Assembly: GCA_000004985.1 (NCBI GenBank) | Contig: GG738864.1 | Length of the DNA: 64,000 nucleotides | Direction: 5' to 3' (one strand) | From: Naegleria gruberi | Taxonomy: Eukaryota | Shown here: positions 1-64,000 of the stretch, piece by piece | How the letters are laid out: the number at the start of each line of letters is the position of its first letter | Numbering within the stretch: position 1 is the first letter of the stretch | The notes under the pieces: model-generated | What the model was told of the DNA's origin: nothing | Databases searched by the model: none | What the model saw: only the letters and a program-made list of their open reading frames with translations | Translations under genes and position numbers: made by a program

Positions 1-2751
1 GGAAAATTGAGATGGAGCACAATTATCATTTGGACATGTGGCATTCAATGAAATTCCACCAGAAGATGAATAATCTACAAAGATATCATACAATTTGTAA
101 GAAGTTCTGGAAGCTTGATTTTGTAACTTGACATATAAATGTTCAGTTGACCCATCATAATAGTAATAATTAGTTGGATCCTTAAACATTGTTGTAAAAT
201 TAGAAGCAGCAACCATCTTATTCGAATTTGTAGAATACTTGATAGAAAAGTTGGAATTCCTTGGATATTGAATGGCCAAAACAAGCCAATCATTGGTAGC
301 ACTTGAATCCAAGGCAATTGAGAAATTCTTCGGAGTTGGAATATCATACGGCCAACGGAGTCCATAAAAACCTCTATTGATGACATTATTTTGTAAATAG
401 TAATCCATTGGACCGGTCAAGTAAGCTCCAGTTAAATCAGCTTGACGATTTCTTAACAAGTCAACCAAGTACATTCTTGTGCCAGGTTTAGTATAATCGG
501 CAAGTTCAGGTCTCTTTACTCCGTCCTTTCCAGTTGTGTTAAGAGTTGGCCAATTCCAAGTTGTAATTCTCAAGTGAGAGTATGACTCGCCAAAGAATGG
601 ACATTGATAGGCATTCCAATCATTTCTTAATTGACATTGAGGGAAGTTTCGAATAGTTTCATTTCCAACAATCCAACCACCAAACGAAGTAATATTTGTG
701 GTTGTTCCGTCCATGTCCATCATTGCAATTCCTTTCATGTTATCATAGGAAGTTGGATAAGTATAAGGAAAGGCAAAATATCTATTCGAATTGATAAACT
801 TTAAATTGGAAAACTTATTTTTGGTTTGAAGTTTAAAATTGGCAGCTCTCGAAGATAAAGCACCTGCATACTTATACGAATCTGTAACGAAATTAATAAA
901 TGTGATATTGTTCAAATATTGTGGACCACCAATATCATAATGTTCATAACCCTTAATAATATCCAATAATGTGGAAGAATAGAGAGCTGGCCTAGTTCTC
1001 TTTCCCAAGTCAACTGTCGGTCTGTATGAATATTCACCGACATTTTCAGATTCTCCAATGAAAATACTATCTTCTGTAAGAGTAGCACCAACTGGAGCAT
1101 TCATGGCAATCTTATTATCAGTCAAGTAGAGATTGTCGAAACGAAGATAACCTCCTCTGCACCAAACTCCAAAGACTCTATTCTTATATGAAACAAAGTT
1201 GGAATAAACAGCATTATTGGTGTAGAATGCAACAATTTCAGAATTGCCATCTGCCTTTTCAAAATCATCAATGTGGAGACCATTTCCATTTGAACTGTGA
1301 GCTACATTATATTCGAAAGGTTTAGTTGGTGCAGTTCTTGGATTAACTGATCCAGCAGGATATCTTAAAGCACTCAAACCAGTTGGGAATGATGGAAGTG
1401 AAAACCAAAATGGAAAACGACCACCCACTGCATGATTACCAATAAAGGTATTATTTGGATTAGTAATCCAAAAAACAGAAACTGAAGTATCAGATGGAAT
1501 TAATCTTTTGGAATTTTCCTTTGATATTGGAATAGGGTCAATTCCTAAATTAGAAATAAACTGATTTCCATATTCAGATCCATCTTCTAAAAAGTACATG
1601 TGGCCATAAGCACGATAACAAACATTATTTTGGAGGAGAATATAGTGAGTGTCATGGACAACGTAACATCTCTGGTAACTGTGATGGACAGAGTTGTCCT
1701 TAACTGTAAAGTTTAAACCAGCTGGTTTACTTTGTAATAAATGGAAATGGAAACTATTAGAAATTAATGAATTATTAGAAAGTATTGAATTGAAACATAC
1801 CTGTATCTTCCCATTAAACCCTGTTGACCAAATCTAGTAATTTCAACTCCTTCCATATTAAACTTATCGACCAAACGAATAATAAAGTGACCACCAAAGA
1901 GTGAAGTTTCGGATGAATAATTCATAATAAGATCCTCTGAATACGATTCTTCTTGATAATAAACCAACCTCAGCACGAATTTTACCATTATCACTTGCAA
2001 AGTGAGTATAATTCAATGGAACATCCAAAACTATAGTCTTGTTTCCATTCAACAATTGAACAATCTTTCTTTCTTCATTCTGATTTGGAAATGGTTCACC
2101 AATTGCCCAATTCAATGAAGTTTCCTTTTGAGTTCTGTAATCATAAACTTCACCATAATCAGTTGAGGCAATCACAATAGAATCGCCAACTTTCCATGCG
2201 ACTGAATCCCTTAAAACAAGTTGATTACTTCCCTTAGTAGCATTCTTTACAATTTCTGTCCAACTTGGACCATCAATTTTACCAAAAATTTGGACAATGG
2301 AACCACTTAAAAAGGCAATACCTTTGGATCCCAAATTGGAGCCATCAAATGGATCAGAACCCATATCATTCACAGAACTATTGACACGATCTCCATAGAA
2401 TGTCATGACAATCTTGGAAGTGATTGGACATGAAGAACTTCCCATAATAAAACTTGCGTTTTGTTCAACTCTGATGAAATTCAAATCCAAATTGAGATTG
2501 ACATTATCAAAGATTAATGAACCACCAGATTTTATGGTGATGGAACGAAGCTTATTTGGAGGAGAATCATTTAACTTGACAGCCTTGGTTATGAGAATGT
2601 CAGAATTAGCTACATTCCATCCAACTAAGGATGAAAAGTTGACTAAACCAGTTTTTTGATGAGGACATTGTCCACTGACCATGCCAAGCATGAATAAACA
2701 CAATAAACATGTGCCTATACATGCCTGTAGAAGAAAAACTTTAGAAAGCAT
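1..2751 (-). CDS. CEMIP/TMEM2-like secreted protein (G8 domain followed by a parallel beta-helix region); partial, the 3' part runs off the window start. Start is the Met at 2751 with a signal peptide. A 47-nt intron at 1754-1800 (GTATGT...TAATAG) restores the conserved ...MGRY-SFHFHL... junction. An apparent 1-nt frame disruption near 1925-1935 lies between the RRIVFRG and SLFGGHF motifs.
   Basis: Translation of the minus strand gives a continuous 580+ aa reading frame from 1753 to 1, which the ORF track omits because it has no Met. The motifs FGGHxI, MGQQ-LMGRY, FHFHL, HHSYQRCYVVHDTHY and YFLEDG match the G8/CEMIP/TMEM2 family as I recall it. An N-terminal signal peptide is present. The intron has the GTATGT donor and TTCTAAT branch typical of this window. 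Confidence 0.6.
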
Positions 2752-3489
2752 GATTGTTGTGAGGTTTTTTTTCTTTGAAAGGTTCTCTGACTATGTTATT
2801 CGAATCATTTATGGTGATGAATTGGTACGAAACGTTCATTTAGCTATTTGATGGTTGAGTAGAGTTAGTCTTTTGGGTTTGAATCAGCAATGAATACTAT
2901 TGGATTGTTTGTTTTACAAAAAATGGGTGTTTCACTTGAACCTAATTGACTTCTATTTATGGAAACAAATTGTGTTCAAAATGCAAACCTTGACTGAATC
3001 AGAAAAGATGCAACTGCGTGTCTGTTTGAAATAATTTGGACAATTCAGCATAAAATACTATAACAGATCATACAACCTTACAATACTGCTAATTCGGTAT
3101 TTTAACGTGGTCAACTTGCACATTTTGCATTCTTGAAATTTACACTTGACATTTCGTAGAGTAACACTTCAATCAAAGAGTTGATAAGATGATAGATTAC
3201 ATTGTTACTTGTTAAAATATTTATGTTCTGAATATAGCTCTCAAGCCTCACTACACATTTTCTTCTCGTTGTATAAATTTTTATCTCTTTTATTGTACCC
3301 AAACTACATGTATTTGGAATGCTTATTTGATAGTTAATATTTTAGCAAGAGTTTATTTGCAACAAGTCATCTAATTGGATTAAATGAAAAGTGTGGACTA
3401 ACTTACTTATATCAATATTGACCATTGGATGACTAATATTTTATGCAATATACATTGTATTTGGTATTTGTTGCGGAGAAAAATCAAAA

Positions 3490-3607
3490 GACTACAGCAC
3501 CACAGGTTCCCAAGTTGTCTCCAACCTCAGTACTGATGTGGCTCGACGATACTTAACTTCTCAAATCGGACGGGATGAGGTGCATGAATCGTGATATGGC
3601 CGTAGCC
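3490..3607 (-). rRNA. 5S ribosomal RNA gene, copy 1 (118 nt), followed on its own strand by a T-run Pol III terminator.
   Basis: The reverse complement reads GGCTACGGCCATATCACG...GAGAAGTTAAGC...GGTGCTGTAGTC, which is canonical 5S architecture with helix I pairing GGCUACGGC to GCUGUAGUC. It is 97% identical to the copy at 18438-18555. Confidence 0.85.
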
Positions 3608-3799
3608 ATTCATTCTCTTAAATTGTTCAACCCTTGTTGTAAAATGGAACATTAGAAAGTTACAAAGTTGTCGACTTGTTGATTATCACATCATATTAAA
3701 TTGAACTCATTAGGGAAGTGATACAAGAATAGAAAATGTACACTATTCAATGAATAATTTATTTACAATAATTGAAAGAATCTATGATATTTTGCTAAC

Positions 3800-4169
3800 T
3801 TAACCACCCCTCAATCTCAAAACTAAATGCACAGTTGCATCCTTTTGAAGATTGTAATCACCAATAGTTCTTCCATCTTCCAATTGCTTACCGGCATAAA
3901 TCAATCGTTGTTGATCTGAAGGAATACCTTCCTTATCAAATATCTTTTGTTTCATATTCTTCAACAGTATCATTCGATTCCATTTCAATAGTGATTGTCT
4001 TTCCAGTTAAGGTTTTTACAAAAAGTTGCATTCCTCCTCTTAATCTTTGTTGATCTGGTGAAATTCCTTCCTTATCTTGTACTTTTCTTTTCACATTTTC
4101 AATTGAATCATTAGATTCAACCTCCAAAGTGATAGTTCTTCCAGTGAGTGTCTTGACAAATAATTGCAT
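3800..4169 (-). pseudogene. Decayed polyubiquitin-like gene. The first unit is [43 protein letters not shown] followed directly by RGG, so residues 43-73 are deleted in frame. The second unit is [24 protein letters not shown], then a +1 frame shift in a GAAGAA run, then [52 protein letters not shown].
   Basis: The two overlapping ORFs 3936-4169 and 3800-3988 together reconstruct a ubiquitin dimer only if one nucleotide is skipped. The first repeat has an internal deletion between the two RL dipeptides. Sequence is diverged from canonical ubiquitin (V/L/S substitutions). Confidence 0.5.
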
Positions 4170-4648
4170 TATGTTTGTTGTCTTGTTTTTCTTATTGTTT
4201 TTCTTGAATTCAAAACATATCCTTGCTTTTTATACTAAGTTTTGAGATGTATGTATTTTTAGAAGTAGTTCTTCTGCAAAGAAATTCTTTAAATGAACCG
4301 ATCGATTTTGTTTCTGGACACAAATTTGGTTCATGTTTTGTAATTATGTGCTATAGCTGTTCATACAATAATCAATTTTAACTTGTTGTTCGAATGAGTT
4401 TAATGCAATTTGACTCTTAATGATTTTGAATTTAAAAGGTGATTATTGGAAAAATACTAGCAAAATGGTTTGAGTTTAGCTGTTCATTACTAAAAACAAT
4501 GTTAACTTTTATGAAAAGATATTATATTAATATACCGTAGCCATTTATCCTTAATATAATGAATAATAATAAATTTGTTGAAAAATATCTTATTAATTTT
4601 ATTTTTATAAAAATAAAGGAATATAAGTAAAGATATTGTTGTTTGTCT

Positions 4649-4734
4649 TTCAATTGTTAATTTAGACGGGAAGCCTGCCAGGAATATGGCGACCATCCCG
4701 CTACAGTCTTTGACTGAATGAACAGTGAAGGCAA
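4649..4734. other. 5S-linked conserved element, copy 1 (core GACGGGAAGCCTGCCAGGAATATGGCGACCATCCCGCTACAGTCTTTGACTGAATGAACAGTGAAGGCAA, preceded by TTCAATTGTTAATTTA). Function unknown; candidate small RNA gene or cis-element.
   Basis: About 90% identical to the reverse complement of 18854-18943, while the sequence around both copies does not align. Contains the CAGTCTTTGACTG hairpin and a CGGGA...TCCCG pairing. Confidence 0.6.
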
Positions 4735-6412
4735 GAGTTCTGGACGAATCTTGTTGTGTTCAAATAACAGGTTGTTGAAGAATTTGATAAGGTTGACCAA
4801 CCTTCTATTTATTGAAAACCGACAAGTTAAAATTGCTTGATGCAAGTTTTGGTTTGATTTTTTCTGAATCAATTCTAAATTGAAACTTCATCTATTTCAA
4901 ACAAATTATTTTATTTACAATTTACTGAATTATTTACAAGTTAATTTACATCTTTTTCGATTTGGTAATCTTATTTGTGGTGGTTGATTGTTTAGCTCTC
5001 TTTTCAATTGAATTTTTCGAAGATCTTTTCACTGAAATTTGTTTACCATTTAAATTTGCGTGATGATAATCAATATTATGACGTCAATCTTTTAGATAAA
5101 TCAACTAGTTTAGATCTTGTTAGCTGGCATTTTGTTTTGTTGTAGATATATCATCATCCGATACCAGTTGATCTATTTATTTCCATGAAGATTTCCACTA
5201 ATTTTGTGATTCCGATTTTAGTGGATTTTCCACTCATCACAAGAAGTTTGAATTTTTCTATTAATATTTTGATGAAGGAAATTTAATGAAAATCAACAAA
5301 CAAAAGAAAATAACAACAATTAGAAAATGGTCTCAACAAGAAGAAATATGTATAATTCCTCCAATAACACTTCACAATTTAATTCCGAAATTTCTCTGGA
5401 TAACATTGTTGGTGGTACAAGAAGAAGAAATTTAATTGATTACAAAACATTGAATTCTATTGGAAGTGAATCAAGTAAAACTTCCAAATCTCAATCACAT
5501 AATACTTTAGAAATGAGAAACAAACAATTCAAACTGTGGTGAACTCCATTTAACTCAAAATTTTGTAAACCTAGGCAATCATTGTAAATAAACCCAAATG
5601 TAAATATTCAATAATGCACACAGTTGAGTTTTTTGACCCATTTTCTACGTTGAACTTCTGTTCAGTACACGTCCAACATAACTTTCAATGTTAATTATGT
5701 CAATGGTGTGTTTGCTCCATGTTCAACTATCTCAAAGAATTCAAATCATAAAAAAACAAACAACGACCATAATTCACTTTTCAAAAACCATGCATCTAGA
5801 AAGGTAAAAAAGGTTTGTTCGATTCATACTCTTTGCTTTCTTCATACTTACCTTGAAGGACATTTCAGTGATCATGCAGACTGAAATGTGAATCTGGAAA
5901 CTCTCCTCCTTGCACTCAGAGGATGAGAAGCCAGAATTTGGTCAATAATCAAAGTGGTTGTTGCCCTCCTTCTCAATTTTTTCCTGTGAGGATTCATCTG
6001 GTATGATTTCTCGCTCTGTTAAATAATAGAAATTTTGTGTGTGGGAATTTTGCTGCACCGAAGAATCTATTACCCTATAATTGTATCAAATTCCAAAAGC
6101 TCAAGATTTTCTAAATCAAATTGCAGCCATTCATTATCTTAAATTGTGAAACATGAATCAGTTCACCCTTGTTTCCCTCTCAATCTTATTAAAATATGAA
6201 ATATCAATGGTACAAGATTATTAAACCATAATATCCTCGTGCGGAGCGTGCAACATCAATTTATCCCAAGTCCGCTAAATGGCATATCAAAGCGTGCGCG
6301 GAAATTTGCTCTTCCAATCATTAATTGATTAAATTTCACTTAAAATTCGAGTTCAGTTTATAAACTCAATTTTAAAAACAAAAAAATACAATCATACAAA
6401 ATCCTATCAACC

Positions 6413-7231
6413 ATGTCTGCCACTACCACTGTTTCATCTTACTATTCATCTGTTTTTGTTGCTGGAGCCACCGGAGTTACTGGAATGCATGTTGCTAAGG
6501 CGCTCCTTAATCATCAATCTGCAAAACAAGTTTCAATTTTGGTTAGAGAGGGAAGTGAGGAGAAGGCAACTGAATTGGTCAATTCTGGAGCAAAGGTTGT
6601 TAAGGGAGATGTTTTGAATATGAGCGAGGAAGAGTTGACCAAAGCTTTGGAATCTGTTGAGGTTGTTGTCAGTGTTATTCAAGGGCATGATGATAAAACA
6701 ATGTTTGATGGTCAATTGAAATTGTTGAATGCTGCCAAGAAGGCTGGAGTTAAAAAATTCCTTCCATCTAGCTTTGGTTTCAATTACAATTTAGTCAACT
6801 ATGGAGATTCATTGTTTATGGATACCAAGAAGAAGTTTGTAGTGGAATTGGAAAAGAGTGGGTTGGAATATGTTCAATTACATGTTGGTGCCTTTGCTCA
6901 TTATGCTTCTTCTCCATCATTTGTAATGAAGTATGATAAGGATTCGAATACTGTTTCTTTATCTGGTGATTTTGATGTGAAATTTGGTATTACTACTTCA
7001 CAAGATATTGGAAAGTTTGCTGCAGAAGCTGCTTTGAGAAGAGACATTACCAAACACAATGTCACTGTCAGAGATGATTATTTGAGCGTTAGAGAAATTG
7101 CTCAATTAGTTTATGGATCTGATGTTAAACTTAATTTGGTGCAAACAACTGAGGAGTTGAAGAAGAGCATTAATGAAAGATCAACAGCTCTTGACAAATA
7201 CTCCACAAGATTGGATGAGAATTGCTTTTGA
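6413..7231 (+). CDS. NmrA-like / atypical short-chain dehydrogenase NAD(P)-binding protein.
   Basis: N-terminal Rossmann motif VAGATGVTG, and the overall NmrA/isoflavone-reductase-like pattern (KVVKGD, LLNAAKKAGVKKFLPSSFG). Confidence 0.7.
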   Translation: MSATTTVSSYYSSVFVAGATGVTGMHVAKALLNHQSAKQVSILVREGSEEKATELVNSGAKVVKGDVLNMSEEELTKALESVEVVVSVIQGHDDKTMFDGQLKLLNAAKKAGVKKFLPSSFGFNYNLVNYGDSLFMDTKKKFVVELEKSGLEYVQLHVGAFAHYASSPSFVMKYDKDSNTVSLSGDFDVKFGITTSQDIGKFAAEAALRRDITKHNVTVRDDYLSVREIAQLVYGSDVKLNLVQTTEELKKSINERSTALDKYSTRLDENCF

Positions 7232-7637
7232 TCAATTAGTTTGGGTTATCATGTCAAATGCCAACAGAGAAGAAAACGACAATGATTTATTCCCAACAAT
7301 TCAAACCACCTCCTTCAAGGAATATGCTAAATCCATTCAATAAAGTATTAAGCTGATAATATTCCTCTTGGACATCATGTTCACTAACAACAACTGGAAG
7401 ATTGCCAACTTTCTAGTATTAATATTTAGTTACCCAGATGGAACATATACAAATGATGATGATATCCCTAAGAATTTGTCCGATAGGATCTTACATCACT
7501 TCATCAACAAGTTCCTTAATATTTTTTATAATTAAAAATATTCGTGATGATGGGATGTAAGATCGGATCATAAATAGAGAGTTTTAAGGCACTCTATGAA
7601 AATCACATAATCAAAACAAATAACAACACATATAACA

Positions 7638-8710
7638 ATGAATAATATGCAAAATCAACAAGGTACTATGATTCCAATCAAGATTTGTACAGTTGGTGAT
7701 AAGAAAGTTGGAAAGACATCCATGATTCAATCCTACACTCAAACTCCTAGAGAATTGAATTTGGATCCTCATTACAAGAGACCATATAGACCAACAGTGT
7801 ATGATTTCAGCTTTTCTACTGTCAAGTTACCAGTTTCCATTCCACAAAGTTATACCAAATCGAAATATTCATCTGCCTCTTCTAATAATTCTCAAAGTTT
7901 GAAAGAAATTGTTTTCAATTTGAACTTTTCTGATTGTTCCTCTCTGAATTGTTATACACCAATGAGATTGTTGAGCTATGACCAATGTGATATCTTCTTT
8001 GTTTGTTTTAGATTAGATAAGGCACAATCATTTTACAATGCAATTGATCAATGGTGTCCAGAAGTGAAATTCTTTTGTTCTGGCAAGCAATCTTCCAAAT
8101 CAAGAATTGTCTTATTGGGATTAGGAAGACAAGATTTGATCAACTCATCAATTCTCCAACAAATAGTAACAATGAAGATGATATCTTCTTTGGTCAAACA
8201 TGCACTAGTCGCTCACTCTCTCCTGAAATTTTATGTGGAGAAATGATTGATATTGTTGAGAGCGAGCAATTTTCTCTAAAATCTAAAAGTAGAAAGAGTC
8301 TTACCAATGTCAATAGTAAACCAAGATCAAAGACCTACTCATACAGAAGAAATTATTCAAATCCATTCATGAAGAGAAAGAGAATTCCAGTACAATTCAA
8401 TGATAATAATCAAGAAGACGTAGAAATACCAGTACTTGGAGACTCAATGCTTGATAGTTGTTTGAGCTTTGTTGAATGTGGAGCTGAAAGAGAAGTAACA
8501 TGGGATATGATTGAATCTGGTAGAAGACAATTAGATGAGCTAGGAATTGATCATGTATACTATGAATGTCCATTCAATAATCAAAAGAGTGTTCAGTTTA
8601 TCATTGAAGAATGTGTAAGAGAATTTTACAAATGTAAATTATCTCAAAATTCCTCAGATGTCACTCAATCGGCTTCTCTTTTGGAAAAATTAAAGAGAGT
8701 TTCACTGTAA
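7638..8710 (+). CDS. Atypical Rho-family-like small GTPase with a long insert before the G5 region. A probable 44-nt intron at 8166-8209 (GTAACA...CACTAG) joins the two overlapping ORFs in phase.
   Basis: P-loop IKICTVGDKKVGKTS, the switch I-like YRPTVYDFS, and the Rho-like C-terminal pieces WCPEVKFFC, IVLLGLGRQDL and GIDHVYYECPFNNQKSVQFIIEECVREF are all present. The DTAGQE box is replaced by DCSSLN. The intron length and phase fit, but the donor is GTAACA and there is no TACTAAT, so the junction is uncertain. Confidence 0.5.
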
Positions 8711-8727
8711 ATAAATATTAATTTCTG

Positions 8728-11586
8728 TTAAATCTTCTTATTCATCATTGCTGAAAGGCAAGACCAAATTGAGAGAGGTCTACAATATCCAAGGGCTCTA
8801 TATTCTCCCGTTTCTGTTACTGCCTCAGGAGTTTGGAACCAGAATGCCGAATTGGAGGACCAACATTTATCAAAAACACTCTTCATCAAATCTATTCCTT
8901 CTTCTCGTCTGCCAAGCAAGATTGTTAAAGCAGCTACGACATACGATGTTCCTGTCCACATCTCTCTAGACTGCAAGCTTGTCTTATCAACCTCTTGTGT
9001 TGGTCTCATACCATTAACACATCCTCCAAGTTTTGTAATCTGTTGATATTTTACAAAGTTATTCTCCAGTATTTTGTTAAGTGATTTGGAAACCCTTTCC
9101 ATGTTGAATGGAATCAAGTAGTGTGAATCCTCACATCTTCCACTATTTTTCACATAATTTCCAATAAGCAATAACATGAATGTGCCGTGTAAATGGTCTG
9201 ACATGATAGAGTCATGTTGTGGCTCAGTACTTGCATCATAGTGATAGTATTGATTAGTTTCATCCCATAATTTACTCTCGAATGTTTTCAGGCCACTTTC
9301 TATCAATGGTTCTACCTTTTGTCTGGTATTTTCATCGTCCAGTTCTTTGGCCATTTCTAAAATAGCTTTCAAAGATGCAATCCATAACATCCCAGAGTAT
9401 GCAGAAACACCTGTTACTTTCCAGGCGTCGTATGTCGTATCTGGGAATGATTCATTTTCAATCAATCCATCACCATCCTTATCGAAATTGGTCAAGCTGT
9501 AGTTGAGAGCAAGAATTATAGAGGGGAATGCTTCTTCCAGAAATTCTCTATTCTTTGTAATCATAAAATCTCTGAAAATAGTTAAAATAAATTGACTATT
9601 AAGATCTTTCCATTTGTTGACATCTTGGAAGTTATAGGCATTAACTAGTTTCCATGGTCTTTCGTATGGAGTACCGACATCATGTGGAACACTTCCCTTG
9701 ACCTTTCTCCTATTTTTCATGTTTGATAGATAAAAGGTAACCTCTTGATTGTTTTCCTCTCTGACAGCTCTAATGATATCTCGTTGAATAGAAAGCTGTA
9801 TTTCTGGCCAATTCATAATCATGGCATGAGAGGCATAGAAATGTACATCATATGTGTTACACATTAAATATTCATGTCCTTCCAAATAGAAAAAGTAGTC
9901 CTTTGAGTCTTGACTATTACCATTTTCATCCAGTTCTCCACCATTGGTCCATAAGGTTCCTCCATCAACAATATAGTATAACTCATTGAATAGAGCCGCA
10001 ACAGCTGTTGGATGGTCCTTCCCGACTTGGTCAATTACACCTTGGTGCCATTGTGAGATTTCATCTTTCCATTGTTTAGATGAATCCAAACTTCTCTTGC
10101 ACATTTCAAAGCATGCAGTATCCTTGTGTTGTGTGATGGAAGAAATGGCATCAGTACAGAACTGGGTATAATGTCTAAGATATCTGAATTCCATTGTTGG
10201 ACCAAACCTAACAAATGGCGCATTCCAATTCAAATTGAAACAAACTTGTTTGGAACTATTCGAAGGAATTTGTACTTTGCTACAAATTGCGTGACAAGAC
10301 AAATGTTTTGATTGGCTCTTAGTCCAATCGTGCCTTTTAGCAAAATTTTCACAAAACTCTGTTGAAAATTCTCCATTATTGTTAAATTCTTGCCACAAAT
10401 CATGTAAATGGGATTCATTCGTTCCATTAAATTCATCCAAAAATGTTATTGATCCCAAAGATGTGTTGGCTCCAATACAAAACTGTATTGTATCCTTATG
10501 TGAAAACGAATCTGTTACTGTAGTTTCTATTGTCAAACACTTTACCGAGTCAGTTTCGTTTCTAGCTATTATTGATTGTTCATTCTTTTTTCTAAACTTT
10601 TCTTCACTTTGAATTGTAAATAATAATGAAACATTTGCTTCCTCGTCTGTGTTATTGATAATAGTCCATTCAAAATTACATGTTGGAAAACTTGATTCTT
10701 GATAATTGTGAGCCCACACAGGTGAATATCTTTCGCATATTACTGTGAATTTTTCATCGCTTGTCTGATAGACAGTCCACGACTTTGGAAATAGAGAATA
10801 CACCTGTTGTGAAAATTGCATCTTGTTTTTTCTTCTTCTTTCATCATTAATAAACATCCAATTATGTTTCAACTTTTTAATTAAATCCTTATCCATAGTT
10901 CCATCTTTAAATTCACATATTGGATTCAACACAAACGACTCAATCTCACCATTTCTTTCCACTCTCAAACTGAACTGATTGACTGGCAAGACTGTATCCG
11001 AATAAATTCCACCTGTCTGATTAAAAATCAAATGGCTCCTCGTAAACCATCCATTCATTCCCAAAGTAAACATTCCTGCTCCAATTCCACCAATTGGTGG
11101 TCCCTTTCTTCTTGGATCAACAACTGCTCTTCTCATAATAAAATCAAACGGTGTTTCCCTCTTCTTAATAAGCTTCTCTGGAACATAGGACATGGTCAGG
11201 AATCTCAAAGCACCCGGAAGGAAGTGAAACATTTCTCCAATTGAATAGGTTTGTGCTCGGAGAGGAATTGTTGTTTTCTGCAGGGACGGAAATAAATGTT
11301 GTGATTTATCCATAATTTCCAAATGCCAACAATAGGACTGCATCGGAAGAATGATGCTAGATAGAGTTTCGGATTGGTCGGATGCTGCTGAAGATATTAA
11401 ATTATTTCCTGTTATTTGTATTGTTGCTTGATTTTCATCTTGTTCTTCTTCCTCGTCAATAAAAACGAGTTGATCCTGTTGTTGATTCTGTGATAGAGAA
11501 GATTCAGTGTCAAACTCCTCACTCCTTGGTTGTGCAAGCATTTTTTTTTGTAATGCTTTTTGTCTGTTTTTGTAAGATTCGCACAA
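8728..11586 (-). CDS. Non-lysosomal glucosylceramidase (GBA2-like, glycoside hydrolase family 116), 952 aa, with an acidic low-complexity N-terminus.
   Basis: Single long ORF. The N-terminal domain motif PPIGGIGAGMFTLGMNGWF and the overall length and architecture are typical of GBA2/GH116. Confidence 0.75.
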   Translation of the reverse strand: MCESYKNRQKALQKKMLAQPRSEEFDTESSLSQNQQQDQLVFIDEEEEQDENQATIQITGNNLISSAASDQSETLSSIILPMQSYCWHLEIMDKSQHLFPSLQKTTIPLRAQTYSIGEMFHFLPGALRFLTMSYVPEKLIKKRETPFDFIMRRAVVDPRRKGPPIGGIGAGMFTLGMNGWFTRSHLIFNQTGGIYSDTVLPVNQFSLRVERNGEIESFVLNPICEFKDGTMDKDLIKKLKHNWMFINDERRRKNKMQFSQQVYSLFPKSWTVYQTSDEKFTVICERYSPVWAHNYQESSFPTCNFEWTIINNTDEEANVSLLFTIQSEEKFRKKNEQSIIARNETDSVKCLTIETTVTDSFSHKDTIQFCIGANTSLGSITFLDEFNGTNESHLHDLWQEFNNNGEFSTEFCENFAKRHDWTKSQSKHLSCHAICSKVQIPSNSSKQVCFNLNWNAPFVRFGPTMEFRYLRHYTQFCTDAISSITQHKDTACFEMCKRSLDSSKQWKDEISQWHQGVIDQVGKDHPTAVAALFNELYYIVDGGTLWTNGGELDENGNSQDSKDYFFYLEGHEYLMCNTYDVHFYASHAMIMNWPEIQLSIQRDIIRAVREENNQEVTFYLSNMKNRRKVKGSVPHDVGTPYERPWKLVNAYNFQDVNKWKDLNSQFILTIFRDFMITKNREFLEEAFPSIILALNYSLTNFDKDGDGLIENESFPDTTYDAWKVTGVSAYSGMLWIASLKAILEMAKELDDENTRQKVEPLIESGLKTFESKLWDETNQYYHYDASTEPQHDSIMSDHLHGTFMLLLIGNYVKNSGRCEDSHYLIPFNMERVSKSLNKILENNFVKYQQITKLGGCVNGMRPTQEVDKTSLQSREMWTGTSYVVAALTILLGRREEGIDLMKSVFDKCWSSNSAFWFQTPEAVTETGEYRALGYCRPLSIWSCLSAMMNKKI

Positions 11587-11768
11587 TTAAAGATTTTCGC
11601 TGGTGATGAGCACTTTATTGGACACAAAGCTTAGAGGATATAAAAGTTAAAATATATAAATGATAATCCTAAGTCATTTAAAATGGACCATTGTAAAGAC
11701 AAGAAACATTAAAACAATTGCTTTCACTGTACCTCTTTATTAAGGAAAATTAAGTAACCTTAAATGTA

Positions 11769-11841
11769 GCCCGTCTAGCTCAGTCGGTAGAGCGCAAGGC
11801 TCTTAACCTTGTGGTCGTGGGTTCGACCCCCACGGTGGGCG
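11769..11841 (+). tRNA. tRNA-Lys (anticodon CUU).
   Basis: GCCCGTCTAGCTCAGTCGGTAGAGCGCAAGGCTCTTAACCTTGTGGTCGTGGGTTCGACCCCCACGGTGGGCG folds as a cloverleaf with a 7-bp acceptor (two G-U pairs), the CTCTTAA anticodon loop and a GTTCGAC T-loop. Confidence 0.9.
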
Positions 11842-11989
11842 TTTCCTTTTAGTTAAGGTTAATAGTAGATCTATTAGCAGGTTGGTCAAGTTTTTCATTT
11901 CTTCTATTCTAAACATCAGGCCTAATTTTTTCAAGATGTTATTATATAAACAGACAATCCTATTATCACCTTCCAAGTTTTGATTCAAT

Positions 11990-12475
11990 CTAAGTGGTTG
12001 TTCATTACCGCCACATTATTATGATTGATGATTCGTGGTTTATTTTGAATAATTGTTCTTTAATTTCAAAACAATGGTTTAATGTGATCAAGGATCGTTC
12101 AAAACTTGTTATTCAATTTAAAAAAAATTAACAGAAAAAAGAGTTGAATTATTAATGAAAAGTCAATTCGTGCATAGTATTGTAAATGTTAAGTTTTCTT
12201 TTGGGTTGCTTAACTCTTCAGATAAACTTAAATTCATAAGTGAAATGAAACAATTAACATCACTTGATATTTCTGACAATGAAATTGGTGTAGAAGGAGC
12301 CAAACTCATAAGTGGAATGAAATCATTAATATCACTTAGTATTGGTGATAATCAAATTGGTGTAGAAGGATCCAAATACATAAGTGAAATGAAACAATTA
12401 ACATCACTTAATATATATTACAATGAAATTGGTGTGGAAGGAGCCAAACTCATAAGTGAAATGAAACATTAAGAA
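11990..12475 (+). pseudogene. Fragment or pseudogene of an F-box/LRR gene, paralogous to the gene at 58760-60028. It has the F-box remnant DDSWFILNNCSLISKQWFNVIKDRSKLVIQFKK followed by a stop, then three or four LRR units (ORF 12155-12472).
   Basis: Near-identical peptide strings to the N-terminus and repeats of the 422-aa F-box/LRR protein (SWFILNNCSLISKQFFNVIKERSKLVIQFK; MKSQF..SIVN.KF; LTSLDIS.NEIG.EGAK.ISEMKQL). An in-frame stop separates the F-box from the LRRs, and the array is truncated. Confidence 0.5.
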
Positions 12476-12703
12476 ATGTTGTTGTAATATCATCTGTCAT
12501 TTAACACCAAGAAAAACAGCCATTACTGCATCGAAACCAAATGAAGTTTTACGATTTTGATTCCATTTACTTGGGAATTCAAAGGCTTTCCTCAGAATAA
12601 AGCAAGATAATTTGGACACGTTTTTTTCAGATTGAACACGTTTTCAGAATTTAGTCGTTTATTCTCAAACAAACTGAATGTAGGACTAAATTAGATCAAA
12701 AAA

Positions 12704-13501
12704 ATGGCTAAACTGATAAAAGTGTTGCTACTCTCTCTTTCTATGATATTATTATTCGGATATATTGAAAGCTTTACAATAAAGAAATATCAACTAGCAG
12801 AAGCGCTTCATTTGGCCATTAAGGAAGGACAATTGAAAGAAATTGATAGATTACTCAAACAAGGAGCCGATCCATATTATAGAATTCAATATTTGGTATG
12901 TTGATATGTGAATATCATCATAGATTTCTTACTGTTTTATTAGATTTCAAGTTGGGATGCGTTTGAAATTGCCATGTTTTATCAGTCGATAGACTTTTTC
13001 AAACTATATACTGCTCACAGAGAACAACTTGTTACACGATCGTTATCTGAACAGAAAACTTATTATTTGTATCAGTTTGTTGTCTTTGTGGGAATTCTTG
13101 GCTTGAGTTGTTGTGGATTGATTTTATGGAAGAAAACTCTGACGGAAAATGAAGAAGGAGAATACATTCTGAATAAAACATTGGTGGAATTGGAATCGAG
13201 CAAAAAGAGATTGAAAGATTTGGAGCTCCAAATTGCTGTGTTAAGAGAAAATATTGGAAATGTTTCTGATACAGAAGAGACGGAAATTAAATTGACAGCA
13301 GTAGAAGAGTTGCAAGCCAAATTAGAAGATGAAACAGAGCAAAAGAGATGTATCATTTGTTTAGAGAATATGAAGAATGCTGCATTTAGTTGTGGACATG
13401 TTTTCTGTTCAGATTGTTGTGAGGAAATTCTTTCAGTTTCTTCAAAATGTCCTGTTTGTAAAAAAGAAGATCCAACAATTCTCAATCTCTATGGATTATA
13501 A
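12704..13501 (+). CDS. Membrane-anchored ankyrin / coiled-coil / C3HC4 RING-finger protein (putative E3 ubiquitin ligase). Two exons joined by a 48-nt intron at 12896-12943 (GTATGT...TTTATTAG).
   Basis: Exon 1 carries a signal/TM segment and the ankyrin-like LHLAIKEGQLKEIDRLLKQGADP. Exon 2 continues in phase with ISSWDAFEIAM, a TM helix, a coiled coil and the RING motif CIICLENMKNAAFSCGHVFCSDCCEEI...CPVCKK. Confidence 0.6.
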
Positions 13502-13921
13502 TTTGGTTCTGTGCCTCAATATTTTTCCAAACTGGGCGAAATGCGAATTCACTGTTTTCAAATTGTAACCAAGATGAAAACCTTCATGTACCTCTTGTGG
13601 ATTCCTTATTAAAAATGTCCAAAACATTAATATTGTTTATGTTGATGATGTTGCTTCACTGTTGCTTCATGTGAAGAAAGAGCAGCCAGATCTCCATTCT
13701 GCCATTAATAATGATTGAAACAAGATCAATCAATTAATTAAAAGAGGATTGAACAAAACTTGAGAGCAAAAAAACAAGAAAAGAAAGAAACTGAGTGAGT
13801 TGGGAGAGCAGAAGGAAATTGAATCCTCTAAAATGCCAATGAAACCTGAGCTAGAAAATGTAACCCATACGCTGTTAGATCTGAAGGAGAAATTAGAAGA
13901 AGAATCCAATATATTCTTGTA

Positions 13922-14848
13922 TTATTTACAGTGACATTTCAAATCATTTGAAAAAGAATATTCCACATGAGATACAATATGATTACACTCTCTTTGACAT
14001 TGACTCTGATTTGAATTCACTCTCATTCCATTATGAGTATCAGAGCGATTATTACATTTACAATACTTTGTATTAGAGCATGTTAATGATCTCTCTCCCA
14101 AAACTACAAGATAAGGTACAAGTTGCCCACCAATATCCTTTCCACATTGTTCATCACACTCATGTTCACTCATCTTCCTGATAGACTTTTCCAAAAACTT
14201 GCAATTATCCTCCATTGACCTAATATCCAATTTTAGCTTGATAAAATCATTACCAAAAGCAATATTCTTTGAACAGACACATCCACTTTGGCATCCATGT
14301 TGATTCCTCTCAATTTCCACAATAAATTTGTTATGACAAATCTCATGACAAGGATAAATTGGTTGATTCTCTGGTGTCATTTCATTCTTTCCACAATAGC
14401 ATTCACACTTTCCAACCGAATCAATTGAATCTTGCATCCTTCTACCACCATAGAGACATTCTTTCGAACAATCATTATCAATTTGCTTCATCTCTTCCGA
14501 TTCGAAAATTAAATTTCTGCTGTGATGCTGATCCTGTTGTTGTTGTATCTCTATAATTTCATTCAAACTCTTTGGTTCATGTGTTGTACGTGAGGCTTGT
14601 TCCTGATCAGGTGAAACAGCTTGAGGACACAATGGACATACACATTCCTTACCAATAACCATCGGTTTGCCACATTGACAATGAGAGAAGAGATGAGAAC
14701 AGTCAATAAATAGGCCTTCTTCTTCTTCCTCACTACAATATGTTGCTGAAACCAACATCATGATCATGATTACCAGCAAACATCCCAATAATGATAATAA
14801 TCGGAGATTCCTTCTTGTTGATATTTGCATTTTTATCTGTGATGACAT
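13922..14848 (-). CDS. Cysteine-rich secreted or type-I membrane protein (308 aa), function unknown.
   Basis: Long ORF with an N-terminal hydrophobic segment and about 40 Cys in CxC/CxxC arrangements. I recognise no specific family. Confidence 0.4.
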   Translation of the reverse strand: MSSQIKMQISTRRNLRLLSLLGCLLVIMIMMLVSATYCSEEEEEGLFIDCSHLFSHCQCGKPMVIGKECVCPLCPQAVSPDQEQASRTTHEPKSLNEIIEIQQQQDQHHSRNLIFESEEMKQIDNDCSKECLYGGRRMQDSIDSVGKCECYCGKNEMTPENQPIYPCHEICHNKFIVEIERNQHGCQSGCVCSKNIAFGNDFIKLKLDIRSMEDNCKFLEKSIRKMSEHECDEQCGKDIGGQLVPYLVVLGERSLTCSNTKYCKCNNRSDTHNGMRVNSNQSQCQRECNHIVSHVEYSFSNDLKCHCK

Positions 14849-15334
14849 TTGTCAAACATTGCTGATTGTTTGGAATTACTGTATGTGATGGTTAAATCAT
14901 TGTGTTTGATGATGGTAATGTGTAATGTGTGGATGCCTCTTGTTGGTACTATGTTTTCCTTTGCATTCAATAATATTTGTGCGTATCTTGTGTGAATCGT
15001 AGTTGGAAGTGACGAGATTCATATTGCCATTGAAGAGGTGGTGAGGTTGTTTGTTACCTCTATCAATTTGAACGCACTTGTGATGGTTTTTGGTTGGTTG
15101 TTGATCATCGATATTAGACAATAGGCTCTATTATGTGTTCTCTCTTAATGGATTGGCCATGGCTCTAGTTTACAAAAATTCAATGTGGCTCGAAAAAACC
15201 GTTGCTCGTTAAAAAATTTTAAAAGTTAAAGTTTTGGAGCGTAACGGTTTGCTTTAAACTTTTTCAAAAACGTTACGAGTTGGTATTCAAAAAGTAAAAA
15301 AGACACCGTCCTACTACTCACCAACCACTCCAAA

Positions 15335-16024
15335 ATGTCTGCCGATTTGAAGAAGCCTTGCTCATCATACATTCTCTACTGTAATGGTATGTAATAAGAG
15401 TGAATATATAACATTTAAGGTTTTCTTACTCTCTGTAAAAATAATATCATGACCTTCTTCAACTTTCCATTGATGATGAATTTTAATAATAATAATAATA
15501 ATACTAATTGATGATCAACAATAATTACAGACAATAGAACTGCCGTAAAGACTCGTCTCGGTGATGATGTCTCCCAAAAGGAAGTCCAAAAGGAATTAGC
15601 CAAGATGTGGAAGGAAGTCTCTGACGAAACCAAGGAAAAGTACAAGAAGATCTACCAACAAAACAAGGCTGAATATGATAAGAAGATTGAAGCTATCAAG
15701 GCCGCTGAAAGTGATGACTCTGATGATACCAACAAGAGACAACTCAGAAAGAGAAAGGCTAAGAAGGAAGAATCCTCTGATGATGAATCAAGCAAGAAGA
15801 AGAAGAAATCTACTGAAAAGAAGGAAACTGCTCCAAGAAAGCCAAACGGTTATCAAGTCTACATGAAGGAAAACAAGGAAAAGCTCAAGACTGATACTTT
15901 GACTGGTAAGAAACTCACAGAAAAGGTTCAAAAGATGTGGAAGGAATTAGATGATGATGAAAAGAAGAAGTGGACTGAAAAGGCTAAGAATGCCAAGCCA
16001 GCTTCTGAAGATTCTGACGAGTAA
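15335..16024 (+). CDS. HMG-box chromatin protein (two HMG boxes, acidic/basic tail). Exon 1 is 15335-15386 and exon 2 is 15539-16024; the intron at 15387-15538 has a TACTAAT branch 25 nt before the AG.
   Basis: HMG-box signatures PCSSYILYCNDNR and KKLTEKVQKMWKELDDDEKKKW. The intron is GTATGT...TTACAG and the splice keeps the frame. Confidence 0.75.
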
Positions 16025-16698
16025 ATTTACCACAGACAACACTCTCACAATTCTCCCATCACACAACAAATCTAAAACTTCACCAACAACCAACACACCA
16101 AATTGTTAATAACTTGTGTACAGTACACTTCTAGGCCCCATCACTACAATTGATGATCACCTCTAGTTTCCAAACAAATAAAACAAAAAACAATTATTTA
16201 AATATTAATTTAATTATCATTCTCTTGTTGATTCTAAATTCCATGAGTTACTAATGAAGAACAAGTAACACTTTGAATATCAGAAGTAGTACTTATTTCA
16301 TCCTAGCTAGTCAAATATTGAATATTCATTATATTCTAATGAAGAATTTGGCAAGTTGTTTTCAATTGCAAAGGAAGATGTTGCACCATGCAATATTTGG
16401 TGTTTTTCATCAACAATTTTAGGTCATGGTTTCAATTTGGAACTACCAAGCCGGTCAATGTCAGATGTCCTGAACAAAAAAAAACATCATCTCTGTAATT
16501 TCCTTCAGTCATCATCACCCTCCTTCAGTGGTCAATCATCACATTATTCTGCAGTCACTCCTATTGATACAACAATATTCAATATTAAAAAAACATCTCC
16601 ACAGCATCCTCGTTTGTCATTTCCTCAAACTAAACCAAACTATTCAATACAACTCCCAACACTTTGTCAATAAGAATAAAAATTTCTAGAATTTGGAA

Positions 16699-18282
16699 AT
16701 GGGTAACCAAGCAACTTCTGCCACTACAGGTTTCGACTTATCAACCTCAAACAGACGTTCAAGGAACTTTTCTGCAGAACAAAATTTGAAAAATGTACAA
16801 AATGAACAAATTCAATCAACTCTCATTAATTGTTTTGCATTAGGTGATGATATGATTTATTACTTGTGGAAGTTTTATGATTTGGATCATAATAATGAAT
16901 TGGATTTGACAGAAATGAGAACTTTTCTAACAGAATTGATTCATACACTTCATGATGTTTGTCTGAGGAGTGAGCTACTTGCATACGAAACTGGTAAAAA
17001 GAGAGACTTGAGTCAATCAGGACAGTCCACTCAGGCAACAACAACTACATCGACAGCAGCTAGTACTGGAGGAGCTACTTCAACTTCAACAACAAATAGT
17101 TCAACAATAACCAACGAAACAGATTCGAAACAGCTCGATAAGAAGAAATCTTCTCGTTTTGCAATTTTTAAAAAGAAGAATAGAATGTCAACAGATTTCA
17201 ACGAAAAGAAAGCATCAACACCTCTCTGGAGAAGATCTAGAAATCTCTCCGATGAAGATAGTATGAAACGAAGATCAGTAGCTGTCATTCCAGGTGCTGG
17301 GATAGGCAACCATCACAACTTTGAACAAATGATTACTGGAAATACAGAACAAGACGATATTAAAAGGAGGTGGAAAGCAATTAGAGAACATATGGAAGGT
17401 AATATTGGTGATATTATTAAGAAGGTTGATAAGGATCAAAATGGAACTATCAACTATCAGGAATTTCTTGAATTTATGAAAACATATGATATCAAGGATA
17501 TGCTCAATAATATTGAACCATCAATGGTTTCTCCAAATTTACTCGATGGAAAACTAATGGGACTATTCAGTGAAGGACTCGCTGATGATAATGTTTCGGA
17601 TGTTTCCTCTCCTAGATCCATAACTACGGAAAATCCAACTTCTCCTCAAACGAAGGAAGGAAGAAGAAAATCAGCAATTTTCCAAGTACTTTCTCATACT
17701 CCGAGCGAATCATCTCTTCCATCTCTTGACTTACCTTCCAATAAGAAACCATTGAATAAGGGTGATTTATTGAATACTGTAATTTTTTCTAATGGACAGG
17801 AGACTCTGGATTTCCTAGCTCAATACAAGGAATCTATTGATAGAGTGGAATTGAATGCAGCATTGAGAAGAGCAATTGTAGATAATAACCCATCTAAAAC
17901 TAGGGCAATTCTCAAATATGGAGCTGCCGTTTGTCAATCATTCAAGGATGAAAATCAAGAAGAAAATTCAGAAGGATTTGATATGCTTACCACTTCACTC
18001 TTGAAAGCACTTGCATCATATTCACCATGTATGGACGGAGGAGAAATTGAAAAGTTACAATTAATTATTCGATTACTAGTTTCTAAAGGATGGTTTGGAA
18101 ATCATAATACAGATGAAAATTCAAGTCAATTCAAACAATTGTCCCCTGACATTATCTATGAATCTATGGTTTCGCATAATGATTCAATGTCCATGTATGA
18201 AGACGAGTTAAGGGATGCTCTGGGCGAGACTAAATCTTTTGAAGAGATTGAATCAGAATATTCTAGTCAACTCGAGGACTAA
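16699..18282 (+). CDS. EF-hand calcium-binding protein, probably N-myristoylated (MGNQATS), about 527 aa with S/T-rich linkers.
   Basis: EF-hand loops DLDHNNELDLTE and DKDQNGTINYQE, and an N-terminal MGxxxT motif. The family is not identified. Confidence 0.5.
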   Translation: MGNQATSATTGFDLSTSNRRSRNFSAEQNLKNVQNEQIQSTLINCFALGDDMIYYLWKFYDLDHNNELDLTEMRTFLTELIHTLHDVCLRSELLAYETGKKRDLSQSGQSTQATTTTSTAASTGGATSTSTTNSSTITNETDSKQLDKKKSSRFAIFKKKNRMSTDFNEKKASTPLWRRSRNLSDEDSMKRRSVAVIPGAGIGNHHNFEQMITGNTEQDDIKRRWKAIREHMEGNIGDIIKKVDKDQNGTINYQEFLEFMKTYDIKDMLNNIEPSMVSPNLLDGKLMGLFSEGLADDNVSDVSSPRSITTENPTSPQTKEGRRKSAIFQVLSHTPSESSLPSLDLPSNKKPLNKGDLLNTVIFSNGQETLDFLAQYKESIDRVELNAALRRAIVDNNPSKTRAILKYGAAVCQSFKDENQEENSEGFDMLTTSLLKALASYSPCMDGGEIEKLQLIIRLLVSKGWFGNHNTDENSSQFKQLSPDIIYESMVSHNDSMSMYEDELRDALGETKSFEEIESEYSSQLED

Positions 18283-18437
18283 CAATGTACAAAAATTAAC
18301 AAATATTTCAAACAAACTTTATTTCATTATTAAAAATCTTTCATTACAAAATTCAATTTTACTAGTATTGTCAAATTCGATATTTAAGAGCACGAATTTC
18401 TTGTTAGATTGATATTTCATATTTTAATACAACTGAT

Positions 18438-18555
18438 GGCTACGGCCATATCACGATGAATGCACCTCATCCCGTCCGATTTGAGAAGTTAAGCATCGTC
18501 GAGCCACATCAGTACTGAGGTTGGAGACAACTTGGGAACCTGTGGTGCTGTAGTC
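18438..18555 (+). rRNA. 5S ribosomal RNA gene, copy 2 (118 nt), followed by a TTTTT terminator.
   Basis: GGCTACGGCCATATCACGATGAATGCACC...GGTGCTGTAGTC. Differs at 3 positions from copy 1. Confidence 0.85.
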
Positions 18556-18853
18556 TTTTTATCTGTTAGAGCATGATTCTTCTGGAATATGAAGAACAAT
18601 ATTAAAACATTGACTTGATATTTATCCTTATTATCTCTTCCTTTGTGAAAAATCATTTCTTGACTTACTGTCTAAAGATTTTGTTAATCGTAAACTATTT
18701 CAATGTTTGAAGACTCAAATTCGAAATTTTATCGTTTATTGATCAACCACAAGTTTCTCTTTCTAAATAGATTAAAATAAAAGGTGATAAATAGATGGTC
18801 AGGTAGCAAGCGTTTCTAAATAATAATTACTGAACCAACAATCAATAGATTAG

Positions 18854-18943
18854 TTGCCTTCACTGTTCATACAGTCAAAGACTGTAGCGGGACTGTCGCT
18901 ATATTCCTGGCAGGCTTCCCGTCCAAAATTAATAATTGAAATG
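18854..18943. other. 5S-linked conserved element, copy 2 (reverse-complement orientation relative to copy 1).
   Basis: TTGCCTTCACTGTTCATACAGTCAAAGACTGTAGCGGGACTGTCGCTATATTCCTGGCAGGCTTCCCGTCCAAAATTAATAATTGAAA is the reverse complement of 4649-4734 with about 8 substitutions. Confidence 0.6.
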
Positions 18944-19078
18944 GTAATGTGACAATAACAACCACCAAGATAACACACTTTCTGGTTAATCATGGATTGT
19001 CTGTTTATGCTTATTTCTTAAAATAAGTGAAACAAGTAAATATATCAATAATATGAACATTTATCTTTCCATTAACCT

Positions 19079-20345
19079 TTTCTTCCACTTGTATTGTAGT
19101 TTTCCAGAAACCATGACATAAATTTTTCAACACCAATCATTTTTCCATCCATGTTGATCGATTAAAATCCATCTAATCAATCTATTTTTTGATCAATCTA
19201 TCAAACAATCGATCATGATTCATTAACAATTTCAATCAGCTAATTATCAAAAGATTGTTGTTTGATTTCTTGTGATGTTTCAAAATAAAGCACTTCAAAA
19301 CACAAAAAGTTGTTTTTCCAAATTGCTTAAAGTCATGTGCCAAGCCAATCCTCCGATGTGGCATTTGAAAATAAATATGAATTTCTTATAATCCTTTCAG
19401 AGCTCAATGACTGAAAGTTGCCTCAACACTTTTCCAAGAATATGCCAAGTGCTCACTCTTGATTTTTGAAATTTGGGATATGGATATTGAAATATTACAT
19501 AAATGTTTGAGTAAATATTGAACTCCCCAAAGTCAGAGTGTTGGTTCTTGATTAAATAATTGCTTACACAAGTTTGGACGTTGTTGCTCCTGAACATGTG
19601 GTTTTGTTCAAAGAACACCTTATCAAGTTTGCTTTCATTCTCGCCCTTTATCATTAATTAAGGCACTCAATAATTCAAATCTTTTTTCAAGTGTTGTATT
19701 TTATCATGTCAAGTACTTGGGAAACTCGTTTGATGTAGTGGAAGATCCACTAGTAATTCAGTAAGTAACAAATCTATCTAATTTGTAACCCAGCATTTCT
19801 GAAAATGTCGAATTCATTGTAAAGAAATTAAACCACATTCAAACTTAATGAATTGTTCCTGATGTCATCCAGCTTGATATGGAATTAAGTAATACCAATA
19901 AGGTGATTTTCAAGGCACTCTATACTGACATCCAACCAAGGGTTGGTTCAAAATGAAAAAGGAGCAATTTGGAGAAGATTTTTCGAACCTTTGTGAAACA
20001 ATTCAAATAAGGGAGAAGGAAATCTGTGTCTCTAAAAAAATAATTGAAAAAACCAAAAAAAAGGCAAGAAGAAAATCAAACCTGAACTGGAAGAACAAAA
20101 GAAATCATCAAAATCAAAGTCTCAAGCTCAGTTCAATGAGGATTTTGAGATATAATGAAGAACATTGATAGATCGATCGATTGATCGATCAATTAATTGA
20201 TAAAATTCTATGTTTCATCCATTCAATCGATCATTTTCCATCTCGATCAATCATCGATCGGTAAAAAAATTCCATCGAACAATTTATGTCATGGTTTCTC
20301 GAAAACTACAATATCTCTTTTTCATAGTTCTTCCACAAAAGTTCT
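19079..20345. repeat. Composite repeat region. The outer segments 19079-19130 and 20283-20316 are inverted copies sharing the core AATTTATGTCATGGTTTCT[C/G]GAAAACTACAATA (32/33). The inner ATCGAT-rich tracts 19140-19200 and 20215-20265 are direct copies. The 0.9 kb between them carries two copies of an AAGGCACTC motif. It could be a foldback/MITE-like remnant or a structural element.
   Basis: Repeat similarity and the palindromic GATCGATCGATTGATCGATC tracts are seen directly by eye. I found no transposase or reverse-transcriptase ORF. Confidence 0.4.
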
Positions 20346-20920
20346 GAAGGTCTGAATTAGTAGGAACCTATTTTACAGTTAATGAAGGAACCTGTAAAGT
20401 TGTTATTTCAACTTAGTTTCTTCAACAAGGTCTTCTGCTGTTATTACAAGAAAGGATTGTTAGTTAAGTAAAAAGGGGGAGAAACACAGAAGCTAAACAA
20501 AAAAGAGATGAACAGTTCCTGTTGTATTCACATAATGCAGTGATGGATCATTGTTAACATGATTAATTAACTCCGCTCTTTGTACTAATTCAATTCTAAC
20601 ATGCCTTATTTCATAATCAAGTCAATGACCTCTTTCAACAATTACAATACAGTGAAAAGGTTGTGAATGGCAATATATGAAAAATGAGATTGGCAGACCA
20701 TTTTTAACAGATCATATTTCAAAAAGGAAATACTGTAATAGATTGGAAAGGTCAACTCGAAACATGTCAGTGAGAAACATTGTAAAGTATACTATTCATC
20801 CATTAGTTTAATAAGCTAATTACCCGAACGTTTTCCAACAGACCAAAGGTGCTGCACTTGCAAACTAAAGCAATATTCAAAAACCTCATGTTGCAACCTT
20901 TCTTCTAAACACTCAAAAAA

Positions 20921-22573
20921 ATGAAATCAGCAACCGGCATTCTTTGCTTCATCTGCTTATTAACACTGCTCATTCTCAAAGCAGACTACACTCTCCAACA
21001 ATTCACATGTTTCGGCTTGGACCCAACTGACCTTAGCGTCTGTGGAGGAAACGGTTTTTGCACAGCTCAAGACACATGTGATTGTCAAGATCTTTCATAT
21101 GGTGGCTATATTCACTCTAACATCAATGGTACTCTCAATAGATTAGTCAAAATTGCAAATGCTCCAAGAAATGAACATCTCGTCCTCCAATTAGACGCCA
21201 ATCTCATCTTGTTTAGTGATACAGCAGGTTTACCTGATTGGGCATCCGGTACCTATTCTCCATTGAATTCAGATCGTTACATGAGGATTGATAATAGCAC
21301 TGGTGCTTTCACACTTCACAAACTTGATGGAACTGTCTATGCTACAGTCTCTTCTGGATGTAATGGTGGAATTGGTCCATTCAGATTGGTTGTGAGATCA
21401 GATAGAAATTTGGCAATATACGATTCTATTGGAAAGATCTGCTGGATTATTGACAAGTATCCACACATTGGTTCAGTCATGTATCATGGAGCCAAATGTG
21501 ATGTTCCAATTTGCTTTGATAAGAATGCAACTGAGGTATGCTCTGGAAGAGGTTATTGTAATGTTCCACATAATTGTACTTGTATGGAAGGTGCCTTTGG
21601 TTATGATTGTAGAAATTTCACATGCTTTGGACTTGCTATCAATGATACCTCTGTTTGTTCTGGACATGGTCAATGCAATAATTTGAATAATTGCACATGT
21701 AATGATGGTTATTTTGGATCAAAGTGTCAAGAATTCAACTGTAATGGAATTCATTATAAGGAATCAAGTGTTTGCAGTGGTAAAGGAGTTTGTTCTAGTC
21801 CTAATGTTTGTAATTGCACACAAGGTTATAGTGGAGCATATTGTCAAGAATATTATTGTGATGGAACTCTTTACAATGACCAAAATGTTTGTTCTGGACA
21901 TGGCAAATGTAATGCTCCAGATAGTTGCTCATGTTCTGCTGGTTATTCTGGTGCCACATGTCTAGATTATACATGTTATGGAATTCATTATGCAGATCAA
22001 ACAGTTTGTTCAGGAAGAGGTAAATGTATTGGTCCAGATGGTTGCACCTGTCCAACTGATTTCTCTGGAACATCATGTCAAGATTATTACTGTAATGGAA
22101 TTCATTACAAGGAATCAAATGTTTGTAATGGACGAGGTGTCTGCTCAGCACCAACTATTTGCAATTGCACACAAGGATACACTGGTACATATTGTCAAGA
22201 TTTCAACTGTAATGGAACTTATTACAGTGATGCAAAGGTTTGCTCTGGAAATGGTAAATGTAATGCTCCAGACAGTTGCTCATGTTCTGCTGGTTTCTCT
22301 GGAGCTACATGTCAAGATTTCTATTGTAATGGAATTCTTTCCAATGATGAAAAAGTTTGTTCAGGAAATGGAAAATGTGCATCTCCAAATAATTGTGTTT
22401 GCTCTCCTCAATTTAGAGGTGTCAGTTGTGAAACTAAAGTACCTTCTACTGTTGCTTCCTTGAGTGGAAATGTTATTGGAAAGGTCAATAGCTCAATTTC
22501 CATTAAGAAGGTTAGCACTCTTCAAATGATATTCATCTTGGCATGTGTAATGATTTGTGCCATCTTGTTTTAA
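20921..22573 (+). CDS. Type-I membrane glycoprotein with signal peptide, a bulb-type (B-) lectin domain, about 12 tenascin-type EGF repeats and a C-terminal TM segment.
   Basis: B-lectin motifs LQLDANLILF and VRSDRNLAIYD; repeated CSGxGxCxxPxxCxCxxGxxGxxC units; a hydrophobic C-terminus. Confidence 0.7.
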   Translation: MKSATGILCFICLLTLLILKADYTLQQFTCFGLDPTDLSVCGGNGFCTAQDTCDCQDLSYGGYIHSNINGTLNRLVKIANAPRNEHLVLQLDANLILFSDTAGLPDWASGTYSPLNSDRYMRIDNSTGAFTLHKLDGTVYATVSSGCNGGIGPFRLVVRSDRNLAIYDSIGKICWIIDKYPHIGSVMYHGAKCDVPICFDKNATEVCSGRGYCNVPHNCTCMEGAFGYDCRNFTCFGLAINDTSVCSGHGQCNNLNNCTCNDGYFGSKCQEFNCNGIHYKESSVCSGKGVCSSPNVCNCTQGYSGAYCQEYYCDGTLYNDQNVCSGHGKCNAPDSCSCSAGYSGATCLDYTCYGIHYADQTVCSGRGKCIGPDGCTCPTDFSGTSCQDYYCNGIHYKESNVCNGRGVCSAPTICNCTQGYTGTYCQDFNCNGTYYSDAKVCSGNGKCNAPDSCSCSAGFSGATCQDFYCNGILSNDEKVCSGNGKCASPNNCVCSPQFRGVSCETKVPSTVASLSGNVIGKVNSSISIKKVSTLQMIFILACVMICAILF

Positions 22574-22690
22574 CAAATTGAAAACCCTTTTCACATTCAA
22601 TATAAATTCAATTTTTTGTAAAATCAATAAATTGCAAGTTTAATTGAAAAAAGAATTTCTAATTTCCTCACTGTATGATACTAAATCTTA

Positions 22691-23064
22691 TTAAAAACTA
22701 GTCTTTTGTTGCTTGTATTTCAAACCTTCAGTTCCATCCAATAAAACATAAACTCCATCATCTGTCAAATTAAATGTAAAAACTTTTTCAAATCCAACTT
22801 CAGGTAAAACTAATTTCAATTCAATTTTATGAGCACGAGCAATGGAAGGGAGAGGAAGATCCAAAACAAGTTCCTTATCAACTTCTCCTGTGGAATCTTC
22901 AAAAACAAGCTCAAATTCACTTGAGGTTGAGTTGAGTGATTTGATGAAAATTTTCTAATAATTAGGATTTAAATTATTTGATGAATTTTGATGTGATTAC
23001 ATACTGCTGGATCTTCTTCACTGGCTGGGAGTTCCTTGACAAAGAGGTGGAGTTGTGTGGACAT
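22691..23064 (-). CDS. Small two-exon gene (about 108 aa) missing from the ORF track: MSTQLHLFVKELPASEEDPA, then a 50-nt intron GTATGT...TTATTAG at 22954-23003, then KIFIKSLNSTSSEFELVFEDSTGEVDKELVLDLPLPSIARAHKIELKLVLPEVGFEKVFTFNLTDDGVYVLLDGTEGLKYKQQKTSF.
   Basis: Clean ATG, a canonical short intron matching the local intron class, and an uninterrupted second exon ending in TAA. I recognise no family. Confidence 0.4.
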
Positions 23065-23381
23065 TTTTTTTTGTTTATTAATAAAAGATAATTAAGACAG
23101 TTGAAGGAATCTTTTTATGGATTGACATGTGTTAAAATTGGATGATCAATAAATATTTTAAATGTTTTGTAATGTTGGGCGCTCTGGTTATGTCATCTAC
23201 AGTTGCTTTACAATGAGGGTTTCATTACCATAGTACCTATCTGAAACTCCAATTCTAGTATGAATAATCAACAAGATTAAAGTACACTATATTATTCAAC
23301 AAGATTAGTGCACACTATTATTGGTATTTTACAATTTTATTTACATGATATTCGATTCGTTTACATTCGTTTATAATAAAT

Positions 23382-23648
23382 CTATTCTCTCTTAACCCAA
23401 TAGGTATGAGAAATTGGAGCAAAATCAACCTGAGTCACAATATCCTTATTTTCACCAGGTCTAGCACAATACTTTGATTCAAAAGCAAGAGTTTCAGGTG
23501 TGGCACGAGCTTCAACAAATGATTTACCTTGTTCAGCTTCTTGCCATTTCAAGTTGGCAACTGAACCAGCAGAGAGGATGGCCATTGCTGATAACCAAAC
23601 GTATGGCTTGTAGAAGAAGTATTGGAAACCAATTTTATGATAGGTCAT
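23382..23648 (-). CDS. Small (88 aa) single-pass membrane protein, function unknown.
   Basis: ORF with one hydrophobic helix (YVWLSAMAILSAGSV). No family recognised; it could be spurious. Confidence 0.3.
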   Translation of the reverse strand: MTYHKIGFQYFFYKPYVWLSAMAILSAGSVANLKWQEAEQGKSFVEARATPETLAFESKYCARPGENKDIVTQVDFAPISHTYWVKRE

Positions 23649-24109
23649 TTTGGATTTTAATGATCAATTCGAAAGAGATCGAGATAATGTCGTTTTTTTT
23701 TAGAGTGGTGAAATAATGGAAAGTTGGCGAAACCAAAGAATTTAAAGTGATGGTTGGCAGGGAAACCGAAGCAAATTGAAGGAGAAAATATTTCCAAACG
23801 TCGACATATTTTAAAAACTACATGTAAGGAAGTCAGTTACAACAAATTGACATTTTCGACGTTGTAATGTCATTTTTCCAAATTAGCACCTGTCAGCGAA
23901 ATGTCATACAAAAACTGTAGATAACATTAATGTATGTGTTATTTTCAATTCTACAATCAATTGAAGATTTCATCCCTTGATCAAAAAAACAACTCAATTT
24001 CATTTTCAACAATCTCTATTGAGGATTTCAATATCCTAATGAAATATATTCTTCGATCTTTCCTCTTCTTCTTGAAAGATTGCATGAATAGTTCAATTAT
24101 TTACCATAG

Positions 24110-25408
24110 TTGACTTTACAATTCATGAACAGAAATATTACTCCACTCAAAAAAATGAATCAAGATCAAAATGTACTGCTATATGATAATTTTCCCTTCC
24201 ACCGAAAAATATTAAACACCACCATCACAACATGCCATTCTCGGATCATGATTAACAATTCACTTTATATGTTCCAACTCATTAAAGGTGAAAATATGAT
24301 CAAGGTTTCTAGGGTGTCTTTTCTGGGTGAGGGTTTGGAGTATAGAATTTACGAATATCAGAATGTGAGAATATACAATGAGGATGATGCTGATGAAAAT
24401 TCACTTGTAGTTTTAACATTTATTGAAATTGGAGAATTGAATGGTTATTTCTACATGTTTTCCGAATCTGAAGGAAGTGGCAGGAATTTAGAACAGGTTC
24501 ATAGGTTGAAAATTATTGAAGAGAATAATGCTTCTTCGATTCAAGTTGAGAGAATTTATAAGAGTTTTGAAACTTCGTATGTGAGAATTCTGAGTCCATT
24601 ATTAGCAGATAGAGAGAGGAATTGTTTTTACTGGTTTGGTGGATATAGGATTAGAAAATCAACCAGTTTGAAGGATTGTATCAAGTTTAATGTGGAAACG
24701 TGTGAATTTGAATTTTTGACAAATTTTCAAATGGGATTTGTTTTACATTCTCAATCTTCATTGTTTTGGAAGAATAGATATGTCATTGTATTTGGAGGTT
24801 GGATCACTTCTTGTTTTACAACAGCCAATATTTATGCATTTGATGTTGAGAATAGAAATTGGTATTCAATTTATTGTATTGATGACACAGATGAGGAGGT
24901 AATACCAAAAATTTTGCCTAGATATAATTCTGGAATGGTATTGGTTTCTAATAGGTGGGCCAGTAAATTTAATGCAACTATTCCATCAAATGATGATATG
25001 GATACATTATTCATTTATGGAGGACATATTGATTATATGGATATAACACGAGATACACATGAGGTATTGTTATTTCACTTGGACGAGTCGCTATTCCAAC
25101 TTGGAGAAGTGATTACAGAAACTCATATACCATTTAGTTTGACCAATTATTGTAAAGATTATTGGGAAAAGAAATTGAGCGAAACTGAATTTAATTTATT
25201 TAAGGATAATTTCAAGATTCTTCCTACCACTAATGTAAGCACCATTTATAACTTTAAATGTCATACTGGGAAGGAGAGATTGTACATTCTCAATGGATAC
25301 GACAAAACTAGTATATCAAAATTAGATTTGTGTGATATGAGATCTTTGTTTAATTCGAATTTATTGAAATTTTCACATTATTGGGATGTTCAATTTTCAT
25401 TTTTATAA
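24110..25408 (+). CDS. Kelch-repeat (beta-propeller) protein, 432 aa.
   Basis: Kelch-like blades with a Gly-Gly doublet and aromatic residues (YVIVFGGW..., LFIYGGH..., RNWYSIY). Confidence 0.5.
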   Translation: MTLQFMNRNITPLKKMNQDQNVLLYDNFPFHRKILNTTITTCHSRIMINNSLYMFQLIKGENMIKVSRVSFLGEGLEYRIYEYQNVRIYNEDDADENSLVVLTFIEIGELNGYFYMFSESEGSGRNLEQVHRLKIIEENNASSIQVERIYKSFETSYVRILSPLLADRERNCFYWFGGYRIRKSTSLKDCIKFNVETCEFEFLTNFQMGFVLHSQSSLFWKNRYVIVFGGWITSCFTTANIYAFDVENRNWYSIYCIDDTDEEVIPKILPRYNSGMVLVSNRWASKFNATIPSNDDMDTLFIYGGHIDYMDITRDTHEVLLFHLDESLFQLGEVITETHIPFSLTNYCKDYWEKKLSETEFNLFKDNFKILPTTNVSTIYNFKCHTGKERLYILNGYDKTSISKLDLCDMRSLFNSNLLKFSHYWDVQFSFL

Positions 25409-25490
25409 TATTCTGGTATTTATTTCAATGAAATTACTAAATAAATTGGAATCTTAATTTAAATTCCACAAATTCCAATTCAACTTTAGA

Positions 25491-26303
25491 ATGGATTTCA
25501 AAAGCATCAAATTCATAATTGAAATTGTAAAAAAAATGAAAACAAATCAAAAGAAGAATTTATCATCAAAGAGTAATAATAATAATAATTCAAGGAATCC
25601 TTCATCGTCAACATCAGAAACCAGTAGTAGTGATAATTTTATAGTTACTAAACAATCATCACTTTGTATATTAATTCCGAATAATCATGATGATGATAAT
25701 TATGATGAAAGTAGTTCCGGATCAAACTCTTCACTTTTTGATCATGTACAACATATTAGACAGGAGAATGATAAGAGTTTCAACCGATGGGCTCCACATT
25801 TGAATTTAATGTATCCGTTTGTACATAAGAAGAGTTTTTTCAAGGCCAAACAATTAATTGAGCAAGTTATTATTGAGAAGGAACAAGTGAAGAGTTTTGA
25901 GATTGATTTTCCACCTCATCATGTCTATTGCAGACAATTTTCAAAGTTTGTGTTGGCAAGTCCAACAGATGAAAAGCAACTGGAAATATTGCAGAAAATT
26001 TATGCCATGCTGAAGGAGATTTTCCCACAATGTGCTGCAACTGGTGCTTTGGAGGAAGGTGAAGGAAAGAATGGGAATGTGGAAGAAAAGTTTCATCCCC
26101 ATTTAACACTTGGTCAATTATCAAATTCAAATTTAGCAAACGTGAAAAAAACAAGGAATAATAATTCAACCACTAATGAATTTGAGAAGATTAAGAATGA
26201 ATGGCAGGGAGGAAAGTTTAAAGTATGTGAATTGGTTTTCATGTGGAGAGAATCTCTTGAGGAACCATTTCATGTCACTGAAAGAATACCTTTAACCATT
26301 TAA
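25491..26303 (+). CDS. N/S-rich protein with a C-terminal domain resembling 2H phosphoesterases (H-x-T/N-x motifs PHLNLMYP and HPHLTLGQ).
   Basis: Two HxTx-like motifs about 95 aa apart after a poly-N/poly-S tract. The assignment is tentative. Confidence 0.35.
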   Translation: MDFKSIKFIIEIVKKMKTNQKKNLSSKSNNNNNSRNPSSSTSETSSSDNFIVTKQSSLCILIPNNHDDDNYDESSSGSNSSLFDHVQHIRQENDKSFNRWAPHLNLMYPFVHKKSFFKAKQLIEQVIIEKEQVKSFEIDFPPHHVYCRQFSKFVLASPTDEKQLEILQKIYAMLKEIFPQCAATGALEEGEGKNGNVEEKFHPHLTLGQLSNSNLANVKKTRNNNSTTNEFEKIKNEWQGGKFKVCELVFMWRESLEEPFHVTERIPLTI

Positions 26304-26444
26304 GCTATTGAAATTTGTGTTAACAATTATTCTAATATGAAGAAAATTCCACAAAACCTCTAATGATTTCAGAGTTAAACTATTTGATGAATTTGTTCAC
26401 CTCAAATTCAAACATTCCTTCTAGTTGTCGAACAGTAATTTATT

Positions 26445-27335
26445 CTAATCAATATTAATCACTTGAAGAGCATCAAATGAAGTATCAACATTTTCCTCTT
26501 CTTCCAATTCTTTCATTAACAATTGCATAAACAAGTCAGTCTTACCAAAAATTCTGACAGTTGCCAATCTATCATATTCAGTTTTCTGTAAATTTACAAT
26601 ACACATCATTCCCTTATTATCTAGAACTTCAAGTGGGAATTCACAACTAGGGGTAACTTTCATACTTGTTCCAAGAACCAATGCAAAATCACCCTTCTTT
26701 GAATGATCCATTGCTTGATCAAAATCCTTCTCAGGCAAATCTTCATCAAAGTGAATTATATTATCTTTAAGTCTGCCACCACATTCACACTTTCTTCCAG
26801 TAAAGTGCTTGGTCCAATCCTTTTCATTCTTACTAACATCAAATCCTCTCAAATATTCCTTTTCACACTTGTTACAATATTCAACATAACAATTTCCGTG
26901 TAATTCAGCAAGCTTATCTCTAGGTAATCCAGATCTTCTATGAAGACCATCCACATTGGTCGATACGACATACTTTACATAATCCTTCTTGACCAAATGT
27001 GTGATGGCATAGTGACAATAGGTAGGAACAGCTTGCTCAATTTCCACACCTTCATATTCCTCAACACCATATTCCATTGCAGTCCAAACTCCTTTCGGCC
27101 CACGATAATCACTCAATTGTGCACTTGTTGAAATACCAGCTCCAGTATAAATCACTACATGTTTGGCTTCTTTCAAATAATTGGCCAGTTTTTTGACTTT
27201 TCTCTTGATGGATGTTTCACTCTCTTCGTGTTCTTTCAATGAAGCTGGAAGTTCTTTTGGTTTGGCTGGTTCTGATGCTTTTTCGGAGGTTGTTTGGGAT
27301 GAGGATTTGCTCTTCTTTTTGGATTGCTTTGGCAT
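26445..27335 (-). CDS. Class IV sirtuin (SIRT6/SIRT7-like NAD-dependent deacylase) with a basic N-terminal extension.
   Basis: GAGISTSAQLSDYRGPKGVWT, catalytic LAELHGN, and the zinc ribbon CNKC...CECGG. Confidence 0.8.
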   Translation of the reverse strand: MPKQSKKKSKSSSQTTSEKASEPAKPKELPASLKEHEESETSIKRKVKKLANYLKEAKHVVIYTGAGISTSAQLSDYRGPKGVWTAMEYGVEEYEGVEIEQAVPTYCHYAITHLVKKDYVKYVVSTNVDGLHRRSGLPRDKLAELHGNCYVEYCNKCEKEYLRGFDVSKNEKDWTKHFTGRKCECGGRLKDNIIHFDEDLPEKDFDQAMDHSKKGDFALVLGTSMKVTPSCEFPLEVLDNKGMMCIVNLQKTEYDRLATVRIFGKTDLFMQLLMKELEEEENVDTSFDALQVINID

Positions 27336-27556
27336 GTTGTGAGAGGATATTTAAGCTTAGTAGATAGTAGGTATTTTTTTGAATGAATGAATTAGATGTG
27401 AAAATTTGATGACGATTCTTAAAGAGGAAAAATCTGTAACGAAAATATTCGTCATTTTCAAAGTTCTTAATTTTCTCCTCTATTTTTATCAGCAAGGTTC
27501 ACCTTTTGTTTAAGGCTGATGTGTTTAAACAACTGGTTTTAAAGATTTAGGTCGTA

Positions 27557-27628
27557 AAGCAAATTGGCGCAGCGGAAGCGCGATGGGCTCATAACCCATA
27601 GGTCCTAGGATCGAAACCTAGATTTGCT
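27557..27628 (+). tRNA. Initiator tRNA-Met (CAU).
   Basis: AGCAAATTGGCGCAGCGGAAGCGCGATGGGCTCATAACCCATAGGTCCTAGGATCGAAACCTAGATTTGCTA carries the A1:U72 pair, the GGCGCAGCGGAAGCG D-arm and the ATCGAAA T-loop diagnostic of eukaryotic initiators. Confidence 0.9.
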
Positions 27629-27748
27629 AACTATTTTTTTATGAATGTTTATTTTGTTATTTACAATTCCAACTCAATTTTGTTGGAATTACTGTTTCTG
27701 AAAGATCGATAGATCTGTCATATATATTTGGGGTTTGAACTGTTCAAA

Positions 27749-28951
27749 TTAATAGACAGCTTCTCCAGCATAAACTTGATTCTCAATTCCACCCTCTCCT
27801 TGAGCAATTTTGAAATATCCAGACATTCCCCAATTTGGACCCCATGAATTGGCAGCTAACCAATAATTAGAACCTCCCTCAACTCCAAATCCAATTAAGG
27901 CAACAGCATGTCCACCAAGAACTGTGCTTACAACGTGTTTATAGACTCCTGACTTGTATCTAGAAAAACAAATTAGTATATATGAAACAAATTAAACTCA
28001 CCCTGTAAGATCCCTGTAGACTGTGAAACCAGCTTGTACGCTGCCATATGTCATGATTGCAGTCTTGATATTATTGATACCTGTAATGTAACGAGTATTT
28101 TTGGCCTTATACTTGCTCATGGACATGGAAGCAATCTTGCATTGAGTTGGACAAGTTCCAGAGGAGAAGGTTCCTCTTCCACTAGCATATGGAATACAAG
28201 TATCGAGAGGTGTTCCAGTATTTTCCAAAAATGTCCAAGAATATTTCAAATAACCTCCTTGACAGGCCTTATTCATTGTATCGCATTGTACTTGGTATTC
28301 TGGTGAGAGGACAACATTGGTTTGACCATTGGTGGCAATGCACAATCTATGAGCCAATACATAATTTGCAGAACTATCATAAATATTACCAAAAAAAGGA
28401 AAATTGTGTCGAATGAAATTATAAGTTGAAATTAATAAAATCAAATTGTAAAACTTACAAAGCCCAACAAGCACCACATGTTTGTTGATCTCTAATTGCT
28501 GGAACACACCCTCTCCATTGAGTTCTTGCATCAAAATTCATGGGTATATCCATTCTAGTTTCAATATTTTCCATTCTTGGAGTGTCTTCATCAGTGCTCA
28601 TCAATGAAAGACCAAATAGATTATCTCTAAGTTGTGAAATGGTCATGTTATCAAATCTAGAGTATTCAGTTGCCTTCCATCCATGAGTATGATTGGAATT
28701 AATTCTGTCAATCAAAGATTTGTCATTGACAGGAGTGTTGGCATGAGTGTGGTTGGCAATTGGATGAGTTGGATGAACAGGATGAGTGCTATTGTGCTTT
28801 GGTGGTAATGGTTTCTTTTTGTTTCCTTGGAAAGTTCAATTGGAGTGACCATTGTCAAAAAAACCAAACAGACAATACAACTGAGAATAAGGACAGTATT
28901 AGAAGAGTTTCTTCTAGTAGTAGCAAATGATTTGTTTGAATTGTTATTCAT
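27749..28951 (-). CDS. Cathepsin B-like cysteine protease with an N-terminal signal anchor and a His/Pro-rich linker. At least three exons, with introns of about 42 nt (GTGAGT...TACTAAT...TCTAG near 27963-28004) and about 78 nt (GTAAGT... near 28378-28455). An apparent 1-nt indel in an A5 run near 28825 shifts the N-terminal exon frame.
   Basis: Papain-family motifs [26 protein letters not shown], and the C-terminal [37 protein letters not shown] with the occluding-loop region. Confidence 0.75.
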
Positions 28952-29271
28952 TTTGTTTTTTTTGTTATTGATTCAAACATTCACAATTTGATTTCCACTA
29001 TTTATTCGAAACTTAAAAGACCGCAAGAGATAATGAAAATAACAATGAAAAACACACTCATCATCCACGAGAAGATATTATCGGACCAAATGGGAATGGT
29101 TTTCTCTTGTGGAAAGAGGTGGAAACTCTTCATTATGTGGAGAGATACTGTTTGGTCCCAAATTGTTCATCAGATAACATTCCAATAAAGAAAACCATTT
29201 TCCAAATAACAAGATTCAGATAACAAATCATTACATATCAACAATATTCAATTAAATGTTAAACATCAGCT

Positions 29272-29778
29272 TACAATGCATCTGTCAGTCTTCTACAGTG
29301 CAAAACTGTAAATCATTCAACACTTTTGACAAGTCAAAAAACTGTAAATTTCCAACTTTTTCAAAAATATCAAAATCTTTCTTAATATCTTTGTAAATTT
29401 TCAAATTGATAAAACCATGGTGTCAACATACCTGACTGGGAACTGAAAATCAACCAACAAGACAGTTGTACAAGTCTAAAAGGTTTGGCTGGAAATTGTT
29501 AGAGGATAATGTTCTTTCTCAAGTTGTTGTTGCACCAATAGTGAAATCCTGAGTCGGAAAACAACCAAAAGGTGAAGAGAGGTACATCATCTTTACAGTA
29601 ATTTGGTTTTTTGTTTGGTGGGGTTATTGATTGAAAAACATTTCAATAAATACCAAATTGTTAGTTTACAATGCTTCTGTCAATATTCAACTCTTTGAAA
29701 ACAACAAATCTTGAGCTTTCTCCAAAATATCAAAGTCGTTCCTTAATGTCTTTGTAAATTTTCAAATTGATCAACTCA
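29272..29778. repeat. Two direct copies (29272-29412 and 29667-29778) of an element of about 110-140 bp, in the intergenic region between cathepsin B and the P0-like gene. They share an exact 22-mer CTTTGTAAATTTTCAAATTGAT.
   Basis: Alignment by eye gives about 80% identity over about 110 bp, with a 60-bp insertion in copy 1. Confidence 0.5.
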
Positions 29779-29844
29779 TCAAAATGAACTTCAATCTCGA
29801 AATTTAAAAAAGTTCCCCTAAAAAAAAATGTCAAAACAAAACTT

Positions 29845-30732
29845 GTGCTCCCAACCAATCTGTTATCAATTCCACCACGAAAATTCAAACTTGATCGCCG
29901 TTCGGAATATTATACGGAAGATCGTGCTCTGATGAAACAATATCAAATGTTGAATTTTAAAGAGTTGTATGAGAGGTTTGAGAGGATTATTATTATTGGT
30001 ACGGAATTGGTTATAGGAGAAATATTATCAGATGTTAGATATTTGGTTAGTGAGGAATATGAATCAGAGTTGTTTATGGGAAAGAATTCGGTTGTGATCA
30101 AGATGATCAGGGAAATGGTGCCACAATTGGTTGATAAAGAGGAGAGAGAAAATTTGAAACAGTTGGAGAAATTATTGGTTGGACAAGTTACACTTCTCTT
30201 TACGAATAGAGATCCTTTGGAAATGATTAAAGTGGTAGAGTCAAAATCATGTAGTAGAGTATGTGCTGTAGGCGAATTGGTCCGTGAAGATGTAAACATG
30301 TATGAAGGAGATACTGGACTGGAGCCTCACAAGACTCAATACTTTCAAGCGTGTAATATTCCAACCAGAATTCAGAGAGGTCAAATACAAATAATGCGTA
30401 CAGTGTTATTTTTGAAAAAGGGTACAAGAGTCACCCCAAGTGATGTCGCGTTAATCAGGATAATGAATATGAGACCATTTAAGAATAGTTGCATTGCAAA
30501 GTATGTTTTCGAAAGAAAGGACCACTGTGTTTACAAAACTGATCTGTTGAGACATGATTTAAATCCATCCGTTTATGAAGCTATGAATGATTTAGGCTCT
30601 TTAAGTTTGGAATGTAATTTACTTAATCAATTGACAATAATTGCTGAACTCAAGAAGAGTATTCAAAATATCATGATAGTTGAAAACTATGTAGAAGAGG
30701 AAAGTGAAAATAATTTATTCGAATTGGATTAA
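29845..30732 (+). CDS. Ribosomal P0 / Mrt4-like (L10 family) protein, divergent.
   Basis: Weak resemblance to the P0/Mrt4 core (VLFLKKGTRVTPSDVALIRIMNMRPF and ACNIPTRIQRGQIQI against QALNIPTKI.RGTIEI). Confidence 0.4.
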   Translation: MLPTNLLSIPPRKFKLDRRSEYYTEDRALMKQYQMLNFKELYERFERIIIIGTELVIGEILSDVRYLVSEEYESELFMGKNSVVIKMIREMVPQLVDKEERENLKQLEKLLVGQVTLLFTNRDPLEMIKVVESKSCSRVCAVGELVREDVNMYEGDTGLEPHKTQYFQACNIPTRIQRGQIQIMRTVLFLKKGTRVTPSDVALIRIMNMRPFKNSCIAKYVFERKDHCVYKTDLLRHDLNPSVYEAMNDLGSLSLECNLLNQLTIIAELKKSIQNIMIVENYVEEESENNLFELD

Positions 30733-30748
30733 ATTGGATTTGTATAAT

Positions 30749-32212
30749 TTATGGCTTTATGTTGTGATTTCTTTTTAGTAAATTACTGGGATCATACTTT
30801 CGTTTCAGTTGAACCAATTTCTCATAATTTTCCTTATAATATTCAATGGTATTACAATCTACAGCCCCACTTGTATTCACATATCCACTAACATTACATG
30901 AAAAATTGCAAAGTCCAGAATAAAATTGAGAATCGGCCCAATTTTTAAAGACTGATATGTCCGTATTGTTTTCCCAACTTCCAATACTGTGAATCTCATA
31001 AATAGCATCTCTTTGTACATAAGCTGTATCTTGTTTTGATTTTCTGGAGATTTCACCTCCCAAATGCATGACTTCAATGTTGGTGGTATATGGAGCTGTT
31101 TTGATACATTCCAACAAGTGGTTGATAGCTTGCTTTTGAATTGGCTCATTGAAGAATAGAGTTTTCCAATAATACTTTTTGCCGTGGCTATTTCCAATAT
31201 CAAACTTTTGTTGTAGCTCCACATAGTCATCACAAAAAGAAGTCAATAAGGGTTCCATTTCAAATAACTTTCCAATAATATTTTCGGTATAGAAATTATA
31301 TGAAACTTGATCCTTTTCATTTTCTGTGACATCTCCTTCATGAAATAAGGACATGATTATAATTTGATCCTTGGCAATAAACAAGTACAATGTAATATTG
31401 TCAGGAATTTTTGGTTGTGTCTCACTAAAAGGATTTGTCATGACGAAATAAGTTTCCACAACTTTTGTTGCATTCTCAAATGGATACACAAAAATTCCAT
31501 GATCCATTTTAGTTAATTTTCTTGTCTTGAATGTGAATTCAGTACAAATTCCAAAATTTCCTCCGCCTCCTCTGAGTCCAAACATGAGCTCATCTTTTTC
31601 ATTCACTTCCACAATTGTTTCCTCCTCCACTGATACCATTCGAACTGAAACTAAACTATCACATGTTAATCCATAAGCTCTACTCAGCCATCCTATTCCT
31701 CCACCTTTTTTTCATTTAATCATTATTGGTACAATTGGTTAATATGCAAGATCAGAACACTCACCTAATGTCAATCCAGCCACACCTGTATGACTCACCA
31801 TTCCACCAACAACATATCTATTCTCTTTAGAACATTCCCTATCAACATCTCCCCACAATGCTCCAGCTTGGACTCTTATCAATTTCTCATCATTGTTCAC
31901 AACAAATTTAGCATCATTCATCTTGGACATATCAATCATCATGCCATCATTACACGAAGCAAAGCCACACACATTATGTCCACCTCCTCTGATACTCAAC
32001 TCTAATTGATGAATTTTGGCATATCGGAGAGCAGATAACACATCTTGTTCCGATCTACATTGAGCAATTACTTTAGGAAATAGATCAATGCAGCCATTCC
32101 ATAATTTTCTGGCCTTTTCATACTGCACGCGATGGGATTTATCATCCCTGTGCAGGAGAATCAGCTCTTCTTGATCGTGGGTAATTTCCGAGCTCGTATT
32201 ACTTTGAAGCAT
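30749..32212 (-). CDS. FAD-linked oxidase of the berberine-bridge-enzyme / VAO type. Two exons (31764-32212 and 30749-31677) joined across an 86-nt intron GTGAGT...TAGAG.
   Basis: FAD_binding_4 motifs RGGGHN and CNDGMMIDMSKMN, the second-exon LRGGGGNFGI, and the C-terminal BBE signature YDPSNLLKRNHNIKP. The splice restores ...GLTLG-AYGLTCDSL. Confidence 0.75.
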
Positions 32213-32292
32213 TTTTTTTGTAAAGTTTTTTCGGATTTACAGTTCAATAATTGGAGAGTGTTTTATTTAAAATTACAAATTACAATGAAAAA

Positions 32293-33360
32293 TTAAGGCT
32301 GATTCATTGGTTTTTCCTTTTTCCTTCTTCTCTTCATCATGAATATTGAAATAGAGACCGCGAGAATAAACATGAGACAAGAAATCAAGCAAGCCCCAGC
32401 AGCTGGCAAAGTGATGGCAACAATGAGAATGGTTTGTTCATCTCGAGGGAGATCTGGAAGTACAACATCTCGATTTTGATTTGCCTTGTCGATATTTCTA
32501 TCTATAATTGTAAATCTAGTCAAATGTTTAGTCTTACAATCAATGTTGAGGTTGACTGTGTTGTTTTTCAATAATTTTACATTGGAAAGGATGGTTTCAA
32601 GACCATAGGTCAACCATTCTTCTTTGAATTCATCAAAATAGGCACATGTGAAATTTGGATTGTTCAAGTCAAATGTTGAACTATTCACATTATAGGTCAA
32701 ATTGTAAAATTCAATTTGAATGGGATCTACCAATCCATTCACAGGAATCAAACTTCCATTAGGAAATGTCAAAGTGATGGAAGTGATTCCACTTGAGAAT
32801 TCTTTCGAATTTTCAAAAGTTGTAAGAACATTAATGTTCTCATTTCGTGAGAGACCTTGTTTTTCAAGATATTCTTCAATAGTTGGAGGGAATTCAATTT
32901 TTGTAGAGTTGTTGACGAGTACTTTCTTTGAATTCAAATCGGATACTTTCGTATTTTGAACCTTTCCAATAACATTTGTAGAGTTATTGGAATTGTTGGT
33001 TGGAGGTGTTACGATGGTTTGATTTTGTTTACTGCAGTCTGGACCTATCCAACCAGTCATGCATTCACAAGTGTTCGGTTTCGAACAAACTCCTCTCGAT
33101 GAACAAACCAATGGAAAGAAATTTGGATATTGGAAACAATTAAACGTCTGGCATTGAGGACCATAGAAACCCATTTTACATGCACACATTCCATTCGCTA
33201 TACAATCACCATTTCCAGAGCAAACGGCTGGATTCGTTGACTTTTTGCCAAAGCAAACAAAAGCTGGTTGTTTTTGCAAAGTATTCGAAACATGCAACGA
33301 GAGGAATAATACAAGGAACAGAATTGAGGAGATTACATTAAAACAGCAGTTAGATGTCAT
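32293..33360 (-). CDS. Type-I membrane protein with signal peptide, two or three EGF-like modules, an N/T-rich stalk and a TM helix.
   Basis: CSGNGDCIANGMCACKMGFYGPQC and CSSRGVCSKPNTCECMTGWIGPDC, plus a C-terminal hydrophobic segment followed by KRRRKKEK. Confidence 0.6.
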   Translation of the reverse strand: MTSNCCFNVISSILFLVLFLSLHVSNTLQKQPAFVCFGKKSTNPAVCSGNGDCIANGMCACKMGFYGPQCQTFNCFQYPNFFPLVCSSRGVCSKPNTCECMTGWIGPDCSKQNQTIVTPPTNNSNNSTNVIGKVQNTKVSDLNSKKVLVNNSTKIEFPPTIEEYLEKQGLSRNENINVLTTFENSKEFSSGITSITLTFPNGSLIPVNGLVDPIQIEFYNLTYNVNSSTFDLNNPNFTCAYFDEFKEEWLTYGLETILSNVKLLKNNTVNLNIDCKTKHLTRFTIIDRNIDKANQNRDVVLPDLPRDEQTILIVAITLPAAGACLISCLMFILAVSISIFMMKRRRKKEKPMNQP

Positions 33361-33749
33361 TTTGTTTTTTACAGTTTTGTTTGAAATTCAGTGTGAATTG
33401 GTCTCAACATTTATAGATGAATCACACATGCCTAGTTGACCTAATTTAGAAACAAGATGATGGTAAAGGACATCTTTTCAAACAATTTTCAGAAGAGAAT
33501 CTCTATTTCAATCTAATGAAAAGTAATTGAGACAATCCCTACATCACCAAACAGCACCAATAAGTATCTACTGTTCTATTCGAATATGAATGAAAATTCG
33601 AAAGTGAAAATAAACAACTTTCCAACATGACTTTCACAAATATCTCCAATTACAGCCAATCACATTTTTTCCTCGACCAATTCTGTATCGGCTTCATTAA
33701 GTCCTATCATTTCCGACTCAAATTTCCAATTTAACTCAATTACGAATAA

Positions 33750-35483
33750 TTGTATAAATTATTTGAGATTCTTACTTGGTTTAATTGTTACAAAAAAAAT
33801 GACAAGAAACAAACATCACACAAATGGTGGGTTTTTTCCTCTGCTGACACTGATGAGAAGAAATCTTCTCCACCATCGGAGAAGAATACAAAATCAACAA
33901 TTTCATCATTATTAACTTCGGATGTAAAAACTCTGACAAAAATTGATACCACCACAAAGAAGCAGGATACAAGAAATAATGGATTGCAAATACCATCGGA
34001 TGTCATGTTGTGGACGATTGAACATGTGCAAATTTGGTTGAAATTTAAAAAGTTTAATGATGCAATTATGCAATCTTTCATGAAGGAAAAAATTGATGGA
34101 TTATCGTTGTATTATTTGACGATTAATAATTATTTGAAATTGGACGATCATCATTTGAATATTGACAAGTTGGGTGATTTGATCCATTTGAAACATGAAT
34201 TGAGTTTATTGTTTAAAGATGTACAACCACCTGCCTCTTCTGCTGTTGTGGTTGGTAATTTGCAACCAGTGATGCCTGTCATTCCAAGCGTTATTCCAAC
34301 TGTTGCAGATGTTGTACATTCACCAATAAGTCCAATTAGACTAATTTCCAAAGATGACACTCATATTATTACCAATACTGGTAGTTTGAGTCCTGTTCCT
34401 CAAATGGCTAGACATGCTTCATCTCCATCCTCTCTAGCTCACACCATTCCATTTGTTCCTTCACAATTAGAGTCACTTCTGCCCCCTTCCCTTCCTCAAA
34501 TTTTCAAACAATTAATTCCATCAGAAATCAAAATGATGAGCGAGAAGGAAAAGGAAGAATGGTCATCCATGATTACCAAGGTCATTGTTTCATTTTGTTA
34601 TGCCATGTTTGCCATCTTTTGTACAAGTGTTACCATGGTAGTAGTTCACGAAAGAGTTCCAAAAGATTATCCTCCACTCCCAGATATTATTCTAGACAAT
34701 TTACCTTTGATTCCAAGTGCATTTGCAATCTCTGAGTTTATTTGTGTAGTTTTGGGCCTCATTGTATTTTTTATTTTAGTAATTCACAAGCATAGAGGAA
34801 TTATTTTCAGAAGAGTTTTGGTGATTATTGCCTCTGTATTCTTACTCAGATGTATTACCATGTTCATTACTTCATTGAGCGTACCAGGTACACATCTTAC
34901 TGCATCATGTATGGCAACAAGAGGTATGACCACAACCTTTGATGACAAGCTGAAGAGAGCTTTGGAAATTACTTTTGGATTTGGAATGAGTATTATGAAT
35001 GTAAAGACTTGTGGCGATTACATGTTCTCAGGACACATGTCCATGATTACAATTTTGAATTATACCATTAATGAATATACACCAAAACATTGGAAAGGAT
35101 TGCACATTATTACATGGGTTTTGAACTGTTTTGGAGCATTCTTTGTTTTGGCAGCTCATGAACACTACTCAATTGATGTTTTTATTGGATTTTTCATTAG
35201 TAGTAGATTATTTGTCTATTATCACGATACTGCCAACATGAGACACATTCTCAATTTGCACAATATTGAAACAACAGCCTATATTCCACTCTTTGATTAC
35301 ATGGAAGATACTGTTGATGGAGTTGTAAAGAATGAATTCATCATTTCAGTTGGAGAAAAGGATCACAGACATAGACCATTGCATTCTCTCGATCCTCAAA
35401 CAATTCACACTCTCCAAGAACAACAGCAACAAATAGCCTCCACTCTCCCAACAGAGCAACAACACCATCATCAATACCACTAA
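33750..35483 (+). CDS. SAM-domain sphingomyelin-synthase-family protein (SMSr/SAMD8-like, a candidate ceramide phosphoethanolamine or sphingomyelin synthase).
   Basis: N-terminal SAM-like segment (LWTIEHVQIWLKFKKFNDAIM...GLSLYYLT), multiple TM helices, and the SMS D3/D4 motifs CGDYMFSGHMSMITI and HEHYSIDVFIGFF...YYH. Confidence 0.7.
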   Translation: MYKLFEILTWFNCYKKNDKKQTSHKWWVFSSADTDEKKSSPPSEKNTKSTISSLLTSDVKTLTKIDTTTKKQDTRNNGLQIPSDVMLWTIEHVQIWLKFKKFNDAIMQSFMKEKIDGLSLYYLTINNYLKLDDHHLNIDKLGDLIHLKHELSLLFKDVQPPASSAVVVGNLQPVMPVIPSVIPTVADVVHSPISPIRLISKDDTHIITNTGSLSPVPQMARHASSPSSLAHTIPFVPSQLESLLPPSLPQIFKQLIPSEIKMMSEKEKEEWSSMITKVIVSFCYAMFAIFCTSVTMVVVHERVPKDYPPLPDIILDNLPLIPSAFAISEFICVVLGLIVFFILVIHKHRGIIFRRVLVIIASVFLLRCITMFITSLSVPGTHLTASCMATRGMTTTFDDKLKRALEITFGFGMSIMNVKTCGDYMFSGHMSMITILNYTINEYTPKHWKGLHIITWVLNCFGAFFVLAAHEHYSIDVFIGFFISSRLFVYYHDTANMRHILNLHNIETTAYIPLFDYMEDTVDGVVKNEFIISVGEKDHRHRPLHSLDPQTIHTLQEQQQQIASTLPTEQQHHHQYH

Positions 35484-36041
35484 ACACTTTACAATAATAA
35501 AAAAATCAATTTACAACATTAATAAAGAAAAAACGCAAAAATGTGCAGGTCACCTTTCCAAGTAAAAATGACAAATTAAAATATCAAGTAACAAAAATGG
35601 GCATTTTAAATACTGTGAATCTTTAAGCTTGGCTGATTTTTTTTTTACCTATGCTGATCGTTGTTGGCTTAAACCTCCTTCTCATACAACAACAAGATAA
35701 ATTATTCATGACGAACATTTACCAAGCATCACAACTAAATGGTCCAAATTAGTTCTTGTCGAATTATGTTTGGTGATGCACCACCAACAAGAAGCCTCTC
35801 TGAATATTATTTGAAGTACCAAAATCAAAAAAAGAAGCACAAGAAGCCTAATAGACAATTCGTATTGTTTAGCTCCTCCACTTTCCGAATATTTATAATA
35901 ATATAATACTAATAGTACTACTATTATTATTACTGTTAATTGGTTGAACAAGAATCTTTGTGTTACTCATTGACTAATTTTCTATATACTGCTGCTTCTT
36001 TTTAGACAAATATACAAACAACAATTACTACTAACTAAATA

Positions 36042-39000
36042 ATGACTACACATTGTTCCTTTTTCGAAGGCAAGGAATTGTCTGACTCTATCGGTTATTA
36101 CACTGATCTTGAAAAGTGGAACGAAGATCAAACCACTCTCAAGCAATATGTCAACTTGAAACTCTCTGCATCAGGTAAGCTTAATTTCCGAATCAATATA
36201 TAACAATAATTGTTTGAATAGGTCTTCCACTCTTTGGAAAGCTTGATAAGCTTCTTCAAATCACCGATCCTCTCTTAAATACATTCAAGGAACATGATAG
36301 ATTATTGGATAATTATCAATGTCCAATCGACAAACGTATTCAAAGCTTTATCAATTCTTATGTGTCTGATTTGCAAGGTTATGATGTTAATTCTCTTCAT
36401 CTTCCTGCAAATTGTTTGGAATTAGATAGAGTGGGTATGGCAAGACTCCTCTCCTTACCAGGTGATGGTGATAAATTCGAAAATGATATTGTTTGTTCAT
36501 ACAGATTAAAACAAGGTGTATTACACAATCCAGTCAATGACAGAAGAACCACACAAGGTTCTTTCCATATTGCTTTGGGAGGCTTACCAGTTCCTGCTGA
36601 TAAGATGGAAGTTCCAAAGCTTGTTTGGGCCAATCTCTTGAAAGAAGCCCTCAATCCACCTTCTTCAAATAAGACTTTACCATATACTAGTAATCAATGT
36701 GAGGAAAAGAAAGCCAAATGTTGGGTTTCACTCATGTTACGTCCTCTTTTAAGTCCTGCTGTTCCAGGAGAATCAGAAGAAAAGACTATGGAAGTTAGAT
36801 TCTTTGCTCCTGGTTCTTTAGTTTCAAATCTTGATTTTGTTGAAAGTATTTTCGGAAATGCTGGACATGCTTATTACACTGAAAACGATGCTGCTTTGGA
36901 TGTCAGACGTTGGTCTGGTCACACTGGTTGTGTTATTTTGGCTCCTCACTTGACTAAGGTAACTAAAAAATCACTTGGTCTCCCTCACATCAGTACTGCA
37001 ACTGATAGACAAAAGAGAGATGGAATGTGTTATGAAAAGGATACTGATTTGTATAATATGGGTGAAGCTTTCAAGATTACTTGTAGAACAAATACCGGAG
37101 TTATTCTTACAATCATTGCTGATAACTATTTCGGATATTGTAAAAAGGAAGTCAAGTCACAAATGACCTATGCTACTAATTTGTATGGTAACTGCGAAGA
37201 AGAGCATAGTGGTGGTGCTATTGCATTCCCTTCATATTATTTGGGAGATACTTTCAGATTGAAAGATTACCATATTGATGAGGAATATACTTTCAAGGAA
37301 ATGACAACAAGATGCAATGGAAGAATTTCTGTTGATGAATCTCTCGGCATGGGTATCGATAATAGATTCTCTGATATCCTATACCTTCCAGAAGATGCAT
37401 TCTTTACTTTGCACGGTCAAAACATTTCTTGGTCTCACTACAAGACTGGTGAAAAGGTCAACATTAGATTGAAGCCAAATATTACTTATATTCTTCCATC
37501 TGGTTATAGAGTTGAAATGATTCACGAAAAGTCAGGATTCTCTCTTATTGGTACTGTTGGTACTGGTACTTACTGTCACAAACCAAGTACTATTTCTGGA
37601 GGTGGTAAAAGTGAAATTTCCAAGTCAATTGGTGATGCAATCATTACTGGTCCAGTAATTGTTGCTGATTTTATGAAGGATTTGGAAACTGTCGAACAAT
37701 TAATTGAAAAGGATTATAGTAAGAGATTCCAAGACAAGACTGTTACTGATACTCGTGCTGTTTTAAGCATGGAAAGATCACTTGGTAGTGTTGTCAAACT
37801 TCTCACCTGTTCTGAATCTTACACTGAAGAATATAATCAATGGTTGCTTTCAATCCCATCCTACATCAAACAATTGGTCTTTATTGTCAAGAGTTTGTAC
37901 AAACCATCTTGGGAAGGCAAGTGGAAGGAGAAATTCAGTGTTGACTTGGTTAATGGTTCCTTTGGTAACAGCTTGAAATACAAGATGGAACCAGTTGTTG
38001 GCCATTATATGCGTGTTGGTTTCCAAAACAACTCTTGGAGAACTTTCGAATTGAGAAAGGACTTTACTCCAGCTTTCAAGATCCAAACCGAAGACGATAT
38101 GACCTCCTCTGTTGTCGTTCCTATAAGAAAGCTCCAAAGCAAGTACCTCCAAAACAGTCGTGTTAAAGGTACCTCAATCAAGATCTCAAAGAATACCGAA
38201 TTCAGATTGTTCCAAAGACCAGATGATTGTATCATTAGAGGTTATGATAAGAAGTGTGAATCTGACTTGGCTACTCCAAATACTTTCATTTGTAACTTTG
38301 AAGCTTTGGATCAAAAGGGTGTTCAAGATATTCTCGATGATACTATCAGTTTCCATGCTTACACTAAGCCACAACGTCAATTCTTGGAAGAATACGCAAA
38401 GGAAGGTGTTCCAAGCTATTGTGTTGCTTCATCAAATACCAGAGTTGTTGGACCAAATCAAAGATCAAAGAATCCAAGATACTTGCAAAACAGTGAAGAA
38501 TTGACCAAGCCAAGAAAGTACTATTTGGCTGAAGTCTGCACTCGTTTGCACCAAGTTCTCTCACCTACAACTGCTGTTGTCTATCCAGTTGATGCTGTTA
38601 TTTCTGGTCGTAGAAATAACCCTGAAATGAAGGGTGTCCCTCCACTCTGTGTACATAACCCAATCCACTATTTGGAACTTCCTGAACTTTTCATGGAATA
38701 TATCAGTTCCATGACTGGTAAATCACCATCTACTACTGGTGCTTGTGGTTCTGAAGGTGCTCTTACTAAGGGTCCATTTTGTCCAATTCTCTCTATTACT
38801 GAATTGAACACAGCCCTTGTCTCAATGATCTTGACTGGTTCAGATGGTTACTTCTCTAGTGCTGGTACTTTGGGTCCAAATTACCGTGTTGACCACGACG
38901 TTTCTCTCTTGATTCCAGAAATTTGGTGTAGAATGAAGGCAGAAGAACGTGATCCAAGCTACCTCATCAAGAATGACATGCTCGAAAAGCTCAATGACTT

Positions 39001-39586
39001 TGAACACAATGGTCAACTTGTTCAAGCAAGTAGACTTGGTTATCGTATCACTAAGAAATTCGTTAGAACATTCTTTGGTAGATTATTCACCAATCCTAGC
39101 TCAGTCTTTACTGATGATATGCTCCAACCTGAAAAGCAAGGTGTTGATACATTTGTGAAATCTCTTGGTATTATTTTGGATACATACAAGTCAGTTGCCT
39201 TGTCTTACTTTGAAGATGGTTCTATTGATGGTGCTTGTCCACCACTTAAGGCTGTACTCCACGTTATGGCTCACGGTCACTACAATGGAAAGAGCATTAA
39301 TGACTCAGAAATTCGTCAAATGTTTACTGAACAAGCTCTCTTGTCAAGTGAGTGGTATAAGGAAAGACTTGCAACCCGTCAAAAGGTTCTCATTAATTGT
39401 TTGAACAGAAGTAAGGAATATCTTACAAACTTTTCCCATCAACCTCGTTACAGTGATTTGGCTGAAAAGTTGAACATTAACGAAAAATTGTCCTATGTCG
39501 AAAGTGAACTTGTTAAGGTTTCTGATGTTAAATATTTGGAAGATTTGGTTGGTCATTTAGGTACAGATCCATTCATGTATAAATAA
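36042..39586 (+). CDS. Large soluble protein of about 1165 aa, function unknown. Exon 1 is 36042-36174 and exon 2 is 36222-39586; the 47-nt intron at 36175-36221 reads GTAAGC...GAATAG.
   Basis: Exon 1 (MTTHCSFFEGKELSDSIGYYTDLEKWNEDQTTLKQYVNLKLSAS) joins in phase to the 1093-aa ORF. No stops and uniform composition suggest a real, conserved enzyme-like protein. No motif I can assign. Confidence 0.5.
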
Positions 39587-39631
39587 ATTATTATTTGACT
39601 CGAAATGCCCATCAATATGTTTTATTCAATT

Positions 39632-42600
39632 TCACAAAAAGGTATCAATTGTTTCTTTCAGCTTTTGTTTAGAACATGGCTTACAAATTACCATATCAAC
39701 AGTTTTCATATATTGCTCAGTAGAAAAATCAGTGAGTGCATCTGCAGTTAGCATTACAATCTTAATATTATCACCATACTTCTTCTTCAATATTGTGCTT
39801 GCCTCTAATCCATTCATATTTGGCATGTGCATATCAGTAATAACCAGTTTATGCTTGTTAATGTCGAATGCACGAACAAGTTCTTCTCCATCCACAACAG
39901 CATCTGCTGTTTGTCCAAGATGGGATAAAAGTTTCAGTAGAACCTGTCTATTAATTGCATTATCTTCTGCCACTATTATCTTGTTATTCGATGGTTCTAT
40001 ATCAGCAGGTTTGGGTTTAATATAAGGTTCCATCTTTTTTTGAGTTTTTTCGAATTGCTCCAAATAATTTTCTTGTATTTGCACTTGTCTCTCAATGGCA
40101 TTATGAAGAGTAGACAACTTGAATGTCTTGTGACCTAAATCTGTCGTTGACTTAGACTGAGCATTAGCAATGATAGACTCTCTTCTTTTGGATTCTTTGA
40201 CTGGGGATAATTTATCAATTTCCATTGGAAGTGTTAAAGTGAATGCTGTTTCATACTTTGGTTCAGATCTTAAGGAAATTACACCTCCCATTTGTTCAAT
40301 AATTCTTTTCCAAAATTAGTAATTTAAAATTATTTTCTACATACCTCTTAGTAGTACACAACCCTAAACCTGTTCCTGGACTGACACTCTCATTCAAGTT
40401 GTGTAATTGTTGGAACGGTTCAAAAATACTCTGTTGCTTTTCATAAGGAATTCCAATACCATAATCTGTCACCGAGATATCTAACCAAATCTTTGTATCG
40501 TCACTCTCTTGGGTTTGGTTGACTGAACACTTTAAATGAACACTTGTATCTGGAATGGATGCTTTGATAGCATTGGTGAGAAGGTTGATGATACACTGTT
40601 GAAGTCTGGTTTCGTTAGTTTTGACTACTAATGTTTCTAAAATCTCTTCAATTTCAAATTCAATAGTAACCTTAAATTTGTTAGCATATTTTTCCAATAG
40701 ACAAAGAACAGTTCTCAGAGATCTTGACAAGCTAAATGATACAATATTATCACGACTTTGAATTACTCTTGGAGATATAGCCTTATCAGTATTGACAATT
40801 GTATTATATGAAATGTTCTCTGTTTCATTTTGAGTGGTGGTATGCATAGTTGGAGCGGCCTTTGGTTTCTTGTGATCCAAATCGATAAATACAAGAATAT
40901 CTTCAATGAGTGTTAGAAGAATACTATTTGAGGCATGAATGATTTCCAAGTGGTCGTATTGTTCACTAGTTAGAGGTGTTTCCTTCATTAATTCTATAGA
41001 TCCTAGGGATGAAAGAAGAGGCGTTCTCAACTCGTGACTTACATGAGAGAGGAAATTATTCTTGATTTGAACTGCCTCCTTAAGTTTGGTAGCAATATTA
41101 GTTAATTTCCTATATTCTACAGAGATGTAAATACTGGCAAATACTGCAAAAAATCCAAATATCATTACCATTGAAATGGATGGATAATTTTCAATTACAA
41201 TCATTACTGCTGTTTCTATACTCATATCACTCTTATCATTCAAAAGAGAAATCAATTGATACAGCATGTAGCAAAAGTAGTGAAAAGCAATATAGTAGAA
41301 TGGAAATTGTGCCCATATCACAGTTTCAATATCATCTGTACCGTTCAATTCAAGATGCCTTGAAGGATTGTTATGTTTCTTAGAGTGCAGAATTGAATCT
41401 CTATATTTGCATGCTGCAATAGATGCAATAGAAAATAAACTCATTGGTGTTAACAACATTTTCGAGTCGGACATTAAAAACCTCAAAGTAAATAATAATA
41501 AATTGAAAAAGACCAATTGACTCGTCGAGTAATGAACAGCATAGGACGTCAGTTTGTGACTCCATGAAGAAGCTAATTCATCATCATGTGTTGGTTTTTT
41601 CTTTGCCTTTTTTTCCATTTCATTATTGTTTAAGGATGATACTCTAGAATAGGTTTTACTATCCTTATACAAATCATTCACGTAGGAAGGTAAATCTCTC
41701 AAAAAAGACCACTTGACACTGACAAATCCCAACATGCACAGCATCAACATGATTAGTGAATTAAAGAGTCCTTGTCTGAAATAAGTCGTCAGTACAAGGG
41801 ATAAATAGTCCAAAAAGACAAACATTATCATGAATTTCGTTTGTAAATCAATAACTTGTTTCCAATTCGTAAATATGGAAGGAAGGCACTGTGATAATCT
41901 CCTCGACAAAATTGCTGGTAAAATATCACTCTCACCATCACTCGAAACATTAGAAAACGATCTATTCATGTGTTGTTCTTGTTCCTGTTGGTGATAATTA
42001 TAAATATTATTGTTACTACTACTATTACTATATACATTTTCCAATCCTGATGCTAAATTATTCTCATCATGATCATTATCCAATGATGAACAATTATTGG
42101 CCATCGATTTAGATTTCCTCATGCATAAATTCGCATCAATGATATTGTCCAGCGACATCTTCTTATTATTGTATTTCATATTATTATTATCATTTTGCGT
42201 AGTGGGTAGAAGAGGATTTTCAGTCAAATGATGACTATGCCTCCTTTTCAAAATACCCGAAGGTGATGATTGCATGCGGGAAAGAAGTGAAGGAGAAAAG
42301 GAAGCTTGAATGAAGGAGGAAGAGGATTGGGAGGATGATAAACTTGTACCTTCTCTTTTTGTTGGTATTTCCTCTTCTTCTAAATGACTTGTATCGATGG
42401 AATTCATATTGGAAAAGAATTCATCATCATTGGTGATGGAATTATTTACTTGAAAGTTTTTGGACAGTTTCATACGATAATTAGCTAATGCTCTAGCTTC
42501 CTCATGCATGTGTTGTTGTGGTGGCACCATCGTATCATCAGATGTGGTTGATGGTGAGGATGATGTTGTTTTTGTATTTGAAATGTCTGTGGTATCCGAG

Positions 42601-43097
42601 GATGGTATTTTTCCACAAGAGTAAATTGTCGTGGATAACAATGATGATGGAACAGCAACACTACTAGAATATGATGTTGTGAGGAGGTTGTTGTTGTTGT
42701 TGTAATTGTTTGGATGTTGTTGTTCGGATACTTTCTTTTCAGCTGCTGATGTATTCTTTTTAAAATTGCAATCCTCTTCTAGAATGTGAGAAGCAGAATC
42801 ATTGATTGACTGCCCAAACATGTTTATCTTTCCCATTTGTGTTTGCCAGTTAGTATTTAAGGGTAGCTGCTTATCAGCACCACATATTTCAGATACCTTA
42901 GTGTGCTGCTTAACAAAGTCTTGTGCAGATTCGCTTTGAAAAAGATCATTGACCTTTGTTGAAGTTGTTGTGCATGCAGATGCATCTTGATGTTTCAAGG
43001 TTGCTGATAATGTCGCTGCTACCTTGTTAGTATCGGTAGAGTTCATTTTTGGATAAACCCCAATGTTGGACTGCGCAGTGTTTTGTGATCTTTGCAA
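39632..43097 (-). CDS. Membrane-bound hybrid histidine kinase, about 1150 aa. It has an N-terminal S/N/Q-rich region, several TM helices, HisKA plus HATPase_c domains and a C-terminal response-regulator receiver. The kinase and receiver ORFs are joined by a 40-nt intron at 40305-40344 (GTATGT...TACTAAT...AAAAG).
   Basis: H-box FLSHVSHELRTPL, N/G boxes LLTNAIKAS and DYGIGIPYEKQQSIFEPFQQL...GTGLGL, and receiver motifs IIVAEDNAINRQVL and LVITDMHMPNMNG...IVMLTADA. Splicing converts KRYVENN...stop into an in-phase continuation ...R-IIEQMGGVISL. Confidence 0.75.
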
Positions 43098-44303
43098 CCA
43101 AAGGTGTTACAATACTCGAATAATACAACAGGATCGGGTGTTGTTGGAGGCTATTTTTGTTTCAGCTTTACTTGTGTTTTTCAATAATGAAAACTGTTGG
43201 AGTAGTGTGTTACTAGTTGTTCTATGTGACAAATTCCAAATAAAAGCAGCTACAACTTTCTTATTTGTTGTAATTGCTAGCTTTCACAAATATATTTATG
43301 AAATATTGGAATGTTGAAGAACAAGAGGAATATGATGATGATAATGATGAAAGAGGTTTACTCTAATTTTTTTAAAAAGATAGGTGGAACTAGGCGGAGG
43401 GAAAGAGAATCCCATTTAGAATCTTTGTCAGCTATTGGCATTTCAGGGTAGTCCATCTGTCGGCATCTTACAAAATCCTCAATAAATCTTTTTGATTCTC
43501 CCAATTGGTTGTTAGCCAACTGTTGTTTAAGGAAAATGAGTTAATAAGTAATGTAGTTGTAGCCGGTATTGAGGTCTTCAAGTCAGTAGATTATGTTCAA
43601 AGTTGTGAATGTTTTATAAACATAGAATTGGAGAACTTTTAATGGTTTTGAAGTATACTATACATCTCAAAAAGAACCCGATCAAATTAGATGCAGAATA
43701 TCGAGCAATAATGTCAAATAGTGGCGCCATTGCACAGATTCTATCTAATGGTCATCCAAACATTCGCCAACTATCCTCTTTAGAATTCATTTTCGTTGAG
43801 TTGTATTGCATTGATATTTGAAACAGTTCAATCTTGGGTGTTTGAAACAGAAAATACACAGAATTGTGTGCAAAGGACGGAGTGCTTGATCTGTGGGTGT
43901 TGGTAGCCATACGAATGAAATTTGAAGGTTTCCAACTTGGTCAGAAAATTTCGTATGCATTTTGGGAAACATTTGCTAACAATAAAGTTGTCAGCCAAAT
44001 ATTTTTTAAAGTAATGTTTCATTAAAGATGGGTTCCCAAATCACAATAGAGATTAATTTCATCGATCGAGATTTTGAATAGTAGTTTGATTAGTGCCAGG
44101 AAGAAACTCTGTAATGGAAATACTCCAGAATAATCACGAAAATTGGTCAGGAATCTCGGTGTAAATTGTAAACAAAGTTTACAATGAGATATCTCATAGG
44201 GTATTACATTCAATCTGATTCTAACTGTTTGTAATTCAATCAAACATATTATTGCAATTTCTAGAAAAATGAATCTTTTTCGTTTACGGCATTAATACAT
44301 GTA

Positions 44304-45170
44304 TTAATCGTATTGAACATCAACATACTCAGAATAATCCTCATCCCAAGGAAATAACATCATGATTGGTTCGAATAGGAGTCTATCTCTTAACTCTTCC
44401 TTGATGGTATCAATGCAAAAACCAAGTTCCTCTCTAATCGATTGCAATTTTTTTCTTGAAACCTTTACAATTCCATCCTCAAGTTTTTCGGCCAGATAAT
44501 TTTTGTAATATTCCATAATCCAATATGAATTATAAGCTCCATAATCAAATGAACATGTAAATTTGAGTTTAACCTCTCCAATAGAAACAATTGCTGTATT
44601 CTTTAAACTTCCATCCATTTCTTCTTCAGTCATTCTAACTAATTGATATTTTTCGAATAGATTCTTTTCGAATAATGTAGCGATTTCCTTTCCATGATCC
44701 TTTTCAATCCTGTCCAAATATCCTCTAAATTGCTCAAATTTTTGTTCAGTCGTATTTCTGATAACAATTTTATCTTTTACATTTTTTGTAAATCCTTCAA
44801 TTTGTGACAAACAATTTTGTAATTGTTCTCCATATTTACCATTTCTCAATTTCCCGTCTCTGCTAAACTTGGATTTGGTAGTATAGTTCTTCATTGCTCG
44901 GGTCACTTCCTTCACCAATCTGTATGAAATAAACAAGTGATGATTCGAATAAAGTGCTCGATAAATAGTTTTACAAGTCAGGATGAAATCTAATCCTTCG
45001 CTCGGATCATAAATAAAATCAAGAATTAAACCTAAAATTTCATCTGGTAATTGACATAAATTTGCACTGGTAATAAAATTATTGTTGTCGTGCGTCAATT
45101 TAACAAATTTTGATTTGGTCTGCTGATCGGACTTTGCTGAATAGTGTCGTTTCATTTTTTTTAAAAACAT
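44304..45170 (-). CDS. F-box domain protein (288 aa).
   Basis: N-terminal F-box LCQLPDEILGLILDFIYDPSEGLDFILTCKTIYRAL. Confidence 0.5.
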   Translation of the reverse strand: MFLKKMKRHYSAKSDQQTKSKFVKLTHDNNNFITSANLCQLPDEILGLILDFIYDPSEGLDFILTCKTIYRALYSNHHLFISYRLVKEVTRAMKNYTTKSKFSRDGKLRNGKYGEQLQNCLSQIEGFTKNVKDKIVIRNTTEQKFEQFRGYLDRIEKDHGKEIATLFEKNLFEKYQLVRMTEEEMDGSLKNTAIVSIGEVKLKFTCSFDYGAYNSYWIMEYYKNYLAEKLEDGIVKVSRKKLQSIREELGFCIDTIKEELRDRLLFEPIMMLFPWDEDYSEYVDVQYD

Positions 45171-46450
45171 TATTGAAAGTGCTTAGTTCTTCAACGTTCA
45201 GAGCTGTTTTTAGTACATGAGAATTCACAGTATGAAAGTTGTTATTTTCGCATGAAATCCACACATGTTGTTTTCAAAGCTAAGGTGTATTAACCCGATT
45301 GTTGGGTTTAAATTTCTATTTGCTCTTTCAATTTCTTCTCTTGTATTTTTTGGAATAAGGGTGATAATTCTTGGCTGTCATATCAAGAATTTCAGGAGAA
45401 TGCCAATTAAGTAATTGAATGGAAAAAAACAATTCTCGACAGCTTTTAAAACAATTTCTCAAGTAATAAAGTGAATATCCAAATTTGGAATGCAAAATCT
45501 CTATCATGTTTCAGTGTCGTTGGAACATGTCGAAATATTAATCGATATTGTGGATTAACACTCTGAAAATTATCCCCAGAATAAGTATCACAACCATCGA
45601 TTAATGCAAAATAGAATTTCCTTATTTGATTTAGCTTTTTTAGGAATTGAAATATACAAATCCCTTCTTTTTACAACTTTGGAAATAATTTCAATATTAT
45701 TTATTTGAAAGAATATTGTACATCGTGCTTTTAGAATAAATTACTTATCAAATTTCAATCTATCCCAATAAATCCAACAAAATGTTGTCATTGTCTTATT
45801 GATTATTTTGAAAATCTAGTCATCCAGTATATTCTCTTATATATATCAATCATATCTGGGTTATTTCTGAAATCCGAAGATAATCTCTATCATAGACCGA
45901 AATGAAGAATAAAATTGAAGTCCTACTAGGATTGAGAGCAATTCTGAAGGCAATGGTATCTCTGTAATATATTGAATTTAACACTCTTACAATTTCTCAA
46001 CATTATTGTGGAGAAGGTTGTTTCGGAAACATTTGAAACAAAAGAAATAACCTCAACTAGATTTATTACGATTGGCTGTCAGCATTAGATCAATTACTAT
46101 CTGGAAAGGTAGCTTGACAATACACTCTCCAAATGTTATTTGCAATTGTTCCAACTATCTAATAATTTCTTTCAATCCATCACTAAATGAAGTATTCCAA
46201 ACAATTTGAATCCGTTGAAGTGATGAAAGGATATTGTACTTGGTGCATCATTTCAAAGAGATTCCAACAATCCAACCTCTCGAATACCGTCCCAAAAAAT
46301 CAGTAATAAAGGGTGAAACCAAATAGTTAAAAGTTAGAGAGATAATCGGATTATTTATATACATTGATAATTTTAGCTATAACTTGTAATTGTATCCTAG
46401 AGGTGATTTCCTAGAGTGTTTGTTGTGTAAGTGTTGTTGTGAAATATTAT

Positions 46451-47171
46451 TTACATTACGGAACATGTGTCACAAATTCCAAATCTCCTGTTCTTCTTCT
46501 TTTCTGGAAGAAGAGTCTCTGCATTATCATGATCTTCTCCATCAGGTGATTGAGAGGTAAATCTATCAATAACCAATCCAACAAGAGAAGTTTCTAGTGA
46601 TGATGATGAGTCATTCTTAGCACTCAATTCAATATATGGATAATTGAATTGGTTTGCCCATGATTTTGCTGTATTAATGATCTTTTCGCAATGCCTCCTA
46701 TTAAAATCAGTAATTTCATCAGTCTTGTTGGCAACTATCACAAATCTTGGTTGAGTTAGAAATGTTAAATTAGAAATAATGAGAAACTTACGGAAAGCTT
46801 GTTGTGGAAATTGATAAACCGGCTTGAATTAAAAATTCTTCTCTCCACTTATTCAGGGAGTTTGCACTTTGTAAATCCGTTACTGAAAATACCAGGCAAA
46901 CTACATCAATATCACGATAAAAAGCAACTGATAAAGAGGCATACTTCTCCAATCCTGCATTATCCCACAGCTGCAGCTTGTAGGATTCATCCTTATAATC
47001 TATAGCTTGAGAATTTAAACAGTCACTTCCGATTGTTGGTGTATAATTTGTATCAAATTGGTCATATACCAATTTTTCAATAATTGAAGTTTTTCCTGAT
47101 TCTCCATTCCCTAAAAATAATACTCTCAATGTTTTTGGAGTTTCTAAATGAGATCCCACTATCGATTTCAT
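46451..47171 (-). CDS. Ras-superfamily small GTPase with a CAAX tail (CSVM). Two exons joined by a 46-nt intron (GTAAGT...CTAACTCAACCAAG, about 46743-46788). The catalytic Gln is replaced (DNAGLE instead of DTAGQE).
   Basis: GNGESGKTS P-loop, WDNAGLEKY, NKTD and ELSAKN boxes, and a C-terminal CSVM. Confidence 0.65.
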
Positions 47172-47948
47172 TGTGTGATGATATATTTAGTCTTGTTGGG
47201 TGGGTAACAATATTTCCTCTGTGTTTGATAAATGTGAGGTTGGGTGTTTGGGCTTTTTTTTCTCAAAATCCTTTTTGCTTTTCAAACGGTTCTTCATGCC
47301 CTCGATGTTTAAAGAGAGGAGGCGCACTTTCTTTGTCGCTACAACATTCATCTACTTCAGCGAGGTTTTTGCCAAGTCCGACTGGAGAAATTTATTGGAA
47401 AGTGAAACTTGTTGTACTTGTCGAAAGGAATTTTAATGAAATGTCAATTGAAAGGAATCAGTGAATGAAGAAAACTTGAACACTTGTTGTTGTTTCCTTT
47501 TCTTCATTCCAATTGAGATGAATTGAAAGGAAGAAACATGTTGATTACTAACTGAAAGAACTTGCTGAAAGGGTGGTAAGTTGGAATAAATGTCCACTCA
47601 ATCAGTAAGCACAAATTCAAAAATAAATTGAGGACAAGAATAAGACCTCGCTGTATGAAGGACAATTCAGTCATTGTGGCATTTGGCAGTTGAATACTGA
47701 AGCAATAGTTCCGCCAAATTGTTTACAGCTGAATTTGCAAACCTTTTTAGTTGCTTATCTATGCTGATAATTTAGGTTGCCATGATTTATTCAACGGTTG
47801 ATGATTTGAATTGGTTTTCTCTGAGAAATTGGTATTGGATAATGTTAATCATCAATCCAGATTGAAACATTTCCCGCCAAAATGCTGTACAGAAAATTTG
47901 ATAAATATACAACCAAAGCCACCCGCTCATTTTCAATTTTAAAAAAAA

Positions 47949-49256
47949 ATGATGACCGATGTAAGTGATTCGTACATGTGGTTATTTTCTTACTACTAAT
48001 CAAATAATAAGGTTTCCAAGTTTTCGAAGGAATCCGAAAGATATGCCTTCTTAGTATCGTATTATGATTCTCTTGCTGGATTTGATAGAGAATATCAATT
48101 ATTGTATTATACATTTGATGAAACAATTGAAATGGTTTGTTTTTATGTTCCGATTCAAGAAATTTAACCATCATCATGACAATAGTATGATTGCAAGACA
48201 AAGAGAGTCTTCCTCAAGAGGTGTACTTATCCTGAAGTAACATTAAAATCATTATATAAGGGTGCGATCGTCACCATTAATAGTCGTCAACTCAAAGTTG
48301 TGGAGTATTCCGATGAATTCACTAGAAAGAACTTTGGAGACAAGAAGAAGAGGTAAGATGAACCAATATAATTGTAAATAATTCTAACACTAAATAGAAC
48401 TTTGGCCATGATAAAACCTGATGGTGTTGTAAATATGGGAGAAATTATTGATAGGATTTGTAGAGAAGGATTTCAAATTTCCAAAATGAAAATGACTGAA
48501 CTCACCACTGACTTGGCACAAACCTTCTACAGTGTCCATAAAGGAAAATCATTCTATGATACACTTGTGGCTTACATGACAAGTGGCCCAATTGTAGCTC
48601 TTGAACTTGTGGCTGAAGATGCTGTAGCTAAGTGGAGAGAATTAATCGGACCAACTGATTGTGTGCAAGCTAGACAAGTAGCACCAAACTCAATTAGAGC
48701 TCTCTATGCAACTGACAAGACTCACAATGCAGTGCATGGCTCAGATTCTGACGAAAATGCCACAATCGAGTCTACCTTTTTCTTTGGAGGACAAGAACAA
48801 ATTCCAACAACAGCAACATTCCAAAATTGTTCCCTGGCCCTCCTTTTACCTCACATTGTTTCAGATAGAATGGCCATAGGGAAAATATTAATTGAAATTC
48901 AAAAATCTGGACTTGATATTACAGCTATGGAAGTGTTTTCTATTGGAAAGACAGATGCTTCGGATTTCTATGAAGTTTATAGGGGTGTGAGCCCAGATTT
49001 CCAAAAGATGGTCTTGAATTTGTGCTCTGGACCTATAATTGCATTGGAAGTGTCAACAAAGGAGCCAAATGATGTTGTCACATATTTGAGAAATGTTTGT
49101 GGTCCTAGTGATCCAGAACTTGCAAAGGTATTGAGACCAGACACTATCAGAGCCAAGTTTGGTGTTGACAAGGTTAGAAATGCTATTCATTGTACAGACC
49201 TAGAGGATGATGGTGTTTTGGAAGTTGAATTTTTCTTTAATCTTATGCAAAAATAA
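47949..49256 (+). CDS. NME7-like protein: an N-terminal DM10 domain spread over three small exons, then two nucleoside-diphosphate-kinase domains (ORF 48402-49256). Introns are 45-51 nt with GTAAGT or GTTTGT donors.
   Basis: DM10-like FLVSYYDSLAGFDREYQLLYYTFDETIEM and KRVFLKRCTYPEVTLKSLYKGAIVTINSRQLKVVEYSDEF. The NDK motifs AMIKPDG and NAVHGSD appear twice. Confidence 0.65.
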
Positions 49257-49375
49257 ATGTTCTGAATTATCCACTATTCTGTACATCGTGATAGCCAATT
49301 ACCTTTTTTCATTATCATTCAGATTGTAAAGTAGTATTAATTTGTTATCCATCAAATAATAATAAAATTAAAAAA

Positions 49376-50195
49376 ATGTCATCAAGTAAAGTTGTTGTAT
49401 TTGATGTGGGTGGTGTAATTGCATCCGATTGTTACAATGAAGGTAAAAATCATAAAGTAGTGAATTTCAACTAACCATTTATAAACAGTAATTGAAAATA
49501 TTTATTATGGAATTCCCGAAGGAAAGGAAATAATGAAGAGTGGAAACAGTGCTTGGAAATTATATAAATATGGAACAATTAATGAAGAACAATTTTGGAG
49601 AGCAGTCATTGATGAACACTATCAAACTATTATTTCAAATATTAATGTATTGAATGGATTTGTACTTTCCAATGAAGAAAATGAGGATCAAACTAAACAC
49701 AGATTAGGTCAATACTTTGGAAATTATTTGAGAAATAATTTACGCTTCTTTGAATCAACATTACAATTAATTCAAAGATTGAATGACCAAATTTCAAGCT
49801 ATCCTCAACTTGAAGCTATTGCCATCCTTTCTAATCACTCCAAAGAATGGTGTCACTATATTTATTCTGAAAAGGATAATGGCAGAGTTGAAAAACTATT
49901 CAAGAATAATCTCTTGAAAAAATCTCAATATTGTCCTGAATTAATTATTTGGTCATGTGATGTCAATGCTGCTAAACCAGAAAAGGCCATTTATCAACTC
50001 TTAATTGATAGAATCAAACAACATGTGAATTCTCAAATTGAGCCTCACAATATTTGTTTCATTGATGATAAAGATAGAAACGTAGAAGCTGCTACAGAAG
50101 TTGGAATTTCCACCATTCAATATGATGCCTCTCTTCCAGATCAATACGATTTCACATCCTTTGAAGGAAAATTAGAACAATTTCTTTCTCAATAA
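49376..50195 (+). CDS. HAD-superfamily hydrolase. Exon 1 is MSSSKVVVFDVGGVIASDCYNE, followed by a 56-nt intron (49443-49498) and exon 2.
   Basis: HAD motif I FDVGGV, a C-terminal ICFIDDKDRNVEAATEVGISTIQY (motifs III/IV), and a GTAAAA...AAACAG intron in phase. Confidence 0.55.
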
Positions 50196-50325
50196 AGCTG
50201 TATATTCCACTATTTTCATCACCATTGCAATTATCCAATCAAATTGAAATATGATCTCTTCAATACTTATTATTACTGTCTTTACAATAAGCAATCAATT
50301 AGAAAGATAAAAACTAATCAAAAAA

Positions 50326-52545
50326 ATGCTTCACAAGGTCGTTCATCGTTCCACAAAATCTTTGCGTCATCATATTGTTGGTGCAGGAATTTCATCCTGT
50401 ACAAATTTGAATGTAATTCCCTCTCATGATAATAATTCCCTGCTGATGATTAACAAGGGAGGAAATGGTATCACGATGAAAAAGTCACTCGGAATGATTA
50501 ATAATCAGGAGAGAAATTTTTCAACTCTCAACATTTGGAGACAACAACAACAAGAAACAAGTGAATCCAATTTAGCAGACATTGAAACACAATATACAAA
50601 GGATGTTGCTAATAATAATGACTATTTCTTGAGTTTTGCAATTGTTGCTGGAAAATTTGAATCTGGAAAACCTGCAGTTTTTGTTGATTTTCTTTCAGAA
50701 TTAATCCAGAAAAAAGATGTTGAAGGATTGAAAATGGTATATTATTTATGTACAAAAGAAGTAGGTATTTCACTCAATTGTCTCTATAATTGTATTTAGA
50801 AATTATTGGAAAAAGGTTTCAAGTGGGTTTTGAGTGACGAAATATTATTGGCAGCAATCTATGACATTAGATCTAATTTATCACTTGATGAAATCAAACA
50901 GATTTATAGTGAAACATCTAATAATATTTTGGAAACATGTAATACATTGCTGAGACCTGTTTTGACAAAGCAAATTCAACACATTACAATCAATGGTCTT
51001 GAAAGAAAGTTTGTAACCACATTTGAAGTATTTGACTATCTCAAAAAGATTGCCAACGTTTCAAAGCAAGAAAAGGAGAGTATTGCCAAACAAAAAATTC
51101 ATATTCTCTCACAACTCTTTTCAACTCTCAAATCCTCACATGAAATGAAACTTTTGATGAAGATTATTTCATCCTCAAGTTCGAGTTCACTCTCTGGTGT
51201 AAAGAAAAAGACATTTTTAAAATTTTTATCTGAAGCACTTGAAAAGTCAAAACTCAATAATTCTGCCAAACTTTCTGTAAATCAAATTGCTGACTCTATT
51301 TCTATTTACACCAAGACCAAGGAAGTTGATTTACTGTTTGAAGAATTATTCACTAAAAATTCACTTTTCAACATTTCAAACGAATCCTCACCACAATTCC
51401 AAATAGGAACTGTTATTCCACCAATGTTGGCTAAACCAGTTAAACAGCTCAAAGAAAACTTCCTTCAACATTTGAAAAAGTCAGCTGATGAAACTCAATT
51501 ATTATGTGAATACAAGTATGATGGCGAAAGATTATTGCTACACTACGATGCAACCAATAAGAATCTGATGAGCTTCTCAAGAAACGGAAAACAATCAGCT
51601 CTATTGGAAGATTTCCCACAGGAGAAGGAAGAGCTCATTAAGTCTGTCTTACAATGTGATAAGAGCTTTATTATTGATTGTGAATACATCATTCTGGGTA
51701 AACAATCAGGAAAGCCACTTTCATTCCATGAATTCCAAAACAGATCAAGTCTTGCATCTGTTTCTATCCCTTCAATTCGTGCCTTTGATATTATTTACTT
51801 TGAAAATGGACCAATCATTGAATCTCCACTTTTTGAAAGAAGATTGAATCTTGACTCTCTAGTTTCTTCAATCAATAATCCAACTCTTTCCCTCTCTAAA
51901 GGCAAATTATTCAATATTGCCAATGAAAAGGAATGCATTGCAGATGTTTATGAGTTTATGAAAGACTCATTGCAAGACTCATGTGAAGGACTCATGATTA
52001 AGCCAGTCTCTACCAAATACGAATTTGGTAAGAGAGGATGGTTCAAATTGAAGAAGGAATACATGCCAGATGGATTATATGACACCCTCGATTTGATTCC
52101 AATAGGTGGATGTAAGGGAGTAGGAAAAAGAATTGGCCTCTTTGGATCCTACTTGATGGGAGTAAGAAATCCAAAAGATGGTAAGATTTACTCTGTATGC
52201 TCAGTTGGTACTGGACTCAATAATGAAATGTTAGAGACACTCACTGAAGAAGCATTGGAACAATATATCCCTGCCCCAATTGCCACTGATCCATCAGCAT
52301 TAGAGGAAAAGTATGGCATTGTTGTCTCCAAGTCTGTCTTTAAACAAGTTGATTGTTGGTTCCAACCAAATCTCGTTTGGGAAATTGCTGGCTCTGATAT
52401 CCTCTCATCAAGTGGATCATCCTCTGGTTATAGTATTCGTTTTCCAAGATTCATCAGAAAGAGAGATGATAAATCAGTAGAAGATAGCACCTCACTCGAA
52501 CAATTAAGTGAAATGTTTATTGCCCAAAATTCAAAAAATGAATAA
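50326..52545 (+). CDS. ATP-dependent DNA ligase with an N-terminal basic/hydroxylated presequence that may be a mitochondrial-type targeting peptide. Two exons with a 39-nt intron at 50761-50799 (GTAGGT...ATTTAG).
   Basis: Adenylation motif I EYKYDGERL, motif IV CEGLMIK, motif V WFKLKKEY, and an N-terminal DNA-binding-domain-like region. Confidence 0.7.
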
Positions 52546-52952
52546 ACCATAAATTTGTTCGTCAAACACTTTTTCCTCTCTTCCCAAGGTTTAATAACCT
52601 TCAAGTAGAGTGAATGATGATAACTACAACAATCTTTAGCTGGAATTACCGTCTGAATTGTAATGTAGATAGATTGTACGCTGACTTTAATGAACAATTA
52701 ACCAACCTCTTCATACTAAGAAGAAAATTGTTCAAATTTTGTCTTGATATATTTCAAGAAAACTTTTCTTTTGCTTACGAAGTTGCCTGCTGACAACAAT
52801 AAAATTTAATAATAAAATTCAAAGGAAGAAGCCAAACATATAGATCAATTCCAAAATGTATTATCTATTATTATTAATCTTCTTGATGATGATATTGAAG
52901 ATTGTTAACTTGACCAAAATTCTATTGAATCTTTTTTCTGTGTATTTAAAAA

Positions 52953-54563
52953 ATGAGTCAATCCCTCGCTCTCAAAATTATTCCTTTCCTCGATGTTCAT
53001 CTCATCTTTCCATTGCTCGAATTTCTCGAACAAAATGAGGTAGGTTATATGATGATTATTGTTGTTGTTCAATAATCTTGTCTTATTATTATTTCTTCTT
53101 CTACTATATTATTATTATAAAATATATTTTAACTCGGGTGCGATTAATATTTGCGCTTTTTCCTATGATGAAATATTTTGTTATTGTTGTATTATATAAT
53201 ATAGATTTATCCAAAACAACAAGTACAACTTGCTGCTTTTGAATTATCTAAGAAGACTAAAATGTTAAACTTCCAAAAGGAAAAGCAAGAACTTGTTGGT
53301 ATGACAACAACTATTGACTATCAAAAGGAAGAAAAGGAAATTATGGATCAAATGCAAAACTATAAACAAGTTTGTGAACCTCTTCTTACTAAATTGAAGG
53401 ACTATAATCAAAACAAGGATAATATCAAAGAAACTCTCCAAGTCTACCTTTCAAATGATACTAGAATTAATCATGAAATGTTGGATAAGCTTTATGATTA
53501 TGCCAAATTCATCTATGAAACTGGAGATTATGAAACAGCTGCTGCCTTGTTGGCTGATGTTAAACAACTTTACGAATACAATGTTGATAAAGCCTATTTG
53601 TCAGCTTGGGGTAAATTGGCTAGCGAATTGATGTGTAAGGAATGGGAAAGTGCTAGTGCTGCTTTGAACGAATTGAAGGATTTGATGGAAAACAGATTCC
53701 AACAATTGCTTCAACATGAAAGAACATCAGCAAATACTGCTACCACTGCTTCTGTCACTGCTCCAATGACAAAGGTTGGTCCAGGTATTAAATCTGTAGA
53801 ATTGGATTTAATCAATGCTAGATGTTGGTTTATTCACTGGTCTCTCTTTGTTGCTTTCTTTGACCAATCTAATTCCTACAAGGCATTGTTAGATTTATTC
53901 TTCCCACCTGTTGGTACTCCACACTCACAACATACCCACACTGATTTGACTTCCAACAAGTATATTTCTGCACTTTTCCAAAGTGGATGTGGATATATTC
54001 TTCGTTATTTGGCTATCACCATAATTTTAAGGAAACGTAATAAGGTTTACTTGAATGCTTTGGTCAAGTTCATGGAACAACATTTGATTATTAGATCTGA
54101 TTTCCAACAACAAGATGAACTTTTGAGTGATCCTGTCATTCAATTCATTTATCAATTGTGTGTCACTCATGATTTCAAGGCTGCCCATGAAGCTCTTTTG
54201 GCCTCTGAATCCATCGTCAAGAATGATTACTTTACTCATAGCCATGTTAAGGAATTCATGAATCAAGGAAAGAATATGATTTTCGAAAGCTATGCTAAGG
54301 TTTCACACTCATTTGCTTATGGTGAATCCTCAAAGATTGATTTGCCTCTCGATGAAGAATTCATTAACTCTGCTGTCAATGCTTTGAAGTTACAAACTCA
54401 AGTCCAACTCGAATCTGAACAACACCGTGTGACGGTGAAGAAGACCCTTCCAAATATTTATCAACAAATTTTAGAAAGAACTGAAGACTCTGCCAATAAG
54501 ACTATTAGTATTTCTAATGGTGCCAAGAATCTTCAAGCTCAAAGACAATCGAAAGAAAAATAA
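52953..54563 (+). CDS. Translation initiation factor eIF3 subunit E (Int6), PCI-domain protein. Exon 1 is 52953-53039 and exon 2 is 53205-54563; the intervening 165-nt intron is AT-rich.
   Basis: Exon 1 MSQSLALKIIPFLDVHLIFPLLEFLEQNE and exon 2 IYPKQQ... match the eIF3e N-terminus. YDYAKFIYETGDYETAAALL and LSAWGKLASELMCKEWESA are further eIF3e hallmarks. Confidence 0.8.
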
Positions 54564-54577
54564 ATGATATTTACATC

Positions 54578-57262
54578 TTATTTATTATGATAATTGTGGA
54601 ATTGATTTTGAAGATGTGATTGGTTGAACATTTGCTGATTGAATCCATTATTGTTATTGTTCAAGTTATTCATGGTATTTGGATTAATTCCCATATTTGC
54701 AATGTTAAGTGGCATGTTGCCATTTCCATTCATATTGCTCATACTGTTCATATTATTCATGTTATTATTCATATTGTTATTCATATTATTCATGTTGTTA
54801 TTCATATTGTTATTCATATTATTATTCATATTGCTCATGACATTATTTCCATTCATATTCATATTAACGTTCATGGAATTCATATTGTTCATATTGTTGT
54901 TCATATTATTATTCATATTGCTCATGCCATTATTTCCATTCATGTTCATGTTCATATTAAGGTTATTATTCAAATTGCTGAGATTTACAGCGTTGTTCAT
55001 GCCTAAATTATTCATACTGTTAATACTATTAACCAGAGCATTATTGGCCAGTCCAAATTGCCTTGAACCCATCTGTTGATTATTCATTTGAGTGTTAATG
55101 ACTATTGGCTGTTGCTGTTGTTGTGAATTAGACATGTTCGAGTTGTTAACAAAATTTAGAGGATTATTTGACTGTACGGTTTGAGGTTGTACACTTTCAT
55201 ATTCATCATAATGCTCCTGTTCTGGACTATCATCATAATACTCGTCATCATTACTAATTGGAGGAGCTGGATAATTCTTCTTCAATCTCATTTCATTTTG
55301 ATTAACCATGAAAGGCATACTCAAGGGTGACATTCTACCTTGGTGATCATTTGGAACAGTTAAATTACCCATTGGAATGTATCTTAGAGAAGCATCTGTT
55401 GCCATAAAGGTTTTTCCTTTATCCAGAGAAACTTTCACTTCAACTTCCTCATCCGCATTTCCATCAGGTGTTTCACAAACAATTGTATTATCCTTATGAG
55501 GAGAAACATAGATACATCTCGCTCTTTTATCACCAAAATAAACGTAAACATTACTTGGTGCAACAATTTGTTGATTCAAGAGAACCTTAACAAGTTGCCC
55601 TCCTTGTACAATACTATATCTAGGACTAACTCTAAGCACTTTAGAAATCTTACTTCTACTGTGGTCAATTTTTTGTTGTCTCTTTTGATTACCTCTATCA
55701 GTAATTGTTTCAAAATAGGAGCTATCTACATGATGTACTGGTATTTTGTCTGGTGATAAAAGAGAAAATCTCAAAAAGAATTTTCTTCCATTCATATGAG
55801 ATGCTTCATCAATTGTAATTGTATCAAAATGCATATCAACTCTTTGTGCATCACCTCTCATATTTGGTTTAGATTTTGATAATACGACTGGATCAAGAAT
55901 ATCTTTTAAAACTTCCTTCTGTTTTGTCTTGTAACCTAATAATGAAACCTTGATGGAATACAATTGATATCTTGGAATTCCAGAAACGTTTACACTAATA
56001 ATATGTCTAGGAAGAGGTTTTTTGTTTTGTTTACCACCTGGTTGTGGATTTGGTGGTGGTAAATCAAATCCTTCCTCAATCATCATTAAACCCTCTGTAT
56101 CAATACTAATTGTTCCTGTTGCTGATCCGGTATCAGGAATTACTACTATTCTATCCTTTGGTTTGGCATCCTCATCACTATGATATGAAGATGTTGGAGA
56201 ATTAAGAGGTTTGAATTGATTGTTTTGACTAGATGATGGTTGTGGAGATTTATAAACACTTCCTCCTTGTTGAGTTGGCTGAGTTAGATTATTTGATTGT
56301 TGATGAACAATGTGTGATTGGTGTTGCTGCTGTTGTACAATTTGTGGCTGATGTTGCTGTTGATGATGGGCTTGTTGAACATGCAAGTTGTGTGGTTGGT
56401 GATGTTGTTGTGGAACACTTGATTCTGATGGTGGTTGAATTGGAGGAAGTTGAGTAATATTCTCATGATGATTTGGAAGAATTGGATTAATTGGTTGGTG
56501 ATTCGGAATTGATGAATTAAGAGTACTGAGTATTCCAGTATTGTTATTACTGCTTTGTGGAGTACTGGAGGAAAAAGGCGGAGCACCTGATGGTGAAGAA
56601 GAGGAGAATAATCCAGATCCTAAAGTTGGTGTTGTAAGGTTGTTAAAAGATGTTGGAGTTGATAAACCGAAAGGCATTGGTAGTTCGCTACTCGAAGTGA
56701 GAGGAAATTGCAAAGAATTCTTTGTAATATTACCAGTGTTACCATTCATAGTTGGAGTATGATTATTATTTGGTGTAGAAAGGGAACCACCTGTAGTTGC
56801 AGAAACATATCTAATTGGTGGAGCTGTGGAAGGAGAACTTAGAGGTGTCGAAGAATGGAAAGCAAGACCTCCACTACTACTAGTATTGTGGTGAGATTGG
56901 TGATGAGAGAAATCCGAGATATATGGAGCCAAAGTTGTTGATGGGGAATGTTGCAGAGGAGAACTTTCATGAAATCTATGTGGATCCATATTCATGGGTG
57001 TACCAGCAGCACTTGGAGAAGTTTCCAATGTAATCGATCTAGATAATGAAGTGATTGGAGAATTCAAATCAAAAATTGCAAATGATTTAGAAGGTGATGG
57101 TTGCAAGAGTTGATCAACATCCAACTCTTGTTTAATTAAATCCTTCTTTCGGTTATTTTGTTTCATATTATTGGATGTTGAAGATGGAGGAGCAGATGAA
57201 GTTGTTGTCGTTACTAAATTACTTGTTGATGAATGTAAAGTTGATGTAGGATATGGTAGCAT
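54578..57262 (-). CDS. IPT/TIG-domain protein (candidate transcription factor) with an extensive Q/N/H/S-rich low-complexity N-terminus and a C-terminal N/M-rich tract encoded by imperfect tandem DNA repeats.
   Basis: TIG-like segment NVYVYFGDKRARCIYVSPHKDNTIVCETPDG...VKVSLDKGKTFMATDASLRYI, plus NNMNNNMNN runs. Confidence 0.5.
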   Translation of the reverse strand: MLPYPTSTLHSSTSNLVTTTTSSAPPSSTSNNMKQNNRKKDLIKQELDVDQLLQPSPSKSFAIFDLNSPITSLSRSITLETSPSAAGTPMNMDPHRFHESSPLQHSPSTTLAPYISDFSHHQSHHNTSSSGGLAFHSSTPLSSPSTAPPIRYVSATTGGSLSTPNNNHTPTMNGNTGNITKNSLQFPLTSSSELPMPFGLSTPTSFNNLTTPTLGSGLFSSSSPSGAPPFSSSTPQSSNNNTGILSTLNSSIPNHQPINPILPNHHENITQLPPIQPPSESSVPQQHHQPHNLHVQQAHHQQQHQPQIVQQQQHQSHIVHQQSNNLTQPTQQGGSVYKSPQPSSSQNNQFKPLNSPTSSYHSDEDAKPKDRIVVIPDTGSATGTISIDTEGLMMIEEGFDLPPPNPQPGGKQNKKPLPRHIISVNVSGIPRYQLYSIKVSLLGYKTKQKEVLKDILDPVVLSKSKPNMRGDAQRVDMHFDTITIDEASHMNGRKFFLRFSLLSPDKIPVHHVDSSYFETITDRGNQKRQQKIDHSRSKISKVLRVSPRYSIVQGGQLVKVLLNQQIVAPSNVYVYFGDKRARCIYVSPHKDNTIVCETPDGNADEEVEVKVSLDKGKTFMATDASLRYIPMGNLTVPNDHQGRMSPLSMPFMVNQNEMRLKKNYPAPPISNDDEYYDDSPEQEHYDEYESVQPQTVQSNNPLNFVNNSNMSNSQQQQQPIVINTQMNNQQMGSRQFGLANNALVNSINSMNNLGMNNAVNLSNLNNNLNMNMNMNGNNGMSNMNNNMNNNMNNMNSMNVNMNMNGNNVMSNMNNNMNNNMNNNMNNMNNNMNNNMNNMNSMSNMNGNGNMPLNIANMGINPNTMNNLNNNNNGFNQQMFNQSHLQNQFHNYHNK

Positions 57263-58759
57263 ATTAAAAACACTACAACTACTAATTGATTAAATAAATT
57301 ATAACACAAGTCAAATTAAAATAGTAGACTTGGTACAATTGTGGTGGTGGTTTTTTGGTTTGACTTGCTGAAATAATATTTTGACAATTTTTGTTCTTCC
57401 TTTGTTTTTGTGATGACTTAGTTCTTCAAAGGAAGTAGAAGTGCACAAGAGCTTGCTTGAAAAACACAGAAACCCGTCAAAATGGAAATGGCAAGTAAAA
57501 GTGCTGAAAGTTCTTTTTAGTTGGTAAATTAACGGAACATTAAAAATCAATAAGTTGATGAAAGCATCATCCATTCAACATTTTCGTCACGGATTGTGTT
57601 CATAACATTTATATTGGTAATTATGGAAAATAGTCACATGTGTTACCTTCTCTTCTTTTTAAATCTACTTACTTTTAGAACAAGAACTGAAATCCGAACA
57701 CTTATTGATATTAAATAAATACTACACAACTACTACTACTGGTGTGTGATGATAGAGTTCTCAGAGTTGGTTATGTTGCTGCTTTTTGTTAATCTCAAAG
57801 AGCCATAGATTTTAATCTCCTTTTTGGACAAAACTGATTTGGCGGTTTTAAGGTGATCTGTTTGTTGAGGAAACTAGCTAGTTTTTGCACGCGCTTGTTG
57901 ATGATGAAAGGTGTTGGTTCTATTGCTAAAACATTCACAGTGTTGTGCTTTAGTCGATAAAGAGAGACCTTCTATTTTGACGGAATCAGACTATAAGGCT
58001 GTAAACCGATCGTATACCAATCCTTAATAATATAAGTTATTCTTAATTGAATTTCTGTAATGTCGAAATGCGCCAATTTCCCAACTATGAAAGGGGTTTG
58101 TTCTAATTGATGTATTCTACAAGATTCTGTTGTCTTGAATATAGGTTATTTGTATTAACCAAGAAATCGTCTTACCCTCTATGAAAATTTTGAAATCACT
58201 TTTCTCTATAAATAAAGAGCCAAATCCAACAAATTTCATATTATGATATCGTTAACTTAATGAATAATAATCATACGATATGTTTCTCTAATATCCAGTG
58301 TTGTTATTGAGATATGCTTTGTTGAGATTGTGAATTCACGTTCAGATAGTGAAATTTGCTTAAGGAATGAAATCAGTGCTATTGGCGCAAACAATTACCC
58401 CTACAATCAGCTTTGGGGGAATTCTGGAATACTTCTACTGATCTCAAAGATAAACGAGGATACAGAATCAAACAAGCACAGACTGTTACCAAATAGCTTG
58501 GGATCTCGAACCTGGGAACTTGTTTTCATTAACCTCAAACGTTACTCAACGTAAACAATTCACAATCGGCAATTCAAGTATTACTTGTTTAGTATATATA
58601 TTCCTTTATTTTTTTGGAGAAAATGCTTAACCTGACCCAGATATTGGGAAGAGGAAGCTATTAAATCTTGAAGCCTTGTATTGATTTGAGCAACATGTTT
58701 GCTGACGTAAAAAAAGGGTGTGTTTATAAATTAGTAGAATGTTAACAGTTATTTTAAGT

Positions 58760-60028
58760 TTAATTAATAGATTTCATCTTTTGGTAATTAATATTAAGTG
58801 ATTTTAATTGTTTCATTTCACTTATTAATTTCACTCCTTCAATACCAATTCGATTGTAACATATATTAAGTGATTTTAATTGCTTCATTTCACTTATGAA
58901 TTTGGCTCCTTCATCTCCAATTAGATTGTAAGATATATCAAGTGATATTAATTGTTTCATTTCACATATTGATTTGGCGCCTTCATCACCAATTTGATTG
59001 TTATAAATACTAAGTGATCTCAATTGTTTCATTTCACTTATTGATTTGACTCCTTCATCACCAATTCGATTGTAACATATAGCAAGTGACGTTAATTGTT
59101 TCATTTCAAATATGGATTTTACTCCTTCACCACCAATTCTATTTCCACTAATATCAAGTGATATTAATTGTTTCATTTCACATATTGATTTCGCACCTTC
59201 ATCTCTAATTTCATTGTAAGATATATTAAGTGACGTTAATTGTTTCATTTCAATTATTGATTTGGCTCCTTCATCTCCAATTAGATTGTAAGATATATCA
59301 AGTGACATTAATTGTTTCATTTCACTTATTGATTTGGATCCTTCATCTCCAATTATATTGTTACAAAATGTAAGTGATGTTAATTGTTTCATTTCACTTA
59401 TTGATTTGGATCCTTCATCTCCAATTTGATTCTTAGATATATCAAGTAATATTAATTGTTTCATTTCACATATTGATTTGGCGCCTTCATCTCCAATTTG
59501 ATTGTTATTAATACTAAGTGATCTCAATTGTTTCATTTCACTTATAAATTTGGCTCCTTCATCTCCAATTTGAATTCCACGAATATCAAGTAATTTTAAT
59601 TGTTTCATTTGAGTTATGAATTTGGCTTGTTCTATAGTGTCAAGCGAGGTTCTATAAAATTTAAGATTAACAATACTATTCATAAATTGACTTTTCATGA
59701 ATAATTCAATTCTTGTTTCTGTAAATTTTTGTTTAAATTGAATAACAAGTTTTGAACGTTCCTTGATCACATTAAAGAATTGTTTTGAAATCAAGGAACA
59801 ATTATTCAAAATAAACCACGAATCATCGAGCATGCAAATTATTTCAAAACAAACATCATCTGAAAATATTTCTTGTCGTTTCAGTTTAACCTTTTTTGCT
59901 TTCTCTTCCATATTATTTTCCTCCGAATAATTAATTAAATGATCATGATTTGCCAAATCTTGTCTATTTCGTTTGCTCATTTTTTTTTGAATTAATCGTT
60001 GGAGTTGGTGTACTCCCTTAACACCCAA
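58760..60028 (-). CDS. F-box / leucine-rich-repeat protein (RNI-type 24-residue LRRs, about 13 units).
   Basis: F-box-like CFEIICMLDDSWFILNNCSLISKQFFNVIKERSKL, followed by tandem LxSLxISxNxIGDEGAKSIxEMKQL units (72-nt DNA repeats). Confidence 0.7.
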   Translation of the reverse strand: MGVKGVHQLQRLIQKKMSKRNRQDLANHDHLINYSEENNMEEKAKKVKLKRQEIFSDDVCFEIICMLDDSWFILNNCSLISKQFFNVIKERSKLVIQFKQKFTETRIELFMKSQFMNSIVNLKFYRTSLDTIEQAKFITQMKQLKLLDIRGIQIGDEGAKFISEMKQLRSLSINNNQIGDEGAKSICEMKQLILLDISKNQIGDEGSKSISEMKQLTSLTFCNNIIGDEGSKSISEMKQLMSLDISYNLIGDEGAKSIIEMKQLTSLNISYNEIRDEGAKSICEMKQLISLDISGNRIGGEGVKSIFEMKQLTSLAICYNRIGDEGVKSISEMKQLRSLSIYNNQIGDEGAKSICEMKQLISLDISYNLIGDEGAKFISEMKQLKSLNICYNRIGIEGVKLISEMKQLKSLNINYQKMKSIN

Positions 60029-60409
60029 AAGAAAATGAAATCACTGAACTGTACCACTTCTTTCTTACTGCTGATCACTCTATTACTGTTGTGTGTATGG
60101 TCATCATCTATCGGAGCAGTTGGTTCCTCCACACTCCAACATTTTCTATAAATTATTCAATAGTGAAAAGGAGGAGGGTATTAGTGGTGGATCTAACTTG
60201 TTACATTTCTATGCTAGTAATGTTAATTTGTACAACTCTCACATTAATATTATATGAATGTAATTGTTGTCTTATAATTTTATTAATACTGTTTTTGAAG
60301 ACAAGAACTTGAATATATTGAGTCATGTTTGATTTAATATTTCAAGTGGCTGTTGTCTTCAGTATCAATTGATATTGTAGTTTATTTGAGGAATATTAAG
60401 CAAAGTATT

Positions 60410-61162
60410 CTAATTGACTCGTGTGTACATTAGAGATCTTCTCGAATTGAATCTGGTGCACAGTACAACACAACAAACAACACAACAAATCAAACAAGTA
60501 CACGTACAAGTAATCAACAGGACAATCCCAAGAAGAGTGAGGGAGCTTATTGTTCCTGGAGATTTGTAAACGTAGGTAACTTGGGAAATTTTGTTTGTTT
60601 CGGGGTCCAATTTGCATGAAGGGGTAAATGATTCAACATTTGAACATGTTAAAATATCAAATGTGAAAGCTAGTTTTGCTCCTTCACTTGTATTGAATTC
60701 TAAACAAATTGGAAATGATTCACTTGAATATGTAACAAGTCCAAAGAATAGATTATCACTGAATGGTCTTTTTACAAAGGTATTAAGCGTGTAAGTTGTT
60801 GAAGTGACCGGATTACTCAATGTTAATTCTGAACCAGTGGAAACTAACTTGGTGAATGGAATTTGAAGATAATTACAACTTTCGTCATAAACTTGTGCAT
60901 CTCCTAAATACCAAGAACCACTAGTGAATGGACCATTGTTATCTTGTAAACTGGATTGATATTTCAAATTATGAATCCATTCCTCCGATTGACCATCAAT
61001 ATTATTGAATATATTACTTGTCTGTAATTTGATTCCGAAAGTTGGTGATGTATTTACAAATGTTGACGAACAAATTAGTGAGAGAAATACAATGATTGTG
61101 CTTATGATTCGTGTAGCTTGTTGTTTTGTCATTTTTATTTGATGTTCTAGATTCATCTTCAT
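60410..61162 (-). CDS. Secreted/membrane protein with a Cys-rich C-terminal TM segment, function unknown.
   Basis: ORF with a signal-like N-terminus and a C-terminal CTCTCLICCVVCCVVLC hydrophobic tail. Confidence 0.4.
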   Translation of the reverse strand: MKMNLEHQIKMTKQQATRIISTIIVFLSLICSSTFVNTSPTFGIKLQTSNIFNNIDGQSEEWIHNLKYQSSLQDNNGPFTSGSWYLGDAQVYDESCNYLQIPFTKLVSTGSELTLSNPVTSTTYTLNTFVKRPFSDNLFFGLVTYSSESFPICLEFNTSEGAKLAFTFDILTCSNVESFTPSCKLDPETNKISQVTYVYKSPGTISSLTLLGIVLLITCTCTCLICCVVCCVVLCTRFNSRRSLMYTRVN

Positions 61163-61261
61163 TCTTGTCAGTGCCAGCGAACTGACATAGTGGAACTCTA
61201 TTTAAAATCCATTTGAAAGAACTCCTTTTCTAATTGGCTGTTCTTTTAATTCAATGACAAA

Positions 61262-62653
61262 CTACCTCCAGTCCTCGGTTTTACAACCTCCACAATCACT
61301 GAAGGCAATTTCACATAGTTCTGAATGTCTTTCTGCAAAGTTTGTATTCCACAATAAAACATTGGCATCAGCCCCACCAGTAGCAAAGTAATGGCCATCA
61401 CTGGAAAATCTAGCACATTGAGTTGAGTTTGAATGACCACTAATAGTATACATTAATTGTGCATGCATAAGGTTCCACAATTTGATTGTGTTGTCCTCAC
61501 CAGTTGATACCAAGTAGTTTCCACTTCTATGGAAATCAATGCCAGTGACAGGATAGTTATGAGCTTCAAATTTTTGCAATGGCTTTCCAGAATATCTTAA
61601 ATCAAATAAACGAATCGAGTTGTCATTTGAGCAGCTAGCTAAGCTAGTTCCATCTGGAGAAAATCTCACCTTATTAATATAATCGTTATGCTGTCTCAAA
61701 TCAACAATGCATGATGAACTGTTTGCATCGAATAGTTTAATTGATCTGTCTCTTCCAGCAGTCACTAAAACTCTTCCATCATACGAAATGTCACAACTTA
61801 GAGGAGGAAGTGAATGACCCAAATATGAGTTTACATATTGGCAATACTCCAAAGACCAAAGACGAGTTGAGTTGTCGGATGAGCAACTCAGAAGGTAATT
61901 TCCAGTCTTGTCAAAAGAAATGTCATTAATAGCTCCCTCGTGACCCTTGATTACATAAGATTCGTGTGGTCTACTATGAGCATCAACAGCAGTGTCAGTT
62001 CCTTCAAGACCTAATTTCATTATTCTGATATGTCTGTCATTTCCTCCTGTTGCAATCATGTGATTTCCCTCGTGTATTACTGGAGAGAATTTGACACAAT
62101 ATACTCCTCCGAGTTCATGATGTACATATTTCAAAGGAAACATGCTTCCCTTAATTTTCCACAAGAATAGACTCGAGTCCATACCAACAGAGGCCAATCT
62201 AGAACCTTCCGGACTGAAATCAAGACCTGTTACAAGTTCTGAATGACCCATAAATGTCGAATTCAAAGTTGGGTCTCTATCCTTCTTTGTTAATCGATAA
62301 TTATCTGGCCTCAATCTCTCCGACATTGTGCCTCTGTATCTACCAATTCTATTCCAAAGATTGTCATCGTATTTTTCATTAATTTGATTCCATAATTCCA
62401 TATCTTCTTCAGGAACAATTTTATCCTCAAATAAAGTTTGATGTTGACTCTCTGCATCCTTCAAGTGTTGCTGTACTTTTTTCTTTTTATGCTTGGCTGA
62501 AATATGAAGTTTAGATTTTTTGATATGATGTTGTTTGTATTCACTCTTCTCTGTTAGTGATGGATTCTTTGCCTCATCTTCTTTTCTCTTGCTAGTCTCT
62601 AGCACTTGCTTCACCTTTTTCATGGTGGGCGTTTCTGCATTAAGTGGATGCAT
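61262..62653 (-). CDS. POC1-like centriolar WD40 protein (7 WD repeats) with a K-rich N-terminal extension.
   Basis: GHSELVTGLDFSPEGSRLASVGMDSSLFLWK and the terminal YTISGHSNSTQCARFSSDGHYFATGGADANVLLWNTNF resemble the first and last POC1 blades. Confidence 0.6.
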   Translation of the reverse strand: MHPLNAETPTMKKVKQVLETSKRKEDEAKNPSLTEKSEYKQHHIKKSKLHISAKHKKKKVQQHLKDAESQHQTLFEDKIVPEEDMELWNQINEKYDDNLWNRIGRYRGTMSERLRPDNYRLTKKDRDPTLNSTFMGHSELVTGLDFSPEGSRLASVGMDSSLFLWKIKGSMFPLKYVHHELGGVYCVKFSPVIHEGNHMIATGGNDRHIRIMKLGLEGTDTAVDAHSRPHESYVIKGHEGAINDISFDKTGNYLLSCSSDNSTRLWSLEYCQYVNSYLGHSLPPLSCDISYDGRVLVTAGRDRSIKLFDANSSSCIVDLRQHNDYINKVRFSPDGTSLASCSNDNSIRLFDLRYSGKPLQKFEAHNYPVTGIDFHRSGNYLVSTGEDNTIKLWNLMHAQLMYTISGHSNSTQCARFSSDGHYFATGGADANVLLWNTNFAERHSELCEIAFSDCGGCKTEDWR

Positions 62654-63230
62654 TTTTTTGTCTTAAAAAAGGCGGCCGAAAATTTTGTACAAGAAATGGC
62701 GGCAACTTTATTTCTTTCTCATTGTCTTTTCAAATATTTGCTGTTGTGAATGAATACATCTCTTACAATATAATCGGGTTAAACCAAACCGATAGAGAGT
62801 TGTGGAACAATACTGTCCACAACATGAACATTGATTCTCTGAATGTCCTGACATTTCATTGAACATGTTGGTGATTTTCTCCTGTTGGCCGTGAGGAGGC
62901 GTCGACAAGGAAAGCATATGAAATAGTAAGGAATTGAATTCAGACTCGTTTGCTTGAATAATTCTTGTTCTGTTTGATTTAATTGACATGATTTTTATTG
63001 TGTGGTGAATTGGAGGCAACACATCATTCATGGTATGATTTAAATTCTTGAATTTGATGTGCTCCATCGTAATCTTTTCCACTCGATTGATGTTTCAAAC
63101 TTTACATTGATGTAGGAGAAGCAGTTGCTGTTGTGGAATGTTTTTTGTAAACTTGTTGAAGTGGTAACATGGCATACTAGTATTTGTTACTTTTCACTTC
63201 AACTTGAAGAGAAATCAACACCATAAAAAA

Positions 63231-63690
63231 ATGTCTGAACAACACCATCACTCACTGATGAATTTACCAACAGAGATTCATCATGAAATATTCAGCTACT
63301 TGGATTATGTTCGTGATATTTGTTGTGATCCAATACTTTTCCAACCAACAATTATCATGCCATCTACTTTGGAGGAATTTGAAGAAAATTTCTCCTCGGA
63401 AGAGTTTTTGGATTTTGATCATCCAAGTAAAGTACCATTCTTTCTTGCATGTAGATCATTGTTACGATCTGTAAAATCATTCAAGCCTACCATGTTGAAC
63501 TTTACTATGTTCTCTGTTTGGAGACGTTGTCGATATAGTTTGGATGAAAGTTATCTTCAACAATTGAACGGCATTGTTCCTTGGTTTTATGAATCAAATA
63601 ATAATGGAAAAAGTGCAATAGTTTGGTTGAATGAAATTTTAGAATTCTGTAAGAAAATGAAATGTCTATGCCAAACAGATCCTTTCAGAC
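63231..63690 (+). CDS. F-box-like protein, 5' exon only (MSEQHHHSLMNLPTEIHHEIFSYLDYV...); a likely GT donor sits near 63690 and the gene may continue past the window end.
   Basis: Open frame from the ATG at 63231 with an F-box-like LPTEIHHEIFSYLDY. The downstream exon structure is unresolved. Confidence 0.3.
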
Positions 63691-64000
63691 AGGTTGAATT
63701 TATTTCCTTTTCCTCTAGGTTGGGTAAAAACCATTGTGCATTTCCATATTTTAATTTTGGTTCTATTTTCTCACAAATTTTTATTCTGATACCAACAATC
63801 AAATATGTACTACTGAGAATCAATCAAACAATTCTCAAAGATTCTGCATTAACATTTGTGCAATCTTCTGTAGTTTCTAATAGAACCTATTTTACATACA
63901 GCAATAATATATATAGATCTGCCTTGGAACATGAACAAAATCCAAAAGCTCCTATTGAGATATTGAAAAATGTATTTCCAAACAGGTACCCCAGAAATAT

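Follow-up and report, generated by a model that had tools for sequence, protein, structure and literature searches.

A GC-rich, foldable element beside two 5S rRNA genes of Naegleria gruberi, tentatively read as a small structured RNA gene

Two 5S rRNA genes lie in a 64,000-nt stretch of Naegleria gruberi DNA (contig GG738864.1; the whole stretch is called the window below), and each is accompanied by a copy of the same short element. This raises the question of what the element is, and why it has stayed alike in DNA that otherwise has not. A reading made from the letters alone (hereafter the sequence-only reading) had suggested a function, such as a small RNA gene or a pol III or pol II control module. 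Our analysis leads to a tentative answer, to which we give a probability of about 40%: the element may be an unclassified, lineage-specific gene for a small structured RNA of about 85-90 nt, inherited with 5S repeat units. Several other origins are weighed below, each next to the evidence that bears on it. The features concerned are listed in Table 1.

We compared the two copies with blastn (4648-4734 against 18941-18854). They were inverted relative to each other and identical at 81 of 88 positions (92%), with a 1-nt gap and an E value of 2e-25. The differences amount to six substitutions and one indel; the identity of about 90% given by the sequence-only reading stands, while its count of about eight substitutions does not. 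A repeat search of the window recovered the pair as inverted-repeat arms of 74 nt (4661-4734 and 18854-18927) that are 93% complementary. Both nhmmer and a covariance model, which scored copy 1 at 115.8 bits and copy 2 at 116.8 bits, found exactly two copies in the 64-kb window, and the 69-nt core gave no chance match in 100 shuffles. The similarity ends sharply on both sides, the surrounding DNA being essentially unalignable. Indeed, beyond the element the 3.6 kb and 2.6 kb of the two loci share only the 5S gene and a 38-nt piece of 5S-upstream sequence (blastn, tblastx). That the element is far better conserved than its surroundings, as had been claimed, is thus borne out.

Table 1. Features of the window discussed in the text, with coordinates, strand and supporting details.
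Feature	Coordinates	Strand	Details
5S rRNA gene #1	3489..3607	minus	Rfam RF00001, 98.6 bits; element 1040 nt away on its 5' side
Element copy 1	4648..4734	.	87 nt; on the minus strand, as 5S#1, the letters run TTGCCTTCACTG...AATTGAAA; blastn, covariance model
Weakly conserved flank, copy 1	4735..4815	minus	ATAAATAGA at 4804-4812, 69 nt before the core; TGAACACAACAA nearer the core
5S promoter relic	6125..6217	minus	Without 5S body; repeat search and blastn
ORF	6413-7231		100% identical to NCBI 'predicted protein [Naegleria gruberi]'
ORF	16693-18282		100% identical to N. gruberi EF-hand protein
5S rRNA gene #2	18438..18556	plus	Rfam RF00001, 105.4 bits; element 297 nt away on its 3' side
Weakly conserved flank, copy 2	18787..18853	plus	ATAAATAGA at 18787-18795, 58 nt before the core; also TGAACCAACAA
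Element copy 2	18854..18941	.	88 nt; on the plus strand, as 5S#2, the letters run TTGCCTTCACTG...AATTGAAA; blastn, covariance model

Each copy sits in an island of high G+C content, at 4645-4759 over copy 1 (maximum 0.53 versus 0.29-0.33 regionally) and at 18846-18932 over copy 2. The element has about 52% GC, and the base composition of the window is 29-38% GC. Outside long ORFs, 12 islands with at least 47% GC were present in the 64 kb, four of them corresponding to the 5S and tRNA genes and two to the element. In this composition the element resembles the tRNA and 5S genes, which speaks for an RNA gene. Islands outside long ORFs without an assigned feature were found at 5865-5974, 6229-6315, 22990-23064, 43393-43464 and 43875-43944. 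The island at 22975-23066 has a T9 run at its end, is predicted to be unstructured (z +0.8) and has no Rfam match.

According to the sequence-only reading, the flanks do not align except for a stretch GACAA[A/T]AACAA. The near-unalignability was confirmed, but the flank with that stretch was not significantly similar between the copies, and it is the other flank that shows weak similarity. For the 120-nt flanks before the core on the 5S strand, the local alignment score was 15.5 versus a shuffle mean of 10.0 (sd 1.7), and 21 of 2000 shuffles reached this score (p ~0.01). The similarity between the 120 nt after the core on the same strand was not significant against shuffles. A TATA-like box lies 58 and 69 nt from the core, and this variable spacing counts against a confident promoter assignment. 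Past the core, the tail on the 5S strand is rich in A and has repeats of a CAA-like kind (GACAAACAACAA and GACAATAACAACC).

A pol III control module was among the options of the sequence-only reading, but the element has neither a T-run terminator nor a credible A or B box. No run of four or more T occurs within 40 nt of the core on either strand, and both 5S genes have one. A standard pol III gene is therefore unlikely, and the missing terminator suggests that the candidate would be transcribed by pol II or processed from a longer transcript rather than made by pol III. For a tRNA, a tRNA-derived SINE or a pol III type 2 gene we looked for a cloverleaf, an A box (TRGCNNAGTGG), a B box (GGTTCGANNCC) and a T-run terminator. 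ARAGORN found no tRNA at either copy, and a B box was absent from both. By eye, TAGCGGGATGG is like an A box at 9 of 11 positions in copy 1 and at fewer in copy 2. We also considered descent from 5S itself, suspected from the common TCCCGTCC, and rejected it: the local scores of 8.5-9 hardly differ from the shuffle means of 7.8-8.0 (equaled by 103-169 of 500 shuffles), and the 5S covariance model had no match at either copy of the element.

Rfam agrees with the sequence-only reading on the two 5S genes (Table 1). They correspond to scaffold_20:227488-227604 (5S#1) and scaffold_20:242441-242557 (5S#2) among the 279 N. gruberi 5S genes listed in Table S1 (PMC3369914), and they are 14,949 nt apart. 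The window is thus nuclear DNA and most likely equals scaffold_20:224001-288000, with the element at the inferred positions 228648-228734 (copy 1) and 242854-242941 (copy 2). The 5S-to-element spacings, given before as about 1.04 and 0.3 kb, measured 1040 and 297 nt. That the element lies on the strand opposite its 5S gene could not be upheld, as the statement hinges on an arbitrarily chosen orientation of the element. The relative orientation of element and 5S gene is identical at both loci; it is the side that differs, the element being 5' of 5S#1 and 3' of 5S#2.

A further piece of 5S-like DNA, missed by the sequence-only reading, lies near copy 1 and appears as the promoter relic in Table 1. 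Its distal part resembles the upstream region of 5S#2 (32/38, blastn), and its proximal part resembles the upstream region and first bases of 5S#1 (25/28), terminating in ATGGCT. No 5S body was found there with nhmmer, and an RNA starting at the relic is predicted to be unstructured (z +0.6). The relic is on the same strand as 5S#1, at 2526 nt start-to-start, with the element in between. On the minus strand, the order at locus 1 is 5S relic, element, 5S#1, all co-oriented, and the order at locus 2 is 5S, element. The three common pieces (5S, element and 5S-upstream piece) are all inverted between the loci. They are not collinear, with 5S and element at one locus versus relic, element and 5S at the other, in agreement with the earlier view that this is not a simple segmental duplication.

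The positions in Table S1 (PMC3369914) give 28 of 162 adjacent 5S gaps at 1-4 kb, versus about 3 expected, with a mode of 2-3 kb. The dispersal of the 279 genes is therefore non-random, the short gaps marking loose pairs or triplets and not true tandem arrays. Since the spacing between the relic and 5S#1 is typical, we read locus 1 as a usual loose 5S pair in which one member has decayed, with the element between the two. Under the small RNA gene reading, the ancestral repeat unit would have been 5S - element - 5S, and purifying selection would have kept the element while the spacers decayed. The element is beside both of the two 5S loci examined in the window. In a genome of reportedly 41 Mb, the probability that a site picked at random has one of the 279 5S genes no farther than 1.1 kb away is about 1.6%. 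Both loci may, however, stem from one duplication, and the association with 5S would then count as one event, not two.

Of note, a ubiquitin-like tandem occupies 3800-4169 (minus strand), between the element and 5S#1. The first unit carries an internal deletion (46 aa, MQLF...DQQRLRGG), and an apparent frameshift interrupts the second; this tandem is probably a pseudogene. A linkage of 5S and ubiquitin genes has been reported in Tetrahymena.

The inversion of all three common pieces would also be expected if the element were without function, a neutral remnant of an old inverted duplication in which gene conversion between loci 14 kb apart kept one short patch alike. Concerted evolution is known for 5S families, and the structure test described below was non-significant, as this explanation would have it. 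We nevertheless consider it quite unlikely. The pieces are not collinear between the loci, conversion requires prior homology and yet unalignable DNA separates the element from 5S, and both the GC-richness and the stable fold would be left unexplained.

Both the hairpin CAGTC-TTT-GACTG and the CGGGA/TCCCG helix that the sequence-only reading had picked out are present. On the 5S strand, RNAalifold predicted a consensus fold of 26 pairs, composed of a closing stem (UUCA.UGUU/AAYA..UGAA), a hairpin (CAGUC-AAA-GACUG) and a long interrupted hairpin (GCGGGA...UCCCGU). Compared with dinucleotide shuffles, the 85-nt form of copy 1 had a z score of -2.8 on the minus strand and -3.1 on the plus strand, and its 74-nt core reached -4.1 on the plus strand. 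In copy 2, the 5S strand scored -2.8 and the opposite one -2.2. Two control GC islands had z scores above 0. The stability of the fold is about equal on both strands of the element.

The differences between the copies are at unpaired positions of the consensus fold or change a G-C or A-U pair to G.U (two such changes on the 5S strand, one on the other). The sequence-only reading had proposed a check for compensatory substitutions; we ran it and found a double change in no predicted pair on either strand. We also threaded copy 2 on the minimum free energy (MFE) fold of copy 1 and compared it with 3000 mutants in which changes equal in number and type had been placed at random, so that the structure was not derived from both sequences. 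The fraction of mutants doing at least as well was 0.31 on the 5S strand and 0.67 on the other strand. Resting on six substitutions, this test has hardly any statistical power.

A sharp-edged, 92%-identical, GC-rich and foldable core in unalignable DNA points to selection on a functional unit or to independent insertion. Under the latter, the element would be what is left of some family of short repeats or mobile DNA (such as a MITE, SINE, solo-LTR fragment or retroposed RNA copy) that inserted or survived near pol III genes, and the likeness of the copies would reflect recent common origin, not selection. Mobile elements that target pol III genes include Ty1/Ty3 and the Dictyostelium TRE5, TRE3 and DGLT-A, and plants have Cassandra, a 5S-carrying TRIM. 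As with the pol III-targeting elements, we are dealing with repeated DNA within about 1 kb of pol III-transcribed genes. The sharpness of both edges and the A-rich, CAA-like tail past the core agree with such an origin, and the closing stem can be read as an imperfect terminal inverted repeat (TIR) of 9-10 nt. Furthermore, N. gruberi carries many unclassified repeats (PMC12344493), and copy 2 is inside 7.2 kb that N. lovaniensis and N. fowleri lack between the corresponding two genes.

Insertion by a mobile family is a possible origin, and we still find it doubtful. The sequence-only reading had named a match to a known transposon terminus among the signs of a passive hitchhiker; we found none, and the hallmarks of TIR, target-site duplication (TSD) and LTR are missing from both copies. 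A TSD flanks neither copy, and the TG...CA ends are lacking. Threaded by hand, a Helitron 3' end and an LTR primer-binding site (PBS) each failed on at least one defining feature or fitted one copy only: the Helitron CTRR end is not conserved, as only copy 1 has CTAA past the hairpin, and the PBS-like TGGTCGCCA is likewise confined to copy 1 and is mismatched to the two tRNAs of the window. Unlike Ty1/Ty3, TRE5/TRE3/DGLT-A and Cassandra, the element has no LTR or TIR ends, no TSD and no conserved PBS or PPT. Its distance from 5S and its side are not fixed, it has no coding capacity nearby (neither reverse transcriptase nor transposase was found in the window), it is absent at both tRNA genes of the window (tRNA-Lys and tRNA-Met), and it is not 5S-derived. 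Finally, the 64 kb hold two copies only. As no transposon hallmark is present, the balance tilts toward function.

If the element is functional as an RNA, it does not fall into a known class. With Rfam 15 at the gathering threshold, only the two 5S and two tRNA genes were detected in the whole window. Using 501-nt and 131-nt stretches around both copies at E<=10, we obtained unrelated matches only (12-19 bits), which differed between the copies. This was the Rfam check proposed by the sequence-only reading, and it puts the element outside every Rfam family, including at E<=10; the families covered comprise snRNAs, SL RNAs, snoRNAs, SRP, RNase P/MRP, Y and vault RNAs, ribozymes, riboswitches and the histone 3' stem-loop. 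The same scans agree with that reading in giving no match to U1, U2, U4, U5, U6, 7SL or spliced-leader (SL) RNA, and none to ribozyme families, including hammerhead and twister. An SL RNA should have a 5' exon that ends at a conserved GU donor within stem-loop I, and farther downstream an Sm site between stem-loops. It was also rejected by inspection of both strands of both copies, as the candidate GU sites (CA/GUGAAG and CU/GUAGCG, the slash marking the site) have no conserved Sm site downstream. For an Sm-class snRNA we looked for a conserved RAU(3-6)GR beside a 3' hairpin together with conserved functional 5' sequences. The Sm-like AAUUUUGG of copy 2 reads AAUUUAGA in copy 1, the same site carries the indel, and the sequence 5' of it is not conserved between the copies.

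Small nucleolar RNAs were rejected as well. The C/D class calls for boxes C (RUGAUGA) and D (CUGA) with a terminal stem, and RUGAUGA is absent from both strands. The H/ACA class calls for a hairpin with a pseudouridylation pocket and for an ACA/AGA box 3 nt from the 3' end, and the internal loops of the long hairpin (1-2 nt) are too small for such a pocket. An HDV-like ribozyme should have a nested P1-P2-P3-P1.1-P4 double pseudoknot, no spacer at J3/1 and a short J4/2 that holds the catalytic C. Threading by hand gave the right helix order, but P1 had 5 bp, J3/1 had 5 nt and J4/2 had 12 nt. Hammerhead, U1, U5 and U7 motifs, the K-turn, the tRNA cloverleaf and the TPP aptamer likewise failed by hand on at least one defining feature or fitted one copy only. 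Overall, no Sm site, C/D box, H/ACA box or A/B box is conserved between the copies.

A short protein-coding exon or pseudo-exon was also considered. On the 5S strand, the frame AFTVH[S/T]VKDCSG[M/T]VAIFLAGFPSK is open over the core in both copies, with two synonymous differences. Scanning metagenomes with the 20-mer GGGAAGCCTGCCAGGAATAT gave a bacterial isoleucyl-tRNA synthetase gene as the only match, over 21 nt, and in the same frame this identity yields IFLAGFP. The 21 consecutive bases (CATATTCCTGGCAGGCTTCCC) are common to the element and to JGI metagenome contigs L003:769-789 and L004:1996-2016. About one chance match is expected for a 20-mer in a collection of this kind, and we judge the identity to be such a match. 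Both copies have stop codons upstream, at a distance of 11-12 codons, and copy 2 also has one directly past the core; the copies have no start codon in common, and a six-frame peptide query had no match at E<=10 among 5.8 billion proteins, those of N. gruberi included. A coding origin is therefore hardly credible. The element had no match in viral, prokaryote, phage and plasmid collections. In the literature, we found no paper with its sequence and none on Naegleria small RNAs or 5S-linked elements.

We then turned to the related species. In 60 kb of N. fowleri and N. lovaniensis DNA (N. fowleri L001 and L008, N. lovaniensis L007 and two ENA contigs), which includes one 5S locus, nhmmer and the covariance model found no copy of the element. 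At that locus, in N. fowleri L001, the 5S gene (L001:10865-10983) also adjoins an NmrA-like gene, and no copy was present within +/-10 kb. Genes for HMG-box, EF-hand and 2'-5' RNA ligase proteins are adjacent in N. lovaniensis and N. fowleri. Between the EF-hand and 2'-5' RNA ligase genes lie 100-340 nt in these two species, versus 7.2 kb in N. gruberi (18283-25490), where this interval contains 5S#2, the element, a stretch of about 2 kb devoid of coding signal, and two genes, one EGF-repeat and one Kelch. At the loci reached, conservation of the element thus does not extend detectably to the fowleri/lovaniensis lineage, which fits a young lineage-specific RNA or repeat.

Some features of the neighboring DNA were recorded on the way. 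In N. fowleri, a near-perfect 22-bp hairpin (L001:11050-11115; -30.7 kcal/mol, z -7.1) lies 70-130 nt downstream of the 5S gene, and its sequence is unrelated to the element. In the N. fowleri NmrA-like gene (L001:9965-10831), which abuts 5S, the C-terminal half is turned around compared with the N. gruberi orthologue (tblastx, 10831-10601 corresponding to window 6944-7174); this is either a rearranged pseudogene or an assembly artefact. Within the window, 72-nt repeat arrays at 12021-12475 (plus strand) and 58712-59833 (minus strand) are about 80% identical and inverted, belong to two genes 46 kb apart and resemble leucine-rich-repeat coding units.

A function could also be exerted by the DNA itself. 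The element would then be a cis-acting part of the 5S repeat unit (a protein-binding module, an insulator or a promoter piece for a neighboring gene), conserved as DNA. Its orientation relative to 5S is the same at both loci, the upstream blocks ATAAATAGA and TGAAC.CAACAA are promoter-like, and the substitution pattern lends no statistical support to an RNA structure. N. gruberi reportedly has no TFIIIA, its 5S genes being served by an upstream TATA box (PMC3369914). Spacings of 297 and 1040 nt on differing sides are nonetheless hard to square with a 5S control module, and no B-box-like TFIIIC site is present. There is also no common downstream gene: copy 1 is followed by the ubiquitin-like pseudogene and copy 2 by the 2 kb mentioned above, and neither 4735-6130 nor 18942-20920 has a coding signal. 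Moreover, 88 nt of nested helices at 52% GC would be unusual for a binding site. Because of these nested helices and the GC-island signature, we favor an RNA over a DNA-binding site, and regard a cis-acting DNA element as unlikely.

The small RNA gene reading can be compared with two kinds of known system. In AT-rich archaea, GC-rich islands serve as a signal for finding RNA genes, and the class I RNAs of Dictyostelium are a lineage-specific example. Like the noncoding RNA genes found as GC islands in AT-rich genomes, the element is a compact island (0.53 versus about 0.31) with a stable fold and paired ends, is intergenic and lineage-restricted, and is in no database. Unlike for the Dictyostelium class I RNAs with their DUSE, no common upstream promoter element can be defined from its two copies. 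The second kind is the linkage of small RNA genes to 5S. SL RNA-5S repeats occur in Euglena, kinetoplastids, dinoflagellates and C. elegans, and U-snRNA-5S linkage occurs in some animals. The element resembles such 5S-linked small RNA genes in its length of about 90 nt, its gene-like conservation, its position 0.3-1 kb from 5S and its apparent past within one repeat unit. It differs from the SL RNA and U-snRNA repeats in having no splice-donor and Sm-site layout, no Rfam SL or snRNA match at E<=10 and no fixed 5S spacing.

The candidate RNA gene would be transcribed; as to the strand, we lean slightly to that of 5S. Several observations point against an RNA gene: both strands fold alike, no compensatory pair was found, and there are two copies only, none of them near tRNA genes.

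A bolder form of the small RNA gene reading seems improbable to us at present. In this form, the element would be an undescribed small RNA gene regularly accompanying the dispersed N. gruberi 5S genes, making a '5S + small RNA' unit in a heterolobosean. Naegleria belongs to Discoba, a group that also holds Euglenozoa. Such a unit would be a counterpart to the 5S/SL-RNA co-repeats of Euglenozoa, and co-amplifying a small RNA with 5S could then be an ancient habit in Discoba. Should the element be transcribed and present beside many of the 279 5S genes, a deep-branching eukaryote would have a new and abundant family of small RNAs. A further case of a gene co-amplified with 5S would be added as well, bearing on how dispersed 5S families spread. 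If the element is instead a repeat relic, it would only be a marker of how the 5S pairs of N. gruberi arise and decay.
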